Of a stretch of 41,523 nt of DNA, positions 1 to 41,523 are shown piece after piece. Source of the stretch: Deferribacterales bacterium (GTDB lineage: Bacteria; Chrysiogenota; Deferribacteres; Deferribacterales; Geovibrionaceae); NCBI GenBank assembly GCA_050253335.1, contig JBFWJG010000016.1:1-41523 (forward strand), in the 5' to 3' direction. The first letter of the stretch is position 1. The number at the start of each line of letters is the position of its first letter. The notes beneath the pieces were generated by a model. The model was not told the DNA's origin. It saw nothing but the letters and a program-made list of their open reading frames with translations, and did not search any database. The position numbers and the translations under genes are program-made.

Positions 1-1
1 C

Positions 2-322
2 AGAGGCGAGGTTATTCCTCTCATAGATTTAAGAAAGAGGTTTGAGCTCCCCGTCAGGGAAAAGGACGAGTTCACAAGAGTGATAATAGTTAATCTCGCC
101 AGTGTCCGTGTGGGCTTTGTGGTGGATTTTGTGGACGAAGTTCTCCGTGTTCCCGCAGACAGCATAGATTCCGTTCCCGCTGTTCTGGGTACAGGGGTTG
201 ACAGCCAGTTCCTTGAAGGGGTGGTAAACCTCAGCGGCAAGCAGAGGATGATACTTCTGCTTAACGTGGATGAGCTTTTCAGCAAGGCTGAAAAGAAAAA
301 GCTTGAAAAAATAGGCTCATAA
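2..322 (+). CDS. cheW: Chemotaxis coupling protein CheW (5' end outside the window)
   Basis: Frame open from nt 2: RGEVIPLIDLRKRF...VGFVVDFVDEVLRVP...FLEGVVNL...ILLLNVDELF, typical CheW motifs; directly upstream of cheB. Confidence 0.93.
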   Translation, partial: RGEVIPLIDLRKRFELPVREKDEFTRVIIVNLASVRVGFVVDFVDEVLRVPADSIDSVPAVLGTGVDSQFLEGVVNLSGKQRMILLLNVDELFSKAEKKKLEKIGS

Positions 323-342
323 AAGCTGCTGCGGGTTGCCGG

Positions 343-1407
343 ATGATAAAAGTTCTTATTGTGGACGATTCAGCTCTCATGAGGAAAAAAGTCAGGGAGA
401 TGCTGGAATCCGATCCGGATATAGAGGTTATAGGTACAGCCAGAGACGGTCAGGACGGCGTGGCAAAAGCGCGCGCCCTCAGGCCGGATGTCATCACCAT
501 GGACATAAACATGCCGGTGATGGACGGGCTGACCGCTCTCTGCATAGTCATAGAGGAGGGAATATGCCCTGTGATTATGCTGAGTTCGCTCACTCAGGAA
601 GGAGCGTCAACTACATTCGAGGCTATGGAGCTGGGCGCTTTTGACTATGTGGCAAAGCCCGGCGGCACAGTGTCGGTGAATATCAGCGAGGTCAGGGATG
701 ACCTTGTGTGGAAGGTTAAGGCCGCCGCCGGCACAGGTGTCGGGAAGCTCAGGCGCAGAACAGCGAAACCTCAGAAGAAGATACTCACCGTTGAGACGGA
801 AGAGAGCGAAGAGCTTCTCGGGCTGGATGATTATCCTGCGGTGTGCATAGGAATTTCCACCGGCGGACCCAAAACTATTTTTGATGTCCTGCCGGAACTT
901 GATAAAAACTTTCCGGCGGCGCTGTTCATGGTTCAGCATATGCCGCCGACTTTTACAGCCACATATGCAAAGAGGCTGAACGACTACTGCAAAATACTGG
1001 TCAAAGAAGCCGAAGCAGGAGAGGAGATCCGCCCCGGGGTCTGCTATCTGGGAAAAGGCGGCTTTCATATGACTCTGTACAGAAAACCCGGGGGCAGGTT
1101 CATAATCAGGCTTACCAAAAAGCCGGATCACCATTTCATTCCCAGTGTGGATGTTATGATGGATTCCGTGCGGAGCTGCTTCGGCGAGAAAACAATAGGC
1201 GTGCTTATGACAGGAATGGGTGACGACGGCGCAGACAGCATGGTGAAAATCAGAAAGGGCGGAGGCTATACCATAGCCGAATCCGAGGAAAGCTGCATAG
1301 TTTTCGGTATGCCCAAGGAAGCCATAGAAAGAGGCGGGGCGGATGTCGTTCTCCCCAGCAGCAGGATAGCCTGGGAACTGAACAGAGTCGTAAAGAAGGG
1401 ATGGTGA
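343..1407 (+). CDS. cheB: Chemotaxis methylesterase CheB (receiver + methylesterase)
   Basis: N-terminal receiver (VLIVDDSALMR, DVITMDINMP); esterase motifs GISTGGP, VQHMP, PSVD, LMTGMGDDGA, VFGMP. Confidence 0.97.
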   Translation: MIKVLIVDDSALMRKKVREMLESDPDIEVIGTARDGQDGVAKARALRPDVITMDINMPVMDGLTALCIVIEEGICPVIMLSSLTQEGASTTFEAMELGAFDYVAKPGGTVSVNISEVRDDLVWKVKAAAGTGVGKLRRRTAKPQKKILTVETEESEELLGLDDYPAVCIGISTGGPKTIFDVLPELDKNFPAALFMVQHMPPTFTATYAKRLNDYCKILVKEAEAGEEIRPGVCYLGKGGFHMTLYRKPGGRFIIRLTKKPDHHFIPSVDVMMDSVRSCFGEKTIGVLMTGMGDDGADSMVKIRKGGGYTIAESEESCIVFGMPKEAIERGGADVVLPSSRIAWELNRVVKKGW

Positions 1408-1408
1408 T

Positions 1409-1690
1409 ATGGATATAAAACCTCTTAAATCAAAGCTTAGGATCATTTTTCCCGAGGAATGCGAAAATTTTATGGCTGAAGATGCCCTTACGGCGCTTCA
1501 GGGTGCGGATCTAGCCTCCAAGCCGGCGGCGGAGATAGACCTTTCCGCTGTGCGCACAATGGACACAACTTTTGTGAATATACTCGTCTCTCTCCTGAAC
1601 ACATTGAAGGAGAAGGGAATAAAATATGAAATAACAGGCAGAAGCAGCGAAGCCTCAAGGGTCATGGGGCTTTACGGGCTGAGTATCTGA
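1409..1690 (+). CDS. STAS-domain (anti-sigma antagonist-like) protein
   Basis: 93 aa; IDLSAVRTMDTTFVNIL resembles the STAS DlsxvxxxDs motif; inside the che operon. Confidence 0.75.
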   Translation: MDIKPLKSKLRIIFPEECENFMAEDALTALQGADLASKPAAEIDLSAVRTMDTTFVNILVSLLNTLKEKGIKYEITGRSSEASRVMGLYGLSI

Positions 1691-1703
1691 CAGGGGGAAC
1701 AGC

Positions 1704-2066
1704 GTGAAGAGAATACTGATAGTTGACGATGCCATCACAATGAGGCAGCTTGTCGCAGCCACGCTGAAATCCGCGGGTTATGAAGTGGTCGACGCCCGCG
1801 ACGGCAAGGATGCGCTCACAAAGCTTGAGAACGACAGGTTTAATCTGATCATTTCCGATCTTAACATGCCTAACATGGACGGAATAACTCTCATAAAGGA
1901 AGTTAAGAACATGCCCAAGCATAAATTCACTCCCATAATTATGCTTACCACGGAATCACAGGCGGAGAAAAAAGAGGAAGGAAGAAAAGCAGGCGCGAAG
2001 GCGTGGATAGTGAAGCCTTTCAAACCTGCGGATCTGCTTGGCGTTGTTAAAAAAATAGTTCCCTGA
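1704..2066 (+). CDS. cheY: Chemotaxis response regulator CheY
   Basis: Single receiver domain: ILIVDD, SDLNMPNMDG, PIIMLTTES, GAKAWIVKPF; GTG start after a GGGG SD-like run. Confidence 0.92.
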   Translation: MKRILIVDDAITMRQLVAATLKSAGYEVVDARDGKDALTKLENDRFNLIISDLNMPNMDGITLIKEVKNMPKHKFTPIIMLTTESQAEKKEEGRKAGAKAWIVKPFKPADLLGVVKKIVP

Positions 2067-2091
2067 GAAATCAGGATCGGAGAAACGGAAG

Positions 2092-3156
2092 ATGGATATT
2101 AAAAGCATAAAAGCTTCCCTCTTAAATTCTGACGAAACGGAAAGGCTGTATGCTGTTGAGGATGTGATAACCCTCCGCGCCGAAGAGCTCATTCCTGAGC
2201 TTATTGCGGCTCTTCTTAAAGAGGAGAGCCGTATGGTGAGAGAACTTATTGTGGAAGGGCTGAAGCTTTTCGATGTTTCTCCGCACTTTCCTGCAATAGC
2301 CAAATTTTTCGAGTCTTCCGAAGCGTTTATAAGAAACTGCGCCATAGAGATTTTCGGTTCCAAGGGTGAGGAGGCTGTTCCTTTTCTCACTTCGATAATG
2401 GACCACTCGGACAGAGAGGTGCGCAAGCTTATTCTGGACAGCCTTGTCGCCACAGGCTCGAAATACTGCATTCCAGCTCTGCGCGCGGCTCTGCGCGATA
2501 AGGCGCCGAATGTTCAGATAACGGCTGTTGAGTATCTCGGCAAAATCAATGACGAGGAATCGATGAACGATATCCTTGAAATTTTTGAAACATCCAATGA
2601 GCCGATGCTCCGCATATCCTGCATAGAAACGTTCACCCACCTCGCCAACAGAGATGTGGTTGATCCGGTTTTGGATATACTCGGCGGCGTGAATATGGAC
2701 AGCTTCTACAAGCCCTCTGTTTTCCGAATGGTGGCTGAGTGCGGCTCGAAGGAGCATCTGCCTTTTCTGCTTACTTTTCTTAATAACAAGAACACTCTGT
2801 TCTTCAATGAAATATCCGGTTCCATCCTGAAAATAATGATAAGAGACAATATAGATGTGCTCCCCTATGAGTATGAGAAATATGTTATCAACGGTGTAAA
2901 GGATCAGAACATGGATCCTGACAACAGGATAACCTTCATGGGCATTGCCTACAGGCTCTGTCTGAAAGATAAAGAAGATGTATTCGAAGAGTTTGCGGGC
3001 GAGGATGACATGAATGTGATGCTTGCCGCTCTGGACAAGCTCGCCGGACTCAACAGGGAAAAAGCGCTGAAAATAATTGAACGCAGGCTTAAAGTGGCTG
3101 ACGGAGACTCGAAAGAAGAGCTTCTCAGCCTCAGGGCTCTGATAGCGGAGCAATAG
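2092..3156 (+). CDS. HEAT-repeat protein
   Basis: Repeated helical units (DREVRKLILDSL, ALRDKAPNVQITAVEYLG, EPMLRISCIETF); GGAG SD. Confidence 0.8.
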   Translation: MDIKSIKASLLNSDETERLYAVEDVITLRAEELIPELIAALLKEESRMVRELIVEGLKLFDVSPHFPAIAKFFESSEAFIRNCAIEIFGSKGEEAVPFLTSIMDHSDREVRKLILDSLVATGSKYCIPALRAALRDKAPNVQITAVEYLGKINDEESMNDILEIFETSNEPMLRISCIETFTHLANRDVVDPVLDILGGVNMDSFYKPSVFRMVAECGSKEHLPFLLTFLNNKNTLFFNEISGSILKIMIRDNIDVLPYEYEKYVINGVKDQNMDPDNRITFMGIAYRLCLKDKEDVFEEFAGEDDMNVMLAALDKLAGLNREKALKIIERRLKVADGDSKEELLSLRALIAEQ

Positions 3157-3990
3157 ATGTTCGTTGTTACCCTTGAGGATTATAAAGATCTTACAGCATT
3201 TATTTATAAGAAGTCCGGCATCAACTTTGAGGACAAGAAGCGCTATTTCATCAACAAAAGGCTGGAAAAGAGGCTTTCCACCCTCGGCATAGAATCGGCG
3301 AGGGACTACATACGCTTTCTCAAGTTTAAGGACAGGGACGGCGACGAGTTTCAGGAACTGATGAACCTGCTCACCGTGAACGAGACTTACTTCTTCCGCG
3401 AGTTTTCAACTCTGGAGGTTTTTGCAGAGTTCTGCCTTCAGGAAATAGCCGAAAAGAAGGAAAAGGAAGGGGACGACACCATCCGCATATGGTCTGCCGG
3501 ATGCTCCACCGGCGAGGAGCCTTACACCCTTGCCATAATCGTTCAGGAACTTCTGGACAGGCACGACAGATGGAATGTGGAGATTGTCGCCTCCGATATC
3601 GACCTCAACGCGCTGGAGAAGGCAAAAAGCGCCAGATATGACGACAGGAGCGTGAAGGACGTTCCTGAGGAGTATTATGCAAAATACTTCAGCTATGTTG
3701 ACGGCTGCCATGTTCCGGTAAAAGCCGTTCGCGACATGGTGCGGTTTGAGCATATAAACCTTAACGATAAAATGCAGATGAGGCGGCAGAGGGGCTTTGA
3801 CTTCATCTTCTGCCGCAATGTTCTTATATATTTTGATGAAATCTCCAGAAAGCAGGTTGTGGATCACTACTACATAGCCCTTAACAGGGGCGGATACATT
3901 TTCCTTGGACACAGCGAGTCTGTTGGGCGCATCACAACGGCTTTCTCCATCAAGCGGTTCGGCAGAAATGTCGTTTATTACAAGGGGTGA
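3157..3990 (+). CDS. cheR: Chemotaxis methyltransferase CheR
   Basis: LTVNETYFFRE, IWSAGCSTGEEPYT, FDFIFCRNVLIYFD, LGHSES. Confidence 0.97.
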   Translation: MFVVTLEDYKDLTAFIYKKSGINFEDKKRYFINKRLEKRLSTLGIESARDYIRFLKFKDRDGDEFQELMNLLTVNETYFFREFSTLEVFAEFCLQEIAEKKEKEGDDTIRIWSAGCSTGEEPYTLAIIVQELLDRHDRWNVEIVASDIDLNALEKAKSARYDDRSVKDVPEEYYAKYFSYVDGCHVPVKAVRDMVRFEHINLNDKMQMRRQRGFDFIFCRNVLIYFDEISRKQVVDHYYIALNRGGYIFLGHSESVGRITTAFSIKRFGRNVVYYKG

Positions 3991-3994
3991 GACT

Positions 3995-4360
3995 ATGGCG
4001 TTTAAGGTTCTGATAGTTGATGATTCGGACATGGTGAGGCATTTTCACGCCAACATTCTCAAGTCCGCAGGCTTTGAAGCCGAGCAGGCTATAGACGGCA
4101 TGGATGCCCTCGAAAAAGCAGTAAGAAGCTCATTCTCCCTTATTCTGTGCGATCTTAACATGCCCAGAATGGACGGCATCACATTCATAAAAGAGCTTAG
4201 GAAAACCGGAAAAGAGACTCCGGTGATAATTATTACAACTCAGGAAGAAGCTGAAAACCGCAGAAAAGGCTATCTGTCCGGCGCGAACCTTTACATAACC
4301 AAGCCAGTGAAGCCTGAAGAACTTATAATAAACATAAAAATGCTTCTTGGTATTTCCTGA
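3995..4360 (+). CDS. Single-domain CheY-like response regulator
   Basis: ATG at 3995 (MAFKVLIVDD), CDLNMPRMDG, IITTQ, GANLYITKP; the ORF-track start at 3905 overlaps cheR. Confidence 0.88.
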   Translation: MAFKVLIVDDSDMVRHFHANILKSAGFEAEQAIDGMDALEKAVRSSFSLILCDLNMPRMDGITFIKELRKTGKETPVIIITTQEEAENRRKGYLSGANLYITKPVKPEELIINIKMLLGIS

Positions 4361-4371
4361 CGGGGTGGGGT

Positions 4372-7296
4372 ATGACTGAAATAGATATGGAGAAGTTCCG
4401 CAGGTCGTTCCTTGAGGAAGCTTCCGAACTGCTGGAACAGGTTAACGAGGATGTTCTTAAAATTGAGGCGGATGCCGATCCGGAGCTTGTTAATTCCGTT
4501 TTCCGCTCAATCCACACCATAAAAGGCAGTGCGGCAGGCTTCGGCTTTGACCATATATCCGCCTTCACCCACCACCTTGAAACCCTGCTGGACAAGCTCC
4601 GCAACCGTGAACTGGAGGTTTCCGGAGAACTGGTTGACAGTATTCTGAGAGCCGCGGACGGAATTTATGAAATGGTCACGGCGGCGAAAGAGAGCAGGGA
4701 GTATTCTGTCGATGAGGAAGGGATAATAAGAGAACTGGAAGCCTATATGAAGAAGCCTGCGGACGGCGAAAAACCTTCGGCTCCGGAAGAACCCCAGCCG
4801 AAAAAAGCTTCCGCCCCCGCAGCTTATGTCTCATGCGGGGCGATACGCGAAAAGCTCAGAGCCGCCGGAGGAAAAGGCGGTCACATATACAGAGCTGATT
4901 TCCACTTCACATCAGAAATGCTGGAAAACGGTTATGACCCGCTTCCTGTCATGTCTAACCTTAAAATGAGCTCTGCGGAATATTTCTGCAAAACAGACAC
5001 AGATAATGTTCCGCAGATTGATAAGCTGAATCCTTTCAGCATATATCTTCAGCCGGAAGTATACATAATAAGCGAGCTTGAAGCCTCTGATCTGGCTGAT
5101 TTCGGTTTTGAGCCGGGCGTTGTCACTGTTGCTGAAGCCCTGGCGGAAGAGCCCCTTGAGGCTCCTGAAGAACATGAGGAAAAGGCTCCGGCTCCTGCCG
5201 GTGAAACCGAATACATAACAATGGAAGGGATCGATGCGGAGCTTCTGGGCGAACTGGCGGCAAGCATAGAGGACTATTTTGAATCCATAGAGTCAGTCAC
5301 GCTCAAGCTTGAAAAAGAAGGTGCGGGCAGAGGACCGGGAATCGATGATCTCTTCCGTGTTTTCCATACCATAAAAGGGGACTGCGGCTATGTTGGTTTC
5401 CGCTTTCTGGAGGGATTTGCCCACCTTGTGGAAGGTGTTCTGGATGATATAAGAAGCGGGCGCATCATGTTCGACAAAAAAGCGGCGGACATTATACTCT
5501 CCGTGGTGAGCGATATAAGGGAGATGCTCAGAGGCCTCACAAAAGACGGGATGACTCCCGTTCCCCAGTCTTACCGGACGCTCAAGAAGCTTACCTCAAG
5601 CCTTGAGAGCATGAAAAACTCAATGACTGTGGTCAATGAGGAAGTAAAGATTTTTATAAAGCAGCTTGAGCAGTTTATAGAGATTATCAACATTGCCTCC
5701 GAGAACGGCGAGATAGATGTAAGGCAGGTGCTCCGCGGAGCAGGCGGCCTGAAAAACGCCGCAAAATTCATCGGTTTTGATGATTTGTACATAATCGCGG
5801 AGGATCTGGAGAAATGCATTAAGGACTCAAAGCCCTTTGATTCCCATATGGAAAGGATTCTCCGGTACCTTGACGAGCTCAAATCGCCCCCCAGAATGCT
5901 TGGGGAGCTCCTTGTCCGTGAAGGCAAAATCACGGAGGATGATATTCAGGATGCTTTGAGCAAGCAGAAAAAGCTCGGGGATATTCTTGTCGAGGAAGGC
6001 AAGCTCGCAAAGGATGAGCTGGACAAGGCACTGAGAAAACAGGAAGTTATGAAAGCTGTCGCGGACACCGCAAGGGAAGGGACAGCATCCTCCGCCAAAC
6101 AGCAGACGGCGGGACTTCCTCAGCAGGATGCCGGCAGCCAGACCATGAAAGTCGAGCAGGAGAAAATAGACAAATTCACCAATACAATAGGTGAGCTTGT
6201 CGTTGCTAAGAACGCCAACGAATATCTGATACAGAAAATAGCCAGAGAATATGACCTTCCTTCCTCACTTATTAAGGAACTGAAGGACAACGCAAATCTC
6301 ATAGCAAGAATTTCACAGGATCTTCAGAGGGATATACTTTCTCTCAGAATGATTCCCATAAAGCAGGTTTTCAATAAATTCCCCAGAGTCGTGAGGGATA
6401 TATCAAGAAAGCAGAACAAGCAGATTGATATGCGCATCATCGGCGAGGATACGGAGATTGACAAAAAAGTGGCGGATCTGCTGAGCGATCCCCTCGTGCA
6501 CCTTCTCCGCAATTCCTGCGATCACGGCATAGAAACTCCAGAAGAAAGACAGAAGTCCGGCAAAACCCCTGTGGGAACAGTAATTCTGAAAGCCTATCAG
6601 GAAGGAAGCTTTGTCTACATCGAAGTCATTGACGACGGCAAAGGGATAAACACTGTCAGGGTCAGGGAAAAAGCCGTTTCAAACAGGCTGATCAGCGCCG
6701 ATTCGGAACTCAGCGAGAAGGAGATAATGCAGCTTATTCTCGAACCGGGGTTCTCCACCGCTGAAAAGGTTACTGACATTTCAGGGCGCGGAGTGGGGAT
6801 GGATGTGGTTAAAACCAGCGTAGTCAACCTCGGCGGCTTTGTGGATATACAGTCCACAATGGGCGAAGGTTCAAGGTTTGTGCTTAAAATACCTGTAACC
6901 ATAGGTGTTTCAACAGCTCTCCTCGTTAAGCTCAGCTCAGTTATTTACGCTATACCCATAGAAAACGTGGCGGAGACAATCAAGCTGCCCAAAGATAAAA
7001 TCAAGGATCTTCACTATGGTCTTGCTGTTCATTACAGGGGGATGGTGCTGCCGCTTTACAGTATGAAAGGGCTTCTGGAGGAAGACCCCGGAGAGCTGCC
7101 AGAAGAGGTCAGCATAGTTATTACCAACACCGACATGGGAAAAGTCGGTCTTATGGTGGATGAACTTATAAACCGCATTGATATAGCCATCAAGCCGGTT
7201 CCTGAATATTTTTCACATCTCTCTTATGTCGGCGGGATCACAATTCTGGGAGACGGTCAGGCGGTTTTGGTTCTCAATACTAACAAGCTTATATAG
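4372..7296 (+). CDS. cheA: Chemotaxis histidine kinase CheA, extended multi-HPt form
   Basis: HPt FRSIHTIKG; dimerisation IGELVV; HATPase HLLRNSCDHGIE, DDGKG, PGFSTA, SGRGVGMDVV; C-terminal CheW domain (GITILGDG). Confidence 0.97.
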   Translation: MTEIDMEKFRRSFLEEASELLEQVNEDVLKIEADADPELVNSVFRSIHTIKGSAAGFGFDHISAFTHHLETLLDKLRNRELEVSGELVDSILRAADGIYEMVTAAKESREYSVDEEGIIRELEAYMKKPADGEKPSAPEEPQPKKASAPAAYVSCGAIREKLRAAGGKGGHIYRADFHFTSEMLENGYDPLPVMSNLKMSSAEYFCKTDTDNVPQIDKLNPFSIYLQPEVYIISELEASDLADFGFEPGVVTVAEALAEEPLEAPEEHEEKAPAPAGETEYITMEGIDAELLGELAASIEDYFESIESVTLKLEKEGAGRGPGIDDLFRVFHTIKGDCGYVGFRFLEGFAHLVEGVLDDIRSGRIMFDKKAADIILSVVSDIREMLRGLTKDGMTPVPQSYRTLKKLTSSLESMKNSMTVVNEEVKIFIKQLEQFIEIINIASENGEIDVRQVLRGAGGLKNAAKFIGFDDLYIIAEDLEKCIKDSKPFDSHMERILRYLDELKSPPRMLGELLVREGKITEDDIQDALSKQKKLGDILVEEGKLAKDELDKALRKQEVMKAVADTAREGTASSAKQQTAGLPQQDAGSQTMKVEQEKIDKFTNTIGELVVAKNANEYLIQKIAREYDLPSSLIKELKDNANLIARISQDLQRDILSLRMIPIKQVFNKFPRVVRDISRKQNKQIDMRIIGEDTEIDKKVADLLSDPLVHLLRNSCDHGIETPEERQKSGKTPVGTVILKAYQEGSFVYIEVIDDGKGINTVRVREKAVSNRLISADSELSEKEIMQLILEPGFSTAEKVTDISGRGVGMDVVKTSVVNLGGFVDIQSTMGEGSRFVLKIPVTIGVSTALLVKLSSVIYAIPIENVAETIKLPKDKIKDLHYGLAVHYRGMVLPLYSMKGLLEEDPGELPEEVSIVITNTDMGKVGLMVDELINRIDIAIKPVPEYFSHLSYVGGITILGDGQAVLVLNTNKLI

Positions 7297-7310
7297 ACTG
7301 CGGAGAACCT

Positions 7311-7673
7311 ATGAAAATTTTTATTATCGATGACAACGGGCTGCACCTGAAGATGTGCAACTTTATTCTTACCAAGATGGAGCACACTGTATATATATTC
7401 GATTCAATAAAGAAATTGGATGATTTTACTCTTCAAAATGAAGTAATACCCGATATATTATTCATAGATTACAGGCTCGGACCGTCAGAAACCGGTCTTG
7501 ACGTTCTGGACAGGGTAAAAAATAAATACAAATGGAAATCGGCAAAGTGCATCGCCTTTACTGCGGATGTTTCAGAGGCGCAGCACCTCAGGGTAAGCGG
7601 GTTTGACAATGTGATACTCAAGCCTGTGACTGAAAATATGCTGAAGGAAATTGTGGGAAAATATTCCAGATGA
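7311..7673 (+). CDS. Single-domain receiver protein
   Basis: IIDD, FIDYRLG (phospho-Asp), FTA and ILKP conserved. Confidence 0.85.
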   Translation: MKIFIIDDNGLHLKMCNFILTKMEHTVYIFDSIKKLDDFTLQNEVIPDILFIDYRLGPSETGLDVLDRVKNKYKWKSAKCIAFTADVSEAQHLRVSGFDNVILKPVTENMLKEIVGKYSR

Positions 7674-9142
7674 CCCATCTTAACGAGCTGAAGAACGAAC
7701 TTACTGATTATTTTGTGGAAATTGTTGATATCATCAACAGGCTGATGGAACTCAGGGGAAGCAGTTTTGAGAGTATGCTTGAGATAAACTCATTCCTTGA
7801 AAAATCCGCCAAAGGCTTTGCGGATGACACTGCGGTTCTTATATCAAAAATATCCGATGATCTCAACAAGAAGATAGTGAGTATTGATATTAAGACCATG
7901 AAGGATGATATTCATCAGGCTTCCGGAACGTTTCTCAAAATAACAGACGATCTTGAGCTGCTGTCTTACAACACAATATGCACAACCATGTCTCTCGGTG
8001 CGAAAGGAGCCACAATCGCCCATATAAGCAAGGAGATAAAGAAAAACTCAACCGTGGCCAAAGGGCTTCTGGAAGAGATCTCGACCACATTCGCAAGCAT
8101 CTATGACGATTTCAGAGAGATAAACACCACTTTCACCGAAAACAGCTCAAAAGTGGAGATGATGGCGGAGGATACTGAGAATGAAGAGGTTCCGCTGGAA
8201 GTCACTTCCGACATCTCGCGGCTCATTGAGTGCAGCCAGTTTCATGATATCATCATTCAGGAAATAGACGCCATAAGCAACGCGATGATCGAATGTTCCG
8301 AAGGCGATGCTTTCTGCCTCGGCAGAAGCTACGGGGTGCATGAACTGGCCATTGCGAAAATGGAAGAGGTTCAGGCAAAAACCACTGAGATCTTTGAGGA
8401 GATCAAAGAGGTTATAAAGGAATTTCTCTACCATATAAACACGGATATCCAGAACATTGTGGGGCGGGCAAACATTGTAAAAATGGAGTTTGAGCAGGCC
8501 CGTGAATACAGCAATTCCATTGAATCCATAGTCGGCGGGCTGATCAAAATGATTAAGCTCACCGAAAAAGAGCTTAAAAACGCCGAAAACGGCATAACTT
8601 CACTGAGAAAATTCGGCAAATCATTCCGCAATCTTGTGGTTATAACCGCTGTGGAGGTAGCCAGAATAGGCGACACCAGCCTTGAAAGCGTGGTTGTTTC
8701 CATGAGCGAGACGGAGCGCATACTGATGAGCCTTGTGGATAAGCTGTCTGTGAGTCTTAAACTCTGGGGAGAGCTTAAAAGCGGTTTCGCCGGAGTTCTG
8801 AAGGACGCGGATATTAATATAAACAGGCTGAGAGAGCTCCATTCAGAAAACCATATACAGGATCTGATGAAAAAATCAGCCGAGCTGGACAGTGAGCTTA
8901 CTCATTTCAGAGGCAAATTCTCCGGCGATGAGTTTATGGAGCACCTGAACGGCGGACTTGTTAAAATTAACCGTTCGTTCAGCAATATAGAAGGTTATTT
9001 TCACAAGAATTTCGAGGCGCTCAAGCGCAGAATCCCCCCGTCAATGTATTCCGACCCGGATTTTGAGGCAGGACGCTCCTCCGCCGAAATTATAGATATA
9101 ATGGCGCACGAGAACGACCACTCCTCCATAGATTTTTTCTAA
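7670..9142 (+). CDS. Soluble coiled-coil protein related to methyl-accepting chemotaxis proteins
   Basis: No hydrophobic TM segment; degenerate MCP tip motifs (LLSYNTI...GAKGATIAHISKEIKK; NLVVITAVEVARIG); ATGA overlap with the upstream gene; last gene of the che operon. Confidence 0.6.
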   Translation: MTHLNELKNELTDYFVEIVDIINRLMELRGSSFESMLEINSFLEKSAKGFADDTAVLISKISDDLNKKIVSIDIKTMKDDIHQASGTFLKITDDLELLSYNTICTTMSLGAKGATIAHISKEIKKNSTVAKGLLEEISTTFASIYDDFREINTTFTENSSKVEMMAEDTENEEVPLEVTSDISRLIECSQFHDIIIQEIDAISNAMIECSEGDAFCLGRSYGVHELAIAKMEEVQAKTTEIFEEIKEVIKEFLYHINTDIQNIVGRANIVKMEFEQAREYSNSIESIVGGLIKMIKLTEKELKNAENGITSLRKFGKSFRNLVVITAVEVARIGDTSLESVVVSMSETERILMSLVDKLSVSLKLWGELKSGFAGVLKDADININRLRELHSENHIQDLMKKSAELDSELTHFRGKFSGDEFMEHLNGGLVKINRSFSNIEGYFHKNFEALKRRIPPSMYSDPDFEAGRSSAEIIDIMAHENDHSSIDFF

Positions 9143-9876
9143 CTCCTGTTTCCGCAGGTTGCGCACCCGGGGCTGCGTTTCAGTTCAATGTGTCTGGTTC
9201 TGTTGTCTGCCATGTCCATGTGGAACATTCTGCTGCCCAGCGGCTCGCCGAAGCCGGTTATAAGCTTGACAGCCTCGATAGCAGCCAGACATCCTATTGT
9301 CCCTGAAACAGCGCCGAGAACGCCGAATCCGAACTCCTGCCAGTCATCCACATCTTTTTCCACCATGCAGTCAAGGCAGGCGGTTTTTCCGGGGGTTACA
9401 GTGAAAAGATAGCCCGTCATTCCGTCCATTGCGGCTTCTATCATAGGGATATTCCCGCTCACACATGCCCTGTTGAGGTTTTTGCGTTCATAGAAAGTCG
9501 GTCTGGCGGATACTGCGGCCTGACAGCCTTTTATGAGCTCTGGCGTGTTCTCCGGCAGGAGACGCACATTGTGCAGTTCCAGTTCCATATCCGGATTAAG
9601 CTTTCTGAAAGATTCAGCGGCGATGTCCACCCTCGGTTCGCCAATTCGCGCGCAGTCCATGAGTATCTGGCGGTTCATGTTGGTTTCCGTGAGGTTGCCG
9701 TAGTGAGCAATGACAAGCCTGCCTATCCCCGCCATAGCCAGATAAGCCGCGGCAGTTCCGCCCAGACCGCCTATTCCGCCAATGAAAACGCTGGCGTCTT
9801 TCAGTTTTATCTGCGCTTCCTCTCCGAAATTGTCCATTATCATCTGTCTTTTATATCTTTTGAAATAATTTTCCAT
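9139..9876 (-). CDS. hesA: HesA/MoeB/ThiF-family adenylyltransferase (HesA-type)
   Basis: ATG at 9876 after GGAGG; RYKRQ, GIGGLGG, NMNRQ, CLDC and CATC Zn ligands; EAAMDGM and GFGVLGAVSGT resemble cyanobacterial HesA as recalled. Confidence 0.8.
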   Translation of the reverse strand: MENYFKRYKRQMIMDNFGEEAQIKLKDASVFIGGIGGLGGTAAAYLAMAGIGRLVIAHYGNLTETNMNRQILMDCARIGEPRVDIAAESFRKLNPDMELELHNVRLLPENTPELIKGCQAAVSARPTFYERKNLNRACVSGNIPMIEAAMDGMTGYLFTVTPGKTACLDCMVEKDVDDWQEFGFGVLGAVSGTIGCLAAIEAVKLITGFGEPLGSRMFHMDMADNRTRHIELKRSPGCATCGNRS

Positions 9877-10172
9877 TTTGCCTCCGGAAGAAAATTTTAC
9901 AGCAATAACCACACAGGGGCAACCCTGCTTATGCGGCACAAAAATGTCCGAATTTCTGTTCGGGATTATCAATATGGATGTAATATTTATTCCAAGCTAT
10001 AACTTATTGATAACAATGATTAATTAAATATAATGTAAAAAACTGTGATAAGAAATAAAAAAAATATGAAAATTCTGATTGAACTATTATAGAAGTGATC
10101 TATCTTTACAATATAAACAGACTTTTCCGCGGGTAAAACCGCATATTTCCCCTGTAGGTTATATTATGGAAT

Positions 10173-10196
10173 AGCAGGCCGCAAGGCCTGCTTTTC
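10173..10196. terminator. Intrinsic terminator-like hairpin downstream of cysS
   Basis: AGCAGGCC-GCAA-GGCCTGCT perfect 8-bp stem; the T run lies on the + strand. Confidence 0.75.
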
Positions 10197-10200
10197 ATTT

Positions 10201-11637
10201 TTAGTCCCTTATCTTTTTTGCTCTGAATTTTGTTCCAAGAGGAGTGTCAAGAAGCTCTATCCCTTTTGCTGAGAGAGATTTGCGTATCTCGTCCGCACGC
10301 TCAAAGTTCTTCTCCTTTCTTGCGCTCTGTCTTTCCTCAATCATCTGCTCAAGCTCGCCTAACGGTATCTCAAGATTAGCCTTAAACCATTCCTCAGGAG
10401 TTTTCACTATGACTCCGAGCACTTCCTGAACTGTTCCGAAAACTTTTTCCGCAGTTTTGCGCAGAGCCTCCAGCGAATCCTTGTCCGGCTTTTCGGCGAG
10501 TATTTTGTTTATTTTTCTGACGGCTTCAAATATGGCGGCTAAAGCCACGGGAGTATTGAAATCATCATTCATGGCGCGTTCAAATTCCGCCAGAAATTCG
10601 CCGGCGGCAGTCTCAGCATCGCTGACAGCGTTTACGCCTTTTTTTCCGGCGCTGAAGCCGTTAAGCTCGTCAAGCATTGTGTAAATTCTGTCCAGCGAGC
10701 TTTCGGCGTCTTTCAGCTTTTCATCGCTGAAATCAAGGGCGCTTCTGTAGTGCGTGGTGAGGAGAAAGAAGCGGACAATCTCGGGGTCAAACTTTGCCGT
10801 GACATCTCTGATAGTGAAGAAGTTGCCGAGGGATTTGGACATCTTCTCCTCATTGATGTTCACAAATCCGTTGTGCATCCAGTAACGGGCAAATTCGCAA
10901 CCGCATGCCGCTTCAGACTGGGCTATTTCGTTTTCGTGGTGGGGGAAAACAAGGTCTTTGCCTCCGCCGTGTATGTCAAAGGGGAGGCCGAGGATTTTCT
11001 CGCTCATTACGCTGCACTCAATGTGCCAGCCCGGCCTGCCGGGTCCCCATGGGCTCTCCCATGAGGGTTCGTTCGGCTTGGAGCTTTTCCAGAGAACGAA
11101 GTCATAAGGGTTTTCCTTGCGCTCATTCACTTCGACCCTTGCGCCCGCCGTCATTTCGTCAAGGCGGCGGTGGGAAAGCTTGCCGTATTCGCTGAAGCTT
11201 TCCACCCTGTAATACACATCGCCGTCTGAAACATATGCGTGGCCTTTGGCTATGAGGTTTTCGCACATGGCGATCATTTCGGGGATGAAGTCGGTGGCCT
11301 TAGGCGCTTTGTCCGGCCTTTTAACATTGAGGGAATCCATATCGGCATCGTGGGCTTCCATGTAGGTTCTGGTGAGTTCGCGCCACTCAGTGCCGGATTC
11401 GTTGCTTCTTTTTATGATTTTGTCGTCTATGTCCGTAAAGTTTTTCACGAAGGTGACATCATAGCCGCTGAAGGCAAGGTAACGGCGTATGACATCAAAA
11501 ACCACTGCGCTTCTGGCGTGGCCTATGTGGCAGAGATCGTAAACAGTGACCCCGCACACGTACATGCCGACTTTTTTGCCGTGAACAGGCTGAAAATTTT
11601 CTTTCTCTTTCTTTAATGTATTGAAAACCCTGAGCAT
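10201..11637 (-). CDS. cysS: Cysteine--tRNA ligase
   Basis: CGVTVYD, HIGH, GRPGWHIEC, DIHGGGKDLVFPHHENE, KMSKS. Confidence 0.98.
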   Translation of the reverse strand: MLRVFNTLKKEKENFQPVHGKKVGMYVCGVTVYDLCHIGHARSAVVFDVIRRYLAFSGYDVTFVKNFTDIDDKIIKRSNESGTEWRELTRTYMEAHDADMDSLNVKRPDKAPKATDFIPEMIAMCENLIAKGHAYVSDGDVYYRVESFSEYGKLSHRRLDEMTAGARVEVNERKENPYDFVLWKSSKPNEPSWESPWGPGRPGWHIECSVMSEKILGLPFDIHGGGKDLVFPHHENEIAQSEAACGCEFARYWMHNGFVNINEEKMSKSLGNFFTIRDVTAKFDPEIVRFFLLTTHYRSALDFSDEKLKDAESSLDRIYTMLDELNGFSAGKKGVNAVSDAETAAGEFLAEFERAMNDDFNTPVALAAIFEAVRKINKILAEKPDKDSLEALRKTAEKVFGTVQEVLGVIVKTPEEWFKANLEIPLGELEQMIEERQSARKEKNFERADEIRKSLSAKGIELLDTPLGTKFRAKKIRD

Positions 11638-11654
11638 TCCATACCTCTCATTAA

Positions 11655-12434
11655 TCAGCGGTAGATGCAGGCCTCAAGAAGCTTTTTGGTGTATTCTTCC
11701 TGCGGTCTGCGGATCACTTCTTCCGCTGTTCCTCTTTCCACAATTTTACCCTTGTTCATCACAATGACTTCATCGCAAAGGAATGTTACCACAGCGAGGT
11801 CATGGGAAATGAGGACAAGAGTTATATTATTTTCTTTTGTCAGTTTTTTCAACAGGTTCAGTATCTGTGCCTGAACAGAAACATCCAGCGAGCTCACGGG
11901 TTCGTCAGCCACAACAATTTCCGGCTCAAGGCTGAGAGCGCGGGCTATCGCTACCCTTTGTCTCTGCCCGCCGGAAAACTCATGGGGAAACCTGTCCAGA
12001 TGCTCCTTCTCAAGGCCGACCATCTCCATGAGCGCTTCGCACTTTGCTCTTATCTCCGCCTTGGAGAGGGGGGAGTGCGCCGCTATGCCGTCATACATAG
12101 CGGAAAAAACGGTCAGCTTGGGGTTCAGGCTGGTGTACGGATCCTGAAAGATCATCTGCACGTTTTTTCTGTATTCCCCGTAATTTTTGCCGAGGGAGCG
12201 GATGTCTTCGCCTTTGTAAAGCACTTCGCCTGAGTCGGGGCGGATTATATCGCAGATTATTTTTGCGGTGGTTGTCTTTCCGCTGCCTGATTCACCGACG
12301 ATTCCGAGGGTTTTTCCGCGCTCAAGGGCGAGGCTTATTCCGTCCGCCGCTCTGAAGCTTGTGCCTGAGCCTGCGAAAAGCCCCTCAAAGGCTGTGTAGA
12401 TTTTGGTTGCGTTTTTAAGTTCCAGCAGATTCAT
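11655..12434 (-). CDS. Peptide/nickel ABC transporter ATP-binding protein (OppF/DppF-like)
   Basis: GESGSGKT, QMIFQDP, FSGGQRQR, ADEPVSSLD, SHDL. Confidence 0.93.
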   Translation of the reverse strand: MNLLELKNATKIYTAFEGLFAGSGTSFRAADGISLALERGKTLGIVGESGSGKTTTAKIICDIIRPDSGEVLYKGEDIRSLGKNYGEYRKNVQMIFQDPYTSLNPKLTVFSAMYDGIAAHSPLSKAEIRAKCEALMEMVGLEKEHLDRFPHEFSGGQRQRVAIARALSLEPEIVVADEPVSSLDVSVQAQILNLLKKLTKENNITLVLISHDLAVVTFLCDEVIVMNKGKIVERGTAEEVIRRPQEEYTKKLLEACIYR

Positions 12435-12535
12435 GATGATATATTACACAAAGAAACGCACAGGGCAAAGGCATTTTCCCCTTTGCGAAAAATCAGTATT
12501 CATTTATCATGCCTGAAAGCGGAGGTAGTGAACGG

Positions 12536-13027
12536 ATGGAAAAAATCAATATTGTCTCTGAACTGGAAAACCTGTGCAAAGCTTCAGACACTGTGAGCAA
12601 GGGGAGTTCCTTCAGGCCTTTTAAATATTACAAAAGCGTGCAGGGCAGAAATGTTCCCGTCTTCTTTGTGGGGGTTCCCGGGCTGACGGTGGCCATAGTC
12701 ATGTCCATTCTGCTTGTTATCACTGTGTATCTGGTCACCCTGCCTTTCAATGTGTTCATCTGGGCGGCTCATCTGTTTCTTGCGGCTGTCATAATCCGCT
12801 TTGCTCTCAAGGTGGACAAGGCAAAGCAGATCCGCTACATGGTCTCCTGTCTTTGCAGGCAGTCTATTGTTATGCTGGAAAAAGCCAATGAGGACGCAAA
12901 ACAGCGGGAAAAGCTCGCCGGACAGGCGAAATATCTTCTTGAACGCGCCCACAAATGGGTGGATGAACCCGCCATTCACAAGCAGATTGAAGAACTTAAA
13001 CCTTATAAAAGCGTGGTGTTCGAGTAG
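12536..13027 (+). CDS. Hypothetical membrane protein (two predicted TM helices)
   Basis: ATG at 12536 after GGAGG; hydrophobic stretches LTVAIVMSILLVITVYLV and VFIWAAHLFLAAVIIRF. Confidence 0.7.
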   Translation: MEKINIVSELENLCKASDTVSKGSSFRPFKYYKSVQGRNVPVFFVGVPGLTVAIVMSILLVITVYLVTLPFNVFIWAAHLFLAAVIIRFALKVDKAKQIRYMVSCLCRQSIVMLEKANEDAKQREKLAGQAKYLLERAHKWVDEPAIHKQIEELKPYKSVVFE

Positions 13028-13077
13028 ATAAATAAACGCCGTACATCTCACGCGTGCGGCATCTCTCAAATGTTTCT

Positions 13078-13145
13078 GTCATTCTGAATGAAGTGAAGAA
13101 TCTCTTATTGATTATACAGGTACTCTTCGCTGCCGCTCTGGTGAC
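13078..13145. repeat. Degenerate REP-like intergenic inverted repeat
   Basis: Left arm GTCATTCTGAATGAAGTGAAGAATCT; right arm CTCTTCGCTGCCGCTCTGGTGAC (reverse complement GTCACCAGAGCGGCAGCGAAGAG); a related partial copy starts at 19080. Confidence 0.5.
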
Positions 13146-13170
13146 GAAGAGCAGAAACGGCTGAACAAAC

Positions 13171-13194
13171 TGAGGCGGTGTTTCCACCGCCTCA
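13171..13194 (-). terminator. Intrinsic terminator of pckA
   Basis: TGAGGCGGTG-TTTC-CACCGCCTCA perfect 10-bp stem 6 nt after the pckA stop; GTTTGTT follows on the minus strand. Confidence 0.8.
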
Positions 13195-13200
13195 TATCCG

Positions 13201-14790
13201 TTAAAGGGTAGGTCCGCCTTTTGTAATTTCGGGGTCCATTCCGTCTTCAAATTTCTTGAAATTTTCCGCGAACTTGGAAGCAAGGTTTCTGTGCATATCA
13301 TCATATGCCTGCCTGCTTGACCATCCGAAGGAGGGATCAAGAACTTCCGCAGGTACGCCGGGGATAAACTGAGGAATGCCGAATCCGAAAACGGGGTCGG
13401 TTTTGAACTCAGTTTTGTTCAGCTCTCCTGTGAGGATGGCTTTTATTATCGCCCTTGTGTACTTGATGGAGAAGCGTTTGCCCACTCCGTAGGGTCCGCC
13501 TGTGAGACCTGTGTTAACAAGCCAGCACTGAACGTTTTTCTCTTTGATTTTGTCGCCGAGAAGTTTTGCGTAAACGGACGGGTGCCATACCATGAAAGGC
13601 GCGCCGAAGCATGTTGAGAAAACCGCTTTGGGCTCCGTAACCCCTTTTTCCGTACCCGCAACTCTTGCTGTGTAGCCGGAGATGAAGTGGTACATAGCCT
13701 GAGGAATGCTGAGCCTTGAAACAGGGGGAAGCACTCCGAACGCATCGTATGTAAGGAAAATTACGTTTTTGGGGTGGCTGCCCTTGCCTGATTCCACAAT
13801 CTTGGGAAGCTGGCTCAGGGGGTAGGATGCCCTTGTATTTTCCGTAAGGCTGTTATCGTCAAGATCGATCGCTCTTGAAGTCATGTCAACAGCGACGTTC
13901 TCAAGGATAGTGCCGAATTTTCTTGTGCATTCGTAGATATCGGGCTCTGCTTCTTTGGAAAGGTTGATAACCTTTGCGTAGCAGCCGCCTTCTATGTTGA
14001 AAACGCCGTCACTGTTCCAGCCGTGCTCATCATCGCCGATGAGGTATCTTTCGGGGTCAGTGGAAAGGGTGGTTTTGCCCGTTCCTGAAAGACCGAAGAA
14101 TACGGCTGTGTCCCCTTCTTCGCCTATGTTGGCGGAGCAGTGCATACTCATTACGCCCTGTTTGGGGAGCAGGTAGTTCATAACGGTGAAGATCGATTTT
14201 TTGATCTCTCCCGCGTAGCTTGTACCGCCGATGATGACGATTTTTCTTTTAAAGTTTACAATGATGAAGGTTTCGGAGTTTGTTCCGTCCTCTTCGGGAA
14301 CCGCATGGAAGCGGGGGCAGTTTACCACCGTGAAGTCGGGTGCGAAGTTTTTAAGAACTTCCTGATCCCTTTCGGTGATGAACATATTTCTCGCAAAAAG
14401 GCTGTGCCATGCTGTTTCGGTGATGACGCGCACTTTCAGTCTGGTGTTTGCGTCTGCGCCTGCGTAGCATTCCTGAACGAAAACCTCTTTCGTCTGCAGG
14501 TATGATGCCATTTTGCTGAAGAGCTTGTCAAACTGCGCTTCGGTGAACTTTTTGTTATCTTTTGACCAGTAGATGTCGTTGGTCGTAGTAGGCTCATCCA
14601 CCACGAATTTATCGTTGGGCGAGCGGCCGGTATGGTGTCCGGTTCTGGCTACAACTGGGCCGAGATGAGAGAGGATAGCTTCCTTCCTCATGATAATCTG
14701 CTCATAAAGGGCGGGCGTAGGCAGATTCCAGTTTATCCGAGCCAGGTTCCTGAAACCGTACTCCTCAAGTCCGGTGTGTTCGGTTTTCAT
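13201..14790 (-). CDS. pckA: Phosphoenolpyruvate carboxykinase (ATP)
   Basis: TGRSPNDKF, YAGEIKKS, MHCSAN, FFGLSGTGKTTLS, LIGDDEHGW, EGGCYAK; ATG at 14790 after GGAGG. Confidence 0.98.
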   Translation of the reverse strand: MKTEHTGLEEYGFRNLARINWNLPTPALYEQIIMRKEAILSHLGPVVARTGHHTGRSPNDKFVVDEPTTTNDIYWSKDNKKFTEAQFDKLFSKMASYLQTKEVFVQECYAGADANTRLKVRVITETAWHSLFARNMFITERDQEVLKNFAPDFTVVNCPRFHAVPEEDGTNSETFIIVNFKRKIVIIGGTSYAGEIKKSIFTVMNYLLPKQGVMSMHCSANIGEEGDTAVFFGLSGTGKTTLSTDPERYLIGDDEHGWNSDGVFNIEGGCYAKVINLSKEAEPDIYECTRKFGTILENVAVDMTSRAIDLDDNSLTENTRASYPLSQLPKIVESGKGSHPKNVIFLTYDAFGVLPPVSRLSIPQAMYHFISGYTARVAGTEKGVTEPKAVFSTCFGAPFMVWHPSVYAKLLGDKIKEKNVQCWLVNTGLTGGPYGVGKRFSIKYTRAIIKAILTGELNKTEFKTDPVFGFGIPQFIPGVPAEVLDPSFGWSSRQAYDDMHRNLASKFAENFKKFEDGMDPEITKGGPTL

Positions 14791-14969
14791 AAACCCCTCC
14801 AAGGTTATTTTGTGGTCTGAAAAAGGCAAACGGATTCTAGCGGATTCCTTGTTTCTGATCTATAGAAAATCGTAATGATTTTGCATTTTTTTGGCATTTT
14901 TTTATACCCCTGTGATAAATATTTGACAATCAAGGCTTTTGGATGCTGAAAGGCTTTTAAATTAAGGTA

Positions 14970-14998
14970 TTGATAATGTTAAACCTCTATTATATACT
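14970..14998 (+). promoter_or_regulatory. Sigma70-type promoter for HNH-alaS-Nudix
   Basis: TTGATA-N17-TATACT. Confidence 0.6.
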
Positions 14999-15061
14999 CG
15001 CCTGTTACCTAAACAGGCACATGTGTGCATATGTGCCTTTGCTTCTACCCCGGATATATTA

Positions 15062-15394
15062 ATGGACATACACTTTTTTGATACTGCGGATGAAAGTCAT
15101 ATCCGCAGGGAGAAAGAAAAAGCCCGTGAACTGCGGCGCAAACAATGGTGGCGCGGCAAGGTTGATCAGGGCATATGCCACTACTGCGGCAGGAAATTTC
15201 CGCCTGAGGAGATAACTATGGATCACGTTGTGCCCATAGCCAGAGGCGGAATGAGCACCAAGGGGAATGTTGTTCCCGCCTGCAAGGAGTGCAACAGCAA
15301 AAAGAAGTACCTGCTCCCCCTTGAGTGGGAGGATTATCTCAGCGGATTCAAAGATAAGGAGAACATAGATGACAGGCAGCGAGATCAGAGCTAA
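15062..15394 (+). CDS. Small HNH endonuclease-family protein
   Basis: CHYC...TMDHVVPIARGG...NVVPACKECN. Confidence 0.88.
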   Translation: MDIHFFDTADESHIRREKEKARELRRKQWWRGKVDQGICHYCGRKFPPEEITMDHVVPIARGGMSTKGNVVPACKECNSKKKYLLPLEWEDYLSGFKDKENIDDRQRDQS

Positions 15395-18002
15395 GTTTCT
15401 TGAATATTTTAAGGAGAAGGGGCATGAAGTTGTGGCTTCGTCCTCTCTCGTTCCCCATAATGACCCCACGCTTCTTTTCGCCAACGCAGGAATGAACCAG
15501 TTCAAGGACACCTTCCTCGGGCTGGACGAACGCGCCTACGCCAGAGCGGCCACATGCCAGAAGGTTGTGCGCGCGGGCGGAAAGCACAACGACCTTGAAA
15601 ACGTTGGCAGAACATCACGCCACCACACTTTCTTTGAAATGCTCGGCAACTTCTCCTTCGGCGATTACTTCAAAGAGGATGCCATAAAATTCGGCTGGGA
15701 CTTCCTTGTGAACCGTATGGGGCTTCCCGCCGACAAGATGTTCGTATCCATATATCTTGATGACGAGGAAGCGTTTCAGATCTGGCGCGATGTCATCGGC
15801 GTAAAGGAAGAAAACATAGAGCGCAGAGGCGAGAAGGACAACTTCTGGTCAATGGGCGATACAGGCCCCTGCGGCCCCTGTTCGGAGATCCATATAGATC
15901 AGGGCGAGGGCACAGGCTGCGGCCGTCCCGAGTGCGACCGCAACTGCGACTGCGACCGCCATCTTGAACTCTGGAACCTTGTTTTCATGCAGTTTAACCG
16001 CGACGCGGACGGCACTATGACACCGCTTCCCAAACCCAGCATTGACACAGGCATGGGGCTTGAGCGCATAGCCTCGGTTGTTCAGGGCGTTACCAGCAAC
16101 TACGACACCGACCTTTTTCAGCCAATAATACAGTTCACGGCGGAGCTTGCCGGAGTTAAATACGGCGCAGACAAGGAGAGCGATGTTTCCCTCAGGGTCA
16201 TTGCTGATCACGCGCGCTCAACCACTTTCCTTATCTCTGACGGTGTTCTCCCCTCAAACGAAGGCAGAGGCTACGTTCTCCGCAGAATAATGAGAAGAGC
16301 GATGCGCCACGGCAAAATGCTCGGCTTTGAAGGCACATTCTTTAACAAGGTCTGCGGCTTCGTTGCGGACTTCATGAAGGGGCATTACATCGAGCTTGCG
16401 GACAAGAAAAGCTATGTCCAGAAAGTGGTTTCCACAGAGGAAGAGCAGTTCGGCAGAACCCTTGCCATCGGCATGAAGCTTATTGACGAGCTTTTTGTTA
16501 AGTATCAGGCTCAGAAACTCATTCCCGGAACAGAAATTTTCAGACTTTACGATACATACGGATTCCCCACGGATCTGCTTACGGATATAGCCGAGGACGC
16601 GGGCTTTGAGCTTGATGTCACGGGCTTTAACGCTGAAATGGCCGCCCAGCAGGAAAGGGCGAAAAAGTCATGGGCAGGAAGCGGAGAGGAGAGCGTATCC
16701 ACCATATACAGGAAACTCAAATCAAAAATCTCATCCGAGTTCGTTGGCTACGAACAGCTTGAAGCGGAAGAAACAGTCAGCGTCATCATAAAGAACGGCG
16801 ATACCTGCGACATTATAAAAGAAGGTGACGAGGCGGAGATTGTCCTTGAACAGACCCCCTTCTACCCCGAAGGCGGCGGCCAGACCGGCGACAAGGGCGT
16901 TATCAGGACTGCCACATCCCTTTTCCGTGTGACTGAAACCAAAAAGTTCGGCGACGGGCTGATTGTTCATCAGGGAGTAATGGAAGTCGGCTCCATAAAA
17001 GCGGGCGACAAGGTTTTCGCCGCTGTGGACGAAGAAGCCAGACAGGCAACGGAACGCAACCACACAGCTACGCACCTTCTCCACAAGGCGCTTCAGATGG
17101 TGCTTGGGGATCATGTCCGTCAGGCGGGGTCAATGGTTTCTCCGGACAGGCTCCGTTTCGATTTCAGCCACTACACTCAGGTGACAGCGGAAGAGATTGA
17201 AAAAATAGAAGAAATAGTCAACAGGCGCATAATGGAGAACAGAGGCGTAAACGCCGCTCTGGAAACCAAGGAAGCCGCCATGAAGAAGGGGGCTATGGCT
17301 CTCTTCGGTGAGAAATACGGCGATACTGTGCGCGTTATCGAGGTTCCCGGTTTTTCCGTTGAGCTCTGCGGCGGATGCCACGTTGACAGAACGGGCGACA
17401 TAGGTCTGTTTAAAATAGTTTCGGAAACCTCCGTAGCCTCCGGCGTGCGCAGGATTGAGGCGCTCACGGGCGCGGGCGCGGTTGAGCATGTCAGCCGCAG
17501 CGAAAGAGTGCTGAAAAATGTTTCCCTCACCCTCAAAGCGGGCGTGGAAGGCATAGAAGACAAAATAAGCGAGCTTTACGCCACCATAAAAGAGCAGGAA
17601 AAAGAGATCCGCAAGCTCTCCGACAAACTGAACTCCGCCAAAGCGGGCGACATGATGAAGGATGTTGTGGAAGTGAAGGGCGTTAAGCTCCTCGTTTCCC
17701 GCATGGACGGCGCTGATGTTGACTCCCTCCGCAATTTTGCGGACACGGCAAGGGATAAGATGGGCTCCGGCGTTGTGGTTGCCGCATCAGCGGACAGCGA
17801 AAAAGTTATGTTCCTCTGCGGGGTTACAAAAGACCTCACGGATAAGATAAAAGCAGGCAGCATCATAAAAGAGGTTGCCGCAATAGCAGGCGGAAGCGGC
17901 GGCGGAAGGCCGGATATGGCTCAGGCAGGGGGTAAAAACCCCGGCAAGACCGATGCTGCTCTTTCTGCGGTGAAAGGAATTGTTGAAGGAATGCTCGGCT
18001 GA
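15369..18002 (+). CDS. alaS: Alanine--tRNA ligase
   Basis: LLFANAGMNQFK, HHTFFEMLGNFSFGDYFK, DTGMGLER, editing HTATH/ELCGGCH, C-Ala GGGRPDMAQAG. Confidence 0.99.
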   Translation: MTGSEIRAKFLEYFKEKGHEVVASSSLVPHNDPTLLFANAGMNQFKDTFLGLDERAYARAATCQKVVRAGGKHNDLENVGRTSRHHTFFEMLGNFSFGDYFKEDAIKFGWDFLVNRMGLPADKMFVSIYLDDEEAFQIWRDVIGVKEENIERRGEKDNFWSMGDTGPCGPCSEIHIDQGEGTGCGRPECDRNCDCDRHLELWNLVFMQFNRDADGTMTPLPKPSIDTGMGLERIASVVQGVTSNYDTDLFQPIIQFTAELAGVKYGADKESDVSLRVIADHARSTTFLISDGVLPSNEGRGYVLRRIMRRAMRHGKMLGFEGTFFNKVCGFVADFMKGHYIELADKKSYVQKVVSTEEEQFGRTLAIGMKLIDELFVKYQAQKLIPGTEIFRLYDTYGFPTDLLTDIAEDAGFELDVTGFNAEMAAQQERAKKSWAGSGEESVSTIYRKLKSKISSEFVGYEQLEAEETVSVIIKNGDTCDIIKEGDEAEIVLEQTPFYPEGGGQTGDKGVIRTATSLFRVTETKKFGDGLIVHQGVMEVGSIKAGDKVFAAVDEEARQATERNHTATHLLHKALQMVLGDHVRQAGSMVSPDRLRFDFSHYTQVTAEEIEKIEEIVNRRIMENRGVNAALETKEAAMKKGAMALFGEKYGDTVRVIEVPGFSVELCGGCHVDRTGDIGLFKIVSETSVASGVRRIEALTGAGAVEHVSRSERVLKNVSLTLKAGVEGIEDKISELYATIKEQEKEIRKLSDKLNSAKAGDMMKDVVEVKGVKLLVSRMDGADVDSLRNFADTARDKMGSGVVVAASADSEKVMFLCGVTKDLTDKIKAGSIIKEVAAIAGGSGGGRPDMAQAGGKNPGKTDAALSAVKGIVEGMLG

Positions 18003-18555
18003 GGATATAAAAGAAGCGCTGGCGGGATATAAAAGACGTATCCTGCCGGAAACTTCCGTTAAGGCCGCGGTGCTGATGCCGGTTATTTCAGGCGGATGCG
18101 GAGCGGAGATACTTTTCACCAAGCGTCCCGTTATGCTCAATGCTCACGGAGGGGAAGTCTCTTTCCCCGGCGGGGTTTATGAGGCAGGTGACTCGGATCT
18201 TGAAGAAACCGCCCTGCGGGAAACCTTCGAGGAAGTGGGCATAAAAAGAGAGCAGATCACGATAATCGGCGCTCTGGATGACCAGCTTTCCAAGGCGGGC
18301 TTCCGTGTAACTCCTTTTGTGGGCCTCATAAACAAACCCTTTAACATGACAGTCTCCCCTGATGAAGTGGAGCGGATCTATAAGGTTCCGGTGGCTTATT
18401 TCACTGACGCACGCACATCATGGACAGAAAAATGGGTGAGAGAAGGGGAAGCCCGAACCGTGTATTTCCACAGATATGACGATGATATTATCTGGGGACT
18501 GACGGCAAAATTTCTGGATAACTTTCTTAGATGTATAAAAGCATTGGACATTTAG
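17980..18555 (+). CDS. Nudix hydrolase, CoA pyrophosphatase subfamily
   Basis: LFTKR...HGGEVSFPGG, Nudix box GG...ETALRETFEEVG, IWGLTA. Confidence 0.9.
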   Translation: MLKECSAEDIKEALAGYKRRILPETSVKAAVLMPVISGGCGAEILFTKRPVMLNAHGGEVSFPGGVYEAGDSDLEETALRETFEEVGIKREQITIIGALDDQLSKAGFRVTPFVGLINKPFNMTVSPDEVERIYKVPVAYFTDARTSWTEKWVREGEARTVYFHRYDDDIIWGLTAKFLDNFLRCIKALDI

Positions 18556-18601
18556 ACTTTTTTGAACTAACTTATCTTAAAACATTACGGAGGGGGAATC
18601 G

Positions 18602-19069
18602 ATGAAGGCCGAACTTGTAAATCCCTTTATTTCTTCAACAATCAGCGTTTTCGACACTATGGTCGGACTTGAGGTTAAAAAAGGGGATCTTTACATAAAG
18701 TCGGACGAACGGCTCTACTATGACATCTCAGGCGCCATAGGCGTTGTTGGCGATTTCATAGGCTTCGTCTCCATCAGCTTTCCGGAAGATCTCGCGCTGG
18801 AAGTCACCAGCAAGTTCATCGGCGAAACCCTCTCTGAGCTTAACAACGATGCCGGCGATGCAGTGGGCGAACTTATCAACATGATCGCAGGCAGCACAAA
18901 GAAGCATTTTTCAGACAAAGGCAGAAGATTCAACATATCCGTCCCCAACGTAATCGTCGGCAAAGGGCACACCATTCAGCGCCCCGCCAACCTTATCTGC
19001 ATCGGCGTGAAGTTTCATCTCAATGATAAAACTTTTGTTCTTGAAGTCGCACTGAAAGAAAAAGCATAG
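18602..19069 (+). CDS. cheX: Chemotaxis phosphatase CheX family
   Basis: VNPFISS, DISGAIG, DAVGELINMIAG (ExxN), ISVP...G. Confidence 0.88.
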   Translation: MKAELVNPFISSTISVFDTMVGLEVKKGDLYIKSDERLYYDISGAIGVVGDFIGFVSISFPEDLALEVTSKFIGETLSELNNDAGDAVGELINMIAGSTKKHFSDKGRRFNISVPNVIVGKGHTIQRPANLICIGVKFHLNDKTFVLEVALKEKA

Positions 19070-19183
19070 TCAGTGCAGTGTCATTCTAAGGCAAGACCGA
19101 GGAATTCCTCGCTCGTTTTTTGATAAAATCTAATTTTACTCTGCCCTCAATCTTTGCTGTTTTGTATTTTCTCTTTGTTTTTA

Positions 19184-19192
19184 TGCTATAAT
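19184..19192 (+). promoter_or_regulatory. Extended -10 promoter of the O-methyltransferase gene
   Basis: TGCTATAAT upstream of the GGAGG SD and ATG at 19216. Confidence 0.55.
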
Positions 19193-19215
19193 GAGCAAAA
19201 CAGCGGAGGTTCATT

Positions 19216-19794
19216 ATGGAGCTTGATAAACTTCTTGCAGAGCTTGAGGAATTCGGAAGCAGAAACGATTCGTCCCAAACTGAAAGATCTCAAAAAATGC
19301 TTAATATCACAAAAGATACCGGTGAGTTCCTCACAGTTTTCATCAAAGCTGCAAAATCAAGAAGCATCCTTGAAATAGGCACATCAAACGGGTACTCAAC
19401 CATATGGCTTGCCATAGGAGCTGTGTACACCGGCGGCAGAATAACCACAGTTGACTTTTCCGAAGTTAAAGCTGAAATGGCGAAGACAAATTTTGAAAAG
19501 GCGGGCTTAACGGCATTGATTGAGCAGGTTGTTGATGATGCGGGAAATTTTTTGAAGAATGCCCAGTCGGATACTTATGATTTTATTTTTCTTGACTCGC
19601 AAAGGTCTGCCTACACTTCCTGGCTTCCGGATATAAAAAGGATTCTCAGGAGAGGGGGTTCTCTGGTGGTTGACAATGCTTTATCCCATAAAGACGAGAT
19701 GGATGCTTTTATCTCTGCGGTAAATAAGGATTCTGATTTCACAACATGCCTCCTCACTGTCGGTAACGGGCAGTATGTTGCAGTGCTGGAGTAG
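19216..19794 (+). CDS. SAM-dependent O-methyltransferase (YrrM/COMT-like)
   Basis: ILEIGTSNGYSTIWLA, YDFIFLD, GGSLVVDNA. Confidence 0.9.
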   Translation: MELDKLLAELEEFGSRNDSSQTERSQKMLNITKDTGEFLTVFIKAAKSRSILEIGTSNGYSTIWLAIGAVYTGGRITTVDFSEVKAEMAKTNFEKAGLTALIEQVVDDAGNFLKNAQSDTYDFIFLDSQRSAYTSWLPDIKRILRRGGSLVVDNALSHKDEMDAFISAVNKDSDFTTCLLTVGNGQYVAVLE

Positions 19795-20087
19795 TTTTTC
19801 ATAAAATTTTATATTTTTTTTTATCATTAATAAGCGGAATTTCAGGTTGAGCTTTCTTTCTTATTAATTTTTATCCTTGATTTTGCCTTAATCTTCTTTT
19901 CCTTGGAAAATTTTACATTTTTTTTTCAGGCATTATGAACCAAAGAAGCTGATCAGCGGCATGAAACCCGCTCTGATCTTATATTGTTTTCAAAGTAATC
20001 TCCTTGTGTTAACATCATTTTAGTGTTTATGCGCGGGACGGGTGTATTTTGTCCGCGTCTTATTAACTTGATGTAACGGGGTGTTTT

Positions 20088-23000
20088 ATGAACAGTTTTT
20101 CGGCTATTTCCTGCCTCACCAGAAATGACCTTGCCAAATACAAAGGAACCCAGTTTGACCAAAGACATAAAAAAGTTTTCGCCGAATACAAAGGCACGCC
20201 TTTTTATGAATTTGCCAAGGTTCTGATGAGCCACCTGCCGCAGAACTTTGTGGGCTTTCTTTCAGACGAGGACATGACCGGGCTGTACAAGCACCTTTTC
20301 TCAAAGCTTGAAGGAAGAAAAAAGAAAAAGATCGCCGTCAGTGCGGATCTGACAGAGGAACTGCCCTTCTTCATAGGAAATTTCTGCATCTTTTCCATCG
20401 TCACCGACGACAGACCCTTCATTTTTGACTCCCTCTGGGAGTACCTGCAAAACATCCGTGAACATAAAATATTCGTGATACACCCCATCTTCGGCATTGA
20501 AAGAGGCAGAAACGGAGAGATTCTCAAAATAAGCGAGTCCCGCCTCGGGGTGAGCAACGAATCCTTCGTGGTGATTTTTCTTGAAGGGCTGAACAGAAAC
20601 GAAGTCTCCGATATTAAAAAAGAAATCACCTCAATATATGAAAACGTGGCCGCCGCCGTGGACGATTTTCCCAAAATGAAAGAGGCAATGAGCGCTCTTT
20701 TCATGGAATACCGCGAGCGCAGCGGCGATGTGGCTAAGTTCATTCAGTGGCTGATGGATGAAAACTTCATCTGTCAGGGAACCCGAATCGTGGAAATTGA
20801 CGAATCCAAGGACTTTAAATCATTCTCGGATACAGGCGTGTTCACCCTTATGGGGCAGGACCCGAACTATGCGCTCCTTGCCCGCTCTGTGAAGGACGGC
20901 AGGCTCAACACTGTGGACGGCTATCCGGTTATTGTGGACAAGGCTGTCGGCATAAGCAAGGTCAAGCGCCGCACCAACTTTGACAGAGTAATGTTTGTGG
21001 ACAGGCAGGGGACAAAAATCCGCCTCTTTTATCTTGCGGGGCTTTTCTCCAGCAAGGCGCACAAGTGCCCGCCTTATGAAATAAGCATTCTGAGGGACAA
21101 GATCAAGGCCACCCTTGATTATTTTGACTTTGTCACCGGATCCCATGATTATAAATGGATACGGGATATTCTGGATGAATACCCCAAGATAGAGATTTTC
21201 AACCTTTCAAGCCGTGCCCTGACGGAGCTTCTTGAACTTATCCTCACCATGCAGGGAGCTAACCAGATCCGCATCTCCTACCATGACTTCCGCCCGCTGA
21301 AAAACCTTATCTTCTTTATGGCTATGCCCCTTTCCCGCTATTCATCCGAGCTTGTGATGAGCATTAAGAACTTTCTTGAGGAATACTTCGGCGGCAGAAT
21401 GATGGATATCTCCATCCGCGAGGATCAGCACAAACGCAGCTTCCTACACTTCCATATGATGCTTAATGATACTGACGTGCTTGACAATATAGATGAAAAA
21501 GAGCTCAAAAACAGCATAACCTCCATGCTCAAGGACTGGGATTCTGCATTGTATGAAGTTCTGCGGGACAGACTGGGGCAGGAGTGCGATGAAGTTTTTG
21601 CCGGCTTCGAGTCATACTTCAGCGAGGCTTACAAAAGCAAAAATACGCCAGAGGACGCTTTTCTCGATATAGTTCGCATACGCAGACAGGATGAAAACTC
21701 CTCCCTGCTTCATTTCAGCGGGGGAAAGGCAGTTCTGAGGATATATTCCAAAAGCCGCCTCCTTCTCACAGAGCTTATGCCTATCATAGACAACCTTGGC
21801 CTGAATGTTTACGAGCAGGACATTTTCGAGCCCACGGCAGACGGACACGGGCTTTATGTAAATGTGGTTTACCTTACAAATATAGACGATCCGGGAGGCT
21901 TCACAGAGACTTACAAGGTGATTCTGCCGGAACTGATAACAGCGGTAATCGCCGGACGGGCGGAGAACGACAGGCTCAATTCTCTCTGCGTAACAAGAAA
22001 GCTCACATGGCGCCAGACGGATATACTCCGCACCTTTGTTTATTTCGCCAAGCAGATAGAGAGCAGCTTCCTGATAAAATCGCTCATGTCCGCGCTTATT
22101 AACAACGCTGAGATAGCCGAGAAGCTGGTTAATTTCTTTGAGCTCAAGTTTGATCCTGATAATAAGAAAACCTCCACTGCGGAGATAGAACAGGATATCC
22201 TCAGCCTTATTGAAGGAGTTATCTCCGTGAGCGAGGATAAGGCGCTTCGTTACTTCATGCGGATTGTTCAGGGCACTGTGCGCACGAACTACTTCATGCA
22301 GCCCATGCGTGACTATATCTCGATTAAGGTGAAAAGCCGCGAGATGCCCATCATCGCGGAACCCAGACCTATGTTTGAGGTTTATGTCCACAGCGCAGAG
22401 ATGGAAGGGGTGCACCTCAGAGGAGGCAAGGTAGCCAGAGGCGGAATCCGCTTCAGCGACCGTAATGACGACTTCCGCACGGAGATTCTGGGGCTTGTGA
22501 AAACCCAGATGGTTAAAAACTCAGTGATTGTTCCGGTGGGCTCGAAGGGCGGATTCATAGTGAAAAAACGCTTTAAGGACAGAGAGCAGGACAGAGCCAA
22601 CACGATAAAACAGTACAGCACGCTGATTAAAGGTCTGCTTGACATAACCGACAACTACAAAGGAAACAAGATAGTTCACCCCAGCAGGGTGCGCATGTAT
22701 GACGAGAGCGATCCTTACCTCGTTGTTGCGGCGGACAAGGGCACGGCCACTTTCAGCGACATTGCAAACGGAATATCCGTAAGCTACGGTTTCTGGCTCG
22801 GCGATGCCTTCGCCTCCGGCGGCAGCGTGGGTTATGACCATAAAAAAGTGGGAATCACCGCCAAGGGCGCATGGGAGAATGTTAAGAGGCATTTCCGCGA
22901 ACTCGGCAAGGATATACAGAAAGAGGAGTTCACCGCGATAGGCATAGGCGACATGGCGGGTGACGTTTTCGGAAACGGAATGCTGCTTTCAACCAAGATA

Positions 23001-24791
23001 AGGCTTCTGGCCGCTTTCAATCACATGCACATATTCCTTGATCCTGCGCCTGATGCCGAAAAGAGCTACGCCGAAAGGCAGAGGCTTTTCAAAAATCCCT
23101 CACTCACATGGAGGGACTACAACACCGAGCTCATATCAAAGGGCGGCGGCGTGTTCGACAGAACTGCAAAGCGCATTGAGCTTTCCCCTGAAGTGCGGAT
23201 GATGCTCGGATGCAGTGAAACCGTTGTCACCGGAGCGGAGCTTATAAGGCTTATCCTCAAGGCGGAGACGGAACTGCTCTGGAACGGCGGCATAGGAACA
23301 TATTTCAAGGCATCGGGCGAAACAGACAGGGACGTGGGCGATTCCACGAATGACGATGTGCGTGTGAATGCCGGCGAGCTCAGGGCAAAAGTAGCCGGAG
23401 AGGGCGGAAACCTCGGCTTCACTCAGGCAGCGAGGATAGAGTTCGCGGAAAACGGCGGACACATATACACCGACGCTCTGGACAACTCCGGCGGAGTTGA
23501 CATGTCTGATCATGAGGTAAACCTCAAGATCATCTTCAATTATCTTGTGGAAACAAAAACCATTAAGGATATGAAGGAGCGCAACGCATACATCAAAAAG
23601 CTCACCTCCTCCGTGACCGATCTGGTGCTTGCCACGAACTACAGCCAGTCAATGGCGGTGAGCTGCGACCTGATACGCTATGCCTCAAACCCCGTGACAT
23701 TCCGTGAGGCGGCGAAACACCTTAAAAGTGAAGGCCTGCTTGATTTCCGCATTGAAAAGCTCGCTTTCCCCAGCAAGGACAAAAACGCAACTGCTCCGGA
23801 GCTTGCGGTGCTTCTGGCTTACATGAAAATATACCTCTACAACAATGTGGAAAACACTCTGAATCTTGATAATCCGCTTGTGAGGAAGGAATATCTGAAC
23901 TACTACCCCGGGGATATGGTGGAAAAATTCGGCGATAAGCTTTTCAGCCACAAGCTTTTCAGGCAGATAGCCGCCACTGTGACGGTAAACAGGGCTCTGA
24001 ACCAGACGGGCATTTCCTTCTTCTATGAACTGATGAAAGGGACGAACAGGCCGCTGAACGAGATACTGGAGTGCTATCTCCTCGCGGAAGAGATAGTCGG
24101 CTGCCGCAGACTCAGGGACGAGATATGCGCCCTTGACGGAAAAGCGGATGCAGAGACCCAGTACAGGGCGCTCATCGAGCTTGACAAAACCCTGAAAGTC
24201 GCCGTTGAGTGGCTGATAGATCAGCGCAATATGAACCTTTACAAAAAGAAGGGTGACGTTCTCGGCGAGATACTCCCCCTTGTCACCAAATACATGACCT
24301 CAGGCATGAAGGAAAAATACAATGCCATGATTGAGGAATTCAAAAACGGCGGTCTGCCCGGCTCCCTTGCGACTGCTGTGTGCGTTGTGCGTTATTCCAA
24401 GCCGGCGTTTGATGTTTTCCGCATAACGGCGGAAACAGGCGCCGATGTTAAGGATGTTCTCAGGCGTTATTATGAAATCGGCGGCAGGTTCGGAATAAAC
24501 ATGCTCACCCTCAAGATGAAGCATATCAGAATCAGGGATGAGTGGGAGCGCATAAACCGTGACGGACTTCTGCTTAAACTCAAAAAAATCCAGATGAACC
24601 TTGCCTTCGCCTACAGCGCGGGGAACAAGGGGTGGTTTAAAAATCTGCTTGACACTGAAAAGCACTTTGTAGAAAACTATGATAAGTTTATGGATTCAGC
24701 CGCAAAGGACGAAATAGACTCACTCGTTCCGTTTAATGTGATGATTGAGTCCTTCGCCAATGTGGCTGAAAAATACGGAGCGGGTGGATGA
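20088..24791 (+). CDS. gdhB: Large NAD-specific glutamate dehydrogenase (GdhB/GDH2 type)
   Basis: 1567 aa; DDRPF, EGVHLRGGKVARGGIRFSDR, KNSVIVPVGSKGGF, YLVVAADKGTATFSD, GDMAGDVFGNGML, DNSGGVDMSDHEVN. Confidence 0.95.
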   Translation: MNSFSAISCLTRNDLAKYKGTQFDQRHKKVFAEYKGTPFYEFAKVLMSHLPQNFVGFLSDEDMTGLYKHLFSKLEGRKKKKIAVSADLTEELPFFIGNFCIFSIVTDDRPFIFDSLWEYLQNIREHKIFVIHPIFGIERGRNGEILKISESRLGVSNESFVVIFLEGLNRNEVSDIKKEITSIYENVAAAVDDFPKMKEAMSALFMEYRERSGDVAKFIQWLMDENFICQGTRIVEIDESKDFKSFSDTGVFTLMGQDPNYALLARSVKDGRLNTVDGYPVIVDKAVGISKVKRRTNFDRVMFVDRQGTKIRLFYLAGLFSSKAHKCPPYEISILRDKIKATLDYFDFVTGSHDYKWIRDILDEYPKIEIFNLSSRALTELLELILTMQGANQIRISYHDFRPLKNLIFFMAMPLSRYSSELVMSIKNFLEEYFGGRMMDISIREDQHKRSFLHFHMMLNDTDVLDNIDEKELKNSITSMLKDWDSALYEVLRDRLGQECDEVFAGFESYFSEAYKSKNTPEDAFLDIVRIRRQDENSSLLHFSGGKAVLRIYSKSRLLLTELMPIIDNLGLNVYEQDIFEPTADGHGLYVNVVYLTNIDDPGGFTETYKVILPELITAVIAGRAENDRLNSLCVTRKLTWRQTDILRTFVYFAKQIESSFLIKSLMSALINNAEIAEKLVNFFELKFDPDNKKTSTAEIEQDILSLIEGVISVSEDKALRYFMRIVQGTVRTNYFMQPMRDYISIKVKSREMPIIAEPRPMFEVYVHSAEMEGVHLRGGKVARGGIRFSDRNDDFRTEILGLVKTQMVKNSVIVPVGSKGGFIVKKRFKDREQDRANTIKQYSTLIKGLLDITDNYKGNKIVHPSRVRMYDESDPYLVVAADKGTATFSDIANGISVSYGFWLGDAFASGGSVGYDHKKVGITAKGAWENVKRHFRELGKDIQKEEFTAIGIGDMAGDVFGNGMLLSTKIRLLAAFNHMHIFLDPAPDAEKSYAERQRLFKNPSLTWRDYNTELISKGGGVFDRTAKRIELSPEVRMMLGCSETVVTGAELIRLILKAETELLWNGGIGTYFKASGETDRDVGDSTNDDVRVNAGELRAKVAGEGGNLGFTQAARIEFAENGGHIYTDALDNSGGVDMSDHEVNLKIIFNYLVETKTIKDMKERNAYIKKLTSSVTDLVLATNYSQSMAVSCDLIRYASNPVTFREAAKHLKSEGLLDFRIEKLAFPSKDKNATAPELAVLLAYMKIYLYNNVENTLNLDNPLVRKEYLNYYPGDMVEKFGDKLFSHKLFRQIAATVTVNRALNQTGISFFYELMKGTNRPLNEILECYLLAEEIVGCRRLRDEICALDGKADAETQYRALIELDKTLKVAVEWLIDQRNMNLYKKKGDVLGEILPLVTKYMTSGMKEKYNAMIEEFKNGGLPGSLATAVCVVRYSKPAFDVFRITAETGADVKDVLRRYYEIGGRFGINMLTLKMKHIRIRDEWERINRDGLLLKLKKIQMNLAFAYSAGNKGWFKNLLDTEKHFVENYDKFMDSAAKDEIDSLVPFNVMIESFANVAEKYGAGG

Positions 24792-26089
24792 AAAAAATCC
24801 TCTTCTTGCTGATAATTTATATAATTTCGGGGGTGCGGGTGCTTGCCGCGGTGGATACAGTAAGTTTTGATAACGGCGTTAAAATGGTTTACAGAAACAT
24901 TCCCTCAACAGGGGTTGTTTCCGTGCATGTATGGATGAAGACCGGTTCCGTGAATGAAGACGCGGAGAACAACGGCATATCCCATTTCCTTGAGCATATG
25001 GTTTTCAAGGGAACGGCCTCTTACGCTCCCGGAGCAATAGACGAAGTGGTGGAGAGCGCCGGAGGAAGCATGAACGCCGCCACGAGCAAGGATTACACCT
25101 TTTACCACATAACGCTCCCCGTATATAACGCGGAAACCGCCTATAAGGTTCTCAGCGAGATGCTTTTTGACGCGAAGTTCATACCGGAGGAGATAGAGAA
25201 GGAAAAGCCCGTTGTGGTGCAGGAGATCAAACGCAAGTTTGACAAACCGACCTACGACATGTGGTCATATCTGTACGAGGCTCTTTTCAGGGGCTCTCCT
25301 TATGAGATGGAGGTAATAGGCACGGAGGAAACTGTGAACTCCTTCACCCGCGACACCCTCGTTGACTACTACGGCAGATACTACCACCCGCAGAACATGA
25401 CCCTTGTTGTTGCGGGCGACATAGACAGAGAAACGGCGGAAGCCCTTGGGCGGAAGTATTTCAGCAAAACCAAAGACGGACGGGGCAAACGCTATGAAGG
25501 CAGCGCGCAGAAGATCTACTCCGAAATTCACAGAAAGGATTTCCGCCGTCAGGTGGTTCAGGAAACAGGGGTCATAGCCTTTCCCGCCGCCGCGCTGAAT
25601 GAGAAGGATATATTCGCCTATGAGGTTCTGGGTGAGATCCTCTCCGGCGGAGAACACTCCGTCCTGAGCACAATAATCAAGAACGAACTGAGACTGGCAA
25701 GCTCCATAAACGCCGGCTATCTCGGGATGAAGCACGGCGGTTCCTTTATTTTCACATACACCTGCCCGGTCGGGAACAGTGAGAAGGTTAAGGACGCGGT
25801 TCTGAAAATTGCGGCGTCAATAGATAAATTTGTCGATCAGAAGAGCCTTGAAAAATGCGAGAACAGGCTGAAAAGCCAGATAGCTTTTCAAAGGGAGCGC
25901 GCTTCAAGCGAGGCGCGGGACATAGGCTATTCCTATACTCTTGACATTCCCGGATATTATCATAATTTTCTTAATAAGATGAGCGGCATGAAACCTGAGG
26001 AGATCACATCCCTTGCCGCCGGAATATTCTCCCGCCCATACATTGATTTACGGACACTGCCGGAAGAAAGCGGGAAAAAAGAGGATTAA
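24788..26089 (+). CDS. M16-family (pitrilysin-like) zinc peptidase with signal peptide
   Basis: GISHFLEHMVFKG inverted HxxEH; NAAT; N-terminus MKKILFLLIIYII; ATGA overlap with gdh. Confidence 0.92.
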   Translation: MKKILFLLIIYIISGVRVLAAVDTVSFDNGVKMVYRNIPSTGVVSVHVWMKTGSVNEDAENNGISHFLEHMVFKGTASYAPGAIDEVVESAGGSMNAATSKDYTFYHITLPVYNAETAYKVLSEMLFDAKFIPEEIEKEKPVVVQEIKRKFDKPTYDMWSYLYEALFRGSPYEMEVIGTEETVNSFTRDTLVDYYGRYYHPQNMTLVVAGDIDRETAEALGRKYFSKTKDGRGKRYEGSAQKIYSEIHRKDFRRQVVQETGVIAFPAAALNEKDIFAYEVLGEILSGGEHSVLSTIIKNELRLASSINAGYLGMKHGGSFIFTYTCPVGNSEKVKDAVLKIAASIDKFVDQKSLEKCENRLKSQIAFQRERASSEARDIGYSYTLDIPGYYHNFLNKMSGMKPEEITSLAAGIFSRPYIDLRTLPEESGKKED

Positions 26090-28752
26090 TGCGGGATTTT
26101 GAACTGAGGGGCATGGGGAAGTATACTGACGCTTTCCGTGATTTTTTTACCGGAAATAAAAGCGGTACTGTGCTTGTCTCCGGCAAAGGAGGCTCCGGCA
26201 AGAGCGAGGTTCTCTCCGCTCTGAGACTTATGCCCGAAACAGCAGAACCGTCAACAGTTTCCGCTTTCATGGATTTTTCCCTCGAAGTGAACACCGACTG
26301 CGAACTGGGGCTGCTTGCCCTCCGCAACGAACTCATAAGGCATTATAAAATCAATTTCAGCTTCTTTGATGTGGCTTACGCCCTGTATCTGGTGCGCACC
26401 AACCCGAATAAGAAGCTTGACCGCGATCTTGATTTATACACCAACAGCAAAATAATCAACGAGGTTCTGGGAGTTGCCGGAGCAAAAGGGAGCGAGTTTG
26501 TAAACAAGCTCTATTTTACGGTTGAAAGAGGCAAACCCGCAGTCACCGAATGGTGGAAGAATGACGGCGGAACGGAGCTGAACAGGCTCATGGAGGAAAC
26601 TCCCGAAGCTGTCCGCAAAAACCTCATTAACCAGTGGGCCAAAGACCTGAATCTTGCCCTTAACGGCAGAAAATGCATCATAACAATAGATTCCTTTGAA
26701 AACATATACGGCGAGGACGGCTCCGGCAGGAAACACGGAACGGACAAATGGGTGAAGGAACTTATGGCTCTTCTGCCCGGGGTGGTTTTTGTGCTTTCCG
26801 GAAGGGAGCTGCCCGAGTGGGCGGAGAACGAAGCCCCCAAAAATCTTCTCGTGCTTGAAAACGGCGCTTTTGACAGGGAAAACACAGCCTATCTTCTTGA
26901 GCATTACGATATTAAAGATAAAAAAGTGTGTGACGCCGTTTTTGCTTCCGCAAGGGGCGAAAAACTGCTCACCACGCTTCTTGCGGCGGGTCTCTCCGCT
27001 GTTAAGAAGGAGACGAAGAAGGAGCCTGCGCCTGATCAGGTCGAATACGGCGCAAAAGAGATAATGCTTTTCTACAACGCCTCGTCAGAGGGGCGCGAAG
27101 GGGATATGGCACGCCTTCTCTCCGTCTGCCGCTGTTTTAATAAAGAGGTTTTTGAATACCTTGTTTATGAGTTCCTGCCCGAAGGGGTCAGCTTCACCTT
27201 CAGCGACTACTGTATGCTTCCGTCTGTCAGCCCGAACATCGGCCATGACTGTGCCGCGCTCAGGAAACCTTTCAGGCAGGAGATTTACACTTCCCTCAAC
27301 AGCGACCAGAAAGACAATGTGCATTACTCTCTTTTTAACTTTTATCTCAAAAAGATAGACAGGGAAAAAGGCTCGTTTAAAACCTACGGCTTTTACCTGA
27401 ATTTCCGTGAATGCTTCTACCACGCCAAGGCCGCACTGGATGGAGAAGGTTTTGTGGACTGGTTCATGGATTCTCACGCCAGATACTTCTCCAATGACAA
27501 AATGGGCTTCTGGATTAACCTCCACAGCGATGTTGTTGAGTACCTGAAGGGCTTGATGGGGCTTATAAATCCCTACACTGCCCTCTGCATGGAAAAGCTG
27601 GCGCAGATGTATGTGAATGTGGAGGATTACGGCAGGGCGGAACCGCTCCTCAAGCGGATGGTAAACATCCGTGAAAAGCTGGGCGGTGCGGAAAGTCAGG
27701 ATACGGTGCGCAGCCGCAACAGGCTTGCCTCAATGTATTCCGCCAAGGGGGACTATCAGTCCGCCATGGAGATGATGAGTAAGAACGCCGAGATAAAATC
27801 ACGCACGGAAGGACCCGATCACCCCGAAACCCTTCGGTATCTCCAGAAGCTTGCGCTTCTTGCCATGAAAAATAAGGACTTTAAAACAGCGGCGGATATA
27901 GGCGAACGCTCTCTCCGCCTGCATTTACAGAGGCTCGGCAGGGAAAATCCCGAAACAGTGAAGGCGATGAGCGAACTGGCCGCCATAAGCGAAATGGCGG
28001 GCGATTTTGAACGCGCATGCGAACTGTTTAAAGAAGTCCTTGAAATCAGAGAAAAAGCCCTCGGCGGCAGCCATCCTGAAACAGCCAGAAGTTTAAGCCA
28101 GCTTGCCTTTTATTTTTACAGAAGGGGCGAGTATGATTCAGCGGAACCGCTTTTTTACAGAGCGCTTGAAGCCAAGGAGGCGCAGCTCGGGCACAGCCAT
28201 CCGCTAATAGCCTCCTACTGCAACAACCTTGCTTACATATACTACTGCCGTGAAAAATATGACAGGGCAGAGGCAATGTATGAAAAATCACTGAAAATAA
28301 AAGAGAAAAATTTCGGAGCCTCCCACCCCTCCACCCTTACCGGTGTCGCGAACCTTGCGGCGCTCAAGTTCAGGAAAGGAGAGATAGATGAGGCGGAAGC
28401 CCTTTTCCGCAAGGTTCTGGAGCAGAGCGTAAACACGTTCGGCGAAAAATCCGCGGAGACCGCCGCGGACATGGCTAACCTTGCTTATGTGATTTCCCGC
28501 AAAGGTGATTTGAGCGAAGCCGAAGCCCTGTGCAGAAACGCGCTGAATATAAGAGAGGATGATGATCCTCAGGATATGGCCGTCAGCCTGAACAACCTCG
28601 GCGATGTTCTTTTCAGGAAAGGGGAAGTGGATGAGGCGTCGGAAGTTCTGGAAAAGGCCTATACCGCTGCCGAGTCATCTCTGGGCAATTCTCATCCGGT
28701 TGTGAGACGAATTCTGAACAACCTTGAAAAGGTGAGAGACAGAATACACTAG
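26089..28752 (+). CDS. P-loop NTPase-like domain plus tetratricopeptide-repeat array
   Basis: GKGGSGKS Walker A, IITIDSFE Walker B-like; ~42-aa repeats (GxxHPxT...NLA..Y...G.Y..AE.L) across the C-terminal half. Confidence 0.85.
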   Translation: MRDFELRGMGKYTDAFRDFFTGNKSGTVLVSGKGGSGKSEVLSALRLMPETAEPSTVSAFMDFSLEVNTDCELGLLALRNELIRHYKINFSFFDVAYALYLVRTNPNKKLDRDLDLYTNSKIINEVLGVAGAKGSEFVNKLYFTVERGKPAVTEWWKNDGGTELNRLMEETPEAVRKNLINQWAKDLNLALNGRKCIITIDSFENIYGEDGSGRKHGTDKWVKELMALLPGVVFVLSGRELPEWAENEAPKNLLVLENGAFDRENTAYLLEHYDIKDKKVCDAVFASARGEKLLTTLLAAGLSAVKKETKKEPAPDQVEYGAKEIMLFYNASSEGREGDMARLLSVCRCFNKEVFEYLVYEFLPEGVSFTFSDYCMLPSVSPNIGHDCAALRKPFRQEIYTSLNSDQKDNVHYSLFNFYLKKIDREKGSFKTYGFYLNFRECFYHAKAALDGEGFVDWFMDSHARYFSNDKMGFWINLHSDVVEYLKGLMGLINPYTALCMEKLAQMYVNVEDYGRAEPLLKRMVNIREKLGGAESQDTVRSRNRLASMYSAKGDYQSAMEMMSKNAEIKSRTEGPDHPETLRYLQKLALLAMKNKDFKTAADIGERSLRLHLQRLGRENPETVKAMSELAAISEMAGDFERACELFKEVLEIREKALGGSHPETARSLSQLAFYFYRRGEYDSAEPLFYRALEAKEAQLGHSHPLIASYCNNLAYIYYCREKYDRAEAMYEKSLKIKEKNFGASHPSTLTGVANLAALKFRKGEIDEAEALFRKVLEQSVNTFGEKSAETAADMANLAYVISRKGDLSEAEALCRNALNIREDDDPQDMAVSLNNLGDVLFRKGEVDEASEVLEKAYTAAESSLGNSHPVVRRILNNLEKVRDRIH

Positions 28753-30068
28753 GCAAATCTGCCGATGTAGCTTTCTATGTCGAATTTGCGTTTAAGCCCT
28801 GCAAAATTCATGTAGCGCACTTTGCCGAAAACTGCCCGTTCCTGCCACGGTCTGTCATGCTTGCCGAAGCACCATAAAACTCCCGCAAAGCCGTTCGGAT
28901 CCCGCCCGTCAAGGCTGTATCTGTCATTCAGCGTGATTGCGGTTCTGTATGCCTCTTCCGGTGATGCTGTCCACTCAATTATCTTCTTGCCCCAGTACAT
29001 GCGCATGTAGCCGTGCATCTTTCCCGTTAGAGTCATTTCCCTCTGCGCCGTGTTCCATGCCGGATCGTGGGTTTGTGCGTTTTCAAGCTCTTCGAATGTA
29101 TAAGTGTATGGTCTTGCGTCATTTCTGTGTTCATCAAGCGTCTGCACAGCCCAGGGGTGCAGGGGGCTGAGGCTGTCATACTCAGGGTTGAAGTTCACCA
29201 TGTTCATGGCGAGTTCCCGCCTGATTATCAGCTCCTCCAGAAATGAGGCGGATTTGGGATGCTCCTTTACTGCGAGGGCTATTTCAATTGCCGATATATT
29301 TCCGAAGTGGAGATAAGGGCTCAGCCCGCTCTGTCCGTCTTCGGCTGGGTCATTGCGGATTTCATCGTATGTTTCCAGCTTATCATTGATGAAGGTTTTA
29401 AGCCTTTGAGCCGCTTCATCCTCTCCGCCTCTGAATGCGGAGACGGGGGTAACTGTTCTGTCAATGTCCAGTGAGTTGATGTCAGGCTCAATACTTTCAA
29501 AGTTCGGTCTGAAATCCTTGATAGATAAGTCCCTCTGCTCAAGGGGAACGAGGAACTTCTCAAGCTGTTTTGTTATTTTCGGCCTGATGGTGTAGGCGGC
29601 GAATTCCTCTTTGCCGCTTGCCGTTTCCACCGGAACCACGGCATCGCTCTCCACCTGAACCACGGAACAGGGTGCATTTCTGCCTATCTGCCGCCGCCAC
29701 TCTTTCTGAATGCGCAGGTATCCTCTGTCCATTACGATCATTTCAGCATTGCGGGCGAGCTTAACCACTTCCTCCGGCGGGTTCCCCTTGCGGAAGATCA
29801 GGCTGATTCCCCGCTGTTTCAGGTTTTTCTCCAGCCTTTTCAGACCCTCAAGCATGAATGTGTAATGACGCAGGTTTGCCCCCGGAAATCCGTCAGTTAT
29901 CACAAAACAGGCAAACAGCGGCAGTCTGAGCTCATTGGCCTGTCTTACGGCGAACTCGAGGGCGTGGTTAAACCTTGTTCTCTGCGCCTGCTGAACCCAG
30001 AGGAGAATGTACTTTCCGCCCGCGGAGGGCTTATTCAGGCTGACAATCCTTTCGCCCTGTATCATCAT
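28749..30068 (-). CDS. phrB: Deoxyribodipyrimidine photolyase, class II
   Basis: QRTRFNHAL, KEEFAAYTIRPKI, SGLSPYLHFG, EELIIRRELA, GKMHGYMRMYWGKKI, DGRDPNG. Confidence 0.95.
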   Translation of the reverse strand: MMIQGERIVSLNKPSAGGKYILLWVQQAQRTRFNHALEFAVRQANELRLPLFACFVITDGFPGANLRHYTFMLEGLKRLEKNLKQRGISLIFRKGNPPEEVVKLARNAEMIVMDRGYLRIQKEWRRQIGRNAPCSVVQVESDAVVPVETASGKEEFAAYTIRPKITKQLEKFLVPLEQRDLSIKDFRPNFESIEPDINSLDIDRTVTPVSAFRGGEDEAAQRLKTFINDKLETYDEIRNDPAEDGQSGLSPYLHFGNISAIEIALAVKEHPKSASFLEELIIRRELAMNMVNFNPEYDSLSPLHPWAVQTLDEHRNDARPYTYTFEELENAQTHDPAWNTAQREMTLTGKMHGYMRMYWGKKIIEWTASPEEAYRTAITLNDRYSLDGRDPNGFAGVLWCFGKHDRPWQERAVFGKVRYMNFAGLKRKFDIESYIGRFA

Positions 30069-30158
30069 TTCACCTATAAACAGTTGCCGTATTTTATTTT
30101 ATAATGATACTATAATCACCCCCCAATTAAAAGCGCACGCATATGCAAAGGAGCAGTT

Positions 30159-33100
30159 ATGTTCAGAAAATTCGCCTCGGAAAATATAGTTCTTTTTGAC
30201 GGAGCCATGGGCACGTCCATACAGAATTTTGACATCGGCGAAGATATATGGCAGGGAAAAAGCGGGTGCAGCGAATGGCTTAACATCGCAGCGCCGCATA
30301 TCATAGAATCTATCCACAAAAGCTATCTGGAAGCAGGAGCCGATGTTGTTGAAACAAACACCTTCGGCGGGACAGAACTTGTAATGCGGGAATACGGCCT
30401 TGAGGACATGGTGGACGAGATTAATCTCAGGGGCGCTCAGATTGCGGTAAAGGCCGCACAGGAATACGGAAAATTCGCCGCAGGCTCCATAGGCCCCGGA
30501 ACAAGGCTTCCCAGCCTCGGACAGATCTCCTTTGACGATATGCACAGGATGTATCTCCGCCAGACAAAAAGCCTCATAGAGGGCGGAGTTGACCTGCTCA
30601 TAATAGAAACCTGTCAGGATCTGCTTCAGGTTAAGGCGGCTCTCCTCGGCGTATTCGATGCCCTTGGGGAGAAGGTGGCGGATCTGCCCGTAATGGTTTC
30701 GGTGACTGTGGAAAGCACAGGCAGTATGCTCATGGGAACCGACCTTTCTGCGGTGTGCACAGTGCTCAGCGGCTACCCGATTCATTCGGTGGGGCTTAAC
30801 TGCGCCACAGGACCGGACATGATGTTCGGCCCCGTAAAAACAATTTCAGAAAACTGGAACGGCGACATATCCTGCATACCTAATGCGGGTCTGCCGGAAA
30901 ATATAGGCGGAAAAACGGTTTACAGCATGACTCCGGAAAAGCTTGCCGTTATAGCGGGCGAGCTTATGGATAAATATCCGGTGAATATACTGGGCGGTTG
31001 CTGCGGAACAACCCCTGCGCACATAAAGTCTCTGCGCGGGATGATCAGCGGCAAAAAAAGAAGGGAGCCTGTGCGGAAACCGTACACGGGCGTATGCGCC
31101 AGCCTTTATACATCCATGCCTCTCAGCCAGAATCCTGCCCCATCTCTCATAGGTGAAAGGGCAAACTCCAACGGGAGCAAGGCCTTCCGAGAACTGCTTC
31201 TCGCTGGTGACGCTGACGGGATGCTGTCAGTCGCCAGAAATCAGGAAGGTGAAGGCGCGCATTTCATAGACGCGTGCGTGGCATACGCAGGAAGGAACGA
31301 GGCGCATGACATGGGCAGTTTCATCTTTGAGCTTAACAAGACGCTCACCGTTCCCATAGTTATAGATTCCACCGAGCCGCCTGTGATTGAAAAAGCGCTG
31401 AAACTCTGCGGCGGAAAACCGGTCATCAACTCCGTAAACTTCGAGGACGGCGGGGAAAAACTGCACATTATCCTGAAAATGATAAAAAGATTTCCCGCGG
31501 CCTCAATAGCACTCACCATAGATGAAAAAGGGATGGCAATGACCGCGGCGGAAAAGTTCGCCATAGCAGAAAGGCTCTATAACACATGGAGCGGCGAATA
31601 CGGGCTTCCGCCGGAGGATATAATAATCGATCCCCTCACATTCTCCATAGGCAGCGGGGACGAGACACTGACCATGGCGGCAGTGGAAACGCTGAACGCC
31701 ATAAGGATGATAAAAGAGAGGCTGAAAGGCGCTAAAACCGTTCTGGGGCTCAGCAATGTTTCCTTCGGTCTTTCAGCGCAGAGCAGACCCGTCCTCAACT
31801 CCGTCTTCCTCCATGAGGCTGTGAAGGCTGGGCTTGACATGGCTATTGTCCATGCGGGCAAGATTCTTCCGCCGGCAATGATAAACGATGAGGACATGAA
31901 GCTGAGTTTAGATCTCATCCATGGCAAAGAGGGCGCGCTCACGGCATTTATAAACCATTTTCAGGACAGGACGGCAGTCCAGGACGAACAGGCGGACGCG
32001 AACCTTGCTCCATCTGAAAAAATAGGGCGCATGATTCTGCGCGGCGAGAAGAAGGGGCTGAAAGAGGTTCTGGATGCTCTGATGGCGGAGCGTAAACCCA
32101 TTGATATAATAAACAATCTCATGCTTCCCGCAATGCAGGAAGTGGGCGAGCTTTTCGGGAGCGGCAAAATGCTTCTTCCTTTTGTGCTCCAGTCCGCAGA
32201 GGTTATGAAAGAGGGTGTGAAAATCCTCGAACCCTTCATGGAGAAGAATGAGACAGAATCCAAAGGGAAAATTGTTCTCGCAACGGTGAAAGGGGATGTG
32301 CACGACATTGGCAAAAACCTTGTGGATATAATACTCTCCAACAACGGCTTCACCGTCTACAATCTTGGGATCAAGGTTCCCGTGGAGGAGATGATCAGAA
32401 AAGCCGTTGAGGTGGGAGCGGATGCCATAGGGATGAGCGGACTCCTTGTAAAATCTACGGTTATAATGAAAGAGAACATAGAAGAGCTTAAAAAACACGG
32501 TCTGGAGAAGAAGATTCTCCTCGGCGGAGCGGCGCTTACGGAAGGCTTTGTCGCCAATGAATGTGATTCCATAATGCCCGGCAATGTTTTTTACTGCCGT
32601 GACGCGTTTGATGCACTCAAGGTTCTGGACGGCAGGGCAGAGGCGAACAAAGCCCCTAAACCCGCCAGAGCGAAGGCCTCATTTGACGCGGTGGAGGAGC
32701 AGGCGGAGCCAATAACTTTCGGAGAAATACCGTCAGTGCCTTTTTACGGCAGCAAAATTGTTTTCGATATTGACCCTGCCGGGCCGGAAAAATATCTGAA
32801 TAAAACGACTCTTTTCACAAACAGATGGTCATATAAAAAGAAAGGGCTGACGGAAGAGGAGTTCGACCGCCTCATAATGGAAACCGCCCTCCCTGAATAC
32901 AGGGAGATTTACGGCAACGCCATTGCAAAGGGGCTCCTGAACCCTGCGGTCTCCTACGGATATTTCCCCTGCCATGCGGACGGAGATTATCTGGTTATTT
33001 ACGATGCAGATAAAAAGACGGAGAAAACCCGCTTTCTCCTCCCCCGCCAGACCAAGGGCGCTAAGCTCTGCCTTGCGGATTATTTCCTGCCCAAGGAAAA

Positions 33101-33518
33101 GGGGTTTGATGTTGTCGGGCTCAGCCTTGTCACCATAGGCAAAAAACCAGAGGAGTTCTCCGCGAAGCTGTACGCTGCGGGGGATTATAAAAAATATTTC
33201 ATGTATCACGGCCTTTTCACCGAGTTCACCGAGGCTCTGGCCGAATACTGGCATAAGGTTATGAGAAAAGAGATGGGCATAGACGGAGCGGACGCAAAAA
33301 CGCCGGACGGCATTATCTCCATGAAGTATCAGGGGCGCAGATACAGCTTCGGCTATCCCGCATGCCCCGATCTGGACGGCAATGCGGTTATTGCGGATAT
33401 GCTGAGCGCGGATATGCTGGGCATACACGTTACGGAAAACGGAGAGATGGTTCCCGAATTTACCACAAGCGCAATTGTGGTTCATAACCGCCACGCGAAG
33501 TACTTTGTTATAAAATAG
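30159..33518 (+). CDS. metH: Cobalamin-dependent methionine synthase
   Basis: DGAMGT, GLNCATG, PNAGLP, GGCCGT, IGERAN pterin domain, GDVHDIGKN B12 motif, RYSFGYPACP activation domain. Confidence 0.96.
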   Translation: MFRKFASENIVLFDGAMGTSIQNFDIGEDIWQGKSGCSEWLNIAAPHIIESIHKSYLEAGADVVETNTFGGTELVMREYGLEDMVDEINLRGAQIAVKAAQEYGKFAAGSIGPGTRLPSLGQISFDDMHRMYLRQTKSLIEGGVDLLIIETCQDLLQVKAALLGVFDALGEKVADLPVMVSVTVESTGSMLMGTDLSAVCTVLSGYPIHSVGLNCATGPDMMFGPVKTISENWNGDISCIPNAGLPENIGGKTVYSMTPEKLAVIAGELMDKYPVNILGGCCGTTPAHIKSLRGMISGKKRREPVRKPYTGVCASLYTSMPLSQNPAPSLIGERANSNGSKAFRELLLAGDADGMLSVARNQEGEGAHFIDACVAYAGRNEAHDMGSFIFELNKTLTVPIVIDSTEPPVIEKALKLCGGKPVINSVNFEDGGEKLHIILKMIKRFPAASIALTIDEKGMAMTAAEKFAIAERLYNTWSGEYGLPPEDIIIDPLTFSIGSGDETLTMAAVETLNAIRMIKERLKGAKTVLGLSNVSFGLSAQSRPVLNSVFLHEAVKAGLDMAIVHAGKILPPAMINDEDMKLSLDLIHGKEGALTAFINHFQDRTAVQDEQADANLAPSEKIGRMILRGEKKGLKEVLDALMAERKPIDIINNLMLPAMQEVGELFGSGKMLLPFVLQSAEVMKEGVKILEPFMEKNETESKGKIVLATVKGDVHDIGKNLVDIILSNNGFTVYNLGIKVPVEEMIRKAVEVGADAIGMSGLLVKSTVIMKENIEELKKHGLEKKILLGGAALTEGFVANECDSIMPGNVFYCRDAFDALKVLDGRAEANKAPKPARAKASFDAVEEQAEPITFGEIPSVPFYGSKIVFDIDPAGPEKYLNKTTLFTNRWSYKKKGLTEEEFDRLIMETALPEYREIYGNAIAKGLLNPAVSYGYFPCHADGDYLVIYDADKKTEKTRFLLPRQTKGAKLCLADYFLPKEKGFDVVGLSLVTIGKKPEEFSAKLYAAGDYKKYFMYHGLFTEFTEALAEYWHKVMRKEMGIDGADAKTPDGIISMKYQGRRYSFGYPACPDLDGNAVIADMLSADMLGIHVTENGEMVPEFTTSAIVVHNRHAKYFVIK

Positions 33519-33550
33519 ATAGAAAACAGGATTAAATTAGTATTAATATC

Positions 33551-33579
33551 TTGCAAAAATATTAATTGCGGGATAGGAT
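33551..33579 (+). promoter_or_regulatory. Sigma70-type promoter of the superoxide reductase gene
   Basis: TTGCAA-N17-TAGGAT. Confidence 0.5.
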
Positions 33580-33640
33580 GTATGCATCAAGTTTAAGTGA
33601 TATACTTACTAAAATGTATAAATTACAAGGAGGCAGCAAA

Positions 33641-34030
33641 ATGGCAATAGGACAATTTGTTAAAAGCGCAGACTTCAAGAGCGAAAAACACGTTCCGGTT
33701 ATCGAACTCCCCGCTGGTGTAAAGGCCGGTGAGCCCTTCTTCGTCACGGTTTCCGTGGGAAAAGAGATCGCCCACCCCAACACGACAGAGCACTTCATCA
33801 ACTGGATAGCCCTCTACTTCAAACCCGAAGGTGAAGGCCCTGTTACCCAGCTTGCCAAATTCGAATTTGTAGCCCACGGCGAATCCGCAAAAGGCGCCAA
33901 TCAGGGACCCGCATACACAGACCCCTTCGGCACGGCTAAAGTTAAGCTGAACGCCCCCGGAACACTGGTTGCAGTAAGCTACTGTAACATCCACGGCCTG
34001 TGGGAATCCAGCGCGGAAGTTAAGTTCTAA
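33641..34030 (+). CDS. sor: Class II superoxide reductase (neelaredoxin)
   Basis: EKHVP, HPNTTEH, YCNIHGLW iron ligands; no N-terminal desulforedoxin CxxC; ATG after AGGAGG. Confidence 0.93.
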   Translation: MAIGQFVKSADFKSEKHVPVIELPAGVKAGEPFFVTVSVGKEIAHPNTTEHFINWIALYFKPEGEGPVTQLAKFEFVAHGESAKGANQGPAYTDPFGTAKVKLNAPGTLVAVSYCNIHGLWESSAEVKF

Positions 34031-34138
34031 GATATTTTCAGACTTTAAAGAGACAGGCTGAAGCCGAGCGAGAAAATTTTTACTCAATGGTGAGATAATT
34101 TTTTCTTGAAGCGGTTTGACACTATCAAAAGAATTTTG

Positions 34139-34161
34139 AAGGCGGGGGAAATCCCCGCCTT
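34139..34161. terminator. Hairpin terminator after the prophage methyltransferase
   Basis: AAGGCGGGG-GAAAT-CCCCGCCTT 9-bp stem 2 nt from the stop codon. Confidence 0.75.
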
Positions 34162-34163
34162 AT

Positions 34164-34925
34164 TTAGTAATTCATGACAAGCAATTCCACAACTTGCTTC
34201 CTTTCGCCCTTAAGTATTGAGTATGTCGTATTTACTTCTGCAATGTTAAACTGTTTAAACACCTGCCTTATGTACTCTGTGTCGTTTATACTGAGTATAA
34301 ATTTACCTTTAATCCCTGCAAGATTGTCAGCAAGGATTTTAAAGTCAGCAGCAGAGAATATGCTTTTTCCATAGACATCTTCACATCCGTGATAAGGCGG
34401 ATCTATATAAAAGATAGTGTCTACGCGGTCATAACGCTGAATACAATCCTGATAAGGCAAATTTTCAATATTCACCTTACACAGTCTCAAATGAGCATCA
34501 GAAATATCCTGTTCAATTCTCAATAAATTAAGCCGTGGTGCACGTGTCGTAGAGTAGCCATAAGTTGGCTGGAATGCTTTACCGCCATATGAGCTTTTTA
34601 CAAGGTAATAAAAGCGTGCAGCGCGCTGAATGTCAGTCAGCGTATGCGGAGGTACTTCCATTAATCTTTTAAACTCCTCGCGAGCCGGAAGAACATACTT
34701 GAATTGATTAACAAACTCTACCATATGATTCTTCACAACACGATAAAGGTTTACTAAATCTGAATTCAGGTCATTAAGTGTTTCCGCCTTGGACGGTTCC
34801 TTTTGGAAAAACACATTACCTGCCCCCGCAAAGGGCTCAACATAGCAGACATGTTGAGGGATTATAGGTATTATTTTCTTTGCAAGGCGGCTCTTCCCGC
34901 CAAGCCACGGTATCATACTTCTCAT
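34164..34925 (-). CDS. Prophage DNA adenine methyltransferase (D12/Dam class)
   Basis: WLGGKSRL, YVEPFAGAG (motif I), LNDLN, YIDPPY (motif IV), LSIND; GAGG SD. Confidence 0.93.
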   Translation of the reverse strand: MRSMIPWLGGKSRLAKKIIPIIPQHVCYVEPFAGAGNVFFQKEPSKAETLNDLNSDLVNLYRVVKNHMVEFVNQFKYVLPAREEFKRLMEVPPHTLTDIQRAARFYYLVKSSYGGKAFQPTYGYSTTRAPRLNLLRIEQDISDAHLRLCKVNIENLPYQDCIQRYDRVDTIFYIDPPYHGCEDVYGKSIFSAADFKILADNLAGIKGKFILSINDTEYIRQVFKQFNIAEVNTTYSILKGERKQVVELLVMNY

Positions 34926-34938
34926 AACAAACCTCTTA

Positions 34939-34967
34939 TTGATAAAAGTTATTTTGATCTGTACAAT
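34939..34967 (+). promoter_or_regulatory. Sigma70-type promoter antisense to the prophage late transcript
   Basis: TTGATA-N17-TACAAT pointing into the structured element at 34994-35075. Confidence 0.65.
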
Positions 34968-34973
34968 CCGTTT

Positions 34974-35079
34974 ACCCCAACTGCAGAAAGGGTGGCGGAT
35001 GGTAGCAGAACATTCTGTATGAGCCGCACTATGGCTTGTGTCGCCGGAGGTGAGAGTCCGGCACTGCCGTCCGTCTTTT
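34974..35079 (+). ncRNA. Candidate structured small RNA (four-way junction, tRNA-like)
   Basis: 12-bp closing stem 34994-35005/35064-35075 enclosing three hairpins; G-U wobbles favour the + strand; upstream promoter and trailing TTTT. Confidence 0.55.
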
Positions 35080-35476
35080 ATATTGGTTTCTCAGGCCACT
35101 CTATATCGAAGGGAAAGCCCTCCTGTGTTGTTATATCCCTCAGAGCTTGTCTATACGTCCGCACGTCCGTCTTGAAGGACTCATCAAGAGGATAGTCGGG
35201 CATCATTAGATAGTCTGTAGCTCTCAACAGTGCATCACGCTCAGAGCGAACTACCGCCGCTATCTGTGCGGCCTTTGCCTCGTCAGTGAGTAGCTCCGTT
35301 GGGTCAACAGCGATAATTTCACCATCGCGCTCTATAATCTGCTTTCCGGCACTCTGATCGGCAAGCAGAGCCTCCCATTGCTCAATAGTTAGCTCTATTG
35401 CGCCCGCAGGGATGATGGCGTGAATATCAGAGTGATAAAACCCACCATCCGCCCAGTATATTTTTTTATCGTTCAT
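35078..35476 (-). CDS. Tail fibre assembly chaperone
   Basis: GGFYHSDIH...IPAGAIELT...WEALL; RSERDALLRATDY...YRQALRDIT...FP..I.WPEKP; ATG at 35476 after GGAGG. Confidence 0.88.
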   Translation of the reverse strand: MNDKKIYWADGGFYHSDIHAIIPAGAIELTIEQWEALLADQSAGKQIIERDGEIIAVDPTELLTDEAKAAQIAAVVRSERDALLRATDYLMMPDYPLDESFKTDVRTYRQALRDITTQEGFPFDIEWPEKPI

Positions 35477-35490
35477 GCGTCTATCCTCCT

Positions 35491-37755
35491 TCAATAGCCT
35501 AGTGCAAACCAGCGGCACGGCTGCGCAACATCATTGCGCGGAGCAACACCAACAGCCTCGCTGTATATTATAAAACTGAATGCTGCCGCCGATAACGCAT
35601 GTATTTGACCGAAATAGTAAAAATTTGTTGACTCAGGAATTGCGCCTATATCAGCGAATACGCAGGCATTGGGAAACGCTATCGGGAACGTTATATTGCC
35701 TGACGCGGCGGCAGACGCACTGCCCCACTGCAATATCAGCCCGCCGGGCAGTTTTTGGTAGCCGTTTGCGCTCTTTGACGATGCCCAATCCGTGCCGGAC
35801 AGCCATCCTGACAGGAAAGCAGCCAACCCCGCGGGTGTGACAGCTCTCACAGTATCAGACCCAGCGGAGGCCTCTGATGTTGTCGCCAGCTCGACTTTAC
35901 CCTGTGTCGATGCCGACGCGGCGGGAACGTTATCAACAACCTCGGTTTTTAGCGCAAAATCCTTGATTGATGCCGGAGTGACCGCCCTCGCGGTGTCCGT
36001 GCGCGCCTCTGCCTCTGCCTCTGTCGCAAGTTCTACTTTGCCTTTAGTTGATGTAGTAGCATCAGGCACAGCCGCAAGGGCACGCGCAGTCGTAAAATAT
36101 AAATTCGACGTACCCTCTGGGAGGGCATCTGTTGTAGTCTCGCTTGAGATAATATCATAAATAACTGCATCGCCGCCGCCGGGGTCTGATACTGCGGTGG
36201 ATAATATGCCCGTTATTGACGCCCCGTATGCCGCAAATGATATTAATGTTGTGCCTGTTGATGCCGTACGGCGCACATATATTTTATCTCCTACAAAGCG
36301 TATTGCGGGGCGTGCTGGGCCTGAATATCCTTTAGAGTAGACTTTTATACCTGTCATCGGCTCAATGATAATATCCATATGCCCGTAAGCCTGAGCATTT
36401 GATTGATGCCCGTATGCTAAGCTAATATGCGCTTTTGATGATGCCGCTGTGTTTATAGTTGCTATCTCAATAAAGCCCCCTGAGAGCGCAACCGTGTCGG
36501 CGCCGCGAAAAACAGATCCGATGCCCTGCTCACCTTTGAGGAGGTAGTTTATAACAGATGCCGGAGTCAACACCCTTGAACCGTCAGACCTTGCATCTGC
36601 CTCCTCTTGAGTTGCGAGTTCGACAACTCCCGTGCTTGTCGTTGTCGCGGCGGGTATCGAAGGTATGTCTGAAATAGTTGCGACTCTGATCCATGTGCCC
36701 GACCACACACCGCTCAGCCGCGGACGATAAAAAATACCGCCGTCATCGGGGAATGCGACCTGAATGGATACAGTTTCAGAGCGTTTCAGCTGGTAGCCGC
36801 ATCCGCCGGAGCCGGATGGTTTATTCCCAGCGGTCGAATCATACGTAAAACGGCAACCAGCAGTCATTGAAACATTAAGATTACTAACATCAAGCGGTGC
36901 AGGACCGAGGCCGTACGCTCCGTTCGGAAGAAGTTTTGTAGGGTCTATATCCGTAACGCCGGAAATAACATCCCGATACGCACCTGCTTTAAGCTTATCT
37001 TTTCGCTCAAACGCATGAAAACTCAAAGCAGTTGAGCCGATGATTATCGGCGCGGGAGTATTGAGCTGAAAAAGATATCCGCCGTTTACTGTTCCTTCAA
37101 CGACGGAAACGAGAGAGCCGGGTACAATATCTTCAACAAAGTCGTAATCAAGAGCACGAGTCCACTCGCTCTCAAGTACTATATATATACCGTTCTCTGC
37201 ACCTGCTGTCTGGTTTTTAACAAGCACTCTATCACCAACATTAACGGCAACGCCATCAACAGCCTGAAGCCCTGAAAGCGTTAAGTTTTCAGTTGTCGCC
37301 ACACGTGCAGTGCGAGTCAGCCCAACCATGGTGGAGTTTTCTCCAACAATGATATTTACCGCTGTCACAGCAGATACAACGAAAATCATACCCACCGCGA
37401 CATCAGTGACGACTCCTGAACTTACAACCGGTTTTTCAGTAGCAGGATAATTTGAAACAGCAATGAGATCGCCTTCAGCATCAAAGACCCCAAGCTCACG
37501 TATAATAAAACCGCCTGTTTCAGGGGGAATGATTGCTTCGACTTCGATTGTCTTCGCATCATAGTCAACGCTGTATTTTGAGATTCCAAGCCGTGCGACT
37601 TCGTTAACGAGTTCCGTCATCACGGGTGCGGGTTCAACAGTATTCCCGCCGCCATCACCGACACCGACATTGACTATATCAAGCTTCACACCGCTCTGAA
37701 CTGCGGCCGCAACTTTGGATTCCCCAACTTCTGTAAGATATGATTTGTACTGCAT
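35491..37755 (-). CDS. Tail fibre protein
   Basis: N-terminal tail-collar region (LTEVG, VGDGGG, GGFIIRELGVFD, YP..EKP); GxVELAT repeats; C-terminal NGYQKLPGGLILQWG...FPIAFPNAC...WFALGY; ATG at 37755 after GGAGG. Confidence 0.92.
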   Translation of the reverse strand: MQYKSYLTEVGESKVAAAVQSGVKLDIVNVGVGDGGGNTVEPAPVMTELVNEVARLGISKYSVDYDAKTIEVEAIIPPETGGFIIRELGVFDAEGDLIAVSNYPATEKPVVSSGVVTDVAVGMIFVVSAVTAVNIIVGENSTMVGLTRTARVATTENLTLSGLQAVDGVAVNVGDRVLVKNQTAGAENGIYIVLESEWTRALDYDFVEDIVPGSLVSVVEGTVNGGYLFQLNTPAPIIIGSTALSFHAFERKDKLKAGAYRDVISGVTDIDPTKLLPNGAYGLGPAPLDVSNLNVSMTAGCRFTYDSTAGNKPSGSGGCGYQLKRSETVSIQVAFPDDGGIFYRPRLSGVWSGTWIRVATISDIPSIPAATTTSTGVVELATQEEADARSDGSRVLTPASVINYLLKGEQGIGSVFRGADTVALSGGFIEIATINTAASSKAHISLAYGHQSNAQAYGHMDIIIEPMTGIKVYSKGYSGPARPAIRFVGDKIYVRRTASTGTTLISFAAYGASITGILSTAVSDPGGGDAVIYDIISSETTTDALPEGTSNLYFTTARALAAVPDATTSTKGKVELATEAEAEARTDTARAVTPASIKDFALKTEVVDNVPAASASTQGKVELATTSEASAGSDTVRAVTPAGLAAFLSGWLSGTDWASSKSANGYQKLPGGLILQWGSASAAASGNITFPIAFPNACVFADIGAIPESTNFYYFGQIHALSAAAFSFIIYSEAVGVAPRNDVAQPCRWFALGY

Positions 37756-37756
37756 T

Positions 37757-38320
37757 TTAAACCTCCAAAGCAGGCGTGACAATGTAACGTGTTTTTGATT
37801 TTGCGACTGCGCCAAGGCGCACAGGAACATCGACTTTAACAGAATAACGGATGCCGGAGAGCTTGCTCCGGGCAGGTTTAAATTCATTAATAATACGAAT
37901 ATAATCCTCGGTTTCTGCCATTAGATTCCCTTTTAGCTCAGGGAACAAGCATGAAAACTCTGCCCATTTTGCCTCAATGGAGTCAGGTTTGACTTCAACC
38001 CCTGCATATCCAAAATCAGCAAGGATATGCGGCAGCCCTTCAACCTTGCCTGCAAGCTTTTGCCAGCGGTAAGCATTCAGCATCCGTACCCGGTACTGTT
38101 CATCCGTATCGTTAGGCAAACGGCTTATTCCACGAACATGGGCAAAGTCTTCCCAAAGATCAGTCTCTTCAGCAATGAACTGCGCTCTCACAATTATTAT
38201 ATCGTTGCGGATGCTGTCCATATAACTGGCAAGCCCTTTGACTATTACTTGAAGGTATCTGCTCTGTAGAAGAGGCCATTTTAGAACTTTATTGAAATAT
38301 TCAAAAAACAGGCTATTCAT
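37757..38320 (-). CDS. Baseplate/tail protein (P2 gpI-like)
   Basis: Between baseplate J and fibre; RGISR..DTDEQYR.R, WAEF, INEFKPARSKL. Confidence 0.72.
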   Translation of the reverse strand: MNSLFFEYFNKVLKWPLLQSRYLQVIVKGLASYMDSIRNDIIIVRAQFIAEETDLWEDFAHVRGISRLPNDTDEQYRVRMLNAYRWQKLAGKVEGLPHILADFGYAGVEVKPDSIEAKWAEFSCLFPELKGNLMAETEDYIRIINEFKPARSKLSGIRYSVKVDVPVRLGAVAKSKTRYIVTPALEV

Positions 38321-39449
38321 CGTTCACCTGCTGCATTGTGATTTCTATGCTTTCTATACTCACTATTTCATCTGATGCTATTTCAATATCAGCTGAAGGA
38401 TTGCTCCACACTATACGTTTTATCCCGGATAAATTAATAACACCTGAAATAACCTTAGCCTGGATAAAGTCAGCTCCGATTGTTTTGCCTGCTCCTGAAA
38501 GGATCTGCTCCCTAATCCCTGTTTCTACAGCAGCTTTTAGAGTGGCTTCTGAACCGCTGTAATATTCAACTGTAATAGCTACAGCAACAGAAACAGATCT
38601 CACTTTTTTCACGAGCACATCGTCATTTATAACAATTGCTGATGCTACTGCTTTTTCAACTTCAGCAATGAGCTGATCTGTAGGTTCACCGGATGTCCCC
38701 AGAACAACTATATCTACTGTGCCTTGACCTCTCGGATGCTGATCGAATATTTTAACATCTTGTACTCCGGCAACGCTAAGTGCGGCAAAAGCATATGAGG
38801 CTGCTGTTACTCCGGCCTGTGCCCGCCATTGAAGGATATACCTCTGAAGAAGTTGCGAATCTGTTTCTGTATCTGCCCCTTCCTGAAGAAGCCAGTCTGC
38901 ATTGTTTGTAACACTGGCGATTCCCTGAATAGGAGTAATAATTTCCCTGATTAGCCCCGCAGTGACGTTTGAATTACTGCCGTAATCCTCAGAAGTAACA
39001 CTTACAGTACATATGTCATTATCAGCGTGCATAATAGCCTCAGCTTGAGTAACAAAACGATACTGTCTGCCGGATGAATCCACCGGTGTCCGCACTATTT
39101 TCCCTGCAGGGATTTTAATGTTGCCATTTGCTCCGGCAAGTCTTGTAAATATTATATTCCCGATGGTTTTTGTTGCCTTTTTTCGCTCTAAGTCAACTCC
39201 TGAAGCGTGCATATCAAGCCATTCACCAGAGGCTGTCTTAGGCGTTGCCTGAGTTAATACAAATGCAAGAAACTGGTAAAGCTGGTAAAGCCCCCAGATA
39301 AATATTTCGAGCAGTCCACGAATCACTCCGTTATTAATATTCATTCGCCTAGGCAACCATCCTTTTTGAATATATTCCTCCTGGATTTCATCAATATGGC
39401 TGAAGAGTTCTTTTCTTATCGTGTCAGTACTTTTTGTGATATTTTTCAT
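38313..39449 (-). CDS. Baseplate J / Mu gp47-like wedge protein
   Basis: TASGEWLD, RKKATK, IPAGKIV, G.DTETDSQL..R, PRGQGTVDIVV. Confidence 0.92.
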   Translation of the reverse strand: MKNITKSTDTIRKELFSHIDEIQEEYIQKGWLPRRMNINNGVIRGLLEIFIWGLYQLYQFLAFVLTQATPKTASGEWLDMHASGVDLERKKATKTIGNIIFTRLAGANGNIKIPAGKIVRTPVDSSGRQYRFVTQAEAIMHADNDICTVSVTSEDYGSNSNVTAGLIREIITPIQGIASVTNNADWLLQEGADTETDSQLLQRYILQWRAQAGVTAASYAFAALSVAGVQDVKIFDQHPRGQGTVDIVVLGTSGEPTDQLIAEVEKAVASAIVINDDVLVKKVRSVSVAVAITVEYYSGSEATLKAAVETGIREQILSGAGKTIGADFIQAKVISGVINLSGIKRIVWSNPSADIEIASDEIVSIESIEITMQQVNDE

Positions 39450-39853
39450 AAGAGCACCATTGAGTCTGACTTTTTATCAAGAGCCAGAATTAAGTTAAAA
39501 ATATTATCAGTATCTATCAGCCTAAAGCTGACTGATATTTTGATAGTTTCCAGATCCCAGCTCAGCACAGATGCCTCTACACTGCCTAAAACGACACGTG
39601 GGTCTGCCTCAGTGCGCCGTTCTGTTTCATCAAGGAGCGCAAAGCGAGTATCTTCGGAGTCCTCTTCTTTTATAAAATCATATAAATATGAACCATATTC
39701 AGAATCATAAAACAGCGAGCCATAATAGGTTGAAAGCCTCAAAAAAATATCCTGCTCAACAGTATCAGTTTCGTCAACAAGCATAATTTCTCCGTTAGCA
39801 GAGGTGCTTATCTCCATGTCCGGGGTGATTTTTATATCTGTACCGTAAATCAT
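39446..39853 (-). CDS. Baseplate wedge protein (gp25/gpW-like)
   Basis: GTDI, QDIFLRL.T..GSLFY..EYGS, DPRV. Confidence 0.78.
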   Translation of the reverse strand: MIYGTDIKITPDMEISTSANGEIMLVDETDTVEQDIFLRLSTYYGSLFYDSEYGSYLYDFIKEEDSEDTRFALLDETERRTEADPRVVLGSVEASVLSWDLETIKISVSFRLIDTDNIFNLILALDKKSDSMVLL

Positions 39854-40548
39854 TCCGGAGTTCCTGATGTTTGGCTGCCTGAAGCAACGCCGCCATGAAC
39901 ATGGTTATCGAGGCTTATTGTTTCTGACTCTACTGTAGAGGCTTTTAATGCTCCGTTAATAACAGATTCGCCTGAACCCTCCAGACCCGCTTCGTAAGTG
40001 AATAAACCCTTAGCAGTAAGCTTTTCTGTTACAACCGTTTCAGGTGCATCAATGATAACTTTGACATCGGACTTTAAAGTGCTTGTTCCTCCCGCCTCTG
40101 CTTTGATTGTTTTAGGTGTTTTGGCTTCTATATCTCCTGCGGCCGTTATCCGGATATAAACACCGTTTTTCTGCTGGATTATAAGCTCGTCCACTTCCGC
40201 ATTCGGTGCGCCTGAGCCTTGCCAGCGGAAGTTTGAAATACGAGGATAGTTGGGGTCTCCGTGATAATACTCCACATCACACAGTGTCCCTACAGCCGGC
40301 GGACATATAATCCCACGGTTTTTGCCAGCCCAGATAACAGGTATTTCGACATCTTTAATCAAAGGTTCTGTCTCATCAGGCTGTTCATTATTCAGCAGTA
40401 CTTCAACATCGCAGACATAGCTGCCGTCAGATGGATATGTTGCAACAACTTTTCCTTTCCTCAGCGGGCGGCGGTAATGGTCAAGATTCGGCATTAGGAT
40501 TTCGATAACTTTTTTCAAAAGTGTTTTGATGTCTTTGCTTGAATTCAT
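39850..40548 (-). CDS. Baseplate spike (gpV/Mu gp45-like)
   Basis: OB-fold-like P.VG..C.V.Y..GDP..P; beta-helix-like region; terminal SLDNHVHGGV (HxH iron-binding apex). Confidence 0.85.
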   Translation of the reverse strand: MNSSKDIKTLLKKVIEILMPNLDHYRRPLRKGKVVATYPSDGSYVCDVEVLLNNEQPDETEPLIKDVEIPVIWAGKNRGIICPPAVGTLCDVEYYHGDPNYPRISNFRWQGSGAPNAEVDELIIQQKNGVYIRITAAGDIEAKTPKTIKAEAGGTSTLKSDVKVIIDAPETVVTEKLTAKGLFTYEAGLEGSGESVINGALKASTVESETISLDNHVHGGVASGSQTSGTPE

Positions 40549-41306
40549 CTGTATTCGCACCATGTTCTTGTTTCAGCGCCATCAAAGATATGTTTGACAG
40601 CATTTATAGTAAAATTACCCTGCTTTGCCCTGCGGCTGTCGCTGATTGATATGGTTTCGGAGTGTCTGACGAGCGGAGTAAGAGGAAGCTCTAGCAGGTT
40701 CATGCCATCCTTTTTGACTTTGTGAGAAATAATATTGCCGTAAACAGCTGCACGACTGGCAACGGGGTGTCTATGACTGCCCCAGTTCAATTTGTTGTCA
40801 TACATCCAGAAATCGTTATCATCTGTACTGCCGTTACGAAGAACAATATTGCGCAGCTGTTGTAAAGCCTGAAAAAGTGTTACATTTGAGAAAATGATAT
40901 GCGGCAGAGGCTCTTCAGTGATATTTATTACTTCCGTCTGAAGCCCGGCAATGGAAGCGAGATGTCGTATAATCGCCGCTGGCTGTTCATTATTAAAGCT
41001 TTCTGTAATAAATGTGCTTACTAAAGGATATTCTTCTCCTAAAGCGATGATTCGTACTGTGTCCTTAGAATATGCCGATATGCCTGTTACAGTGAAATGT
41101 TTTTCAGCCTGTTCTCCAGTGCGGTAACCGAAGCGAACTGTGATTCTTTCTTCTGTATACAGTGTCTTGTAAAGCTCATAATCAATGTCGGTTATAAGCA
41201 TATCAGCGTATGAAACAAGCCTGCGTCCACTGCAATATTTAAAGCCCGGCATACGCATGACAGTAAAGCTTCCTATTTTTGCTGTGAGAATGATTTCTGT
41301 AAGCAT
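40545..41306 (-). CDS. Putative baseplate hub / tail protein
   Basis: Immediately upstream of the spike with a 4-nt overlap; VRFGY and V.H.F motifs; call is mostly positional. Confidence 0.6.
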   Translation of the reverse strand: MLTEIILTAKIGSFTVMRMPGFKYCSGRRLVSYADMLITDIDYELYKTLYTEERITVRFGYRTGEQAEKHFTVTGISAYSKDTVRIIALGEEYPLVSTFITESFNNEQPAAIIRHLASIAGLQTEVINITEEPLPHIIFSNVTLFQALQQLRNIVLRNGSTDDNDFWMYDNKLNWGSHRHPVASRAAVYGNIISHKVKKDGMNLLELPLTPLVRHSETISISDSRRAKQGNFTINAVKHIFDGAETRTWCEYR

Positions 41307-41308
41307 AG

Positions 41309-41523
41309 CTATCTCACATCAATCATTATAGCAGTTTCAGGCTTCGGCTCTGTTTTTCCTGACGGAGAAGGAATATCCCCGGAACTCTGTCCAATTTCCT
41401 GTTTAACAACTGCAGGTTCATATTCAGTAAATGAAGCTGTGACAGCGATAACATCGTCATCAGATGTTTCTGCAGAGTCCAACCCTGAAAAAACAATATT
41501 ACGAACGCCTCTGGCTGATAAGT
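41309..41523 (-). CDS. Phage tail-region protein, C-terminal part (5' end outside the window)
   Basis: Open frame LSARGVRNIVFSGLDSAETSDDDVIAVTASFTEYEP...IMIDVR*, stopping 2 nt before the next ATG. Confidence 0.7.
   Translation of the reverse strand, partial: LSARGVRNIVFSGLDSAETSDDDVIAVTASFTEYEPAVVKQEIGQSSGDIPSPSGKTEPKPETAIMIDVR

Follow-up and report, generated by a model that had tools for sequence, protein, structure and literature searches.

Genes and prophage setting

The right end of the window (the whole stretch of 41,523 nucleotides that was analyzed) carries prophage tail genes on the minus strand, in the order baseplate, fibre, fibre chaperone and methylase (Table 1). The final gene of this tail operon encodes an orphan methyltransferase, whose closest named homologs come from Geovibrio. 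Chaperone and methylase are separated by a gap of 152 bp, for which an initial annotation had proposed a promoter-driven, structured antisense RNA. As stated there, the gap holds no convincing reading frame: a 130-aa plus-strand ORF gave no Pfam or PHROG match, and a coding role for the gap was ruled out on this ground. The gap likewise contains no CxxC (Com-like) frame, in agreement with the reported absence of com at this locus, and the arrangement of Mu com-mom, with a Com zinc-finger gene before the modification gene, was not found in it. Comparison of the gap DNA with phages by blastn returned chance matches only, and no second copy of the element was found in the source genome.

On contig C1 of genome G000, a segment matching the one just beyond the methylase lies next to genes for a transposase, a transposition ATPase and a CI-type repressor. 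From this we take the prophage to be probably Mu-like; its methylase would then occupy the genome end that mom occupies in Mu. The shared 80 bp carry a repeated GAGATAATTTTT-like unit and form a prophage edge on both contigs. By eye, no 5-bp target duplication was seen in the host flanks of the two segments, so that two insertions are possible. A GC-rich hairpin directly after the methylase stop codon (34139-34161) is probably a terminator, though the terminator scan made no call there.

Table 1. Positions of genes, control signals and predicted RNA segments at the methylase end of the prophage
Feature	Position	Strand	Basis or remark
Probable Mu-like prophage end	34061..34140	.	80 bp, 92.5% identity to C1:80597-80676
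Orphan D12-class (Dam-family) N6-adenine DNA methyltransferase, 253 aa	34164..34925	-	PF02086, phrog_56, TIGR00571 above cut-off
Methylase Shine-Dalgarno AAGAGG	34932..34937	-	Sequence
-35 box TTGATA, predicted antisense promoter	34939..34944	+	Promoter scan; conserved in relatives
mRNA spacer segment, mirrors -10 region	34955..34970	-	Predicted refolding onto SD, start and early codons once inner arm is occupied
-10 box TACAAT	34962..34967	+	Promoter scan; extended -10 TG frequent in homologs
Predicted antisense RNA, ~105 nt, predicted start and end	34974..35079	+	Fold; R1 match 34993-35079, 56 bits (training member)
P0, 5' hairpin with purine-flanked self-complementary CTGCAG (34981-34986) in loop	34974..34993	+	Fold
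Four-way junction	34994..35075	+	P1 34994-35005/35064-35075, P2 35006-35017, P3 35019-35039, P4 35043-35062
Inner arm of mRNA leader, mirrors P1-5' and P2	34996..35012	-	Predicted pairing with 34955-34970, RBS more open; MFE helices, family-wide energy test
Tail fibre assembly chaperone	35078..35518	-	PF16778; stop codon overlaps T run of RNA

Predicted antisense promoter and RNA fold

The near-consensus promoter-like site reported on the plus strand is present (TTGATA-17 nt-TACAAT, score 10/12); its -35 box lies 1 nt from the methylase Shine-Dalgarno (SD) sequence and not, as had been written, 3 nt. It is the best of 5 sites in 33900-35600, where shuffles give 2.7 +/- 1.6 sites. A single promoter-like site alone is not significant, and the weight of this promoter hence rests on its conservation. 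A promoter site next to the methylase ribosome-binding site (RBS) recurs in relatives, and among 42 dereplicated four-way-type loci the -35 box matches TTGACA at four or more of six positions in 33, versus 1/42 shuffled spacers. The -10 score in these 42 loci is partly circular, because the -10 box was chosen by its extended -10 motif. The extended -10 TG occurs in 53 of 91 loci bearing the palindrome described below.

Downstream of the promoter, all four helices of the proposed junction were found at their positions, including a P1 of 12 bp with three G-U pairs. The fold has a minimum free energy of -46.4 kcal/mol (z -3.19), which 2/200 shuffles equalled; the opposite strand reaches -31.5 kcal/mol and is thus 15 kcal/mol weaker. 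A fifth hairpin, P0, was missing from the initial annotation. It presents a self-complementary loop at the 5' end, with a predicted dimer energy of -20.7 versus -2.8 per monomer. The TTTT tail is present at 35076-35079 as described, although two of its four T belong to the chaperone stop codon; since, in addition, the terminator scan called nothing at the RNA 3' end, this end is placed by prediction. The T-loop-like character assigned to P4 did not hold, as its UGAGA loop varies among homologs and does not form a conserved T-loop. Neither ARAGORN nor Rfam called a tRNA or tmRNA, which rules out a tRNA identity.

Conservation, covariation and strand

Homologous loci were collected, 80 genomic and 80 viral. 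An intact methylase start was present in 174 loci, of which 8 (identity below 44% or short flank) and 9 near-duplicates were dropped, leaving 157. The layout of the window, with a promoter abutting the SD, a leader hairpin and a multi-hairpin junction, is complete in six close homologs of related genomes, and its promoter part is found in a seventh. The element was recognized in 119 of the 157 dereplicated methylase loci; in the other 38 none was recognizable. It comes in two architectures. Type A, the four-way form of the window, comprises 21 loci (L049 was excluded) from Deferribacterales-like and deltaproteobacterial hosts. Type B has a three-way junction and comprises 98 largely proteobacterial loci, with two hairpins inside P1 in 91 of them; manual inspection discarded 6 of 105 candidates, and one more gave no fold. 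Alignments A2 and A5 hold 19/21 type A and 60/98 type B loci, respectively.

In type A, 78-80% of cells are paired and 20-21 of 30 pairs show double changes, a level reached by 0-1/500 shuffles. A plain MAFFT alignment of the 19 type A sequences gave 78% of cells paired and double changes in 20/30 pairs. The covariation check proposed initially was borne out by 49 non-training matches of model R1, from 48 loci (one matched twice) in an alignment fitted to R1: 94% of cells are paired, versus 42-54% in slid controls, and 20/30 pairs carry double changes. Locus L249 contains a second, weaker R1 match (1624-1698, 24.8 bits) directly after the main one. In type B, pairing amounts to 95% for P1 and 87% for P3. 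P2 is paired in 32-37% in the R2 alignment, where it is mis-registered, and in 48% after a shift; its covariation is not established, because R2 was built with P2 in this register.

The initial annotation had read the fold as strand-specific, and the family agrees: in 116/119 homologs the better fold is that of the antisense strand (21/21 type A, 95/98 type B). At least four T within 8 nt follow P1 in 19/21 type A and 62/98 type B loci. Both types have in common their position, the promoter, a P1 with T-rich tail and a hairpin with a pyrimidine-U loop. R2 finds three type A elements in place (L056, E 0.039; L162, E 0.11; L064, E 0.98), and it did not match the type A element of the window. Common descent of the two types is likely from these features, yet unproven, since cross-detection is weak.

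The mRNA leader and a proposed counter-transcript attenuator

The methylase mRNA leader is complementary to its own ribosome-binding region, which the initial annotation had not described. Correspondingly, the RNA holds a copy of the RBS region of its own gene: an exact match of at least 7 nt occurs in 43% of own pairs in type A and 33% in type B; in foreign pairs the rates are 15% and 9%, in shuffles 5%. This copy clusters in P4 in type A and in P2 in type B. The predicted RNA start lies some 50 nt before the start codon, and the RNA does not overlap the SD. As it contains a copy of the RBS region, it cannot pair with the RBS itself, and it is the mRNA that thus has an anti-RBS arm. Strand assignment of the match by wobble counts was dropped, as the test made no call (36 vs 29).

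RBS opening costs were obtained from partition functions, with state boundaries chosen by the analyst; the loci are related, and p-values therefore overstate. For type A, 58 pattern loci were reduced to 52 usable ones and to 42 after dereplication. In these 42, opening costs 6.65 kcal/mol when only the inner arm is present, 8.88 in the RNA-bound state, for which the leader was removed, and 11.58 when the leader is complete and at equilibrium; the corresponding type B values are 6.08, 7.64 and 8.44. When the inner arm is shuffled, the cost is 9.37 in type A (own arm lower in 39/42) and 7.57 in type B (own arm lower in 80/98). RNA binding brings SD-spacer pairing up from 0.09 to 0.53, with an increase in 37/42 type A loci. 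In the window, which lacks the outer lock, opening costs 7.5 kcal/mol in the free and 10.2 in the leader-bound state, and 3/40 shuffled leaders are as open. For the first 21 type A loci, a swapped leader gave no different cost from the own one (p 0.68). At equilibrium, the whole leader costs more than the RNA-bound state in 26/42 type A loci and less in 8 (median 11.6 vs 8.9); in type B it costs more in 48/98 and less in 18/98. In these models, the free leader is the more open state and the bound one the more closed when the inner arm alone or the window is considered; with the whole leader at equilibrium, most loci show the reverse.

From these folding models, we think there is a fair case, somewhat better than even, that the gap is a conserved two-strand control cassette, in which a counter-transcript attenuator would keep the methylase untranslated. 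A ~105-nt counter-transcribed RNA would be made from a host sigma-70-type promoter. In the mRNA, the inner arm would capture the spacer beside the SD and leave the RBS more open. The antisense RNA may bind from its 5' hairpin and occupy the inner arm, upon which the spacer would fold onto the SD region. As the inner arm opens the ribosome site, RNA binding is predicted to close it. Because the outer arm predicts the reverse at equilibrium, however, the direction of repression is likely only. The whole leader at equilibrium would by itself predict activation, so that repression needs a kinetic argument in which the mirrored P4 hairpin forms first. Newly made late mRNA might then be briefly open through its inner arm and later lock itself; since the distal arm can lock the SD at equilibrium, translation would be limited to newly made mRNA. 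In the lysogen, the RNA would be constitutive and absorb leaky late transcription. Strong late transcription together with convergent interference would overwhelm it, and phage DNA would be methylated late only, probably protecting the progeny from restriction. Silencing in the lysogen, as proposed initially, thus is the best-supported direction in the folding models, the window included, with the exception of the whole leader at equilibrium, which gives the reverse.

In the opposite arrangement, the RNA would act as a key. The leader would hide its own RBS through the outer arm, antisense pairing or RNase III cleavage of the duplex would free it, and methylase would be made only with both RNAs present. 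The excess of RBS copies in own over foreign pairs speaks for such a lock, as does the full leader: its pairing with the SD reaches 0.68, and opening becomes more costly with it in the 26 type A loci mentioned above; in type B, the own leader exceeds the swapped one in 67/98. Still, leader removal in the window raises the cost instead of lowering it, and the freed spacer refolds onto the SD in 37/42 loci. A constitutive promoter would moreover supply the key in the lysogen too and provide no obvious timing. We hence regard the key function as unlikely, while a part of the energies does favor it.

Linkage to the methylase and to com

The element keeps close company with the methylase. RNA-only patterns matched viral contigs, 58 for type A and 37 for type B, some of them seed-locus contigs, and a methylase follows the match in 54/58 and 37/37, respectively (91/95). 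Among the remaining four, the contig ends in two cases, an ORF is missing in a third, and the last is followed by other genes. The whole phages VP882, B3, TJ1, HAP-1, Mae-JY22 and Aval, three of which are R2 training members, each contain one strong R2 match upstream of the methylase or its com; in VP882 the element core is 20855-20942 on the minus strand. A search with R1 over 101 genomes matched 7, six with training loci and one new. Over 120 genomes of the class of this new genome it matched 5: in four, the match precedes a methylase in antisense orientation, in three of these with com in between, and in the fifth it precedes an unrelated gene.

A Com-like ORF lies before the methylase in 49/174 loci, in most of them with the element upstream of com, and phage B3 shows the same order. 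For the four-way type, com intervenes in the 3/5 R1 matches just mentioned. As com-like ORFs accompany the element in many loci, the RNA does not replace Com, and the suggestion that it stands in for the missing com was given up.

The cassette also occurs in N15-like and integrase-encoding phages. In related genomes, prophages that end in the methylase lie directly beside a CRISPR array in L008 (823-1391; 10 repeats of type DR4) and beside a tRNA gene in L007 (1289-1371) and L010 (2388-2472); the cassette thus rides on integrating phages too. Two type A elements stand before other genes: L208:1501-1581 before a 389-aa ORF that is not a methylase, and L263:1498-1585, near a terminase, before ORFs of 83 and 272 aa without Pfam match. 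The type A cassette may hence be reused. A frameshift seems to disrupt the methylase behind the element in L206, L211 and L013, and in L012 this gene is 5'-truncated.

Among loci without cassette, in six (L090, L133, L138, L146, L177, L199) the AT-rich sequence upstream contains a cluster of two to four GATC sites. This layout recalls the Dam/OxyR control of Mu mom, and by this analogy the cluster may control this methylase family in place of the cassette. In four others (L075, L081, L095, L136), the methylase directly follows an apparent coding sequence.

The linkage bears on a function mainly in trans, in which the RNA would control superinfection like C4 or P4 CI, pair with other mRNAs or be bound by a protein (methylase, Com, Hfq), its position at the methylase being secondary. 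The stable, compact and covarying fold, exposed P3 loops started by pyrimidine-U and a predicted self-dimerizing 5' end exceed what a plain antisense RNA needs, and VP882, which carries the element, also encodes VpdS. Against this stand the methylase linkage and the covariation of the RNA with its own RBS region. Also, the longest matches elsewhere, 10 nt in VP882 and 12 in Mae-JY22, are within shuffled ranges, and the phage part of the window gave 10 nt; this longest-match test would miss short split targets. In phage B3 (L213), a 16-nt match to the 3' side of the P3 of its element lies at 2227-2242 in ORF5, where 20 shuffles reached at most 14; neither of the two other whole phages compared has such a match. 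The C4 model did not match the element, and the search of three whole phages and the phage part of the window gave no consistent trans target; the C4/CI-like role considered in the initial annotation thus found no support, and we deem a mainly trans-acting RNA improbable.

The P0 palindrome

A palindrome is centered 12-16 bp after the -10 box in 91/157 loci. Among type B matches from a model lacking P0, a zero-spacer palindrome of at least 6 nt lies just 5' of P1 in 39/42, and the same criterion was reached in 4/42 control windows and in 38% of shuffles. Many of these 42 loci are also in the hand-picked set, where the palindrome count of 96/98 is circular and was not used. The palindromes comprise 21 different central hexamers, 12/96 palindromes contain no adenine, and the first non-Watson-Crick pair flanking the palindrome is a G-U of the antisense strand in 75 cases and an A-C in 7. 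The predicted gain on self-dimerization is -16.5 kcal/mol for the palindrome hairpin as compared with -4.4 for P3. In type A, the strict hexamer occurs in 7/21 loci, window included, and many deltaproteobacterial members have no palindrome. The variable hexamers, some without adenine, the flanks favoring antisense G-U and the modeled self-dimer gain point to RNA-RNA pairing rather than to a DNA site. A universal methylase target was rejected, given the 12/96 palindromes without adenine.

Self-pairing invites a more far-reaching idea, that phages use a mobile and uncatalogued antisense-RNA family to sense copy number or concentration in the control of genome methylation. With one copy in the lysogen, the methylase would be repressed by monomers; upon phage DNA amplification, the RNA would pair with itself through the very loop that attacks the mRNA and release the methylase in a switch-like manner. 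We consider this sensor distinctly unlikely as it stands.

Antisense transcription might also matter as an act alone, by collision or occlusion, with the fold merely terminating and stabilizing the transcript. The promoter conserved in place and the T-rich stretch after P1 in both types would agree with this. It leaves the locus-specific RBS copy, the opener arm and the palindromic loop unexplained, however, and we give it little credence. Hardly credible is a palindrome that serves as DNA operator or methylase target controlling the promoter, with the rest a cis mRNA leader and no antisense RNA, since in spite of its typical operator position the palindrome varies in its hexamers, adenine content and G-U-biased flanks as described, and the fold prefers the antisense strand in nearly all homologs.

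Comparison with known RNA families and systems

The element is absent from Rfam: the window gave nothing at the gathering cut-off and the junction nothing at E up to 10. In the literature, including the main text of Weinberg 2017 (which has no D12 passage), we found no description of this RNA. As judged from sequence, it appears to be a real, widespread and uncatalogued element, the novelty of which could be reduced by the Weinberg 2017 supplement or by the position of VpdS. VpdS of VP882 is a trans-acting, Hfq-binding sRNA, of about 50 nt in one review.

By analogy, the element probably works like the counter-transcribed RNA (ctRNA) attenuators of plasmids, outside any catalogued family. The repABC ctRNA of Rhizobium etli p42d and its relatives is counter-transcribed, intergenic within its operon and located just upstream of the controlled gene; without it, a large mRNA stem-loop leaves SD and start free, and with it the leader refolds (PMC3155836, PMC10194956). 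Layout and logic of the proposed attenuator would match this system as summarized in PMC3155836. Shared is the opposite-strand promoter between leader and RBS, here by sequence and conservation only. The repABC ctRNA, however, has 55-59 nt, controls a replication initiator and is described as inducing an intrinsic terminator, whereas the element has ~105 nt, a closed three- or four-way junction and a phage methylase as its gene. The terminator scan found no terminator on the mRNA strand as in repABC, and no match to Rfam ctRNA families of this kind was seen. Two type B elements compared with plasmids matched nothing useful.

The nearest catalogued score came from ctRNA_pGA1 (RF00236) of Corynebacterium rolling-circle plasmids, which is antisense to the rep leader and controls the amount of Rep (PMC9592669). 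On three type B elements, this model reached 29.7-36.4 bits over P2, P3 and the U tail, with the cut-off at 45 bits; on the window it gave no match at E up to 10. A further RF00236 search over five targets was weak, with 150 candidates scored in large genomes and the L113 match missed. The ctRNA_pGA1 consensus consists of two open hairpins without an enclosing P1 or a P0, both of which the element has, and it precedes a plasmid rep gene, whereas the element precedes a D12 methylase or com. Conversely, R1 and R2 did not find the true member pTET3 ctRNA 7562-7641 with filters off and E up to 5, the P2 register of R2 being imperfect. Each of three IS6100 transposase copies of pTET3 (L316; 2514-2598, 21211-21295, 25165-25249) gave a weak 15-bit R2 match, probably by chance. 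SymR (RF01809) scored 28.4 bits on one type B element, with a cut-off of 61 bits. It is likewise a cis-antisense RNA, but its overlap is with the start region of symE, while the element begins well upstream of the methylase start codon.

Among phage RNAs, C4 of P1/P7, P4 CI and IsrK are cloverleaf-like, about 80 nt long and have exposed loops. C4 and CI RNAs are read in the direction of their target, pair with separate a and b sites and are processed by RNase P. Unlike these and IsrK, which share their targets' direction, the element is counter-transcribed, and the C4, c4-a1b1 and isrK models gave no match on it. L094 does contain a true C4 antisense RNA (2304-2490), with further scores for c4-a1b1 and an isrK-like RNA, just downstream of the methylase and apart from the element. 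The D12-methyl motif (RF02950), a 64-position model named after the same Pfam methylase class, was found neither in the genome at E up to 10 (150/544 candidates scored) nor in the region nor in 20 + 18 homolog loci.

Control of Mu mom uses protein activators and Dam-sensitive repression. With Mu com-mom and the com-methylase operons (B3 ORF47-48, Hin1523, Hia5), the cassette shares a modification gene at a Mu-like genome end. In Mu, the DNA-modification gene is under tight late control, with the Com protein acting on the mRNA (PMC3299994). Mu com-mom uses Com, whereas the cassette occurs with or without com.

Significance

Many temperate phages carry orphan Dam-family methylases, which are often silent in lysogens. 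M.EcoMIV, a prophage D12 methylase, was poorly transcribed and gave no motif in its lysogen (PMC4659465). By analogy, the silent state of such methylases, as given in PMC3299994 and PMC4659465, fits an attenuator of the kind proposed here. In the literature, we found no account of the timing of orphan phage methylases outside the Mu com-mom operon, and the cassette offers a specific, testable answer. Its range, 119/157 sampled close homologs, extends over Deferribacterales-like hosts, deltaproteobacteria and Proteobacteria and includes the culturable phages B3, VP882, HAP-1 and TJ1. The cassette would add to Rfam an RNA family with two architectures that is missing there, and the window contributes its four-way subtype. 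A covarying self-complementary loop would be a rare sign of RNA dimerization in a bacterial regulatory RNA. For the biology of these prophages, the cassette would bring plasmid-style counter-transcript control to a phage anti-restriction gene.
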